DNA of 64,000 bases from Lytechinus pictus (GCF_037042905.1 NC_087250.1:13394001-13458000); one strand, 5' to 3'. Counted from the stretch's first letter, positions 1-64,000 are shown. Numbers and translations: made by a program. Notes: generated from the letters alone by a model not told the origin.

Positions 1-498
1 TTTACTTGCCCTGGGCAATCGGGCAAGTGCTTACGTAGCACCCTGTTTCTGTATGAAAATGGATTGCTTTCAAGATAAACAGCGGAGTTAAAGGTCTACT
101 CCACCCAAGATAAAATGTTGATTTGAATCAATAGAGAAAATCAAAGAAGCATTACGCTAAGAATGTGAAAAAAGATGAAATTTTGAATAAGACGTTTTAA
201 AATGTCACTTATTTTGCACAAAACAGTTGTATGTACAACTCATACGAGAGTCAGAGTATATGATGTCCCTCACTCACTATTGATTTTGTTTGTTTTGTAT
301 TGCTTCATTATTTGCAGATTTGACAATATTGTGAATAGTGGGCGGATTGATGGTAGACCAAATGATAGACGAGTGGTAATTGGGTGAATTGGCATCAGAC
401 CAATTGAAAATAAATCATGTTAATGCCCTCGAGTGCGGACCATTTTCACACTCCTCTGTGCATTATTTCTTCTATAATACTTTTTGTTTGTATACCAG

Positions 499-599
499 GC
501 AAGAAGAGCAAAGGAAAAAGAAAGGAGGCTATGTACCCAAACCGAAGATAGAGCTGGGAGCTGTCCTCAACACTACTTGCAAGAAATGTGGAACTGTAG
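499..599 (+). CDS. ZCCHC17: ZCCHC17 (nucleolar protein of 40 kDa) internal exon; upstream S1-domain exons lie outside the window
   Basis: Bounded by ccag|G and G|gtaagt. Encodes QEEQRKKKGGYVPKPKIELGAVLNTTCKKCGTV, close to recalled human ZCCHC17 KITLEAVLNTTCKKCG. Confidence 0.9.
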
Positions 600-1098
600 G
601 TAAGTCCGAGTGTCCATCAGCATTGCTCTGCAGACATGTATTAAAAGGAATGTTCCCCAGCTAGAGAATTATGTTAAGATAGTAAATCGTCACCTTTCCG
701 CACAAAGGCCGTTAGTGCGCACTGCACGTCGCCTTCCGCACAAAGGCCCTTAGCACGCACTGCACGTCGCCTTCCCGCGAAAGGGCTGTTTATCGTGCAG
801 TGAAGAGTACGCACTAATGGCCTTTGTGAGGGAAGGTGACGCGCAGTCCGCGCTAGACGAAATGACTTCCATTTCATTTTAAAAAAACAGATTTTGTTTA
901 CCATACTCTAGGAAGAAATAGAGGATTTTTTTTCCTTTCAACAACTCATTTTTTCACCTTAGGAGTTGCAAGCTTTGCGTTGTTTTGCATTGACTGTGTG
1001 TTATGAAGAGCTAGTCTTAAAATAGAGATTTTTAGATAACTATGAAGTATAAAGCGAATAAATTTAATTTACCTTTAGTTCTATAAGAGAAAGTCAAT

Positions 1099-1517
1099 GG
1101 CCCTAATTCACAATAGTGGTTTTTTAAACCACCAGTTGAACCCATGATTTATGCAGATTTCCTGTATAGATTGCTCTTATTTACGGCGTTTATTAAAAAA
1201 ATTCCAATGCTGATGCGCGCTTTTGTCACAGTGTGCGAAATTGACACCTGTTGCCATGGTTAAGTACGCTTTTTCATTTGTGAGTCCACTGTTTGAAGAG
1301 TGGACTCATGAATTCAAAACAAACAAAACAGTGGACTCAAATAAAATAGCATGGATATATAAATAACCATGGCAACAGGCGTCAATCTTGCGCACTGTGA
1401 CAAAGCATTAGATATTTTTTGATAGAAGCTGTTAATAGCGTAATTTTTACAGGAAATCTGCATAAATCTTGGGGGTTCGACCGATGGTTTTAAAAACCAC
1501 CTTTGTGAATTCGGGCC
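1099..1517. mobile_element. Foldback-type MITE, largely palindromic; partial second copy at ~45316-45689
   Basis: TIRs ggccctaattcaca / tgtgaattcgggcc, AAT on both flanks, long internal inverted arms. Confidence 0.75.
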
Positions 1518-2020
1518 AATTAGGATAGGTACTTGCTTTCACTACTTGTTTATTCAATTATTGCTGGATGATTGGATCGAGTAGAGAATTAAATCAAGTG
1601 GGCCTTTAGTACAAATAAGTAACCTGGTAAGAATAGTTGAGGACTCAATTACTTTCTTCAATTACAACAATTATGCAATTGAAGGAATGTTCAATTAAAA
1701 TTACTTTTCAATAAATTGCATTTTTTTTCTTCAAAATTTACAATTACCAATTACTTTTGTCAGTTACAATTACAATTTCGATTACTTTCTAGAAAAGTCA
1801 TGAATAAAACCAGTTTTTATTTTGTACATAGTTCCACATATTTCAACATAATTCTAAGTTACAGAGAAACTGAAAAGATGAAGGTTTAGGTTAAAAAGCA
1901 CGGATTCTGCCTGTTACTCTCTTTGATGCTGAAGCAGTTGACATGAAAAAGGTCATGAACTACTTAAATCATAGATGAATTTAGTTTATTGTAAGTAATT
2001 GAATGTAATTTAAAGTAATT

Positions 2021-2312
2021 GGAGCGTTTCGGCCCAATGGATTAGTTTCCGGACTTTGAAACTGAGGGTTATGGGTTCAAATCCCAGCCATGGCATAGTT
2101 TCTTTCAGCAAGGAATTTATCCACATTGTGCTGCACTTGACCCAGGTGAGGTGAATGTGGGGTACCTGGCAGGAATTTATTCCTTGAAATGCACCGACCG
2201 TTTGAGCAACAGCCGGGGTAATAATATCCAAGTCCTTTGGAAGTGCATAGAGATGTTATTCATAATGTGTTATGCGCTATACAAGAACTGAATATTATTA
2301 TTATCATTATTA
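2021..2312 (+). mobile_element. tRNA-derived SINE; related copies at ~5900-6103, 7400-7665(-), 19420-19712(-), 21048-21180, 37909-38208, 46085-46480(-), 46939-47140
   Basis: Pol III B-box-like ggttcaaatccc, shared core tgtgctgcact.gacccaggtgaggtgaatg, (TTA)n tail, multiple dispersed copies in the window. Confidence 0.8.
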
Positions 2313-2545
2313 ATTGAAGTCAATTACATTTTTTTCTACTACAATTACTTTCCCTGTCAAACTTCCAATTTTGATTACAATTTACCCAAAGAATGTAATT
2401 AATTACGTCATTGATCAATTTACCTTGTAATTGAGCCCAACCCTGTGCAAGGCAGCTGGTTCGTATTGCCTACATGTAATAAAAGCAAGTATAATAAATT
2501 TAATACAGTCATAAGAAACCAACCATCTTTCATTATCTACTACAG

Positions 2546-2688
2546 GCCATCTTACCCAGGATTGTTTCTACAAACCGGGTGAGAAGACTTATGACCTTAT
2601 ACCAGATATCGACATGGGTATGCTAAAACACCATCAAGATATGCCCAACTCCAAGGAAAAGGGCCACAAGCACAAGAAAAAGAAAAAG
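2546..2688 (+). CDS. ZCCHC17: ZCCHC17 exon completing the CCHC zinc knuckle
   Basis: tacag|GC ... AAG|gtaact. The phase-1 join gives CKKCGTVGHLTQDC (CX2CX4HX4C), then FYKPGEKTYDLIPD, matching human GHFAKDCFMQPGGTKYSLIPD. Confidence 0.9.
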
Positions 2689-2797
2689 GTAACTCGATAT
2701 TCTGAACGGAATATAAGATCATTGTCATTTAACAAAGTAAACTGCAAGTGGGAGAGTAGTCCCTAAAGTTTGCCGCACTCTACTTTAATATAAACCA

Positions 2798-3908
2798 TAA
2801 AGTCAAAAAGGGGCCTAAGCTTTCGATCCTAGCAGAATCTTCGTCGGAGGCAAAATGACAAACATATAAAGTGGAACAACCATAATATAGACCACAAACA
2901 AGCTACAGCAACACTAGAAACAAGGAGACAAAAGGGGCATTAGTGAGTAGAGAAGACCAATCAGGTTAGTGAAGGGGATGAAAGAAAAGGAGTAGGCAGA
3001 CACAAAGGGAAGTTAGTGTAAGTAAGGCCAAGAGGGATTAAGATAATGAGGCAGGCAACATCAAACAGGATCTGGAACAAAACAGTGATAGAGGGATGAA
3101 TAACTAGAGAATTAGTGAGAGGTGGGTCAAACAGGTTACAAAGAAAGGCTTAATAAACTGGTGCATAAGAGTGGGGGGAAAAAAGAAGAAAAAGAATGGG
3201 GAACAACTGATAATGTGCAAAAGACATATAAGTATATATGATAAAGCATTAAACAAACTAAGAGAAGAAGGTAAGTGTAAATATGTATCTATAAGTGATA
3301 TGTATATAAATATATCCAAAAAAGAAATGTATATGAAAAAATATATAAATATATACACATATGGTGTAACTGATATGGTAATCCGCTAGGTGTGACGGGA
3401 AAAAACATAAGACTATATAGTAGGAAAGAAAAAAAATCTGTATATGTGAAAAAGAGGAAGCAAATTGCCTAAAAAGGTAAAAGCAAATATAGAAGAGAGG
3501 GGGTGTATTATGAAGAAACCATTGTATACATGTAAATAAGCAAATGTGGTAAATCTAAAAGAGGTGAGTGGAGAAAAAACAAATATATATATATATATAT
3601 AATAATTATTATATCGCCTGAATAAGGAAGGAAAAATTGGAGCTGAGCTTGTATGAGATATGGGAGGAAAGTAGAGTAAGAAACTATAATGTAACTATTC
3701 AAAAGAGCTGAGGGGAAAAATTATATGTATATATAAATTGAAAGTGGATAGGAAAGAAAAATCAGTCGTTCCCCTCTTGGATGTTCAGGCCATGAGGTTG
3801 GGTGGTGCGAAGTCGTCTCATCCAGAGCTTCTCCCTGCTAGTACGAATTTGAATAGTATTTTTGGTCATAAGAGAATAGCTCTCAACTAAGTAATGTACA
3901 GTCCTATG
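2798..3908 (-). mobile_element. 5'-truncated Penelope-like element (GIY-YIG C-terminus, long 3' UTR, hammerhead) in a ZCCHC17 intron
   Basis: 13-bp direct repeat TTAATATAAACCA at 2785-2797 and 3909-3921. Minus strand 3845-3762 reads RTSREKLWMRRLRTTQPHGLNIQEGND*, the RE..W...L.T..P.GLN motif of PLE GIY-YIG ends. Hammerhead motif at 2813-2851. Confidence 0.8.
2813..2851 (-). ncRNA. Minimal type I hammerhead ribozyme motif (U4C core variant)
   Basis: Minus strand GCCT-CCGACGA-A-GATTC-tgcta-GGATC-GAAA-GC-TT-AGGC: stem I GCCT/AGGC, stem II, GAAA, palindromic AGCT replacing stem III. Confidence 0.65.
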
Positions 3909-4846
3909 TTAATATAAACCAGATTGACAATTTGATATTTTCGTTTCAATATCTGTGTGGATCTTTCTTTCCTTGTCAAATTTCTTTCAGGCTTTCACCT
4001 GTTTTGTTTTTTATTACCAGCACAGATCCATAATGCCAAATGCACTTGAACAATTTAAGAATGAAGGCACAGGGAATAATTTTGCTTTACAAATTTGAAT
4101 AGTATTTTTGGTCATAAGAGAATAGCTCTCAACTAAGTAATGTACAGTCCTATGTAAATATATGCTATACAATAGAATTTATGCATAGCATGAAAATTAT
4201 TCCCTGAGAGGCATGTTTTTTTTTTTGGGGGGGGGGGTCAAAAATGAAATATTTTCGCCCCAAATTTGGCATTTTACTTTTCGTGAATCTTTGCCATACA
4301 GATAGAAATGTATGAAATCCAGTATTCCATTAAAGTGTGGTCTAAATTTCTAGCTTAGAGTAGGGTTAGATTATCAAAATATCAGCGTTTGATTGAAACA
4401 AACTTTTAGATTAAAAATCAGAGTTCTAGAATCTACTTCTGTGATTTTATTGTACAGTATTAAAGTTAACATTTGTACAATGGTAATTATCATTCACCCA
4501 TATCAGTGCACCATTGAAGTACTGTATGAGGGTTTTTAAATCATTGTTTTAAAAATGTGTACAATACTCTCCAGCAATTGCAAAACCATATCCAAGATAT
4601 TTGGAGAGCATTCCATGATGCAAATGAGGATTTTAAACTGACTATTTGTTATAAGCTATTGAAATCCTTGCATCTGATTGGCTCGGAGGAGATTGCTCAG
4701 TCAGAATCGCTGAGGAGATGCTCTGTGAAGTACTCCACAGGTATTTCCTTGCCAGTTTGATATAAAGAAGAGAAGAAAATCAAAAGACTACAACAATGGA
4801 CAAAAGACAACAAGATTTTCTTTGTAATTTATTCTTTATTTGACAG

Positions 4847-5752
4847 AAAAACAGGAGGGGTTCCTCTCCCAGAGATACCAAGTACAAAGCTACAAGGCAT
4901 CGTGAAGAAAAGGGGAAGAGAGCGAAAAAGAGGACACGCAAGGAGTTCTCTTCTTCAGACCGTTCTAGTAATGAGGAGGAGAGCAATGAAGGAGAGCGTA
5001 GGAATCAGAAGAGGAAGAAAGATAGAAAGAAAGGGAAGAACATGAGGTACACATCAACAGACAGTACTATCTCTGATGAGAGCAGTGAGGAAGAACGTAG
5101 GAATCGGAAGAGGAAGAAAGATAAAAAGAAAATGAAGAAAAAACGGAGAGACACATCAAGTGAAAGCACCGATGAAGAAGAACAGAATCGGAAAAGGAAG
5201 AGAGCTGACGAGAAAAAGAAGAGAAGAGATACATATACGTCATCTGACAGTAGTAGCTCCGACAATGAGAGCAGTGAAGAAGAACGTAGGAATCGGAAAA
5301 GGACGAAAAATAGAAAGAAAAGCAAAAGTGGTGAAAGTGATAAGCACTACATGTATGAGAAAGGCAAGAAACGATCAAGGAGTGAGGATAGTAAGAAAGG
5401 ATATAGGGCTAGTAGAATGAAGGAATCATCAAAAGATAGAAGGGATGATAGAGAGAAGAGACAAAACCATGGAAGCAGTGATGAGATGCGCCACCATCAC
5501 ACGGAGGAAAGGACACATGCACATAGAATTCATGCAAGCGAGAGAAGGAACGACCGATACCAAAGGCCTTTTGATAGACAGAAGGAAAGAACACGCTTGC
5601 ATAGTGGTAATTATCATTCTAGGGGTGGAGAGACAGGCGGCGATCGGCGGAAAGATGGAAGGGATGACGAGTCGTGGAGTAGACACCAGCATAGGCAGAA
5701 GAGAAGAAGCAGAGAACGAAGTGATAAAAGAACGAATGTCGATTCCGCGTGA
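4847..5752 (+). CDS. ZCCHC17: ZCCHC17 terminal exon, long Lys/Arg/Ser/Glu-rich low-complexity tail
   Basis: tttgacag acceptor in phase 0, same frame as ORF 5042..5752, TGA at 5750-5752. Composition matches the basic/serine-rich ZCCHC17 C-terminus. Confidence 0.8.
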   Translation, partial: KNRRGSSPRDTKYKATRHREEKGKRAKKRTRKEFSSSDRSSNEEESNEGERRNQKRKKDRKKGKNMRYTSTDSTISDESSEEERRNRKRKKDKKKMKKKRRDTSSESTDEEEQNRKRKRADEKKKRRDTYTSSDSSSSDNESSEEERRNRKRTKNRKKSKSGESDKHYMYEKGKKRSRSEDSKKGYRASRMKESSKDRRDDREKRQNHGSSDEMRHHHTEERTHAHRIHASERRNDRYQRPFDRQKERTRLHSGNYHSRGGETGGDRRKDGRDDESWSRHQHRQKRRSRERSDKRTNVDSA

Positions 5753-6385
5753 GGGAAAAGGAAGGGAAAGTATGAGAGTGACATGGAAGATGCAGACTAC
5801 AAACATTGCAGGAATGAAAGAGCCAGGCAAGGAAATGATAGAAAGATAGTACAAGTGGAAGATCGCATAAAGGAGGCATCAAGAGGATGAGTAAGTGCCT
5901 TTGTAGGGGTGTCGTGGTCGAGAAGTTTTTATGACTCTCGTCTTTCAACCTGAAGGACGTTGGTTCGATTGCTAGCCATTGCATATTTTCCTTCAGCAAG
6001 AAGTTTACCCAAATTGTGCAGCTCTCAACCCAGGTAAGGTGAATTGGTAAGGGTAGGAAGTGCTACACTGGGTAAGATAAGGCATCATTATCATTATTAT
6101 TACTCAAAAAGTACAAGTCTGCTATAAAAAAATATATATATGATTTTTTTAGGCATCGACTTTGGGGTACAGTGTATATAACTATACCAAATGAAAAAAA
6201 ATAATATTGGCTGTACCTTGGAGGGCTGCCCCAATTTTTTTTGCAATAAGTCCATCATGAGAAAATTAAAAGGTTGCATTAGTGTTAGGGTGCATCCAAA
6301 AGAAATTTAATGGGGTAACTTAGGGAGTATGTAAAAACCGTAAATACATGTGGTACCTCTCACGCTTTTTGTTGACTGTCCTTAG

Positions 6386-6602
6386 GGGGTGTTTCACAAA
6401 GATTTAAGTATGACTTAGAGTCCACTTCAATGCCTAGTTGCGTACGGCATAAAATGCATGACCGCATTGGTCAGATCATGTCAAGAGAGAGCATACTACT
6501 GCGTCTTGATCAATAAGATTGCGTGTTGAATATTATGTATGCGTCGGCATTTAAGTGCGCGTGTGACTCTAAGTTACACTTAAATCTTTGTGAAACACCC
6601 CC
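6386..6602. mobile_element. Harbinger/Tourist-like MITE; second copy ~31831-32040, fragment at 41162
   Basis: TIRs ggggtgtttcacaaagatttaag / cttaaatctttgtgaaacacccc; dispersed copies. Confidence 0.75.
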
Positions 6603-7086
6603 CAGGTTTTGGTTCATTAAACTTGTTATAATAATAAACTTACAATAACAGTTTAAAGCTACTGAAATCATTCAATTCAATGATATATCTGTAAAGGGCT
6701 TTAGAGATATTGTTCCGATGTATTAAGCGCTATATAAAAGCCGATTATTATTATAATCTGATAGCAAACTGGTTATAGAAATTGAGCATTTGTTATTATA
6801 ACAAGTCTTTATAAAACGCGACCCAGGCCAGGCCTAACTCGTAGTGGTTGTCTCAATTGATACCTTGTGACATGTCAATTTTATGCATTATTTTGTTATT
6901 AATGTAAAACTGAAATTAATAAAATCTGAAATCTACTTTCTCACTCGTGTTCCCATTGCCTACATCTTATCGTTTGTATTCGCTTTGTCTTCAAGCAGTT
7001 GGTCTACTTTCCAGATAGTCCAGTTCCCCATTTGGTCTACTCTCAATTTGGTCTAATACACATTTCTCATTTAGTCTAATGTCCAG

Positions 7087-7241
7087 GTGGGTGTTTCTTA
7101 AAGCTGTTCGTAAAGTTACGCACGACTGGAACATGATCTTAGGTGCTATAAGAGCTACATAGGGATAGTATGGCACAAGGAAGGTCACCAGTCGTGCGTA
7201 AAGTCTTGCATAACTTTCAAACAGCTTTATGAAACACCCAC
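7087..7241. mobile_element. Harbinger-like MITE with CAG TSD
   Basis: CAG|gtgggtgtttc ... gaaacacccac|CAG. Confidence 0.75.
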
Positions 7242-9445
7242 CAGGTCAGCTGGTGTTATGTCAATTTGTGTACTAATTGATTTAACCCGTTGGAGGCTGA
7301 GCATGCTGGAGTCTATGGAAAACATGTGTTGTAGCAAAATTATCTTGTCTCCAACAGGTAAAAAAAATAATGATAATCTGGTTATAGATAATGAGCTAAA
7401 AGGCATGCATTAAGCGCCTACGGATTTACTATTACCCCGGTCATGGGATTCATTCAGTCATTCCCGCATACAATGTAAGCACATCCTCCACTCCCTGGGG
7501 AGTATTCCAGCCAGTCGCGATTGAGGCGTACACAGTACTGGGCAAGCTACAATGACTTTCACATCCTACCTGGTACCCATATACCCCTGGGTGGGGAGTG
7601 TGGATTAACACTTGCCAAAGGACGCCGGGCTGTGGTAGGATTAAAAAACATCAGACATGACCCTCTCTGGTTATTATTTTTATTTTTTCAAGTAAAATTT
7701 GGTCTGCATATAGTTCATCTAATCGTATAGACCAACTGATATTAGACCAAGTGGTTTTAATGTGTAAAGCCTAAATTAGACCAAATTGTACCTGGGTTTA
7801 ACCCTAATAACTAAGACTCGGTTAAAAATAAGACTGAAATCGCCCCCCCCCCCTCAAAAATTTTGCAATAAATCCGCCACGCAAATATTTTTTACCACAT
7901 CGCTCGCTGACTTTGTACTTTCAAGTCTCGCGCAACTTTTGAGACCAAAATGCGACTCCTGGGTATGCGGTTCCAAAATCATGCAACATTTTCTTAGTGC
8001 ATGTGCACATCAGACCTAAAATTGCTCAAAAACATGAATTTGTGTACAAATTCAATGCAAATAGTATTTTTAGCCAAAATTCATAAATGTATCATTATTT
8101 TTCCTATTACCAATTGTAATCAATTAATTTCTACTTGTTTGTGATCAAAAACGTCCCCGACATTTTCCATTGACAAAACAAAGAAATACATAAGAAAATT
8201 AGAAAGCAATATAGGCCTACATGAAAAAGACATTTTAAGAACTTTTCAACAGATTCCTATAAAGAGACTGTGAACCAAAAATTTGCATTTTAGGTGCATT
8301 TATTAGAGCGAACTTTTGATTTTACGCATGAATTAGCATAATTAATTAGCAATGAGATTTTTCTCAGAATTTGATCTTACAGTTTAATTTGTAGATTATG
8401 CCATGGGCAACGTGCGTGCCAATTTTCGTCGCGATCGTGCGATCAACGGCCGTCATATGGCTAATGGCTCCATCTTTCCTCAGCGATGTGACCCGATTTT
8501 GGCCGTAGTGATCGGGTAGTAGACATTCGGAAGTTACTCTTAAACTTTATCTTGGGTGGGTGCCCTCCCCCCTCCCGGTAGGAAAAAAGGGGGGGGGAAC
8601 AAAAAATGGAAGGGAGAGAGAAAGAAAGAAAATAGTGAAGGAGAGAAGAGGGAAAATAGGAAGGGGGAGAATAAGAATAAGCTAAAGAGAAAAAGGAAAG
8701 AGAGGGGGAAAAACAAGAGGGGGGAGGGGTACCAATATGATATTTACCATGGGGTACGTGCCAAATCGATCTTAAAAGTACTCTTCGGGGGCACGGGCCA
8801 ATTCAATCTTTGGTGGTGGTGATTTTTTTACCTGATTGCTAAGAAAGCATGAATGCTTGTAAGCAAGCAACCAGTTGTATTTTGTTTTATCCCAAAAACT
8901 GAAAGTGGGGTGTCATATATACCCCACTTTAGCTCCCATTGACATAACACGCAAGGCAATCTTAAACTTGTGGTCTCTTATCAGCTGTCAATCCACGTAC
9001 CCTCCCCAGTTTAAACGAGAGAAATGAAACTCTCCCAAAAACTGAAAGTAGGGTGTCATATACCCCACTTTAGCTCCCATTGACATAACACGCAAGGCAA
9101 TGGGGTTCCTGTGTTATAAGCTGGTGGGGTATTTTTTAAACGTTGGAAACACGTCATGATATTGCTGCCCAGCCGGCCCGTTCCCCCCCCCCCCCCCCCT
9201 TTGAGAAGCAAAATTAAAATTTGTAATGTGAAAATGCCTTTGAAACAGAAGTGTGCCCCCCCCCCCCCCCCTTGAAATTAAAGACCTTTTTTACAATTAT
9301 TTTTTGCTTGTTAAATATTTTGCATCCTTAATTTTGGGTTAAAAACCTTTTTTTTGTTACTTTTCAAATTTTTCCTCGGCCATGCAAATATAGTGCCCCC
9401 TCTTTTGGAAAATCCTGGATCCGCCCCTTTTGCTGGGGCTGTTAA

Positions 9446-10021
9446 AGGACAAGTCCACTCCAACAAAAAGTTGATTTGAATAAAAAGAGAGAAATCCAAC
9501 AAGCATAACACTGAAAATTTCATCAAAATCGGATGTAAAATAAGAAAATTATAACAGTTTAAAGTTTCACTTAATTTCACGAAACAGTCATATGCACATC
9601 CCGGTCAGTATGCAAATGAGGGAACTGATGACATCACTCATTATTTCTTTTGTATTTTATTATGAAATATTCTAATTTCCTCCTTGTCCTGCCTTGTAAA
9701 ACAAAGTTTTTCACACTGAACATGTTGAATTACCATTGCTTAACATTTTATGGTTCAGTCAAGTTGGTCCTCGTCAAATCTGCAAAAATTGAAATAATGT
9801 ATAGATCAATCAATAAAAAACAAAAGAAATTGTGAGGGACATCGATTCTCTTGTTTGCATAGTGTGACTAAATTGTATATATATCGATTTTGTGAAAAAT
9901 AAGCGAAACTTTAAAATATCATAACTTTCTTATTTTACATCCGATGAAATTTTCAGCATGATGCTTGGCTGATTTGTCTCTATTGATTCAAATCAACATT
10001 TTTCTAAGGTGGACTTGACCT
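9446..10021. mobile_element. Kolobok-like non-autonomous element; family copies at ~92-325, 25533-26341, 53429-54031
   Basis: ttaa|AGGACAAGTCC ... GGACTTGACCT; long imperfect TIRs; same family as the intact copy at 53429. Confidence 0.75.
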
Positions 10022-12057
10022 TCAAACTGTCGCTGTAGTTGTTTAGGGGTCTTATACTTGTTACGGGTATAGGATTTCACACGCCAATACTGTGCATTTT
10101 CAGATCATGGAAAGTATATATATACTTCTTTAGGGTGCACTAGTGCTTTTTGAAACCCCATGATCACGCACGGTATCCACTCGTCAATGGAAGTGCCCCC
10201 CTCCCAGGGTCTTTTAGTGGTTTTCAGAGCCATTCCATGCAGGCAGCGAACCGGGCCGCAGCGACATTGGACTGGCTTGTATACCCAGTGGTTGTGTGTC
10301 CGGACGGGTTGAGTGTCCGGACACATGACTTTTACTCTCAATTTTGAAAAGCTTACAAGCAATGTCTTTAATTCTTTTTAGCACAGAATATAAGAAAATA
10401 TTATAAAGAACAAATATTGATGGTGAAAATAAACTATTCAACCTATATTTTGGGTTTATTCCTGAGATAAAAACAAGGCTTCATTTCAGTTACGTGTCCG
10501 GACACCCAACCCCCCATCCTACTTGTTCCATGCAAACTCCAGCCATATTCGCTGATTGCTGCCCTCTACGTTCCGTATGTGTATAAGCGAATTGACTGCG
10601 AAAAATAACGGTATGTGTTGGACTCAATGGACTGTGACTGTGTGGTAAATATCTTCATAATATCAGACTACTGGAAGTGATAAGCGGTTTTTCATCTTTT
10701 AGTTTACATCGTATGGTAAATATCAGCTTTCTAACGTCTTAATTCAATGTTAAATTGTTTTTTTTTTAGTTTGCACATTGATAAGGGTTTATGAACATGA
10801 TGAATTTAGTCCCAGTAACTCAAAATGATGTTGGGAGACGAATGCACTATCGTCGACGTCAGTTTTTTTTTGGCACACAAACAAAGTAACAATTAATTAG
10901 TGTGTGGAATTTAGAGCTGAGCAATTGTCGCCGGAGCAAATGTCATCGAACCAAATTTTGCCACAGGAAGCTCTTCAACTATCTCCTTCCTTTTTTTGTT
11001 AGATAATTATTCTGATATTGATTTAAATAATAATTAATAGGCCTACATACATTTTGTCACAAAAATATTTTTTCCTCCCAAGGACAAGGTAACTTATGTG
11101 ACTCTTGAAGAGTCAAGGTAGACACTTCAGCCGGGCGGGCGATCGCGCGGACACAGCGCTAGACGTAGATTTTTGCATTGCAGTGAATGGCGAGCGCATA
11201 TCTAACACACACAGTTCGCTCCGCTTGGCACTTTGGCCGAGCGCTGGAGTTGCATTCGGCATTGCTCGAAAAGACAGAGTCAGTTTCTTCCTTTATTCCG
11301 CTAATTTTGATTGGTCGAAAATTCCCGCGGTTGCTTCGTACATCTTCGGTAAACATCGGAAATATACAAGACGGAGTATCCATTACCTTCATGCGAGGGA
11401 AGGACCTAATATTCAGGTATTTATTTTTCTTTGCTTGAAATCACCTTCTTGTAATCATCGGATCCCTTGTATACTCGGTCAGTAATAAAATTGTATATTT
11501 GAGAACATTTTGTTAAATTCTAATCAAATTTGGTCCGTAGAGAGCCTGCGGATATGAGCTTCAGTTTTGAGTGTCATGAGGTGTTTGTGAATCTGACTCG
11601 GCCGATCGAGCAGGGTTGTTTTGAGCGTATACGAACAGCTGTGAGTGACGTCATCCCAGTCAGACGGCAGGTCCCAAGAAAGTGGCTTCTTTCATCCAAG
11701 TGATATTCATGACTTGATATGTTTTGCATATTTAATGAGCTTGATGCGGACCAAAACACCTCTTTTCATTCGGTCATTGCTGCTCTAATTGTGCATCGAA
11801 TTTCATGAATTTGGTATCATTGTAAAGAAAAAGAATCATTCTTTCAGGTCATGTGTTTGAATTTATTAAAAGATTTTGTAATATAGGTTAAAATTTTGAT
11901 CTAAAATGTGCTACAAAATAATTATTTTCACCTGACAAAAGCTGCTATTTTCACACTTTATTTTTGTTTGAGCCCAAATAATTTTTAGATCATGATAAAG
12001 CTGAATATGTATGCTTTAAAATGATATAGACCTGTTTCAAAATTAGAATTGGTTTAA

Positions 12058-12343
12058 TCGGGTCAAGATCACACTTTTCATTTGCCAAGTACATAAAGCA
12101 GCTTGAAAACAAGAATACTGCACTCTGATTGGTCAAAGAGACCACACATTGGCAAATTCCAACGGTTCTAGTGCCTGTATTCATGGGAAGGTCACACTTC
12201 CCATGTGGTAATCTCCTCAAATACCCCGCGCCTGTTGTTCTGTGAACCTTATCCAGCCAATCAGAACTCTGGATTTCATGCAAGTACAAAATTTCAGAAA
12301 TCTCGTCTTGTACCTTGGTGGAAAAAGTGTGATCTTGACCCGA
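12058..12343. mobile_element. MITE with 21-bp TIRs flanked by TTAA
   Basis: ttaa|tcgggtcaagatcacactttt ... aaaagtgtgatcttgacccga|ttaa. Confidence 0.7.
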
Positions 12344-12996
12344 TTAAAAGGTGCCGCATATCAAGAGTGGCATTGTGAGAAAGTACAGAAGTTCAGCTTT
12401 ATGGTGATATAGATATCATTGAGGCTCAAAATAAAAAGTTTTGCACAATTTGCAAAAGAAAACAGAGGAAGAAAATTCAGTTTTGAGGCACATTTTCAGG
12501 CCAGAAATTTACTTATTTAACAAAATATTGTATACAAAATAAATGACCAATATGGAAGAGTAACATTTACTCTATCTGATGGTGCAATAATATTTCATTT
12601 AACTTGAGGTTAAAACAGGTAAATTCTTAGAGAAAGAAAACTCACGAATCACGAGATTTTGCAAGGAGGAGGATTCAGCCACGAGATGATTTGGATGAAT
12701 CTGGCCTTTTTGCTCATTAGCATAGGGACCTGCGGTCTGACTGATCCCCACTGCGTTGGGCCTGAGATTAGTCTTGGTATTCAGACACAGTATGTTTCAG
12801 CCATTGTATATTTTTTTAAATTACGATTTGAGCTCTGTTAATTATGAAAATCAAATTGTTATTTTGAAAATAATTTTGTAGAATTAGTGTGAAATAAGTA
12901 TTAAGAGCAAAACTGCAAGTAAACTTCAAGAATTTTGTTTGATAAGTGATTTTTTTGTTGGAATGCGTCTGAATGTCTAGAATATGGTATTGTTAA

Positions 12997-13591
12997 AGGG
13001 GAATCCAACCCAAATAAAAACTTGTTTTTATAAGAAAAAGAAAAATCAGACAAGTTGATAGGTGAAAGTTTGAACAATATTGGACAAGCAACAAGAAAGT
13101 TATGAATTTTTAAAAGTTGTAAATATTGGTAATCACTATACCCATGGAGACTTCAAATTGGCCGCATATGGGATGTCATAGTGATGTAAGGCAAGGACTA
13201 CTCTTCCATGTACTCCAATACATATTATGGCTAAAATGTCATTTTCCCCAAAAGTTTTTATTCAAATTATATTTTTCTTTCATTGGGACATAAAACAATA
13301 TACTACCTGTGTCATATTTAGATTACTGCCCCAGGGGAATGGGTACTTAGGAGAAAACCACAAATCCCTGATAATAAAGTACATGGCCTACGGGAAAGTT
13401 GTCCTTGCCCCTTGTCATAATATACTTACCCAGTTGCCAATTTGAAATCTACATACTATTAATGATCTCAATTTTAAAGCAGCTATAACTTTCTTATTGC
13501 TTGTCCGATTTCTTTCAAACTTTCACCATTCTGTTTAATTTATTTTTCTCCTTCCCAACACAACATTTTATGGCCAAGGCTGGATTCCCCT
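12997..13591. mobile_element. Kolobok-like element, second family
   Basis: ttaa|AGGGGAATCCA ... TGGATTCCCCT|ttaa; TTAA TSD with RR...YY termini. Confidence 0.75.
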
Positions 13592-13754
13592 TTAATGAAA
13601 GTCGTATTTTTGAATGGCACAGAAAGCTCCTTTCATGAATTTAATTTAGAAATAGGTTTACATACATGAGATGTGTTTCATGAATTTGATATCTGATTTA
13701 TGGACCTTTGTTATGGTGTTAATTATTATTTTGAAGATATTATGAAAAAATAAG

Positions 13755-14610
13755 AGAAGACAATAATGAGGCAACAGTGATGATGAGACATTAATAATAT
13801 GAGACAATAAATATTGAGACAATTATAATAATTATTATTACAATAATAATTATTATGATTATAATGATGACAATTATAATTATAATAATTATAATTGTAA
13901 TAATTATTGAGACAATGTTAATGAGACATAAATTCTAGTATTTATTGACAATAATAATTATTACAGTAATCATTATTATAATAAAATAGTTGTAATGATA
14001 ACAATTATAATGATGTAATTTGAATTGTAATAATTACTGAGATTATAATATTAATGAGATATCAATAATAATCATTATAATAATACTTATTTATAATTAA
14101 AATAAATATAATTGTAGAAATAATTATAATTAAAGGCTTTATAATTATTGAGACAATAATAACTATTATTACAATAGTAATAATTATCATAAAATAATTA
14201 TAATGATAACAATTATAATGAAAGTAATTGTACTTGTAATAATTACTGAGACAGTAATATTGATAAGTCATCAATAATGATTATTATCATGAAAATTATT
14301 ATAATTATAATTATAAAAATAATCATAATTATAATTAAAGGCCTTATAATTATTGAGACAATAATAATTATTATTTCAATAATAATTATTATTATGAAAT
14401 AATTATAACAATAATTACTATAATAATAGTAATTATAATTGTAATAATTATTTAGAAAATAATATTAATGAAACAAAAATAATTATCATGATAATAATTA
14501 TTATAATTATAATAATAATTGGGACAATAATGAAACGATGATGAGACAATAATAATATCAACAATTTTATTGAGACCACAATAGCAAGACAATAATGAGA
14601 TAATAGACAA
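13755..14610. repeat. AT-rich degenerate minisatellite (gagacaataat / attataat motifs)
   Basis: Recurrent gagacaat and ataatt motifs in extremely A/T-rich sequence. Confidence 0.8.
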
Positions 14611-17600
14611 TTGAAATCAATCTGTTTTTATTTTTTGATAGAAATCCTAAGATTATTATTTTAATTCTCTTTCTTTGATTACAAATAATATTCATTGAAA
14701 ACTTATAATTTCTAATGTTCAAGCAAAGAAAATCAATATCAAGTCATGTTTACCCTGTGCACAAACCTACCACAGGGCAATTACCCCCGAAACAGGGTTA
14801 TGTTAGGTGTAGATTTTTGGATAGGGGTACAGACTACAGTGTAGTTGTCCGGGGGGGGGGGTAATTGTCCAGGGTGGGGGTGGGGGAGGGGAATTGTCCG
14901 GGGGTGGGGGTGGGGGGTTATCGTCCAGGGGTAGTTGCCCTTGAACCAAAGAAATCATATGCCAATATGTCAAATCAATCTGAGTACTTTAAGATTTAAA
15001 TAAAAAGCTTGTACAATTCCCCATAAGCTATGTATTATAAATGTGCCATGCCCAAAACAAAGAGAATAATAAGATTTCGCAATCTTCTTTTGTCCACAAA
15101 AAGCACTGTTTTTTCATCACAAAGATGACAATAACTTGACTTCTAGATATCGGAATTTGAAAATTCAAACAGTTTTGTGAATCGTAGATATTGAGCCTCA
15201 TTGTGAGCCAATCAAGTATGCTGGAACAGCCTTTCCTAATTTTCACCTGAAGTGCCTAGTCAAGGAGGATGATTGTTCAATCATGTTTCATCATTTGGAA
15301 ACTGGATTCTTTTGGAAGTGGAATATCAATGTTGACTTTTTAAATTAAAATGCACAATCTATAGTTTAATTTTTTCTTTTGTAGAAAAAAAAATTATTTG
15401 GAAACTTTTCAATCATGTTTCATTATTTTGAGACTGGATTTGCTTTTATTTATTTTTGTTTTCACTCTTGTAAGAAAATACATGAAAACTCAGAGGAAAG
15501 AATATTTCATTTCCTGATGGGTCTAAGTCCTGTATTTATGATTTTTCTTTCTGTTTTATTAATTGTATTATTTTTTGGGGGTTTCCTTTTCCTTTTTTTG
15601 TTTTTTCGTTTGGGGTGCAGGTGGGGGTTGTGTTTTAAACTGGAAAATGGGGATGGGATTGGTACAAGTTTTTGTGTCACTTTTGTTTCTCTTGTTTTGA
15701 GTGTTTGGAGCTTTGATGTCTGTTTTTGTTGTTTAGAGCTTTGATATCTGTTTTTTCCTGATTGTTTTTTTGTTTGTTTTGAAAGAAATAGACCACTCTT
15801 TTCCTTTTATTTTTGCTTCAACTAATAATTTGGTGCCTTTCAAGTCTATCCATGGGGAGATTGGTAAATTTGCATTGTTAAGTTCTTTTCCTCAAAATCT
15901 TACTAATTTTTTTGTTTTGTTTCATAATAGATTGGAAGTATGTGTAAAAAATTGTGTACATTTATGTGCATTGATTTTACACTAGAATCTGAATTTATTT
16001 ATTTTTTCTTAAAAAAGAGAGCTCAAACAGGGCCTTTGTAATACAATGTATACAAATTTAAGAAATGCATTGAAAACTAATGGAATATATTAAAGCTTAA
16101 TTTTTATCCTTCTTGATACTTGTAATAAATTGCACATAATGCTACATATATTTTGCACTCAACTGCTCATCCCTCCTAAAAAAATTGTAATCAAATGTCC
16201 ATTGTCTCTAAAATCAAAAGCTACATATATACCTGTATAACAAATTGTTGAAACGATAGAATACATAAGGAATTGGTGAAACAATCAAATACATCAAAAA
16301 ATAGCACACTTGTATTTTTATTTGGTCATACAAAGTACAAAAGGAATGATAATTTTCATATACCCCTGTACATACATGTATACAATACTAAAGTTTAGTA
16401 ATTTATATCAGAAAAACAAGGAAATACATTTGAAATTACAAAAACAATATTTTGAACAAATTCATTTAGGAAATTATCTACATGATGCTGTTTTGATGCC
16501 AACAAAATTATTTAAATTATCTATCATGATCACCTTCATTTGGCAAAAAAAGAGGCGTGTAATTGTGATTTTGCGTAATTTGCATAATTGATTAGAATTA
16601 ATTAGAAGAAATTATTTTACACATACACGTTTGTATTAAGAAGAAAAATTACAAAGTGAAATGATTACACATCAATTGAGCTTTTTTCACCTTTCCATTG
16701 ATACCTAAATTACTTCAAAGGGCTCAAAAGCAAAGAAGTTAGAGCCTGTTGAAGACTTTGGTTCAAAATGGTCACAAAAATCTGTTCTGTACATTCCATT
16801 GACTTTACATTAAGACAATGGCCACAAATTTGGATGAATACATGTATGCGCGACTTAAACTGGAATTACTTTACAATTTCTTGATGAAAATTAGAGTTCT
16901 TGGTATCATTTGAAAGGTCTTTTTAATAAGAGCTTTCAAATGATACCAAATTTATTGATATTTGATGATTTTCATTTTTTTTTGTCACATACCTACATAT
17001 TTATTGTAAAAATCCTACACCGAAACAAGCTTAAAAATAAGAAGCTTATTTTCTTTTCATCCTAATTTCACTCCATATCCATCTTCCTGTTAGCCCCGAA
17101 ATTGGTGATTTAGAGACAACATCGAGTTCCTCACACATATAAATAATTCGCTGCCGATTTCAAAACATCGCATGCGCGAGGGTCAGAGCTCCGCCGGATC
17201 TAGGGGGGCAAAGCCATGAAAGCCGGCCCATGCCTCCACCCCTCCCCTTTTGAGAGGCACAATTAAAATTTGTGATGTAAAAATGCCATTAAAACAGAAG
17301 TGTGCCCCCCCCCCTTTTTAAAGTGAAGACTTTTTTTTTTTGCTTGTATAATTTTTCCTCAGGGAAATGTGCCCCCCCCCCATTTGGAGAATCTTGGATC
17401 CGCCCCTGTTTATATTATATTGGATCGCTCAGAATGGAATACCAGAAATATTACAAGAGTTTGGGAAAATATGTCACAAATCGCATATGAGTGGAATATT
17501 GGCTCTAACGAGTGGAATATTTCTGGTATTTCATGAAATATAGCCATCCAATAAAATTATTATCATCTATCGAACCCCTCCCCCCCCCCAAAAAAAAAAG

Positions 17601-18070
17601 AAGAATAAATTTGATTTAACAAGTCATATCACTTATCACATTATGGCATCATCATTTCATAGGATCGGTTTTGGTCGTTGACATGCGACTTTCGGTAGTC
17701 CATTATGACGTCATGGAGCATAATTGTGATCTATGCTTTACATGTATCGCATTGCTTTCATTGTGTGCGTTTTATATTTCACGCATTCGTGCATGTGCAC
17801 TTGACTGTTAAATATGGTCTCATACTCAACGGCAAATTTTGTACAGAAGCCTATAGATGGGATATTCTTCGGATTTCGGTCTTATTTAGGGATAGGCTCT
17901 GATATTTCACACTCAGGAAGTTGATGCAGACCAAAATACACCTTTTTAAGGTATCGCTAAAACACTCTATATAGATGATTATGTCTTTTCCTTTATTAAT
18001 GATACCATCTCACTCTCTCTCTCTCTCTCCCTCTCTCCAGAGTACATAGGTCCTAGATCATACAAGGGAA

Positions 18071-18196
18071 ATGACAGGCATGGAATTGGACCCAATTTTC
18101 ACAAAGGCGTTGGCCCTCTTGCGGTCTAGGAGCAAGGACTCGACCGACCAATTGAAACAGATGTTAGATGATGTACTTGGCAAGACCTCAGGAAAG
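18071..18196 (+). CDS. INTS12: INTS12 first coding exon (exon begins 18041 after a CT-rich acceptor, so a non-coding exon lies upstream)
   Basis: MTGMELDPIFTKALALLRSRSKDSTDQLKQMLDDVLGKTSGK versus human [33 protein letters not shown]; donor AAG|gtttgc. Confidence 0.92.
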
Positions 18197-19042
18197 GTTT
18201 GCAATCAATTGGATTTATAATGGCAGAACTGGCCAATCAAATTTATTATTGTATATGCCTTTTGTTTGATACACTCACCGGGAACCAATCAGCGCTGTTC
18301 TTTCTTCTTTGAAATTGTGTGTGGCCCTGGTTTATACAGTGCATCCCACAAAGAGGACAGTTAGTCAAGATCTGTTCAAGATGCTATGAGTTGAATATAG
18401 CGTCTCTTTCTTTCACCGAATGCAAAATCTTGCACCATTGCACGAATAAGAATATTTGGTATTTGTGTTGTACAACGCCTTGGAATTTAGCGAAAATATG
18501 AGAAAAAAAAAAGTTTTTCCCTGCAGTAATCTATGAAAAGGGAGCAAAAATATTGAAAGCAAAAACCAAAATCCCACAAGCGCACATGACCTTGGGCAGT
18601 ATTGTGTATTTAGCCAGCAGGCTTATACGCGTATTGCACCTTATTACTGAGCGCAATGAATTAAATCGTATTGTGACGTCACCTCCTAAAGCCGTGCAAC
18701 GGTACAATTTGGATGGTACGTGTTGTGTGCAACGGTACAAATGTTTGACATTCAGTCTCCCATTTGCTCGCGTACAACAAGCTAAGTAGGCGATGTACAA
18801 CGTTAAATGTATTAATTAGGAGGACAAAAGCCCCTAGAAGTGGAAATTACTTTCTCTCCTGTGCACAAGACTTTAATCTGTTGACTACTGAATTCTGTGA
18901 TTCCCATAGGTTTTGTACAGGAATCACCCGGTTCCAGTTGGCAATGGGTTAACCTGTTGACTACTGAGTTATGTGATTCCCATAGGCTTTGTACAGGAAT
19001 CACCCTGTTCCAGTAGGCAGTGGGTGAATATCTGTTCATCTG

Positions 19043-19195
19043 GGCCCGTTGCAGAAAGAGTTGCGATCAAACGCAACTAAAAAAATCTTGCGCAACTTGA
19101 TTTTCAGCCAATGAAGCACCCGTATTTGGGAAAATACGGGCTTGCGCTTTATATGTTGACTTGCGTTTAAATGCAACTCTTTCTGCAACAGGCCC
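19043..19195. mobile_element. Harbinger-like MITE, same family as 40222-40366
   Basis: ctg|ggcccgttgcagaaagagttgc ... gcaactctttctgcaacaggccc|ctg. Confidence 0.75.
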
Positions 19196-19298
19196 CTGAT
19201 GGGCCATGCACATGTGATCAAACTTATAGTTGGGGGAAGTTAATGCTGAGGAGACACTTCACATAACACTCTTGTGATTTTGTTTCCTCCCTAAGCAG

Positions 19299-19388
19299 CT
19301 GAGCAGTAAGCCTGCTTCTCCGTCAGTGACTGCATCAAGGACTGAGATTCCTACCAAGAAAACAACTGTGAAGAGACCTGCTGAAAAG
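19299..19388 (+). CDS. INTS12: INTS12 coding exon 2 (NAGNAG acceptor; may start at 19296)
   Basis: taagcag|CTG ... AAG|gtgatg; ends KRPAEK, like human KRPADK; phase 0/0. Confidence 0.8.
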
Positions 19389-19715
19389 GTGATGATGATG
19401 ATGGTGATGATGATACTGATAATAATCATTGGCTTTTACATAGCGCAATATCAATCTACAACTGGTCAAATCACTTTACAATTATTATTACCCGGTCACT
19501 GGATTCATAGCAATTCAAGCAGCCTGTTAGGCGTACACTTGCTAAGCCAACCACACTGACGGTTGTTTCCTACCGGTACCCAATAAGCATCTGGGTTAGA
19601 GTGGCAAAGTGTGGATTGATGCCTTGCCAAAGGATGCTAGGCCATGGTTGGATTTGAACACACAACCCTCTGTTTACAAGGCGACAGTCAGAACCGCTAC
19701 ACCACAGCGCTTTCA

Positions 19716-20017
19716 CAATGGTGATGATGGTGTTGATGGTGATGGTGATGTTGATGGTGATGGTGATGATGATGGTGATGATGATGGTGGTGATGATGGT
19801 GGTGGAGATGATGGTGTTGATGATGATGATGATGGTGGTGATGGTGATGATGATGGTGGTGGTGATAGTGGTGGTGATGATAATTATGATGATGCTGATG
19901 ATGGTGGTGTTGATGATGATGATGGTGATGGTGATGATGATGATGATGGTGATGATGATGGTGTTGATGATGATGATGGTGGTGTTGATGATGATGATGG
20001 TGGTGGTGATGATGATG
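19716..20017. repeat. (GAT/GGT)n microsatellite
   Basis: Read directly from the sequence. Confidence 0.95.
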
Positions 20018-20683
20018 AATTAGTGCACACCACGAGTTATTTATTTATTATTTATTATTTATTCGGCAATTCACACAAAATATAACAATGTAAATATGAG
20101 TACACAAACAATTATAAATGCAAAATCTTACTGGCGGTCCTCTGAATGCATCAGTTGGCTGCCGGGGAAGAGGAAAGCAAACTTAATCACTGTAACCGTA
20201 ATGGTCCCTCTTCCCGACCAACTGGTGCACATAGAAGACCTGTAAGATATAGCATGAAGGTAAATAAAATGTAAAATGTAAAACATTTCATAAACTAAAC
20301 AACTAACAAAAACAAAGTACAAGGAGAACATGAAACTAATATGTATGATGACACTAGGTCATGACACGATACTGAGCTTAAACATGAGGAATTAATTCTG
20401 GCTTAAAAACTATTGCATAAAATGTAAAGTAAGCAAACTGAAACGATGAAGTATAAAACTGAGAGTTAGTAAACAAGTGGGTCAGCTCCATATCTCATAG
20501 TATCGCACCAAATTTTTCTTTTGTGTGAATGATATTGGACGTAAAGCTAATTAGTTGAGAGCTCTTTTTAAAACTCATCAGCTTTTATAGAATACTCCTA
20601 TGAAAATGACTGACTGAGTACACCACGTGAATAGAAAACAAATATCCATCACTGATGCTATTCGTGTCTGATTTTGCCCACAG

Positions 20684-20912
20684 TCAAGTTTTGGAGCGGC
20701 TCTTTCCAGTGGCGACACTGGCGTTGTTGCGAAGAAACCAAAGATAGAGGCAGAGGTCCGGCAGTCCAAGATTCAACCACGGAAACCGGTGATCGATGAT
20801 GACGATGATGACGACCACGACCAGTCTGTGGAGGAGGATGACGAAGATGACACGGACGATGATCAGACGGAGGAGAAAGAAGAGAAAACAAGTCAGAGCA
20901 GCGAGGAAGAAG
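20684..20912 (+). CDS. INTS12: INTS12 coding exon 3 (acidic)
   Basis: cacag|TCA ... GAA G|gtatgg; contains KKPKIE (human KKPRLE) and a D/E tract; phase 0/1. Confidence 0.8.
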
Positions 20913-21654
20913 GTATGGATATCGTCTTACAAAAGATTTGCGATTGATCCAAACAACCTCAACTATGGAAAGCCAGTAATATCAACATCTAACATTCAAG
21001 ATTCTTTTATTGGTCAATATATAAATACAAAGATATTTGGTTTCCAATGGCGTGTTTTCCTTCAGCAAAAATTTTATTCGCACTGTGCTGCACTCGACCC
21101 AGGTGAGGTGAATGGGTACCCGTCAGGATTAATTCCTTGCATGCACTGAGCGCCGGTGATGGTAGCTCGAGCTAAAGCCGGAACCATGTACCCAGGGGTC
21201 GCATTTTTGGTCTCAAAAGTTGCGTAAGACTTAAAATTAAAAATGTCAGCGAGTGACGCAGTCCAAAAGGACACTGTTACATCCGCACAAGCTGGAAGAA
21301 ATACTCAATTAATCATATGACTTATTTCTTCAAGCTTTGATGCATGATTTAACTATGTACCACCTACTTATGCAAATTTTGACATGAAAGAAATTCATGG
21401 TCTCCTGTTATATAGAAAATTACAGAACTTTTGGATGAAACAAAGACACAGTGTCCTGTTACCTTCAAAACCCTATTTTTCTTATTTATTTTTGAAAAGC
21501 ATCATGAAATGACATGTCTGTGATGTTCACACACTTCCTATAGGCACCACAAATATTATATGTAATGACCTTGTTTAGTTGTGTAATACTTCTGAAGTTA
21601 TGATAACATGTCACACATGCGGTCCAAAGGCGGTGGAATGACCCGGCTTTCAAC

Positions 21655-21828
21655 ATTCATTCATTCAATCATTTGTTCATTCATCCATCCATTCATTCAT
21701 TGATTTGTTTATTCATTCACTCACTCATTCATCCATCCATCAATTCATTTATCCATTCATTCATTTATTCATCCATCCATTCATTCATATATTTATTCAT
21801 TCATTCATTCATCCATCCATTCATTCAT
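21655..21828. repeat. (CATT/CATC)n microsatellite
   Basis: Read directly from the sequence. Confidence 0.9.
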
Positions 21829-21866
21829 TTGTGCTTGATGAGGAGCCTGTAATTAATTTCTTTCAG

Positions 21867-22030
21867 ATGATGAGAGGGGATCGAGGAAGGCGGAAGAGAA
21901 GCTGGGAGCCTCTGTCGGCGATGATGACGAAATGTGGCTGGGTTTAGCCTGTGTGGTGTGTAAGGATCTGGATATATCAGCTGGTAACACACTGATTGAA
22001 TGTCAAGAATGCCATAATCTTTATCATCAG
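21867..22030 (+). CDS. INTS12: INTS12 coding exon 4, N-terminal half of the PHD finger
   Basis: tttcag|AT ... CAG|gtaagt; [30 protein letters not shown] versus human [30 protein letters not shown]. Confidence 0.93.
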
Positions 22031-22109
22031 GTAAGTAAGACTACCGGTGGTGTTAGCGGTGGTGGTGGTGGCGATGATGGTTATTTTGATGATTGATGGT
22101 TGTTATGGT

Positions 22110-22425
22110 GATGGTGGAGATGATGACCATGCCGTGTGGCTCGGTTTAGCCTGTGTGGTGTGTAAGGATCTGGATATATCAGCTGGTAACTGATTGAATG
22201 TCAAGAATGCCATAATCTTTATCATCAGGTAAGTAAGACTACCGGTGGTGGTGGTGGTGGTGATGATGGTTATTTTGATGATTGATGGTTGTTATGGTGA
22301 TGGTGGAGATGATGACCATGCCGTGTGGCTCGGTTTAGCCTGTCTACTGTGTAAGGATATGGATATATCGACCGGCAAAAATGTTAAGAATGCAATAATC
22401 TTTGTCATCAGGTAAGTCTGACTAC
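22110..22425 (+). repeat. Two degenerate tandem copies of the INTS12 PHD exon 3' half plus its 5' splice site
   Basis: ggtttagcctgt...catcag|gtaagt repeated, with donors at 22229 and 22412. Confidence 0.9.
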
Positions 22426-22427
22426 CA

Positions 22428-22436
22428 GTGATGATG

Positions 22437-22486
<50 letters not shown>

Positions 22487-22497
22487 GATGATGGTGG

Positions 22498-22538
<41 letters not shown>

Positions 22539-22721
22539 GTAATGGTGATGATGATGATGGTGATAATGATGGTGATAATGATGGTGATGGTGATGATGAT
22601 GATGGTGATGATGGTGATAATGATGGTAATGGTGATGATGATGGTGATGATGATGGTGATGATGATGCTGATGGTGATAATGATGCTGATGGTGATAATG
22701 AAGTGATGATGGTGATAATGG

Positions 22722-22752
<31 letters not shown>

Positions 22753-22772
22753 GATGGTGATAATGATGATGA
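22428..22772. repeat. (GAT)n microsatellite
   Basis: Read directly from the sequence. Confidence 0.95.
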
Positions 22773-22956
22773 TGAAGCAGACAATGATCGCAATAGCGAA
22801 GATTAAATGATGGTGCAGGTCTACATTCATGTTACTTTACATATTCATATTATCTGCCACATTTTGAAAAAAGGAGTTTTTCATTTCCTGTCTTGTTTTG
22901 TCATCAGTTATTCATGGTTTTCAAGTTATTATTGGTGTTTTTTTATCATTTATCAG

Positions 22957-23049
22957 AAATGCCATACCCCGCCTGTCACTGATGCAGATCCTAACGACCC
23001 TAGACTGGTCTGGTATTGCGCAAAGTGTAAACGCAACATGAAGAAACTG
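22957..23049 (+). CDS. INTS12: INTS12 coding exon 5, C-terminal half of the PHD finger
   Basis: tatcag|AAA ... CTG|gtaagc; [31 protein letters not shown] versus human [31 protein letters not shown]. Confidence 0.93.
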
Positions 23050-25318
23050 GTAAGCACACTACCTTTTTTTCATTTTTACTTACAAAAACTTCTCTTTTTT
23101 TACGTCCTATTAAAATGTAAGCATATTCTATCAATGAAAGTGTAAACGCAGTATGAAGGGACTGGTTACGACACAATCTCTTTTTTTTACCTCCTAAAAT
23201 GCAACGTTCTCGCCAGGTTCATTCTGACCGGGAGGAGGGTGCCCTTCACGAGCATGATATATATTTTTAGTCATTTGTAATGAATACTTAAATATAACGA
23301 TATTGTTGTTCTTATTAATTAATTGTGAATTTTGAAATATGTTTTGAAAGTATAGCTTAATTGACAGGAAAGCAGATTTCTATTTTTACATATTACACTA
23401 TGTATCATTACAGCGTGTGTGAAAGAGAGAGGAAGGGGGGGGGGGGGTTGGAGGATGGTCGAAGGGAGAGAGCAAAGGGAGGGGTCGTGGAAAATGAAAA
23501 GGGGATGTTGAGATCATTTGTGTGGGATTGGTGAAGAAGTCGAAGCGAATACATGTTTAAAGACGTGTCTACACTACTTATTATTATGACGGCTGAATAA
23601 TCTTTCTTTACATGTATTTTTGGCGATTTAAAATTTTTAAAAATGTTTTCTTGAGTGGGAAGAGGTACGTGATTCAATAAATTGCAACACAATATAACCA
23701 TAGGTGCAGTTTTAAAGTTACAGAAATTCACGAACAGATTATTAAAAATGAAAAAAAAGGAGTCAGAAAGATCTTCTTAATTCTATAGCCCCCATCCAGC
23801 GTAAACAACATGAAGAATATTTGAGGTCACGAAATCAGCTGAATCGCACTCGAACAACAGGTTAACAGGTCCCGTACGTGGCACACATTCCAAGGGTGGG
23901 ATTTCAGGGAAACCTGTTTTCAAGCACAATGATTGGCTCAACCAAGAAATTGAATACAAATTTGATCACGTGTCATCGGCTTTGGTGCGTCTGTTCACAT
24001 TCCAACTCATTTCATAAATATCGCCCACTCGCAGTAATTAGGCTAACGACGTTGTAAAGATAACTCTTTATAAAGCATAATTCCGATATAAAACATAAAG
24101 ACAAGTGAAATTTAACAATTCATGCAACGATATTCAAATTATACTAGCAACTCATGTGGGCATGAACAAACGAAATACATTTCCTCTAAAACGTTCACAC
24201 AAATCAACTTCAATAATTCATACTTGAAATGAATATCTGTGAATGAATTGTCAATTACACTTTATCAGAAATATGTTTAATGGAGTATTATTATGTTGAA
24301 TGTGTACTTCTATCGAAATCTATTGAAACTCGTACCCCTCCCGACCTAAGGTGGATTTCTCAATTGCCGTAAAGATTATTCAGCCATAATCACAGTAGAC
24401 ACATCCATAAATGAATATTAATTTCATTTGCTCCGAACATTGACTTCTTTTCGCCAATCCCCTCCCTCACAAAGTCACAAACATCCAATCAATCATTTAC
24501 ATTGCCCACGACCACACCCCCCCCCCATTATTCTCCCTCCTTTACACAAATCAATTTTAAATAATATTTTATCGTAATTGTCAAGCACATGTACAACAAA
24601 TTCATAAAGTGCTGACAAATAACATTTCGTTCATTATTTCATTGGCAGGCAAAGATTAATAAAGAACAATACAAATGAAAATACAATGTACGTATAACTC
24701 ACATAAAAAAATGAGTCGTAATATGATAAAAAGTATGAATAACAATAACAAAAATTATTACGTATGAAAATTATAATAGATTCAATGAATATCTGAAGAA
24801 AAAAAAATTCAAATTAAATTAGACCCCCCCCCCCGGCCTGGATAGCGTTAACTGGGCTATTTCAGACCAGGATATATGGGGGGGGGGTCAATTTAACCCC
24901 CCCCCCCCTTCTGATCACACAATACCTGTTTACTACCAGACTGTAAAGTACAATTTTCAAAAAAACTTTATTAATTATTTTGAATTGACCTTTTACACAG
25001 ATTCATTTTTTGGAGCAATTTTGAGTCTGACGTGCACTAACAAAATGTTGCATAATTTCGGAACCGCGTACCCGGACATCGCAAATTCAATCTCAAAATA
25101 TGCGCAAGGCTTGAAAGTGATAAGTCAGTGAATGGCATGGTTAACAAATTTCGCACAACGGTGTTGTGACAGAAATTCAAGGGGGGTAAATTTGACCCTC
25201 CCCCCTCCCAGTTAAATAAGGGTAAATGGTGACCATAGAATAGCAAAAGAATTGGTAGCTAGTATGTACAATGAATGAATCAGTCAGTAAATATTTTTGT
25301 TATATCTCCTTTTGACAG

Positions 25319-25477
25319 GTTGCTAAGAAACCAACGAACCTCCCTGAGACGGTCATTACCAGTGGTTTGTCTTCGTCATCATCCTCCTCGTCATCGTCGT
25401 CAACATCGGGGAAAGAGCACGATAAGAACCAGGATCAAACAAGTCCCATGAATCTATTCAGAAGAGCTGACCCTAAG
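25319..25477 (+). CDS. INTS12: INTS12 coding exon 6 (Ser-rich)
   Basis: tgacag|GTT ... AAG|gtaagt; 53 codons open, ends LFRRADPK (human AFKRTEVK). Confidence 0.85.
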
Positions 25478-26025
25478 GTAAGTTAGATGTTTAACAAATG
25501 ATTCCGTTAGAATATGTGTAATTGATAAGAAATGGACAAGTCCACCCTAACAAAAAGTTATTTTGAATAAAAAGAGAAAAATCTAACAAGCGTAGCACTG
25601 AAAATTTCATCGAAATTGGACGTAAAATAAGAATGTTATGACATTTTTAAGTTTTGCTTAATTTCACAAAGCAGTTATATGCACGTCCTGGTCGGTATGC
25701 AAATGAGGGGACTGATGACGTCACCCACTCACTACTTAATTTGTATTTTATTATATGAAATATGAAATATTCTACTTTGCTCCTCATTGTCTGTGAAGCA
25801 AAGTTTTCTCCTCACTGAACATGTGGCATTACCATTGTTATAACATTTTATGGTTCAGTCAAGTTGGTCCTTATTGTCAAATCTGTAGAAAATGAAATAT
25901 AGTATAATTCAAACAAAAGAAATAGTGAGTGAGGGACATCATCAACTCTCTCATTTGCATATCACGGAGTTGTGCATATAACTATTTGAGAAAAATAAGC
26001 GAAACTTAAAAATGTGATTTTTAAG

Positions 26026-26234
26026 TTGTTGTTTTTTTTTTTTTTTACCTGATTACTAAGAAAGCATGAATGCTTGTAAGCAAGCAACCAGAGGACTGAC
26101 GGCTTAAGGTCCTCTCCGAAGGACCTGGTACTGAGGATTAATGCCTTACCAAAGGGCACTAGCGCACCAAGTGGGAATCGAACCCGGGTCACCGGAATAC
26201 GAATCCCCCGCTCTACCGACTGAGCTATCGCGCC
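26026..26234 (-). mobile_element. tRNA-derived SINE with A-rich tail, inserted in a Kolobok-like element; tail fragment also at ~8821-8874
   Basis: Minus strand GGCGCGATAGCTCAGTCGGTAGAGC (A box) ... GGTTCGATTCCC (B box), non-tRNA body, poly(A) end; interrupts the 25533-26341 element. Confidence 0.8.
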
Positions 26235-26723
26235 ATTACTTTCTTATTTTACATCCGATTTTGATTAAATTTTCAGCATTAAGCTAGTTTGGTTTTTCTC
26301 TATTGATTCAAATCAACATTTTTCTCGGGTGGACTTGACCTTTAATAAGCATGGATTTCCAGCCAAATCTCTGCTCTTTTTCCAAACAATAATAATACAC
26401 TGTCCCAAATATGCCTATCTGTGCTGGTGATTTTTGGTCACAGGTAAAAAAAAAAACCTTAATGACTCGGTGTTAGTAATTCCCTTCCATCACAACAATC
26501 ACGTAGTGTGTATATTGATGTGAAAGTTATGTTTACTTGATCTTTAATAACTGAAATTTCAGGAATGCTTTGATTTAAGCATACTGTGAATATTTCATTT
26601 CTTGGAATTTATGTTAGCTCTGGCAATAGCGAAGGCAGGAATTTCAACTGTGCGCAGTTAAGAGCCCTTTTATTTTTTTAAATTGTATTATATAATTTGT
26701 GTTTCTTTATTTTATACATGTAG

Positions 26724-27137
26724 CCCTCCCCAACCTCAACATCCAGTGGCCAGCAACCATTTGGCGGTTTAGCGAGCTACGCCGCTAATCTCACAAATCG
26801 ACAAAATTCCTCATCGTCCAAATCCTCTGCCTCTGGATCCAGTCGCATCATAACGAGTACCGGAGCTAAAATAGCGCCCTCATCCATTACCAGTCGGAGC
26901 TCGAGCACCTCCGGTACGACGACCACCATGAGCGGGAAGCTCCTGAAGCCGCAATCTGTGCAGCGGTCGACGTCCGTCTTGCAGTCGGGTAAGTGGCCGA
27001 GCGCACCCTCTGGGATGTCCGCGACTGCGAAGACGACATCGAGCAGTTCGGCGTCGGGGAAGGCACTGCCGCAAACGAGCACGGCATCAGCCATGAAGAG
27101 ACTGCATATGATGAAAAAGAAAGCTTCGAAACGATAG
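26724..27137 (+). CDS. INTS12: INTS12 terminal coding exon
   Basis: catgtag|CCC, open to TAG at 27135-27137; ends AMKRLHMMKKKASKR, like human AMKRLQMVKKKAAQK. Confidence 0.9.
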   Translation, partial: PSPTSTSSGQQPFGGLASYAANLTNRQNSSSSKSSASGSSRIITSTGAKIAPSSITSRSSSTSGTTTTMSGKLLKPQSVQRSTSVLQSGKWPSAPSGMSATAKTTSSSSASGKALPQTSTASAMKRLHMMKKKASKR

Positions 27138-28765
27138 CGTTCTGGTACTAAGTCCATCCTCTGGGATGTCTGCGAAAGTAAAGATAATGGTGAACACTTT
27201 AGCGGCAGGGGGGAAGGCTCTTCTTCTTCCGTTGAGTACAGTCCTCTTTACAGAGTATAGTCGTACTTGGCTGAGGCCGCAATCACAAAAACACATGACA
27301 TTTGGTGCAGTTGAACAAAACTGAACTATAGTGCAAGTAAAAAGATGCATCTCAACTGGAGAGCTAACGGAGGGTGAGTGGTTCCAGGTGGCTTCTGAAA
27401 GAAGGCTCTGCTGCATACAATTGCAGCATCGGCAATGAAGAGAGTATATACAATAAAAACTCAAAGCAATGAAATGTTCTGGAGCCTCGTGCATCCTCAG
27501 TGATGTTTTCGACAACAAAAGCAACATCAAGTAATTCAGCATTGCGGACGGCACTGCTATGAGTATGGCTTTGTCCATGCAAAGACTACATTCAAATGCT
27601 GGAGATTTTTCCAATGTATTTGTTTCAAATTATGTACGATTTGAAGAATTAATAACTTTTTGAGGGGTGAAAGATTGTTATAGACCTGTATTTGTGATTG
27701 TATGATATATTTCTTCTGAGAAAGACCTTTGATGATAGACTTGAATTCGTTGTTGTATAGATTATTTTTTCGGAGAAAAATTAGATAGAAACATCGGAAG
27801 AATGTAACATTGGAAGATCATTAATTGTAGACCGGTGTTTGTTATTGTATGGATTTATTTCATCTGAGAAAATGAAATAAACATTGGAAGAATATGAATA
27901 TACAATCGGATGTGTTAAATTTTTGAAATAAAGATATAACTTTGATTGTGGCGAAGAACAAGAGAAAATTACCGAAAGAGAGAAAGTGGAGTTTACCTCC
28001 CACACCACCCTTTGGCCCCCATCAAAGAGTTACGATTGACCCGATTAACCACAACTAGAAAGCCAGCAACGTCAACATCTAAAATGGACATATATTTTCT
28101 AGATAGGATGTATATTCATCATTCTCTTGATGATTCAGTGTGATTCGTTTTGTTTACTAAGGAGATCGTGCAAATTTACTGTAGAAAAAATTATGGTATG
28201 GATGGATTTCCATACAGTTGAGATTGATCAATCGTAACTCTATGTAAGACGCGGCCCTGGTTCTTTGAGCAGTTAATGTGAAAATTTCTCAAACTTAGAT
28301 GAAACACGTGTGTATTCGTGCTAAACTTTTATTTGTCCTCAATAACCCTGAAACTCACCACAATATAGGATGAAAAACATATATCATATTTATCATTTAG
28401 ATATAAATGTCTCCAAGATGCATAAAATTTAGTTTATGCCCAGTTTTCTCAAATTCAGTAAGTCTAGTAGCTGTGCTGTCTGTCTTTGAACTGTTTTATG
28501 TAACTCCAATACACACGTACGTGAATCCCTCCAACTCAGCGTAAAAAGTGGGCGGAGCTAAATCGGATTTTCGCGCCTAGCAACCCCTGTTAGCATCGTT
28601 TTGGGCTTTTATAATGGCTGGCTCCGCTGAGTTGATACATAACCTATAGGCGGTTCACGTACGTGTACACAGAGTATTATTAGCTTCACGGTACATTCAG
28701 GGTACACTGCACACACTGTACATAAGACATGCTGGGTTCATCCATAGAGTTGAGTTGTAGTACAG

Positions 28766-29041
28766 GGCCCCATCTCACAAAGAGTTACGATTGATCCAAT
28801 TAATCCTAACTCTATGGAAATCCATCAGTGTCATAATTTTTTCTACAGGAAATTTGCAAAATGTCCTTTGTAAACAAAGGAGATCACACCAAATTGTCAA
28901 GTCAATGAATTTATGGATATACATTCATATCTAGAATCTTTTTTTTAAATAAACATGCATTTTATATTTTGACTTTGCTGGCTTTCCATAGTTGCACGGA
29001 TCCATGATTGGATCAATCGCAACTCTTTGTGAGACAGGGCC
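28766..29041. mobile_element. Harbinger-like MITE with CAG TSD; relatives at ~28014-28257, 33782-34049, 44835-45313
   Basis: CAG|ggccccatctcacaaagagtt ... aactctttgtgagacagggcc|CAG. Confidence 0.75.
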
Positions 29042-29269
29042 CAGATCGCTCCTTACTCAAGGTCAATGAAACTAACTCTCATTCACTTTCACACTTTGGT
29101 GTACATCTCCAATGTTTTAAACTACATCTTGTATGATACTCTGAACCTTTTGGACTGGTACTTTTACACTTTAGACCATAGTCTGGGGTCTGGTTCAAGC
29201 TGAAATTATGGGAAGCCAAATGTCAAAATTTTGTTTACATAGCATGCATCTCATGTTTACTGTGCTTCT

Positions 29270-30090
29270 CGTAATTCTTTAATTGTGAAGACATCTGTCT
29301 GATATCTTCCCCAGACAATAAAGAATGATTGGAGAGTCAAATTAGCTGATACATTTATCCTCTATTTAATACAGATCTGTGTCGCAGTTGGCTATCCATA
29401 TTTAATCCGCAACTTTTGAGCAGAATTTATTACTGCGGCTTTTCATAATTCTTTGTGAAGACATCTTACTGATATCTTCCCCAGACAATAAAGAATGATT
29501 GCAGAGTCAAATTAGCTGATACATTTATCCTCTATTTAATACAGATCTGTGTCGCAGTTGGCTATTCATAGTTAATCCACAACTTTTTTAGCAGAGTTTG
29601 TTACTGTGACTTTTCATAATTCTTTGTGAAGACATCTGTCTGATATCTTCCCCAGACAATAAACAATGATTGGAGAGTCAAATTAGGTGATACATTTATC
29701 CTCTAATTAATACAGATCTACGTTGCAGTTGGCTATCCATAGTTAATCCACAACTTATTGAGCAGTTTATTACTGTGGCTTTTCATAATTCTTTGTGAAG
29801 ACATCTGACTGATATCTTCCCCAGACAATAAAGAATGATTGGAGAGTCAAATTAGCTGATACATTTATCCTCTATTTAATACAGATCTATGTCGCAGTTG
29901 GCTATCCATAGTTAATCCACAACTTATTGAGCAGTTTATTACTGTGGCTTTTCATAATTCTTTGTGAAGACATCTGTCTGATATCTTCCCCAGAAAATAA
30001 AGAATGATTGGAGGGTCAATTTAGCTTATACATTTATCCTCTATCTGTGTCACAATTGGCTATCCATAGTTAATCCACAACTTTTGACCA
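29270..30090. repeat. ~170-bp tandem repeat, 5 units, inside a MITE
   Basis: gtgaagacat recurs at 29285, 29455, 29626, 29795 and 29964. Confidence 0.92.
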
Positions 30091-32219
30091 GTGTTTAAAT
30101 TGAACCAAACTTCAGAACACAAAGTACAATTAAAATTAATGAAAATGATTGCCTCGGATGCTCTTTCCACCTACCTTGCAGCACTTGACATTCCCTTATA
30201 GATTACCAAAGTGATAATATCACAAACATCTCTTTTTTTTGCATTTCAGCATTTTGTATACCTTATTTCTGTAGAGCATGATAAAACTACATCCGCAATC
30301 CAAATTTGGTGAGAATGCCTCTAAGGGAGCCCAAGATGTGACCTCGTGAATACATAATATAATTAGCCCCATTGGAATCAATGTACATGTATCATTATTT
30401 TGCCTGGTTTATATTACATTTAGAAGGAAAATAATACATTGCCTTCAATTGGGCTAATTATGTCTTCAAATCTGGGGCCCGATTAGTCCTCACCTTGGTG
30501 AGGGGGGAAGATGAGTGGATTCGGGCTAATTAGAGGTTGCATGGGCCTAATTACAACTGGCAGGCAAAAGACATTCTCAATTTTTAAATTTGATATTGCT
30601 GATTGACAAAAATGAATGAATATGATTGACAATCTAACACTGATTCTAGGGAGGGTACCTACTGAACTTCCTTTTTCCAAATTGGAAAGATATATCACTA
30701 CTTTGGAACTATTTTTTTTACTGGCGGAAGAATTAGGGCCATTTTACTCAAGTGATGAATTTGATCCTGTCTTCATAATCGCCGATTTATTTTTAAAATG
30801 AGACGGTCGAGGTACCCTTTTCTAGTCAGATATGGAATGTCAGACATATATCCTGTCCACTGGTAGTAAACATTCAACCCTCAAATTTCCTCCTTATTTT
30901 TTTTATGAATTTTTTTACAGTGCCACTTTAACACACGAGTCTATGGAAAATGATGGGAGATGTATTAGGCCTGTGATACCGAGAGAGTGGCAGTCATGTG
31001 CCCTCTATGTTAACTTTGGGAAAGAGAACTTCCAAACACCATGGTCCAATCTGGACTAGGGCCCGATGACCCGAATCCCACCAAATTTGGGCCTTGAGGG
31101 TATTTCATCTTGCTCAACAGAAATGTGGAATAAAAAAATGCTGAAATGCAAAATTGGAAAATCGATTGGCCGTCATGAGCGCTTCTATAGTCGCTGCCCC
31201 CCCCCCCCCCCCCCTCCATGTTGAAAAGGTTCCATGACATGCTCCGATGACAATTGCTCCAATGAAAAATCTGCATGTTAAAGCCAAACATAATATCTAA
31301 CCTCCAAAATGAAATGAACCCAATAAATCCTTTTCTTTACATAATTCTTTTGAACCAAGAACTATTACAATCCTGACTCAAACCCTATGCCCTTTGAGAT
31401 ATTAAGACCCAAGCAAATGTCGCAGGAGCAAATTTTGTGTCACGAAATGATAGCCCATGAGTTTCTTCTCTGACAAAAAGGAATAGGGTTCTTTGGTTTC
31501 ATTCCATACACAAGTTAATAGATTAAATCAAGTTTTTGTGATTATATTTTTTTGGATACTAATGAAAATGTACTATATGGTGCTCCTCAGAATAGAATAT
31601 TTCGAGATAGACGACACTGTATGCCTTAATTTTGCCTTTTATTTTTATGAGATTGGTCCAGGTATGCTAGGGGTCCTTTTCATAAGACTCTGTAAAATAA
31701 CAGATTTACAAAAACAGTTCAAAGCTACTGAAACCCTTCCATCCATTTGTTGTTATATCAAGTGTTTATGAAAATGGGAACCTGATGTTGATTGAATTCG
31801 TTGTGAATTACCTTCACCTGCCCTCCCCTGGGGGGCGTTTCACAAAGATTTAAGTATGACTTAGAGTCGCACTTAAATGCCGTATATGACGGTATGAAAG
31901 GCTTGACCGCATTGGTCAGATCGTGTCATGAGGACATGCACTACTGCGTATCTATCAATAAGATCGCGCGTTGCACATTATGTACGTGTCGGCATTTAAG
32001 TGCAACTTGAGTCATACTTCAATCTTTGTGAAACACCCCCGTGTCTTTTCATGAAATCACATTCAAACCATATTAATGGTTCTAGGCCCCGTTGCAAAAG
32101 TTACCATTATGGTAACTTATGCCATGCGATGGTAGTAATTTGCATGGAATCCGTGATTCTGATTGGCTATTGATTTGATATAAGAGTTACCATAAGAATA
32201 ACTTATAAACAACAACGTC

Positions 32220-32652
32220 TGTCTTGTCTCTCTTCTCTCCACCCCCTCTTCTCTCCCATTCCCTCTCACCACCCCCCCCCCTTTCCTTTTATTTCTTTCC
32301 CTCCTCTCTCCCCCACCCTCTCCCATTCTCTTTTCTTCCCTCCCTCCACCCCTCTCTCTCTCCCCCACCCTCTCACTCCCCCATTTTCTTCCCTTTTATC
32401 TCTCTCCCTCCCCCATTTTCTTCCCTCCTCTCTCTCTCCCCCACCCTCTCTCTCCACCCTCACTCCCCCATTTTCTTCCCTTTTATCTCTCCCTCCCCCA
32501 CCCTCTTACTCCCCCTTTCTCTCTCTTCTCCCCTCCCACCCCCCTTCTTTCAGTGCCCACCTCCCTCGCCTATCCCCCCTCTCCCACTCCCCTCCCTCTC
32601 TTTCTCTCCTCCCCTCACAGTCTCTCTTGCTCTCTGAGCCCTCCTCTCTCCC
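32220..32652. repeat. CT-rich polypyrimidine low-complexity tract
   Basis: Read directly from the sequence. Confidence 0.9.
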
Positions 32653-33500
32653 CATCAACCATAGAGTACCAAAGTGTGACATCACTGTCATGACAACGTA
32701 CCGGCTGGTTCTAAACAGAGTCGCAGCTGACGATCGTCTATACACATCTGTATTTGCAAAAATTACCATCCTGAGATTGCAAGCGATGAAATGCCGTTAG
32801 CAGCCATTTTCTCCTATGAGAAACACACTCCGGGTTCATTTGTTTAGAACCAGGCCGCCATGACACCATGGCAACTGACGTCATCGCTTTGGTACTCTTT
32901 TCTTTCACTTAAAAACCTCTCCAAGATGAATTAAAACACAAAGACAAGCTTGACAACTGATTGCATTCTATTGCAAATTTAAATAAAAAGCTTACAACAT
33001 TCAACACAAATACAAATATAAACATGCATTGACTATAGGTGACTGCATAAAGAGGTCTAGAAGTGATGTACGCTGGATGATAAGTTTGGTGTCAAGTGTA
33101 GAATGCTGGTGTTGAGGCAATCTTAGCACCAGCTACCAGCCATAACTTAATACAAGTTTGGCGTTCAGTGTACTCCGTTGTGTACATTGTTAAATCACCT
33201 GTCAACACTGATATGACACTACGATGCATACAAGGATGCATATATGTATCCTTGTATACAAGCTGCTTATTTAGCATTTTATATACTTTTACGAGTCTAC
33301 AAAAATAAAAATGCTGATTTATTGGATACTTTCCACATCATGCACCATACTGTAGTAATTTATATAAAGAGGTTTATATTGACTTGGTCTACAGGTAGTT
33401 GGTCTTCGATCAAGATAGTCTCATACCACATGGGCTTAAGCCTATAAAGCCCTGGCCGCTTATTTGAACCCCCCCCCCCCCCTCCACCTCCCCATTTCAG

Positions 33501-34185
33501 GGGAGCATTCCATGAAAAGACTTGTCGGACGTTTTATCCGACAAGTCCCATTTTATCCGACAGTTACCATGGTAACAGCGCTTCTTAGCCAATCAAAATC
33601 AAGAAAAGTTGTCAGATCTGGGGCCCATTTCATAAAGGACTGGCAACTGTTGTAACTTTGCCATTATGGCAACTACCATTGAAACATTGATTATGATTGG
33701 CTGCCGAGCCCTGTAACCATGGTAGTTGCCATTATGGCAAAGTTACAACAGTTGCAAGTCCTTTATGAAACGGGGCCCCTGGGTCCCGTCTTACAAAGAG
33801 TTGCGATTGATTCAATCAATCTCAACTGTATGGAAATCCATCATCGTTATAATTTCCCTATCAAAATCTTGCACAAAGCTCTTTTGTAAACAGAGGAGCG
33901 CATCACATTGTCCAGGCAACAATGAAAGTATTAGTATACATCATATCTAGAAAACATTTGAAACAAACTTTGATTTTAGATGTTGATGTGGCTGGCTTTC
34001 CATAGTTGTTGTTGATCGGATCAATTGCAACTCTTTGTAAGACAGGGCCTTGGGGAGCGTTTCATCAACATTTTTTGTCCGACAAGTTGTCATTGATTTT
34101 GATTGGCTGAGAAGCACTAACTGTTGGAAAAAAAACAGGACTTGTCGCACAAGACGTCCGACAATTCCTTTCATGAAACGCTCCC
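33501..34185. mobile_element. Cluster of four adjacent MITEs (33501-33617, 33621-33778, 33782-34049, 34053-34185)
   Basis: GG-starting TIRs separated only by CAG/CTG/CTG/TTG/CAG trinucleotides. Confidence 0.75.
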
Positions 34186-35840
34186 CAGATCTTGGCCTTT
34201 GATCGCGCCATCACGGTGATAATTGGCACACACTTCACACATATTGTAATCTCCAAAATTGAAAAGTTACATTGTACCAGAATCATTCAAATTGATTAAT
34301 TCATTATGCTAATTCATTCATCAAATCATTATTTGGCTGTTAATCTTCAAATATAGCTCCATAACTTTAATTCTGGTCTGAACACTCCTTTTCAGATCCT
34401 TATCAAGTGTTAATTATTATGCTAAATAATACATAGGATCATAATTTGGCTGTGTATCTTTAAATATAGCTCAAATATGGTTAAACTTTGGTATCAACAT
34501 TCTTGTCAAATGTGTATTTAAGAAAAAGTTGTATCAAAAATTCTTCTCATGTATTTCATTGCTCTAGAAATTTCTTATGTATTTATATCTTTTTTATTTT
34601 ATTTATTTTTTGTCAATGGGAATCATTGGAGATCAACCATTTGATAAGGATCCTTACTGTAATACTGTAACCAGTGCAGTTCACTTTTCTAAGTCAAATT
34701 TTGCCAAAGTTGAAGTGCCGAACAGATTTTTGAGGTCCTGAAAGATTTACCCATGGCTGACTAAACCCACATTGGAAACATTTATAAAGTACATACACAT
34801 TTGGTATGGCTTGGAACAAGAAAATACTGACAAGAAAACAAACAAAAAAGCAAGTATTCAACATTTCATCTGATGAAATGTGAACATGATACAGGAAAGA
34901 CAGAGCTGACATGGAAAAGAAAAAAATGCAAAGCAAGAACGAGCTGACCCACACTGCACATAGTCTCTAACTCACTGTGTGTTATTAAGCTAGTCTTTAT
35001 AAATATACTTGCCCGTTGTGAGGTTACTAAATGTATTAAAAGGAGAGTGTACATTTCAGTATAAATAAGCCTATAGTTTGATTTGTATCTTGGGGCAGAA
35101 TTAAATTGTTTTAAGGAGAAATTGGATTGTCAGATGCAGGATATCTCAGTGGCTCTCCTGCGGTAAATTGCCAATTTGTCCACTGACAACTGGTCCACTC
35201 ACCACATGGAGTACCTTCATTTAGTCTAATGCCATTCCCTCCATCAACATTTAGTCTCACAATCATTTGGTCCAATCATCACTTCGTCTAATTACCATTT
35301 CGTCTAATAACCAGTTGGTCTAATACCCATTTTCTTTTCATTCATTTTGCACAATGAACACTTAAGTTTAATTAGACCAAATGGTATATGGACTACATGG
35401 CTATAGGACGAACTGGTTATTAGACGAAATGAAAGAAGACCATGTGGATAGTAGACAAATTGATGATAGACCAAATGGTAGTAGACGAGTTGGCAATTGG
35501 ACGTATTGGCATTAGACGAATAGGATATAAATCCCTGTTGCATGGAAACAATGCGCAGCAGCCAATCACAATCAAGGATTTCAGTCGCGGATGTTGTGTA
35601 CCTTCCGTGTGAAGAATTATGACATGAATGGCTTTCCATAGTTGAGACCGATTGGATCAATCATAGCTCTTTTGAGAGACAGGGCCCAGACAGTCTAACG
35701 AGAATCAACAAAGTAATCATGAACAGTGATCAATTTCAGCCTCCTTCAACGATCCCGAATTGAAAAAAAATAATATTAATAATAACTACACTATGGGTGG
35801 TATTCTGATAGCAATGGTTTAGATACAACTGGGTTAATTA

Positions 35841-36343
35841 AGGGTGTGTTCAATGTTGATTTTCAAATCATGATTGAAAACTCAATTCCAAAACAGCAAA
35901 CAAAAACACGATCAGCGCCACACCCTTGTGTCGAAAATATGAAGCCGTTTATATGTTGATCGCCTTTGAATTTCCCGCTTTCGTTAGAGCAGCATTAGTG
36001 CTCATGCAATTTGACCCATTAAAAGAGGTCAGGTCTGGCACCTGTTTATGTAGGCTTCCACTGCGAGAGCAAACTTAAAGACGTTTCAAAACGCTATTGT
36101 GTTCAATGTCGCATTCGCGATGCTTAAGGTCGTAAATTTGAGCTGATCGCGTTGACAAACGCATCTTTTTCAACGTTTAAATTTTCCACCGAATCGTGAT
36201 TTGAAAGACGTTTACTTTTACGACCGGGAATGGTGGACATTGAACACACCCTTTGTTTCTCATTATATCCGTGTTTTAAAATCAAGTTTTCAATCATGAT
36301 CAATGTTGCCGTTTAAATTTGGAAACCGACATTGAACACACCC
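35841..36343. mobile_element. TIR element nested in a larger MITE (~35794-36620)
   Basis: gggtgtgttcaatgt ... acattgaacacaccc; outer TIRs tgggtggtattctgata / tatcagaacaccaccca. Confidence 0.6.
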
Positions 36344-36622
36344 TTACACACTTTTATGGAGTGCCACTTGTCAACTTATTCACCAATTATTCTCGTCCTG
36401 CTGTAATAGGTGGTCAAAAAAATAACAAGATTCGTGAAAAGGGAAGAAAAGGAAAATACAATAGGGCCTAATATAACAAATTGTATTAATTGATTTGTTG
36501 ATTATAAATTGCAATGAATATGGGATAAATACTATGAAGCCAGCATTCCATAGAAGTGCGGTTTAAAATTCTAGTTTAGACTAGGGTTAAACCTAGATTT
36601 AATTATCAGAACACCACCCAAT

Positions 36623-36930
36623 GACCTGTATTCTGAAGTCAGGTTTAACTTAGACCATGGTTTAACTCTGTGCTAAAATTATGGGAAGCCAAAAGTGTCA
36701 ACATTTTTTATTGCATTGTGTGTTTCTTATATTTGCTCTGCTCTTTCCTGATTATTTGATTGTAAAGACAGTTATCTATTCATATTTCCTAGACAATTAA
36801 GATTTGAGAGTCAAATGAGCTGAAGTATGATATCTCTACCGTTAGTGATTTATGTAACTATTGGCTATCCATACTTATACCACAACTTTAAAGCAGGGTT
36901 TTATTTAAACCCGAGTTCAGAATACGGGCC
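36623..36930. mobile_element. MITE, single-unit relative of the 29140-30120 element
   Basis: TIRs cctgtattctgaa / ttcagaatacggg. Shares ttagaccat, aaattatgggaagccaaa, gagagtcaaat and ttggctatccata with 29170-30090. Confidence 0.65.
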
Positions 36931-37013
36931 TATATGTTTGCACACTTCTGCCAAGCACTCGGTATGATGTCCCATGATGCCTCGGGATGAAAGCTCGATG
37001 CTGATTGGTTGTG

Positions 37014-37104
37014 TCATCTGTTGTAGGTCATGCCTGTTGTGGGGTCATACTGCGTCATGGTCTGATGATGTATATCAGCATTGTCATCACCCTCCACCTT
37101 GCGT
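37014..37104 (-). CDS. JMJD6: JMJD6 exon 8 (terminal)
   Basis: caacag|A CGC AAG...; the phase-2 join gives KRIKRRKVEGDD...YNR*, a basic cluster like human HRRKKRR. Confidence 0.7.
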
Positions 37105-37334
37105 CTGTTGAATAAATTGAAGAAAATAAAATAAAATGAGTAATTCTAGAAAATGGTACACTTATCCACGTTTGTCGCTCTCCACCAAGGTGTTGCATGG
37201 GTACCTAATAGGATGTGAAAGTCAATGTGATTAGATTGGCATGTGTGCACTGATAAATGGTTCCTGGCAAGGATACTCCCCAGGGAGTGGAGCTGGTGTA
37301 ACAGTGATGGATCCTATGACCGGGGTAATAATAA

Positions 37335-37507
37335 CAGGGGTGTGAGTGGTCACAAATAAAAAGATCTGAAAATAGCTGAAGAGTGTTGAAAAAGTCCGAA
37401 ATGGTACTTTTTTGTACAGAGGAAGGCCAAAAATAAGCTGAAATTAAGCTGAAAATCAAAACAAAAAAATCTGAAATCAGATAAAAATCTGAACTCTCAC
37501 ACCCCTG
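37335..37507. mobile_element. CAGGG-ended MITE with 6-bp TSD, inserted in a SINE
   Basis: TAATAA|caggggtgtgag ... ctcacacccctg|TAATAA. Confidence 0.7.
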
Positions 37508-38844
37508 TAATAACTACAATGTAGAGCGCTTAGAAACCAACGTGTGAAGTGCTATATAAATGTAACTATTATTTATTATTATTACTGGTACACCACTTTT
37601 GGGAAAGTATGGCTCACACCTTTGCCTCAAGGCTTGCGTTCATCTGCGGATTGCCTGAACGCAGACAAACACAGTCAAGCACAACTAAACGCAAGCTAAT
37701 ACGAGTCCGATATGCAGACTAACGCAGAGGCCATGCATTCTAGTTTGAATTTTTTTTTCAAATATCCGCAACTGAACACAACCAGAATCAACACGAGCAA
37801 AGATGAGTGTAAATGTGTCAAGGACGCACAATAACAAGGAACAAGCAACAGCGAGCGGCTTACACAGGCAATAATGTAGCATTGGTGCTCTATTTACCTC
37901 CAATTTGTGGAGCGTTGTGGCCCAGTGGATTAGTATCCGGACTTTGAAACAGAAGGTCCCAGGTTCAAATCCCAGCCATGATGTAGTTTCCCTCGGCACA
38001 CAATTCATCCAGTGTGCTGCACTCGAACCAGGTGAGGTAAAGGGGTACCCGGTAAGAATTAATTCTTTGAAATGCGTGTGCGCTGTAATTACGGCCGCCA
38101 AGCTTAAGACGGGGTAATACATGTAATATCCAAGTCCTTTGGAAGCGCATAGAGACGTGATATTTATAATGTGATATGCGCTATTCAAGTACTGTTAATT
38201 ATTATTATGAATTTTCTTGCTTTACTGCGTGCAACTGTGTACAAGCTTGTTAGCAAAAGTGTGATAGCAAACTGATGTGTCATTGCGTAGGATGGTGCGA
38301 TAGGCTGCATGTTGCTGTTCTAACGAACCAATACGCAGCTTAAAACGCAAATGTGTGAGCTATGCTAATGTGCCTAATTAAAAAAACAAAAACAAGTGAG
38401 GTCATGCCTACATTACCGTCAGCTTTCTCCAACATCACCGTGGACATTTGCCAATCCTAAAATTAAAACCTTGGTTCATTTCACGTTCACATAGCACGTG
38501 TTTACAAGTCCAGCTCCCGTAACATAAAGCTTAGCAATTATTGTTCGTTGAGCTGATTTCTGTAATTAACTCCATTGACTACTGTGTATAATCAATCATA
38601 AAAATAAACTCTGTGATTAATCGTAAAGCTTTACGTTACTGGGACCAGGCAAGGCAGAAAGCCCACACTTACTTTCTTGTGACACAACCGAACCCATTAA
38701 AACTTTTTATACTTCATTCAAATTTTAAATTTGACTCTTATTTCCATATGATAAATAGTCCTAAGAGCCATTTCATATTGAATCTTTAAAAAATGAAAAA
38801 TTGACAAACAAAACCATAATTTTCCTCGAACACAGCAAACAAAC

Positions 38845-39029
38845 CTTTTGATTCTTTTATCGTGACGTTTTTCAGCCTCGGATTCATTGCCGCTGCTTTC
38901 GCAGGAGGAGCAAGCGCTGTCATCACTGGAACTAGAGCTGGAGCTATCGGAGGAGCTATCGGACTGGAGACCGCTGGGCTTGGACAGGTCAACATTTTCG
39001 GCCATGGCGGCGACCTCCGGCCATTCTCT
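38845..39029 (-). CDS. JMJD6: JMJD6 exon 7 (poly-Ser region)
   Basis: ttacag|AGA ... AG|gtttgt; [35 protein letters not shown] versus human [35 protein letters not shown]. Confidence 0.9.
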
Positions 39030-39301
39030 CTGTAACAACATCACCAAGAGATTTGATTATTTATGGCATTCCCTTATATTTATTACTACTCTCACTATTA
39101 TTATTATTGTTATTACAACAGAAAATGTTAAAATTATTGTTATTATTATCATCATTATCAGTATCATTATTATTATTATTATTATTATCATTGTTATCAT
39201 AATATTATTATCATTATTATTATAATATTATCATTATTACCATTTTCATTATCATTCTCATTATCATTATCATCATCATTGACATAATAACAACTCATTA
39301 C

Positions 39302-39490
39302 CTGAAGGGCTTTGATCCATTTCCTGGAAAGCTTGGGGCGCCCTCTGACGGTCTTGTGCCATACGACGGGAAAGTTTGTCCTGCTGCAGAAGTTCTGAGT
39401 GACAGCTATAGTTGTATCAAGGTTTACAACGACATGCCACCAGCCTCCCGGCACAAAGACGGTTTCACCTGGACCTTGTAGGATCTCAAG
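39302..39490 (-). CDS. JMJD6: JMJD6 exon 6 (JmjC C-terminal part, includes the third Fe-binding His)
   Basis: cgttag|CTT ... CAG|gtaatg; [58 protein letters not shown] is near-identical to human JMJD6. Confidence 0.95.
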
Positions 39491-39529
39491 CTAACGAGAG
39501 AAAAGAAGAATTGCAAAAAGAATGAGAGA

Positions 39530-40395
39530 CGTTCCTGGTGACGGCTACGGTTGTATCAAGGTTTACAACGACATGCCACCAACCTCTCGGGACAAAGACA
39601 GTTTCATCTGGACCTTGAAGGTTCTCGAGTTTATGAAAGAAAAGAAGAATTGGAACAAAAATTAGAATGAGAATGAGAGAAGTTCTGGGTAACGGTTAAT
39701 GTTGCATCAAGGCTTACAACGACATGCCACTAGCCACCTGGCACAAAGACAGTTTCGCCTGGACCTAGAAGGATCTCAAGCTAATGAAAGAAAGGAAGAA
39801 TGGCAAAAAGAAAGAGAGAAATTCTGGGTGACGGCTATGGTTGTTCCAAGGTTGACAACTATATGCCACTAGCCACTAGCCCCCCCCCCCCCCCCCCCCC
39901 CGGCACAAAGTCAGTTTCACCTGGACCCTGAAGGATCTCAAGCTAATGAAAGAAAGGAAGAATGGCAAAAAGAATGAGAGAAATTCTGGGTGACGGCTAT
40001 GGTTGTTTCAAGGTTTACAACTATATGCCACTAGCCACTAACCCCCCCCCCCCCCCCACAAAGACAGTTTCACCTGGACCCTGAAGGATCTGAAACTAAT
40101 GAAACAAAGGAAGAATTCAAACAAGACTTGGAATGAAAGAAGTTCTGAGTGACAAGTATAGATATATCAAGGTTTAAAATGACACGCCACCAGCCTTCTG
40201 GCACAAAGACAGTTTCACCTGGGGCCCGTTGCAGAAAGAGTTGCAATCGATTGCAACTCTGAAAATCATGCGCAACTTCATTTTCAACCAATCAACAGCG
40301 CGCATTTGGGACTTGCAATTGATTTTTGGGTTTGCGTTTAAACGCAACTCTTTCTGCAACGGGCCCCTGGACCTATTTTGTGGGATTCTGTTCCA
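39530..40395 (-). repeat. Five degenerate tandem copies (~140-160 bp) of the JMJD6 exon 6 acceptor plus the exon 5' half
   Basis: Unit aagttctg..gtgac...caaggtttacaac...gcacaaagacagtttcacctggacc...ctcaagctaatgaaagaaag starts at ~39530, 39680, 39819, 39981 and 40139. Confidence 0.92.
40222..40366. mobile_element. Harbinger-like MITE, 145 bp, perfect 23-bp TIR, CTG TSD
   Basis: cacCTG|gggcccgttgcagaaagagttgc ... gcaactctttctgcaacgggccc|CTGgacc; the empty site cacctggacc is seen in the sister repeats. Confidence 0.88.
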
Positions 40396-40471
40396 ATCAC
40401 TACCAAGATTGCCAAAAATGTTGAAATCATCATCATTTTGTTTTTTGTAAATCACCATTATGTCATGGTTG

Positions 40472-40779
40472 CAGACCTGCCAACCTCTGGGAATGAAAAA
40501 CTGCATTCTGTGATAAAAAAAACTGTATTTTTCCCCAAAAAAGTGTATTTCATAATAAAATGCTTGGCGCACTCGCCCATCACGGCACTCAAGCTGCATG
40601 CAAGCTAAAATGTGCACTGCTCTTGCAGATGAAAAAAAACCCATTGAAACTTGTGTATATCTCACCCTGGTTTTTACAAAATGATTGAAAAAAAAAACAA
40701 GTTACCTGAAATTACATTGATCTAATAACCATATTTGTGTACGTTTTATGAAATAGAGACATATAGAGATGATTTTTCT

Positions 40780-40815
<36 letters not shown>

Positions 40816-40900
40816 TATTTTTTAAAGAAAAAACGTACTGCCGTATTTTGGTTGCAAAAACGTACTAAATATGGAAAAATCGTACTACTTGGCAGCTCTG
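40472..40900. mobile_element. CAG-ended hAT-like MITE; right-end fragment also at ~45690-45833
   Basis: cagacctgccaa ... ttggcagctctg, with aaaacgtact subterminal repeats. Confidence 0.6.
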
Positions 40901-41341
40901 TATATCTAGTAGCAGTGAGTTTCCTAATGAACAGATGAGAGAGTCAATTAAAGGGCGGTCACATTTTGACGTTTTATCCTGCGTTTGACAAACCATGCGT
41001 CCTATTCTCCATATTGAGAATTGCCTTTTGAAATATCATATCCTTTATATCAAGAAATCGTTGTACCTTGTGAACCAAAGGCAATTCTTGAAATCAAGTT
41101 TAGGGATAATGAGAAAACGGCCTGTCGTACATATGTCAGCATACGCTAGCTGTAACATCCAGGGGGTGTTTCACAAAGAATTAAGTATGAGCGGCCGAGA
41201 TCAGGGGGGGGTCTAATTGAGCCCCCCCCCCCCCCCAGTACATCCTGGTCTGAAATAGCCCATTTTAAATAGGGTTATTAAGCATGTCTGTGAGTCACAC
41301 TTATTAACTCTTTGTCAACTCCTTTTGTAAAGCATCCTTAC

Positions 41342-41489
41342 TGGTTTGAATTCCTGTGGCCAGGATGGGTCTTGGGTGCGAGGATAAACGTGAGTAAACC
41401 ACATGATTGCTTCATCCCTCTGCTTTCCTCCGTCATTGATCGATGGTTTGACAAGTTCTTTCGGCGTCTGAGTCGGGAACATGCACCAT
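41342..41489 (-). CDS. JMJD6: JMJD6 exon 5
   Basis: tttcag|A TGG ... CCA|gtaagg; [14 protein letters not shown]...[25 protein letters not shown] versus human WCLFPTSTPRELIK...[25 protein letters not shown]. Confidence 0.95.
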
Positions 41490-41933
41490 CTGAAAAAAAA
41501 TGAGAATAAGGATGAATAAAATCAGCCCTAACTCGGCCGGGGTATTTTGGGAGATTATATTATATTATATTGCCCCCCTTGAAATCGCCGGGCTTGTGAT
41601 CGTGCCAAAAATTGGCACGGACATTGCCTAGGAACTAATTTACAAAACTGTATTGGTATTAATTTCATGAAAATTGCTTATAATTAAGCATGCTAATTTA
41701 TGCGTAATTAGTATGAAAAATCATACTTTTGCTTAATAAAGCTCAAAATGTGCCAATATTTGGTGCAGAAACTTTGTGTCATTCGTAGAAAGAGTATTTG
41801 AAAAAAAATTGCGATATTTTTTATTATCAGATGAAATATATTGTTTTTGCAATTTATGTATTTCTTTACTTTTCAATGAATTTTTTTTGGTGATATGCGA
41901 TCACAAACAGCACACACTCAAATTAATATTTAC

Positions 41934-42130
41934 CTTTTATGACCCCGGACGAGGGCATTCCAAGCGCTTGTTCCCAGTGGATCGATGTGGATCCCTGTTC
42001 CAGAGCGCTCCGGGCCCATAACGAACCATCGATAAGGTGGACGCTTCTCGTCACCGGCAAACTGGAAGAGATCGTCTTGAAAGAAGTGCGGCACAACGTA
42101 GTCTTCCAGCAACTTCTTACGCTTCGGATG
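41934..42130 (-). CDS. JMJD6: JMJD6 exon 4 (HxD motif)
   Basis: ccccag|CAT ... AG|gtaaat; [11 protein letters not shown]...[32 protein letters not shown]. Confidence 0.96.
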
Positions 42131-42176
42131 CTGGGGAAAATGATAAGAATGTATATCAATGTTACATACTTTATCG

Positions 42177-42541
42177 CCGACCCACGCACAGAGCGCCACC
42201 TACGACGTCAGCCCGCCGTGACCGCCGGCCCAGCGCTTTCCCCCACGTCCGCACGCACGCCGAGTGAACACTCACTCCTGAAGACGGACAGTCAACCTGT
42301 CCGAAACGTCGAGTCTCTACTCCTCATCATCTCTACTCGCCGACTCAAGCCAGCATCTCCTCATCAGCTCTACTACTCAACTCATCAAACTTTCCTGGTT
42401 TACAGTCCTTTTCAGGACTACTTTCAAGAAAGAATACTCTACTCTCAAATCTCCACTTTCTCGCCTATCCATTTCTTCTCTTCTTCTATCCACTGTTTCT
42501 ATAACACTCCACATGGTGTACCGTAAACCACATCAGCGATT
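42177..42541 (+). mobile_element. 365-bp non-coding retroelement with a hammerhead ribozyme (retrozyme / Penelope pLTR-like)
   Basis: 11-bp direct repeat ATACTTTATCG at 42166-42176 and 42542-42552; GC-rich insert in an AT-rich intron; canonical hammerhead core inside. Confidence 0.8.
42274..42314 (+). ncRNA. Minimal type I hammerhead ribozyme
   Basis: ACTC-CTGAAGA-C-GGACAG-tcaac-CTGTCC-GAAA-CG-TC-GAGT: stem I, CUGANGA, 6-bp stem II, GAAA, palindromic ACGT, GUC cleavage triplet. Confidence 0.85.
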
Positions 42542-43264
42542 ATACTTTATCGTGTCGAAAGTTCATTGGTTTTGTTGGGAAATAGAATGTAAATTAAGAT
42601 TTATTCCATTTAATTCATTGGAAGTTCAATGTTATGATGACAAAGGACAATCTTTTTCATAAAGGGTTCTGAAAAGCTGGTTTCATTCAGGATTATTACT
42701 AAGATTTGCAAAGTGAGGTTATTTTAAAACAAAGGTCTGAAGTGACTCAAGTGAGATATGACATACCGTAGTCTTCAAGTAGCTTATTTGCTTCAGAATG
42801 TAATTTCCTCCTGCAAAAGATGTATCCACATTGTTATACACCTAAATCGGGGTGCCTGTTACAAAAAAAGGTTGCAATGAAACACAGCTCTAAAAATCAA
42901 AGGATGTTTGATTTTCGACCAATCATTAGTGTGTTTGGGGACTTACACTAGAATAATTTTAAGAGACCCTATTAAAAGCAACTTATTCTGCAATGGGCCC
43001 TATGTGTAGTAAGTGGGTACCTCCCGTTTTTGGGGGGGCTACTTTTTACCATACAATGCCTCAATCTGTAACGTTGGAAAAGCATTAATATTGCAGTGAA
43101 TGGAGTTTTCTGGGGCTCTGGTTATTTCCCACGGCTCTTATGAGCACGTCAGGGTGAAAACGCCCTGAGCCCAGTGCTATTTTTCTCCTTGGTGTCGCAG
43201 ATAAAAATGGACATTTGCAACAGTTTCAGTCATCATACAAAAACTTATTTCTCCCTATTGATTG

Positions 43265-43515
43265 AAGGCCCGGCAGCCATATGAATGTATCTTTTTACTT
43301 TTACTCTGGGATTGCCCTCGATAAGCGTCTTTGGCTTTTTGGCAATTCCTCCGTATTCAGATTACATTATGTTCTGCTTCTTTGGTTAATTTGTATTTTT
43401 TGTATTTTTGTCATTCTTAATTGATTCTTTTTTGTATATTTATCATGTTTTTTATATTGTACAATTTGAATTTGAATATGGAAATAAATGAAAATGAAAT
43501 GAAATGAAATGAAAT
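43265..43515 (+). mobile_element. Probable LINE 3' UTR fragment
   Basis: T-rich UTR-like stretch ending in aataaa plus a (TGAAA)n tail; no coding remnant seen. Confidence 0.45.
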
Positions 43516-43718
43516 TGTGCAGTGCCAGATCAACTTTGCTCTATCCCTTTAAATCGTTGAACGCCAAACAGGGTAGCAGCCACTCCAATCTTTTAACGTC
43601 TTTTGGGGCTTGAACTCCAGACTTCCGGGTATAGAGACGGGCGATCTACGGAGTCAAAAGAACATCATTATTTTAATGGTGGTGAATAATGACAGTAGAA
43701 ATAATAAAGATAACCTAC

Positions 43719-43871
43719 CTCAGCAAAGCTACTGTCGAATATATAGAGTGGGCTATCGTCCCTGTTGTTATGCATATATTGCACGTAATACTTCATCTTC
43801 ATCTTGACGGAGTAACCTTCGTCATCTTCGCCGCACTTGAAGCGTTGATTGCGGTATTTCTTGGCAAGCCT
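43719..43871 (-). CDS. JMJD6: JMJD6 exon 3
   Basis: ttgcag|AGG ... GAG|gtaggt; [51 protein letters not shown]. Confidence 0.96.
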
Positions 43872-45700
43872 CTGCAATAGTAAAGTGACGGTTGAGAATT
43901 TTAAGTTTCTGATACCGCTTTCAGTAACTCGCTGATCAAATTTTGAGTATATAAATGGCGCGGGCTACTTCTGGCAAGGGCTATTTTGACGCTGCTTTTA
44001 TCAGCGCCAGACCGGCACCAGGCCCGCATGCACAAGTCTTTTAATGGCCGATCGTAAAAGTAGCGCCGGGTCTTCCATGGTTACTGAAGGCAATGGTGCG
44101 GACTATTTTTAGCGAGGGGCTGGTGTGGAGAAAAAAGAATCATAAGAAAGATACTGGAACAGTATCAAACCACCGTGTCTTCCTGATTCTTGTAAATTGA
44201 ACATTTTACTCGAGCAGTATGAATTTATAAAATAAATGTCAGGCTTGTCTTGCCTACTGTGCAGGCAAGACCAAAACGGGACAGGATTGATTTTCGAACC
44301 TTCGACCTCTTGCAATATTGGTAATGACAATCCCAACAAACCAGCAGAGGCAATTTGGATTAATCAATCACTCATCAGGGTCCCATGACACAAAGGTTAG
44401 CGATTACTCGGACATTTGATTTTCACGATTGATTATACATTGTAGTCAATGGAATCAATCATAGAAAAATGTTCTACGATCATTGCTATAAAGCTTTGTG
44501 TTACGGGCCCCTGGAGTACTAGGTTCACTCCTCAGCTGCTTGATACTAAAATTCATCGACTCAGCGTTGCATCACAATGAGCAAAACAGACAAAACATCC
44601 AATGCCGGCCGCACAGAAACATTTTTAGCGCTAACAGAGCATCTACAGTAGGTCCAGTCAATCACAGTCATATTCATTGACCTGTATTGACAAATGTTCA
44701 TCAAAGTTGTAAATAATGCAATATCGTAACATGAGGCATCGATGGGGCATTACCAGTTGTACATGTTATAAGGCCTCTATTAATATGCATTGTTGCCGCT
44801 AAACAATGCTTCCGTTCAGTCAGTACAGAGTCTTTCATCAACCACAAATATGGAAAGCCAGCAATGTCAACATCTAAAATGCAATCGTTCAAAATATTTT
44901 CCACAAGTAATATATTCATCGTTTTCTTGAAAATTCAGTGTGCTTCTCTTTCCTTAGTGCAAATTTCCTGTTGAAAAAATTATGGCATGGATGGATTTTC
45001 ATATAGTTGAGGTTCATCGGATCAATGGCAACTCTTTGTAAGACGGCCCGTCTTGCAAAAAAATGCAATTGATTCAATCAACCACAACAATAGAAAGCCA
45101 GCAACGTCAACATCTAAGATACATGTTTGTACAAAATACTTTCTAGATACGATGTACATGTATATTCATACAGTCAGTATATTCTTGACAATTCAGTATG
45201 CTTCTCTTTGTTTTCAAAGGACATTGTGCAAATTTCCTAATGTTAAAATTTTGACATTGATGGATTTCCATATATACTTGAGGTTGATTGGATCAATCGC
45301 AACTCTTTGTAAGAAAACCACGGTTGAGTCCATGGTTTTAGCGCGTATCGGGCGCGTGTTTAAAACATGTCCAATGCCGATGCGCGCATTTGTCACAGTG
45401 CGCCAAATTGACGCCTGTTACCATGGTTAGATACGCTATTTTATTCATGAGTCCACTGTTTGAAGAGTGGACTCATGAATAAAAACAGTGGACTCATGAA
45501 TAAAAAGGCGTATTTAACCATGGTAACAGGCGTCAATTTGGCGCACTGTGACAAATGCGCGCATCAGCATTGGACATGTTTTCTATACGCGCCCGATACG
45601 CGCTAAATCAAGCGTAATTTATACAGGAAATCTGCATAAACCATGGACTCAACCGTGGGTTTTCAAAACCGCCTTTGTGAATTCGGGCCAAAGAGATGAT

Positions 45701-45740
<40 letters not shown>

Positions 45741-45854
45741 CAAAAAACATATTTTTTAAAGAAAAAACGTACTGCCGTATTTTGGTTGCAAAAACGTACT
45801 AAATACGGCTAAATCGTACTACTTGGCAGCTCTGAGACGGGGCCGACAACTCAC

Positions 45855-46069
45855 CCTGACTGTCCATTTCTTCTGCGCCAGCCACGTATCCTGATCCTTC
45901 ACGATGACACAGGGGAGTCCAGGCTTTTCAAATAGTTCGATAAACTCGTCCGTCGTCACCGAGTTCACATCCACCCTATGGCAATTGTCCTTGGCTTTCA
46001 ATTCTTCGATGCGCGGCCGGAAACTGTCGCGGAAATGAAAACGCTCCCAGTCACCCAGGTCTCGCAGTT
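45855..46069 (-). CDS. JMJD6: JMJD6 exon 2
   Basis: aaacag|AA CTG ... AGG|gtgagt; ELRDLGDWERFHF...DEFIELFEKPGLPCVI...WLAQKKWT versus human ELKDSLDWTRHNY...EEFVERYERPYKPVVL...WSAQEKWT. Confidence 0.92.
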
Positions 46070-46549
46070 CTGTTTTGTTTTTCAAAAGAGAAAAAAATGA
46101 TAATACAGGATTTACATAGCGCATGTATCGACCTTGTTAAGTGTTCAAGGCACTCCTATATTACCCCCAGTGAGCACCGGGATCGGTAGACTAGCTTACT
46201 CAAAAAGAAAAAGGATTTATACAGCGCATGCATCAACCTTGTTAGGTGCTCATGGCACTCCTACATGTATATTACCCCGGTGAGCTAGTCTTCTGATTCC
46301 GGTGCCCACAGCTTTTTTTTTTTATTGAGGAATTACTTCCTGCCGACACCCATTCACCTTCTCTGGGTTGAGTGCAGCACAATGTGGGTAAATTTCTTGC
46401 TGAAGGAAAACACGCCATGGCTGGGAATCGAACCTACATCCTTCAGTTTGAAAGGCGAGAATCTTAGTAAACCACTAGACCAAAACAAATGGAATGGTGA
46501 TAGCTTATTCATATTTGATAAATTGGATCGTTGTGGACTGTTGAATCTG

Positions 46550-46933
46550 CAGGGTTCCCAGCTTTTCAAGAAAACGAAATTCCCTGATAAAGTTTTAACG
46601 TTCCCTGATAATTTTTAAAACCCATTTCCACTTTCGCATGTTAAAGTTGTTGCAGTCAAATACATGTATTTTCAGCATAAAAACAAATAATGTAAAACTA
46701 ATTTGTACCACCGTAACCAGTCATTCAATAGATATTGTTTTTATATATGCTACAAAATATAACAGATCTGACTGACGACCATGCTTTTGATGACTTTTGG
46801 GCTGATCAAAATTCCTTCACTTTTCTCTCAATTGAAGTTTGAACCATTTTTCCCTGATATGAGGTATTTTTTTATCGAATTCCCTGATTTAAGTAAAAGT
46901 AAAATAATTTTCCCTGAATGGTTGGGAACCCTG
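46550..46933. mobile_element. CAGGG-ended MITE with 5-bp TSD
   Basis: ATCTG|cagggttccca ... tgggaaccctg|ATCTG; splits a SINE head. Confidence 0.75.
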
Positions 46934-47336
46934 ATCTGACTCTCACCTTTGAAATGAGAATCCTGAGTTCGAATCCCAGCCATGTCGCAATTTCGTGCAG
47001 CAAGAAATTGATCCACATTGTGCTGCACTCATCCCAGGTGAGGTGAATGGGTACCGGGTACGATTTAATAAGGCTACATAGAGCGCACAGAGACTTCTGA
47101 TAAAGTAAGTGTTAAGCACTATTTTAGCAAGTTTGATTATTTTTTTATTACACCAAGCGCCTTAGCAGCTGAAGCTAAAGCTACATTAGGGTGATATATC
47201 TAGTGCACCATTGCATGGAAAAGTAGATAATCTTTGCGTCATTACTATTATCATTATTATTCTTATTATTATATGTAAATATTGTTGTTTTTATTGATTC
47301 AATTGCAGCTGACTATAGTTATTTTAAGACTAGAGT

Positions 47337-50300
47337 TAGGGACAGTGATTTTCCGTTTAAAAAAATTGCCTTTTCCGTTTCAGAAAATCTCAAATTCCGT
47401 TTCAGCATGTCAGAAAACGGAAATTCCGTTTCCCCATAGACTTTGTACTAATGTTGTAAATCGGATCAAAAATCAGATCGAAAATCGGATCGGCAGTTAA
47501 GCTTCTAAAATCGAATCGGCGATGTTTAAAAACAAAGGAATACATCAAAATGTTGTTCGCGGTCGCGCGCATCTTCCTGACAAAGTCACAAAGACGAATG
47601 CATTGGAATGGAAGTCGCCAACATGCGCGATCGTTTGGAACATGTTTTAAAGCCAGGGGTTTTGAGGTGTTATTGCTTTAAAATAAACCGAGTGATTTTT
47701 ATTAGAAAGATAAACGAAAGACGCATCTTTCGAGCAAAGGCGCAAAGGAAAATAAAATGAAAATATTTCTCATAGCTCACAGGTTAATGAACGATCGGCG
47801 GGACATCTTTTAGAAGTATTTTTAGGTGCTAGCGATGTAGAATTATTGGAATGATCTCTTACGACGCATCATCTTAAAGTCGCAAGTGCAATTAAAATGA
47901 AGTAGACGACGCAAGCACGCACGATGATTTGAAATATGTTATTAAAATGTTTTGGGTAGCTAGCGTTTTCAAATCAATTTGAAGTTCACGGCGGGGTCCG
48001 CTATCACCACGAGGTTGAAGAGAAGATGTCTATCATCATAAAGGGGGTAAGAGAGTAGCGCAGTGAGCTCCGTCGGTAATACGACCTTTCAAAGTTCACG
48101 GCGGCATCCGCTATCACCACGAGATTGAAAATAAAATGTATATCATCATAAACGATGTAAGAGAGTAACGCAATAAGCTCCGTCAATAGTACAACCTTTC
48201 AAAGTTCACGGCGGCATCCGCTATCACCACGAGGTTGAAAATAAAATGTATATCATCATAAACGATGTAAGAGAGTAACGCAATAAGCTCCGTCAATAGT
48301 ACAGTCTTTAAAAGTTTCTGGCGGGGTCCGCTATCACCACGAGGTTGAAGAGAAGATTTATATCATTATAAACGATGTAAGAGAGTAGCGCAGTGAGCTC
48401 CGTCGGTAATACGACCTTTCAAAGTTCACGGCGGCTTCCGCTATCACCACGAGGTTGAAAATAAAATGAATATCATCATAAACGATGTAAGAGAGTAACG
48501 CAATAAGCTCCGTCAATAGTACAGTCTTTAAAAGTTTCTGGCGGGGTCCGCTATCACCACGAGGTTGAAGAGAAGATTTATATCATTATAAACGATGTAA
48601 GAGAGTAGCGCAGTGAGCTCCGTCGGTAATACGACCTTTCAAAGTTCACGGCGGCTTCCGCTATCACCACGAGGTTGAAAATAAAATGAATATCATCATA
48701 AACGATGTAAGAGAGTAACGCAATAAGCTCCGTCAGTAGCACGATCTTTAAAAGTTCACGGCGGGGTCCGCTATCACCACGAGGTTGAAAATAAAATGTA
48801 AATCATCATAAACGATGTAAGAGAGTAACGCAATGAGCTCCGTCAATAGTACAACCTTTCAAAGTTCACGGCGGCATCCGCTATCACCACGAGGTTGAAA
48901 ATAAAATGAATATCATCATAAACGATGTAAGAGAGTAACGCAATAAGCTCCGTCAGTAGCACGATCTTTAAAAGTTCACGGCGGGGTCCGCTATCACCAC
49001 GAGGTTGAAAATAAAATGTAAATCATCATAAACGATGTAAGAGAGTAACGCAATGAGCTCCGTCAATAGTACAACCTTTCAAAGTTCACGGCGGCATCCG
49101 CTATCACCACGAGGTTGAAAATAAAATGTATATCATCATAAACGATGTAAGAGAGTAACGCAATAAGCTCCGTCAATAGTACAGTCTTTAAAAGTTTCTG
49201 GCGGGGTCCGCTATCACCACGAGGTTGAAGAGAAGATTTATATCATTATAAACGATGTAAGAGAGTAGCGCAGTGAGCTCCGTCGGTAATACGACCTTTC
49301 AAAGTTCACGGCGGCTTCCGCTATCACCACGAGGTTGAAAATAAAATGAATATCATCATAAATGATGTAAGAGAGTAACGCAATAAGCTCCGTCAACAGT
49401 ACAGTCTTTAAAAGTTTCTGGCGGGGTCCGCTATCACCACGAGGTTGAAGAGAAGATTTATATCATTATAAAGGGGGTAAGAGAGTAGCGTAGTGAGCTC
49501 CGTCGGTAATACGACCTTTTAAAGTTCACGGCGGCATCCGCTATCACCACGAGGTTGAAAATAAAATGTATATAATCATAAACGATGTAAGAGAGTAACG
49601 CAGTGAGCTCCGTCGGTAATACGACTTTTCAAAGTTCACGGCGGCATCCGCTATCACCATGAGTTGGAAGAGAAGATATCTATCCCCTTAAACATTGCCA
49701 TAGATAATACCGCGACTTTCTCCCTGAATAATGCGACCTGTAAATAGCTAGCACCTCAAAAACAATCTTGAAATATGTTCTGAGCGATCACGCACTGTAA
49801 CCAGATCTACGCCGATTTTTTATTTTCGATTTTTTCCTTCAAGGGGCATGATCGAAGATCGGCAAGTGATTGCCGATTGTGGTGAAATCGAATGGAATCG
49901 GTTGAAGATTGCAAAATCGGTTACAAGCTTACTTTGTACACACGGAAAAGTGACAATTCCGTTTACACATTGAATAGCAAAATCACATTGAATCGCACTG
50001 GTCAAAATTTGTATCTGCTACTGTACCAACAACACAATAGAATCCGTTCTAATCGGATCTATGCAGGTGCATAAAATATTTTTACAAACCCATTTAGCAT
50101 GCATACATCCTCACCTTTCACATTATTAGCATTATTTCACGGTGAAATGATGTTTCATCGATAATTTTGGGGTTTTTTGGACATCGTTATCATCAGTCAA
50201 CGGCTTTTGCCAATCCGCCATCTTGGATTTTAAGACGATATCGTGCTGTTACATCTTCAAACGTAGAGGGCAGCAACACACGACCGTGTAGTTGAACGAT

Positions 50301-50642
50301 ATGTGTGCATATTGTGAAGCCCAACCCGGCCAGCCGCGCCGGGTACGTATACGGGACACGGGACGGGTGCGGGGTACAATCGAGTGTGCTGATGTCGAGT
50401 GCAGTCACGATGTGTGAATTGTCATGATAGTAGCGAAGTGAGATCGTGTTTTATGGGGTTTTGTGGCCATTTAATATTCTCATTTTGTTGTGATTTTGGA
50501 GTAATTTCTGTTGCTATTCTGTGTATTTTGAGGGAAAATACGTTTTCCGTGATTTTCCGTTTGAAATGCCACTTTCCGTTTCAAAAGGCCCTTTCCGTGA
50601 ATTCCGTCCGTTTTCCGCGATCGCGGAAAATCACTGTCCCTA
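47337..50642. mobile_element. 3.3-kb non-autonomous hAT-like DNA transposon carrying a 110-bp tandem array, in JMJD6 intron 1
   Basis: 19-bp TIR tagggacagtgattttccg / cggaaaatcactgtcccta; subterminal ttccg repeats at both ends; flanks TAGAGT / TACAGT. Confidence 0.75.
47981..49690. repeat. 110-bp tandem repeat, ~15.5 units
   Basis: ctatcacca recurs exactly every 110 bp from 48001 to 49651 (16 occurrences). Confidence 0.97.
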
Positions 50643-51223
50643 TACAGTAAAGGACATTGTTTTCTGTGAGAAAAAAATTGGTTGATACATTGAAAAGGGG
50701 CCTTGGTGGGCACAGTGACATCACACAAACTGTCAAATAAATGGGTTTAAAAAAAAATCATCATGGTTACAAATATATAGCACGACCATTTTATGATATG
50801 TCTTTCATCTTTTTCATTCAGAAAAGCGCTTAAAATCTGTAGTATTGAGCCTATTCTTGTGAGTCCCTTTATGTTGAAAAGCAACAAATTTCAAGTAACA
50901 TTGTTTTCAAAATTAATAAAAGGTCATGTGTTTTATATAGGTGGTAAAACTGGTATCGTTACATTTGTGCAACAAGCACAGAAATGATTATAAATGGTAT
51001 AAAACTTTAAATACATTTAAGTGTCACATCTATAGGCAAATCCTGCGTTTTGCGTGCTGTTGCCAAGCAAAAGACAATGAAATCAAGATGGCAACGTAAA
51101 CGCGGTGGCAATTTTTTCCCATCTTTTCATAACATTTTTTCTCGTTTTTTTAATGAATTCTTGTTTAAAAATTAAATCAATATCGTAGAAACATCGGGAA
51201 TGAAGTTGTATCCCATGTACATT

Positions 51224-52125
51224 TAATAATACTTTGTTATCTTTTATCCGATGCGGTCATACTCCGCCCCCTCAAAAAGTTTTGGCTCATTATACGGAAC
51301 TGGGCCCTATACTGTGTGTAGAGAAAAGAAGTGTAACATCTTATGAAAGACTGGTGAACATTTGTAAAATTCCGAGATATTTTGTAGAATTCCAGGAATT
51401 TTCGGAGTAAATTCCAGGAGACCTATACCGTCCTGGGGGGGGGGCAGTCAAATATATTGCTGTACACATGCATGATCCCCCCCAAAAAAAAAACGTGTTT
51501 AAAGGGATGGGTTTTTTTTCAGTTTTGGACGCGGGCAGCGTGTGCCCTCGTAAGGGTATCAAAAACAACGATTTTTTTTAAAAAGGGAGCGTTTGAAAGA
51601 ATGGTCAATCGCGGGGTCAAACGTATAGGATATGCTTTTTTCCAAAGCATTTTTTTTTTAAGACTAGCCAAACGTGTTTAGGGTAATTCCCCAATTTTTT
51701 TTCCCTGGGGCTTTTTCCTCCTCGTTTCTGAAAAGAGGTCGGGTTCTTTCCGATGGGGGGGGGGCATACAAGCTTATTGTTAGCAAGTAGACAAAACTTG
51801 TTATGGCTGGCGACAACTTGATTAAGGGCCAAAATGTGTAAATGAAGCCCGCGAAAAAATTGTTTATGGCCGGGGTTATTTTGCACACAGAGAAAAACTC
51901 GTTGAGGGGGCGTTTGGAAATAATTTGGTCATGCAATGTATGTACAACAATACTTCTGAACCCCCGGGCTACCAGTACGGTACCATATGTTTCGACCTTT
52001 TTCGGTTGGAGAAAACTGGGTTCCCCTGCATCCCGCCCCCCCCCCCATTCCGGGGTCGGAATGACCGCATGCGTGTTCCAAAATTGTCTGGTAAAGGGCT
52101 TTTTCGCGGGACAAGTCCGGCCCGC
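51224..52125 (+). repeat. ~0.9-kb local duplicate of 58180-59127
   Basis: Colinear similarity from ttaataatactttgttatcttttatccgatgcggtc to cgcgggacaagtccggcccgc. Confidence 0.85.
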
Positions 52126-52390
52126 AAATTTTTCCCATCTTTTCATAACATTTTTCTTGTTTTTTGAATGAATTCTTGTTGGGGAATGAAGTTGTATCCC
52201 ATGTACATGATTTAGGGCTAGATTTCTTTGAATATCTCGGGGGCGAAAGTTTCAAGTTTTTGGCGGTGTGTGTAGATGTATAGGAAGCAATTCCAGGCTA
52301 CGTTGAGAGTACGCATACGTTAGTAAATGATTTTTACTCTAGTCTAGGACCTCCTGAGTCCTGGCTACCCGAACTTCCCTAAAGGCTAAA

Positions 52391-52832
52391 CAGTAGAGGC
52401 GCACGGCCAATATTTGGAGACTGTCTCCAATGTGGGAGATTATCTCCAATATCAGAGACTTTTGTAAAGAATTTGGGTATCCAATTTCAGAGTCTCCAGT
52501 TTTGGAGTCCAATTTCCTTTGTTTACATTTGCTGCAAAAGGATTAACTTGGCGGCAAATAAAAATGTGATAAGCAGATTCCTCATGAAAAATTACCCCTT
52601 TTCACCGTCTACTTTAAAAATTCACTGTCTACTTTTGTTTTGATAAGGATTTTTGTTGTCAATCACACACAAAACAAATGGGCTTCTGACCTCAGTGAGA
52701 CAAAATTTTGGGTGAAAAAAATCATGCTTTTGATGGTGTTGTTTCTTTTGTCCTTTTGCAAAGCAAGTCTCCAATGTGGGAGATTGTCTCCCCTATTGGA
52801 GAGTCTCCCATATTGGCCGTGCGCCACTACTG
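52391..52832. mobile_element. CAGT-ended MITE with 5-bp TSD
   Basis: CTAAA|cagtagaggcgcacggccaatat ... atattggccgtgcgccactactg|CTAAA. Confidence 0.78.
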
Positions 52833-53428
52833 CTAAACTAAAGTAATGACAAATCCCACGATTCGAGTCGGATGAAATTATTTTTCACTGAACCACTGTA
52901 AATACATACATGCATATGTTTTATTTTAATGTATGATGGTGGGCCCCAAGTCTGCGCACCTAACAATTTGAGTTAAGATTTAACATGAATTTCTTCTTAT
53001 TTCACAAAATCTTTTGGTTAATAGTGTTCCTTATATTATTAAGAGTAAGTGTACCAAATTTCTCATTAAAAAATGAAAGAAAATATAAGATTTTCTTGAA
53101 AAACCTTTGGGCAGTCATTTTCAGATTGAAAAAAAAATGGTACCCCATGTCTGCGCACTCATTCACTTTGCACACTATTCGGGGATTTTGATGACAAAGG
53201 CTGCATTTTGAGGCCGTCGCATGAAATGCCCTGAATTCATTATTTTTCCACCATTTTGAGTCAGATTTTTTATGAATACCTGTCTATGTAATGCATGTGT
53301 AAAGTTCGTGCTCGTTGCGTATCTTCTTTTACTAGAATCGCGCAGATACGCGGGTGCGCAGACTTGGGAGACCGCGCAGACATGGGGGAACTGACCATAC
53401 TACTACTAAACATAAGTGTTATTGTTAA

Positions 53429-54031
53429 AGGACAAGTCCACCCCAACAAAAAGCTGATTTGAATAGAAAGAGAAAAATCAAACAAGCATAACACTGAAAA
53501 TTTCATCAAAATCGGATGTAAAATAAGAAAGTTATGACACTTTAAAGTTTCGCTTAATTTCACAAAACAGTTATATGCACACCCTGTTCGGTATGCAAAT
53601 GAGAGAACCGATGACATCACCCACTCACTATTTCTTTTGTATTTTATTATATGAAATATGAAATATTTTGATTTTCTCGTCACTGTCATGTCAAACAAAG
53701 TTTAATTCCTCCCTGAACACATGGAATTCCATTATTTTAACATTTTGTGGTTCAAGCAAGGGGGTCCTAATTGTCAAATTCGTAAAAATTGAAATATTGT
53801 ATAATTCAAACAATAAAAAACAAAAGAAATAGTGAGTGAGTGACATCATCGACTCTCTCATTTGGATGTAACTGGCTCGTTCGTATAACTATTTTGTTAA
53901 AAATAAGCGAAACTTTAAAATGTCATAACTTTATTATTTTACATCCGATTTTGATGAAGTTTTCAGCGTTATTCATGTTTGATTTTTCTCTTTCTATTCA
54001 AATCAGCTTTTTGTTGGGGTGGACTTGTCCT
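53429..54031. mobile_element. Kolobok-like non-autonomous element, well-preserved copy
   Basis: TTAA|aggacaagtccaccccaacaaaaagctgatttgaatag ... ctattcaaatcagctttttgttggggtggacttgtcct|TTAA; long near-perfect TIRs. Confidence 0.85.
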
Positions 54032-54545
54032 TTAACAACTTCATGGCATGCAACTGTAACTAAAGTTTAGTAACTGCCAAGGAGTAAAAAGCAGTCAACT
54101 CGACAAGACGTCAAAAATATTCAGTGCAATTTGTTCAAAATTGGAATCTAGCATGTCTAGACTAGTCTAGTCTCTAGACTAGACTCTAGAGAGTAGAGTA
54201 GAGAGACTATTATACTATTAGTATTAGTCAGTTAGTATTATTACGTTAGACCTAGTTTTTATTGTTTCATGTTTGTAAACAAAGTGCAAAGCTAGCATGC
54301 AAATGGAAGAATATCTCAAATACTAAAGACCAAAACAAATCCTCGAGACGGATCGATGTCTTTCTTGCACTACTGCCTGGTACTTGGACTCTTGGAGTTG
54401 GATGCCGCTTCCGCTGCAGCTGCATGCGCCGCCAGCAAGGCGGCAGGCTGGCGCAGGCCAGTCGGGCGCGGTCTGCGCATGATTGGTGCCTGGCAGCACG
54501 GCACTGACTGTAAAAAAAGATATTTCAATAAAATTATATATTTAC

Positions 54546-54600
54546 CAGGTCTAGCTGCCTTTTTGGCTTCCCAAACAGTTCTGCGTGTTCTCTTATCCAT
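54546..54600 (-). CDS. JMJD6: JMJD6 exon 1 (start codon)
   Basis: ATG at 54600; MDKRTRRTVWEAKKAARP versus human MNHKSKKRIREAKRSARP. The G|gtaaat donor in phase 1 joins exon 2 to give RPE. Confidence 0.9.
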
Positions 54601-55255
54601 CTCCCGAATAAGTAAAATATGGAGTCTAGGTACGTTCAGTCTCAAATCGAAATTTTTACGTCTATTTTGAGCAAAATTTTCAAGGCGAGCTCGCAAGCAG
54701 AAAGATCAAAGAAAAAGATGAATTACGAGGGGTGCCTTTGCTATGTTTCACAGAACTAGATGAGCCGATAATGGGATAGGACTCGAAGTAAAAATTTGAA
54801 CAAAATCAATGAAATAGGACCAGTTAGTGAAAGTGATGTAAATAATCATATAATAAAATTATCCTTAGCATCAAAACTTCATGATTTTTCATGGTATTTC
54901 TTGTCTTTCACCAGTAACATCATATGTAAAAATGGTATATTTCGAAAATAGTGTAAGCACCCTGTATGCTTCCCGCACGTAAGCAACGCAGTTGGCGCTC
55001 TTTCAATTAAGAAAACGGCGCGACATTGCATTAGACGAAACCCATCACAGCTACCATGCTATAGAGAGCATTCCTTTTGGTCCATGGGCCGTGATCGACC
55101 CAGTGCTTCCACTTAAAGCTAGGAAATTTCCCGAGTTTCGGGAAATCCAGATTATTTTCAGGCAATTTTCGGGAAGTGAAAAAATTACAGGAAATTCAGG
55201 GAAATCAAATAAATACATTTAAACTACAAACATATATAGCAACTTTCAATATTAA

Positions 55256-57369
55256 AGGGATTGCCCGGGCTGAAAATATTTAGATCTAGTAAATAAATAG
55301 AGTAAAATTAATTCAGAAAGCAAAATGCTGAAGATTTCATCCAAATCGGATAACAAATGACGATCAAGTTATTGAATTATAAAGTTTGTCAATATTTTGT
55401 GAAAACAGTATATGCACATCGTCATGAATATTCATTAGGTGGGCTCAGGGGACGGGGGGGCCGGGGTGCAAGAGTAAAAAATTTCCCGGTCATATCATGG
55501 TATGAACAAACGTAATGAAGAGACGATTTTGAGAGGGCCAGATATTGCGTATCGGGCAGAATTTATCTTTAAAAAAAGTTGCGAGCGAGCGAAGCGAGGG
55601 AGTAAAATTTTTGACATTTTCAATACAAAAATCCAAATTTTTCATTCTTCTCTCTTTCCATTCCTTTTTTGTGGTCTGTACCCCACTGTGAACAGGATTC
55701 TTTGCGGCAGTATAGCGTGAAGAGTACAAAAAACGAGGGGCACAGTATGGCGCATGTGCTAAAAAGCTGCTTATAATATATAAGTCCCGAGCGAGCGAAG
55801 CGAGCGAGAACAAGAATCACCTTTTCATGAGAATCTAACTTTGAGATTTTTTTTTACATTAATGAATAAAATCATATCCTTCACTTTTGCTTTTCTTTTC
55901 TTTCCTCCTTTTTTTTTTGCTCTTGGTTGTAGAACTTTTGGGGCCATGGCCCAACCCTTCGATACTCATATACGGCAGTGCAGTGCGGTTGGGGTCTTGC
56001 ATGATATCAAAGCCATTTAAAGTATATACAGAATATAGCTTTTACACAACACATTAATCAACCCAGTTGCGTAATGAATTGAATATTTTGAGGGGGTAAA
56101 CAATGTGGGAAAATTTGTAAAAAGTCGCCAGCGAGCAAAGCGGGCTGCAAAAAGTGCCTATTGAAATTAAATTCTAATTATGTGATAGATTTTTCCATTA
56201 TATTCAGCAAATAACACATTTCATCGTTTCCATTAATTTCATCATACGTTGTCTCCTATATTATTTCCTCTTGGGTGTGGAACCAAGACCCCCCGCGCCT
56301 ATATGCCAGTGATTGAACGTAAAGCTTAATGTAGGAAGGGTCCTTACATGCAGGGGCCGGGGGCGTTATAGAGCCATTTGAATGTTATAAATGAAGAGCC
56401 CCTACTGCGTGGGGTCTGGGGCATAGCCCCGGTAGCTTATTTGCATAAAATGTATCAAGCTTATATAGCACAATGTTGTATATATACTGTCCATCTTTCT
56501 TCCCTCTCGTTACTGTCAATCCGGCAGGCGGGTCGTGTTATTAAGGTTTTTGTTTTCTTGTCCCATTTCATTGTTTTCCAATTTAACTTTTGACTAATTC
56601 TATTTTACATTCTTTTCCCGTCATATTTTGATTGATTTCACATCACGCTATTGCATTACATAGGCCTATTTCGGAATGATTTGTTCTTTCTCAAATGTTC
56701 TTCTTTCGTTCCTTTTCCCGCTTAATTCCTTCCTTTTTCATTAAAAAAAAAAAAATCGTTTTCTTTTCACTTTTCCCTTTCCCTTTCCTTTTCCCCTTTC
56801 CTTCCCCTTTCCCTTTCTATCCCTCCTTTTCTCTTTTTCCCGTTTTTATTATTTTCCCGGTGAAATCGGCCAGGGGGCAGCTTGCCCCCCAACCCCCCCC
56901 CCCGCCTGTTACGCCAGTGCTGGGTGGGCTGATGATGTCACACCCCCACCTTCATTTTTCTTAATAATTATGTTATTACATGAAATTATAAATGTTTTAT
57001 TTTTCATACATGTGTAAATGATTCATCACCATTATGATGAAATAAGTTGAAATAAATAACTAATACACATAACTAATGCACTCAATCGGTTGTCAATCCA
57101 ATTGTTTTAATTATTGGTAGAAACATTTTGAATAAACCTAATTTCATATAATAAAATACAAAAGAACGAGTGAAGATAGGACATCATCAGCCCACTTACT
57201 AAATATTCATAAAGATACGCCTAGAATTGTTTTACAGGAATAATGCAATTTTTTAAAGTTCAATAACTTCATTATTTGTTATCCAATTTTGATCAAATTT
57301 TCAGCATTTTGCTTTATGAATTTTACTATATTTATCGAGATATAAATATCTCCAGCCTGGACCATCCCT
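55256..57369. mobile_element. Kolobok-like element interrupted by a ~1.5-kb insert (55446-56922, 8-bp TSD GGTGGGCT); abuts a related element starting at 57374
   Basis: TTAA|agggattgcccgggctg ... cagcctggaccatccct|TTAA|aggtatgctccaggctg. Confidence 0.6.
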
Positions 57370-60300
57370 TTAAAGGTATGCTCCAGGCTGAAGATATTTA
57401 TATTCCACTAAAAAGAGCAAAATTCAAAAAGCAAAATGGTGAAAATTCGATCAAAAGCGGATAACGAATAGCAAAGATATTGCATTTTTAAATATTTGCA
57501 TTATTCCGGTGAAATTTTATTTTTTTGATATAGCATTTATTCCATTCATCATAAAAACAAAAACAAGGCACATACAAGTTAACATAGGCCCCCTAAATTA
57601 CAAGGGAAAATTGCAAATAATACAACGATAAAATCTGGGAAATAGTTGAATAAAAAAATAATGTACATAGTCACAGGGGCCGCGGAGCGGTTTTTAAAGT
57701 GGGGGGGGGGGGGACTGACCATGCAAAAAATCACAATCATATGGTCATTTTTTCGTTTTTTGTACACGGTTTTGGAAAAAAGTGGGGGCTAGCTGTTTCA
57801 GGCCCTCCCCCCCCCCCCCCCCCCGCTTCCGCGGCCCCTGAGTCAAGTGCATGAATATATTCATTATAGGTGAGCCGATAATGCCATATCACCACTTGTA
57901 CTTTTGTATTTTATTATATGAAATTAGCTCAATTCAAAAATTTTCTACCAAGAACTAAAACAACTGGACTGACAACTGATTAAGTGCATTATTCGATATT
58001 CATTGCTGCAACAAAGTATTTCATCATAATGGAGGCACATCATTTACACATGTATGATTTCATGTAATTAACATAAGAAAAAGGAAAGCAGGGATGTGAT
58101 CCATAACATACCACCTTATGAATATTCATCACGACTTGCATTTAACTGTTTTCACAAAATATTAATAAACTTTAACATTTAATAATACTTTGTTATCTTT
58201 TATCCGATGCGGTCATACTCCGCCCCCTCAAAAAGTTTTGGCTCATTATACGGAACTGGGCCCTATATAGAAAAGAAGTGTAACATGTATTAAAGACTGT
58301 GAACATTTGTAAAATTCCGAGATATTTTGTAGAATTCCAGGAATTTTCGGAGTAAATTAGGAGACCTATACCGTCCGGGGGGGGGGGGCAGTCAAATATA
58401 TTGCTTTACACATGCCCCCCCCCCCCCAAAAAAAAAAAAAAAAAAAAAAAAAAAACGCGTTAAAAGGGGTGTTTTTCTTCAGTTTTGGACTCGGGCAGCG
58501 TGTGCATGCCCTCGTTAGGGTATCAAAAACACCGATTTTTTTTTTTTTAAAGGGTGCGTTTGAAAGAATGGTCAATGGTCAATCGCGGGGTCAAACGTAT
58601 AGGGTATGCTTTTTTCCAAAGCATTTTTTTTTAAGACTAGCCAAACGTGTTTAGGGTAATTCCCTAATTTTTTCCCCGGGGCTTTTTCCTCCTCGTTTCT
58701 GAAAAGTGGTCGGGTTCTTCCCGATGGGGGGTGGGGGGGGGGGGACATAAACAAGCTTATTGTTAGCAAGTAGACAAAACTTGTTAAGGGGTTATGGCTC
58801 GTGACAACTTGATTAAGGGCCAAAATGTGTAAATGATGCCCGCGAAAAAGTTGTTTATGGCCGGGGTAATTTTGCACACAGGGAAAAACTCGTTGAGGGG
58901 GCGCCGTTTGGAAATAGTTTGGTCACGCATGTGTACAATAATACTTCTGACCCCCCCCCCCCCGGGCTACCAATACCATGTTTTGACCTATTTCGGTTGG
59001 AGAAAACTGGGTTCCCCTGCACCCCGCCCCCCCCCCCCCCCCACTCCGGGGTCGGAAGGACCGCATGCATGCGTGTTCCAAAATTGTCCGTAATAGAGGG
59101 GTTTTCGCGGGACAAGTCCGGCCCGCGAATTGTAAAAAAAAGGGGGTGTTTTTTTTCACTCTGTCTCTCGATCATCTCTTTGGACTCCTGAGATATTTAA
59201 AAATCTTTCCTAATATAGCTACAATTAAGCAGCCATATTGGATTGATGAGGACAAACAATAAAAACTCGTGCATTAGACTATGAACATTCATTGTTTTTA
59301 TGGTTTTGCTATTGTTTTGCATGTCCTCCAACATGACATCATGCAGGGAACCTCTATTGTAATGACAGCTTATACCTGAGATGAAGGGGGGGGGGGTGTC
59401 TGTCCTAGCTTAGATAGAGGGTTTGAATGAGAACTCACCTGAGATATATTAGGGTACATGTACGTGTTCCGGATTTAGGGGGTACGTCTCTCAAGCAGGA
59501 AAAGCCCGTGAAATAAAGGCCGGGGTTCAGAAATTTTGGCAGACAGAGACACGGGGTGCTTTCAAAGCTGGGGCTGCGGCCGGAACGGTTTTCAAAATGG
59601 GGGGGGGGGCTGAGCCAAAAGTGTGTGTGTGGAGTGACCATAATGCAAACAATCACAATCCTATGGTCATTTTCACGTTTTTCACAGTTTTGGAAAAAGT
59701 GGGTGCCGAAGCCCCCCCCCCCCCCCCCCCCGCTTCCGCGGCCCCTGCAAAGGGAGTGAACGATCATAGGCGTATACCCTAAATAACAGGGGGGGGATCC
59801 AGATTTCGCCAAAAGGGGGGGGGCTAAAAATATTTTCATCAACATTTTTCTCGATTGGCCGCTATAATCTGATTTTTTTTTTTGGTTTTTCAGGGGTTAT
59901 TCCTAACTAAAGACTGAAGTTTTAGTTTTTATTGTTATAAACAAGATAAGGTATCTCACGTGGTCTTAATATAATATGCGAGTGCGAAGTGTGAGCTCAA
60001 ATTCTTTGATATTTTATGTCTTCAGACCTGAGGATTGTGAGCAGTTTTTATAATCATCATAACAAAGATATGTGTCCAACTAAACAATGCGAGCGCGAAG
60101 CGCGAGCCGAAATTTTAATATAGTAACGTAAAAAGAGAATTAGGACTGTTTTAGTGATTATAATGAAGAGGATCACCGATTAAATAATGAAAGTGTGAAG
60201 CGCGAGCTAACATTTTTTGATATTCCGACCTGAAAACTGAGTCTAAGCGCGTTTTTATTTAAATAAAGAACAAACTGTGTGTCTCAAACAATTATGCGGT

Positions 60301-62975
60301 TGGGGTCTTGCATGATATCAAAGGCATTTAAACCTCGCAGATTGCAGCTTTTTGATCAAATCGCGGGTATATACAGAATATAGCTTTTACACAACAAATT
60401 TATTCAACCCAGTTGCGTAATGAACCAAATATTTTGAGGGGGCAAACAATGTGGGAAAATTTGTAACGAGTCGCCAGCGAGTAAAGCGAGCTGCAAAAAA
60501 GTGCCTATAAAAATATTAAAATTAAATTATAATTATGTGTTAGATTTTTCCATTATATTCAGCAAATAACACATTTCATTGTTTCCATTAATTTCATCAT
60601 ACGTTGTCTCCTATAATTATTATTTCCTCTTGGGTGTGGAACCAAGACCCCCCGCGCCTATATACCAGTGATTGACGTAAATCTTAATGTAGGAAGGGTC
60701 CTTACAGGAGCCGGGGGCGTTATAGAGCCATTTGAATGTTATAAATGAAGAGCCCCTACTGCGTGGGGTCTGGGGCAAAGCCCCGGTAGCGTATTTGCAT
60801 AAAATTTATCAAGCTTATATAGCACAATGTTGTCCCATTTCATTGTTTTCCAATTTAGCTTTTGACTAATTCTATTCTTCATTCTTTTCCCGTCATATTT
60901 TGATTGATTTCACATCACGCTATTGCATTACATAGGCCTATTTCGGAATAATTTGTTCTTTCTCAAATGTTCTTCTTTCGTTCATTTTCCCGCTTAATTC
61001 CTTCCTTTTTCATATAAAAAAAAAATTTCTTTTTTCTTTTCCCTTTCCTTTTCCTTTTCCCCTTTCCTTCCCCTTTCTCCCTCCCTTATCTCTTTTTCCA
61101 TTTTTTTTTATTTTCCCGGTGAAATCGGCCAGGGGGCAGTTTGCCCCCCTACCCCCCCCCCCCGCCTGTTACGCCACTGGGTGGGCTGATGATGTCACAC
61201 CCCCACTTTCATTTTTCTTAATAATTATGTTATTACATGAAATTATAAATGCTTTATTTTTCATACATGCGTAAATGATTTATAATAATAATAATAATAA
61301 TAATAATAGCCAATTTTTATAAAGCGCTTTTCCCAGAATGGCCCAAAGCGCGTTACAGCATATTTATCACCATTATGATGAAATAAGTGGCAATAAATAA
61401 CCAATGCACTTCATCAGTTGTCAATGCAATTGTTTTAATTATTGGTAGAAACATTTTGAATAAACCTAATTTCATATAATAAAATACAAAAGAACGAGTG
61501 GAGATATGACATCATCAGCCCACCCAATGAATATTCATAAAGATATATACGCCTAGAACTGTTTTACAGGAATAATGCAATTTTTTAAAGTTCAATAACT
61601 TCATTATTTGTTATCCAATTTTAATCAAATTTTCAGCATTTTGCTTTATGAATTTTACTATATTTATTGAGATATAAATATCTCCAACCTGGACCATCCC
61701 TTTAAAGGTATGCTCCAGGCTGAAGATATTTATATTTCACTAAAAGGAGCAAAATTAAAAAAAGCAAAATGGTGAAAATTCGATCAAAAGCGGATAACAA
61801 ATAACAAATATTTGCATTATTCCGGTGAAATAGTTTTTTGTTTTTTTTTTATATAGTATTTATTCCATTCATCATAAAAACAAAAACCAAGGCACATAGG
61901 CCCCCTAAATTACATGGGAAAATTGCAAATAATACAACGATAAAATCTGGGAAACAGTTGAATAAAAAAATAATGTATACATAGTCACAGGGGCCGCGGA
62001 GCGGTTTTCAAAGTGGGGGGGGGCTGACCATGCAAAAAATCACAATCATATGGTCATTTGTCCGGTAAAGGGTTTTTTCGCGGGACAAGTCCGGCCCGCG
62101 AATTGTAAAAAAAAAGGGGGGGTGTACTAGTTGACTTTCACCCGGAAATTTCTTTTAAAAAGGGGTGTTTTTTTTTTCTCTCTGTCTCTCAATCATCTCT
62201 TTGGACTCCTGAGATATTTAAAAATCTTTCCTAGTATATATAGCTAAAATTAAGCAGCCATATTGGATTGAGGACAAACAATAAAAACTCGTACATTAGA
62301 CTATGAAAATTCATTGTTTTTATGGTTTTGCTATTGTTTTGCATGTCCTCCAACATGACATCATGCAGGGAACCTCTATTGTAATGACAGCTTACCGTGA
62401 GATGAAGGGGGGGGGGGTGTCTGTCCTAGCTGAGATAGAGGGTTTGAATGAGAGCTCACCTGAAATATATTGGGGTACGTGTTCCGGATTTAGGGGGTAC
62501 GTACGTCTCTCAGGCAGGAAAAGCCCGCGAAATTAAGGCCGGGGTTAAGAAATTTTGGCAGAAATGAGACACGGGGTGCTTTCAAAGCTGCATGGGGCCG
62601 CGGCCGGAACGGTTTTCAAAAGTGTGTGTGGGGGGTGACCATAATGCAAACAATCACAATCCTATGGTCATTTTCACGTTTTTCACAGTTTTGGAAAATA
62701 GTGGGGGCCGAAGCCCCCCCCCCCCACTTCCGCGGCCCCTGCAAAGGGAGTGAACGATCATAGACGTACCCTAAATAACAGGGGGGGCAGGGGCGGATCC
62801 AGATTTCGCCAAAAGGGGGGGGGGCGAAAAATATTTTCATCAACATTTTTCTCGATTGGCCGCTATAATCTGATTTTTTTTTGGTTTTTCAGGGGTTATT
62901 CCTAACTAAAGACTGAAGTTTTAGTTTTTATTGTTATAAACAAGATAAGGTATCTCACGTGGTCTTAATATAATA
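55984..62975 (+). repeat. ~4.3-kb tandem duplication (copy 1 55984-60294; copy 2 60295-62975, with internal deletion and LINE interruption)
   Basis: tgcggttggggtcttgcatgatatcaaag at 55984 and 60295; colinear to 57750/62059, then 59086-59975 versus 62060-62975. Confidence 0.85.
57674..57840. mobile_element. CAGGG-ended MITE with 5-bp TSD
   Basis: AGTCA|caggggccgcgga ... tccgcggcccctg|AGTCA. Confidence 0.75.
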
Positions 62976-64000
62976 ACGATAAACGCCAACTCAAGGCTAC
63001 TGACAAATCATACACTATAATGCGAAGGAAAGAAACCCATCGTAATATTGAGTCATTGAAGGCAGATTTGGCTGAAGAATCTTGGCAAGATATTTATCTT
63101 GAACATAATGTTAATGACTCTTATGAAAGATTTTTGGACAAACTTCTTTATTATTACGAAAAAAATATGCCATTAATAAAAATTAAATCGAATAAAAAGA
63201 AGAGCAAACAACCTTGGATTACCCAAACTATAATCAAATCCATATTTACTAGAAATAGATTATATAAAATATCAATTAAATCGCCTACAACTGAAAATAT
63301 AAATAAATACAAAAAATACCGCAATAAATTAACATCAGTTATACGCCAAGCTCGAAAATCCTACTTTTCTGATAAAATTGAAAATAATAAAGATAATAAT
63401 TATACATTATGGAAATCTATAAAAGAAATTTTAGGTAAGAAAAAGGAAACATGTGATAACGTTAATTTCGTAGACAATGGTCAACAAATGCAAGACTCCT
63501 TTGATGTTGCTAATGCATTTAATAATTTCTTCAATAATATTGGCCCAAAACTAGCTTCAAAAATAACATCTAATGATGATGACTTTTCTGTATATTTAAA
63601 CGATGTTCCAGAACATTCTTTATTTTTCAATCCAACAAATACTAACGAGATTTTAGAGATTGTTAGGTCCATGAAACCGACTAAATCCTGTGGGCATGAT
63701 GGTATAAGTGTCTATCTTTTGAAAAAAATAATTTATTTTATAGCCTCCCCGCTTTCGCATATTTTCAATCGTTCTCTTTCTTGTGGTATTTTCCCCGATC
63801 TACTGAAAATTGCAAAAATAATTCCAATATACAAAAAAGATGATCCATGTCTTATCTCAAACTATCGTCCAATTTCTTTATTACCGGGTATCTCTAAAAT
63901 ACTTGAGAGAATAGTTTACAAGCGTTTATATTCTTTTTTGAACAGCAATAATTTACTGATTCCTAATCAATATGGTTTCAGAGATAATCATTCAACGGAC
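62975..64000 (+). mobile_element. 5'-truncated non-LTR retrotransposon of the CR1 group (L2/Crack/Daphne-like); ORF2 linker and start of RT, continuing beyond the window
   Basis: Stop-free frame 62975-64000 with QPWIT, FNNFFNNIGPKLA, KSCGHDGIS, GIFPDLLKIAKIIPIYKK, NYRPISLLPGISKILERIV and QYGFR motifs; no APE endonuclease upstream. Confidence 0.92.

Follow-up and report, generated by a model that had tools for sequence, protein, structure and literature searches.

A 365-bp insert in an intron of JMJD6 (positions 42177-42541 of the 64-kb stretch of Lytechinus pictus DNA that was analysed as a whole, here called the window) is very probably a dead-on-arrival, 5'-truncated copy of an autonomous and recently active Penelope-like element (PLE). 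The homology of the insert to a repeat family, the truncation pattern of that family, the target-site duplications (TSDs), the RT and endonuclease domains of a full-length relative, and both the anatomy and the conservation of a hammerhead motif are direct observations. The features to which the text refers, with the basis on which each was placed, are:

41934-42130, minus strand: JMJD6 exon, about residues 140-205 of the human protein (translation match and RNA)
42166-42176, no strand assigned: left TSD copy, ATACTTTATCG, 11 bp (read directly)
42177-42541, plus strand: probable 5'-truncated PLE copy, equivalent to unit 2760-3158 of the 3158-bp L031 unit (family alignment)
42274-42314, plus strand: minimal type I hammerhead motif (sequence read, descriptor and features given in PMC4209133)
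42404-42419, plus strand: hairpin AGTCCT-TTTC-AGGACT, kept in both PLE families of the genome
42510-42541, plus strand: 3' terminal block, of which CACATGGTGTACCGTAAACC at 42510-42529 is largely common to the second PLE family
42542-42552, no strand assigned: right TSD copy, ATACTTTATCG, 11 bp (read directly)

The insert and its site in JMJD6

Translation of the exon next to the insert (minus strand) matches residues 140-205 of JMJD6 in the PDB (E = 1.4e-36), which confirms the gene neighbourhood given by an earlier, sequence-only reading of this DNA. The splice signals, read from the sequence, are an AG acceptor at 42131-42132 and a GT donor at 41933-41932. An RNA contig from the same species label (X1 record 1) contains 41934-42132 as an internal block, and raw stranded reads over JMJD6 (X21) have first mates on the plus strand only, which fits a minus-strand gene. 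Since the exon lies on the minus strand with its AG at 42131-42132, the insert is intronic and antisense to JMJD6; with the motif on the plus strand, the ribozyme is likewise antisense to the gene, as the sequence-only reading had it. That reading also placed the left TSD about 35 bp from the exon boundary, and its start is indeed 35 nt from the exon. The insertion point is just 45 nt upstream of the JMJD6 acceptor (window 42131-42176), and a UAAC, a possible branch point, is left between insert and acceptor. Even with the insert in place, splicing of this exon is normal in RNA from the same species label, and for this reason we regard the insert as harmless.

The 11-bp TSD noted earlier can be read on both sides of the insert, and its two copies are the exact borders of repeat-family homology in the alignment to the 3158-bp unit, so that the description of a retrotransposed, TSD-flanked insert stands. 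At the 5' junction there is a 2-nt microhomology, in which the last CG of the left TSD belongs to the element too (unit ...ACCG/CCGACC). Between the TSDs, the left third of the 365 bp is GC-rich and the rest is CT-rich. The copy comprises non-coding 3' region (part of the pLTR) in its tail-less form, and ends ...CAGCGA(TT), the upstream one of the family's two alternative 3' ends. An inverted 5'-truncated arm, of the type described below for other copies, was not found at the window copy.

Three deletions of 19, 2 and 11 bp make the window copy 365 bp long as against about 397 bp. All other aligned copies have the deleted bases, and each deletion is flanked by short direct repeats (CGCACGCC, TC, CTCAA). 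The junctions of the 19-bp and 11-bp deletions each have a single match in the 812-Mb assembly (≤2 mismatches), namely the window itself. With gaps ignored, identity to other copies ranges from 94 to 98.6%; the 98.6% identity to a full-length copy (360 of 365 positions against L002) agrees with the earlier description of the insert as young. A putative role for the hairpin at 42404-42419 is that of an RNA element in the 3' region of the PLE, unconnected with histones. Its score against the Rfam Histone3 model (15.9 bits, E = 0.23, with a gathering score of 34) is far below threshold, and this match was dismissed as chance.

The right junction is crossed without difference by an RNA contig from the same species label (X1 record 8, 42513-42850), and the insert is therefore present in that species label. 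An empty site, one of the checks proposed with the sequence-only reading, is suggested by X11 record 14, a 167-nt contig of depth 30.1 from a second species label, which lies on 42542-42647 from its 62nd letter. A left piece consisting of 42105-42165 has exactly 61 letters and fits this contig, and at 42142 there is a variant of equal depth, 24 letters from an end. The contig is best read as joining 42165 to 42542, an empty site with a single TSD copy; the joint 42165>42542 is absent among the 15 of 34 joints that are listed, and the reading draws on these depths and distances.

The Penelope-like family

With the 365 bp as query, the 812-Mb assembly from which the window comes gave 1152 first-look candidates; 40 of these were scored, and the listing comprised 50 matches. 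Among the matches listed, at least 26 other places cover nearly the whole query, and dispersed genomic copies, another check proposed with the earlier reading, are thus many. One locus (L031) has direct repeats at 1843-2406 and 5001-5564 that are 97-98% alike and spaced 3158 bp apart; the reference unit against which all loci were compared is taken from it (L031:2407-5564, 3158 bp). A 675-codon frame with one in-frame stop lies between the repeats (3040-5064), its second part matching GIY-YIG over the cut-off (E = 1.1e-5, 26.1 bits, cut-off 22.6) and RVT_1 just below the Pfam cut-off (E = 4.2e-6, 27.1 bits, cut-off 29.6). A frame with RT and GIY-YIG domains between repeats spaced 3158 bp constitutes the canonical architecture of an endonuclease-positive PLE. 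The L031 unit has its 3' end in common with the insert, and an autonomous PLE sharing the end, which had also been proposed as a check, is thereby identified; the PLE connection drawn from the sequence was correct, with the insert being part of the RT/GIY-YIG PLE itself. The nearest neighbours of the L031 protein in the protein atlas are animal HTH_animal/GIY-YIG/RVT_1 clusters. These are generic animal PLE-like clusters only, and point to no clade.

All compared copies have a common 3' end, stopping at unit 3156-3158 or continuing into a tail of 34-37 nt that repeats the opening 34-37 nt of the unit. Twenty-one of the 39 rows carry this tail and 18 lack it (four rows are duplicates, from two places). 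For the 5' end, at least 20 different positions were found, at unit 1408, 1548, 1599, 1684, 1821, 1875, 1965, 1987, 2130, 2230, 2368, 2372, 2595, 2644, 2703, 2730, 2760 (the window copy), 2779, 2789 and 2867-2879; six further copies in this comparison run past the edges of the fetched loci. A shared 3' end combined with differing 5' ends is the pattern of 5' truncation. Inverted 5'-truncated arms adjoin copies L006, L012, L015, L017, L018, L023, L026 and L050-L057, and three other simple truncated copies have TSDs of 12, 9 and 7 bp (L024, L009 and L022, respectively). In the inverted pairs L006, L012, L017, L018, L021, L023 and L027, one arm has the tail and the other is without it.

The assembly also contains a second PLE family (L035-L046), whose hammerhead/flank junction has 86 matches (reversed control, 0). 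The two families have a near-identical hammerhead block, a common hairpin, the 3' terminal block and a similar tail, and are diverged in the rest of the pLTR. A truncated second-family copy (L047, G000:C3:26039562-26042592) has the hammerhead as its start, with ...CTCCCAG before it. In the RNA data (X21), 47 reads have a third upstream flank before 42274; a tandem retrozyme behind this flank was considered and rejected, given that the junction occurs once in the genome, at L047, and represents one expressed copy. L047 is probably part of an expressed host transcript. About two thirds of the first mates of element RNA are on the plus strand (X21), mostly antisense to the element on the assumption of a standard stranded library, and this plus-strand excess is taken to come from copies inside host transcripts. 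Two other stretches of the window, 16996-17183 and 44373-44504, resemble the flanks of locus L035 (75-94% identity) and presumably represent further interspersed repeats that have no relation to the PLE.

The genome matches of two 27-mers (own genome, ≤2 mismatches, controls 0) bear on how the window copy came about: one upstream of the motif has 52 matches and one 15 nt past the predicted cut has 501. It is conceivable that a partial-tandem PLE insertion was reduced, through recombination between its repeats, to unit 2760-3158 between the original TSDs, leaving a solo pLTR. Partial-tandem insertions do exist here (L031), and the product would be the same in sequence as that of a directly truncated insertion. 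Against this, the two 27-mer counts, after and before the hammerhead, indicate that ORF-less short copies are the great majority; direct truncation is then one event with a common outcome, and nothing in the window copy calls for a second event. We consider such a recombinational origin improbable.

The sequence-only reading had instead proposed a discrete, non-autonomous, retrozyme-like family, mobilised in trans by a PLE. The fragment is non-coding and has a hammerhead, PLE-derived non-autonomous retrozymes are reported in animals (bioRxiv 10.64898/2026.07.22.740005), and the commonest form of the family is a short unit starting at the hammerhead, all of which would suit this proposal. It is countered by features that are private to the window copy. 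Its 5' end is unshared by any examined copy and lies 97 nt upstream of the hammerhead (118 nt in unit coordinates, the copy being without 21 nt of this stretch), and both of the deletion junctions searched for are unique in the assembly. Tandem copies, which had been named as a further check, are lacking in the 64-kb window, where there is one family copy with one motif. With regard to circular RNA, no joint that goes back over the element occurs among the 15 of 34 joints listed (6% of the raw run). Unique deletion junctions together with a single copy and a single motif indicate a one-off truncation product and no propagating 365-bp element. A retrozyme family is thus largely refuted as the source of the window copy, very improbable in our estimate, and gives way to a 5'-truncated PLE copy.

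For a truncated PLE copy, the steps of insertion can be proposed as follows, in line with published accounts of PLEs; each enzymatic step, and any ribozyme activity, we infer. A long PLE RNA would be bound by the element's RT/GIY-YIG protein, whose endonuclease would make its cut at an AT-rich position within the JMJD6 intron. Reverse transcription would begin at the upstream one of two internal start sites, giving a copy without the tail, and synthesis would stop or switch after about 400 nt, at unit 2760, on the 2-nt microhomology. Cuts staggered by 11 bp would produce the TSD, and the three small deletions, of slippage type, could have arisen during or after insertion. The hammerhead would have come along as a passenger, and in the active element it is a conserved part of the pLTR.

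The hammerhead motif and where family copies begin

The motif (ACTC CTGAAGA C GGACAG TCAAC CTGTCC GAAA CGTC GAGT) has the intact CTGAAGA/GAAA core that the sequence-only reading reported for it, with both core boxes and the cleavage triplet (CTGAAGA, GAAA, GTC) within 42278-42310. Helix I is 4 bp (ACTC/GAGT), and helix II consists of 6 Watson-Crick bp (GGACAG/CTGTCC) with the loop TCAAC. C42285 is unpaired after A9, and G42286 pairs with C42302 (G10.1-C11.1). A palindromic ACGT replaces helix III, and the GUC triplet ends at 42310, with the cut predicted after C42310. Its earlier classification as a minimal type I hammerhead, in need of a dimer, is in line with the published PLE min-HHR.

Rfam hammerhead models (type I/III, HH9, HH10, II) gave no match at the gathering score in the whole window, and at E ≤ 10 the stretch 42100-42620 has six weak matches, none of them to a hammerhead family, so that this check, also proposed with the sequence-only reading, came out negative. 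The six (Histone3, snoRNAs and bacterial sRNAs) are far below gathering scores and were taken as chance. The lack of an Rfam match is expected because the motif is without helix III, and membership in the hammerhead family is accordingly a matter of reading it against the published descriptor. A descriptor written after the motif had been seen (CTGANGA and GAAA, between them a helix II of 4-8 bp with a G10.1-C11.1 pair and, optionally, a bulge, plus palindromic 15.2-16.2, UH and a 4-bp helix I) has one match in the 64-kb window, counting both strands, and no match in 300 first-order Markov sequences as long as the window.

Among the 39 rows, 33 cover the motif: six have the 41 nt of the window, 20 differ only by T>C at 42300, and seven have one other change (G8>A, G12>A and G10.1>A are included, in one row each). 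T>C at 42300 turns the third pair of helix II into A.C. The 33-nt core has 211 exact matches in the genome (reversed control, 0), and at position 42300 the first 100 listed of these have C in 91 and T in 9. The second family, too, has C at this position. Since most copies have the A.C mismatch, helix II is not strictly kept; the perfect helix II of the window is, judged from these alignments, the less common form and belongs to the youngest subfamily. Between the two PLE families, the motif is the best-conserved block, 44 nt that are near-identical and set between flanks that are both diverged by many substitutions and indels. This comparison indicates that the motif is under selection in the PLE.

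Resemblance by chance, with no ribozyme meaning, would agree with the lack of an Rfam hammerhead match, the short helix I (4 bp), the helix II mismatch in most copies and the lack of RNA ends at the predicted cut. The last of these is a weak null: no site at which many molecules begin or end, and so no pile of ends at 42310/42311, was reported in the X21 data (about 6% of the run, depth about 130 over the motif), with all family copies pooled and with 5'-OH ends disfavoured by the libraries. A chance origin is opposed by the failure of the descriptor to match any of the 300 random 64-kb sequences, by the near-invariance of the block between two PLE families with diverged flanks, and by six structural features that agree with the published PLE min-HHR (PMC4209133), and we regard it as extremely improbable. 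Minimum-energy folds (41-nt, 62-nt and dimer) have helix I and a 7-bp helix II that takes in G12, and are neutral on the hammerhead. As for activity of a genuine min-HHR, the type is thought to cleave only through pairing of the ACGU palindromes of two motifs, or with protein help; the hammerhead in this lone, intronic, antisense copy most likely does nothing.

From the 27-mer counts given above, about 90% of family copies begin at or just past the hammerhead. DNA contigs from the second species label show an increase in summed word depth of about 15- to 26-fold from 42224-42257 to 42292-42325. We sampled 20 places with the downstream 27-mer in genome order (L058-L077; 31 arms), leaving out three already-known places, the head-to-head pairs L050 and L055 and the long copy L010, which does extend upstream of the motif. 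None of the 31 arms reaches upstream of unit 2875. Nearly half (14) start at unit 2875-2885, where helix I begins at 2878 (window equivalent 42271-42281); three start at 2894-2905, nine at 2912-2929 (three of them at 2912, 2913 and 2915) and five further downstream. Eight further loci (L050-L057) are head-to-head palindromes in which both arms start (A)CTCCTGAAGA, with 0-20 nt of filler.

We infer from these starts that the RNA copied most often begins, at its 5' end, with the first bases of the hammerhead. The hot spot may mark either the start of transcription or a point at which the RT is strongly stopped. The Inr consensus is YYANWYY, and TCACTCC at the start of the motif fits it. A tentative proposal, which we hold possible but rather doubtful, is that the abundant form of the family is a unit of about 280-320 bp, running from within the first few bases of helix I to the 3' end and derived from short pLTR RNAs that start at the Inr-like TCA(+1)CTCC. 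If this is true, short RNAs with the ribozyme at their 5' end, and not the ORF-bearing RNA, would be the main PLE templates, and would amount to a natural, monomeric, retrozyme-like by-product that marks PLE transcript starts. A cleaved RNA would start at unit 2915, and BLAST ends are good to a few bases; the cluster of arm starts at the cut site is no bigger than a uniform spread over that stretch would give. The smaller group starting at or just past the predicted cut could be a trace of cleavage in vivo.

The window insert itself matters little, being one more truncated PLE fragment with a known minimal hammerhead, harmless in its intron. It is of use for annotation, since it reveals a PLE family with RT and GIY-YIG domains, recently active and several hundred copies strong, in this genome. 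Hammerhead-like matches here are accordingly best annotated as debris of PLEs, not as ribozyme genes in their own right. The copy-start hot spot bears on the question of what the PLE hammerhead does.

Comparison with known systems

Canonical endonuclease-positive PLEs (the clades Penelope/Poseidon, Neptune and Nematis) were reportedly treated by Evgen'ev and Arkhipova in 2005. Craig et al. 2021 (PMC8557442) name 5' truncation, partial tandems, adjacent inverted copies and a 30-40-bp tail as PLE hallmarks, and the family described here resembles canonical PLEs as presented there in having one frame with RT followed by a C-terminal GIY-YIG. The likeness extends to partial-tandem pLTRs, heavy 5' truncation, inverted truncated neighbours and an optional tail of 34-37 nt, as well as to a pLTR hammerhead, AT-rich targets and short TSDs; the window has only the last 365 bp of such an element. 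Inspected by eye, the L031 frame shows no CX2-5CxxC linker upstream of its GIY-YIG motif. Under the criterion given in PMC8557442, this would point to Penelope/Poseidon, as an assignment made by eye and not by phylogeny.

In the Poseidon element PAc of Anolis carolinensis (Frangieh et al. 2024, PMC11167929), two RT start sites explain the optional tail and targets are AT-rich/ATT. The family likewise has two alternative 3' ends, set apart by a 30-40-nt tail, and AT-rich/ATT target sites. The PAc hammerhead is inactive alone, and RNA-seq is without ends at its cut site (PMC11167929), as is the RNA here at the predicted cut. The PAc hammerhead overlaps the start of the ORF; unlike it, the hammerhead here is about 280 nt before the 3' end (281 in the unit, 268 in the copy), in the pLTR and upstream of the ORF of the next unit.

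For the metazoan PLE min-HHR, Cervera and De la Pena 2014 (PMC4209133) describe the core boxes, with one base placed between 9 and 10.1 and with G10.1-C11.1 conserved, a helix I of 4-5 bp, a long helix II, palindromic 15.2-16.2 and little or no helix III. The window motif is like it in every structural point; only the sequence differs, being that of this genome's own family, and the likeness is known here from sequence. According to the same paper, min-HHRs sit in pLTRs; most are single and probably belong to truncated PLEs, and some form close pairs with one motif on each strand, while in vitro single min-HHRs are uncleaved and dimers cleave weakly. Such motifs being on record in this form, the suggestion of a possibly undescribed family is not supported for this copy: elements of this kind are well known from the literature, and it is the particular family alone that may be uncatalogued.

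Like animal non-LTR retrozymes, the window copy is non-coding, related to a PLE pLTR and provided with a type I hammerhead. Those retrozymes are tandem monomers with a hammerhead in each, whereas the window has one copy with one motif; unlike them, too, the window copy appears to be the truncation product of an autonomous element, marked by deletions of its own.
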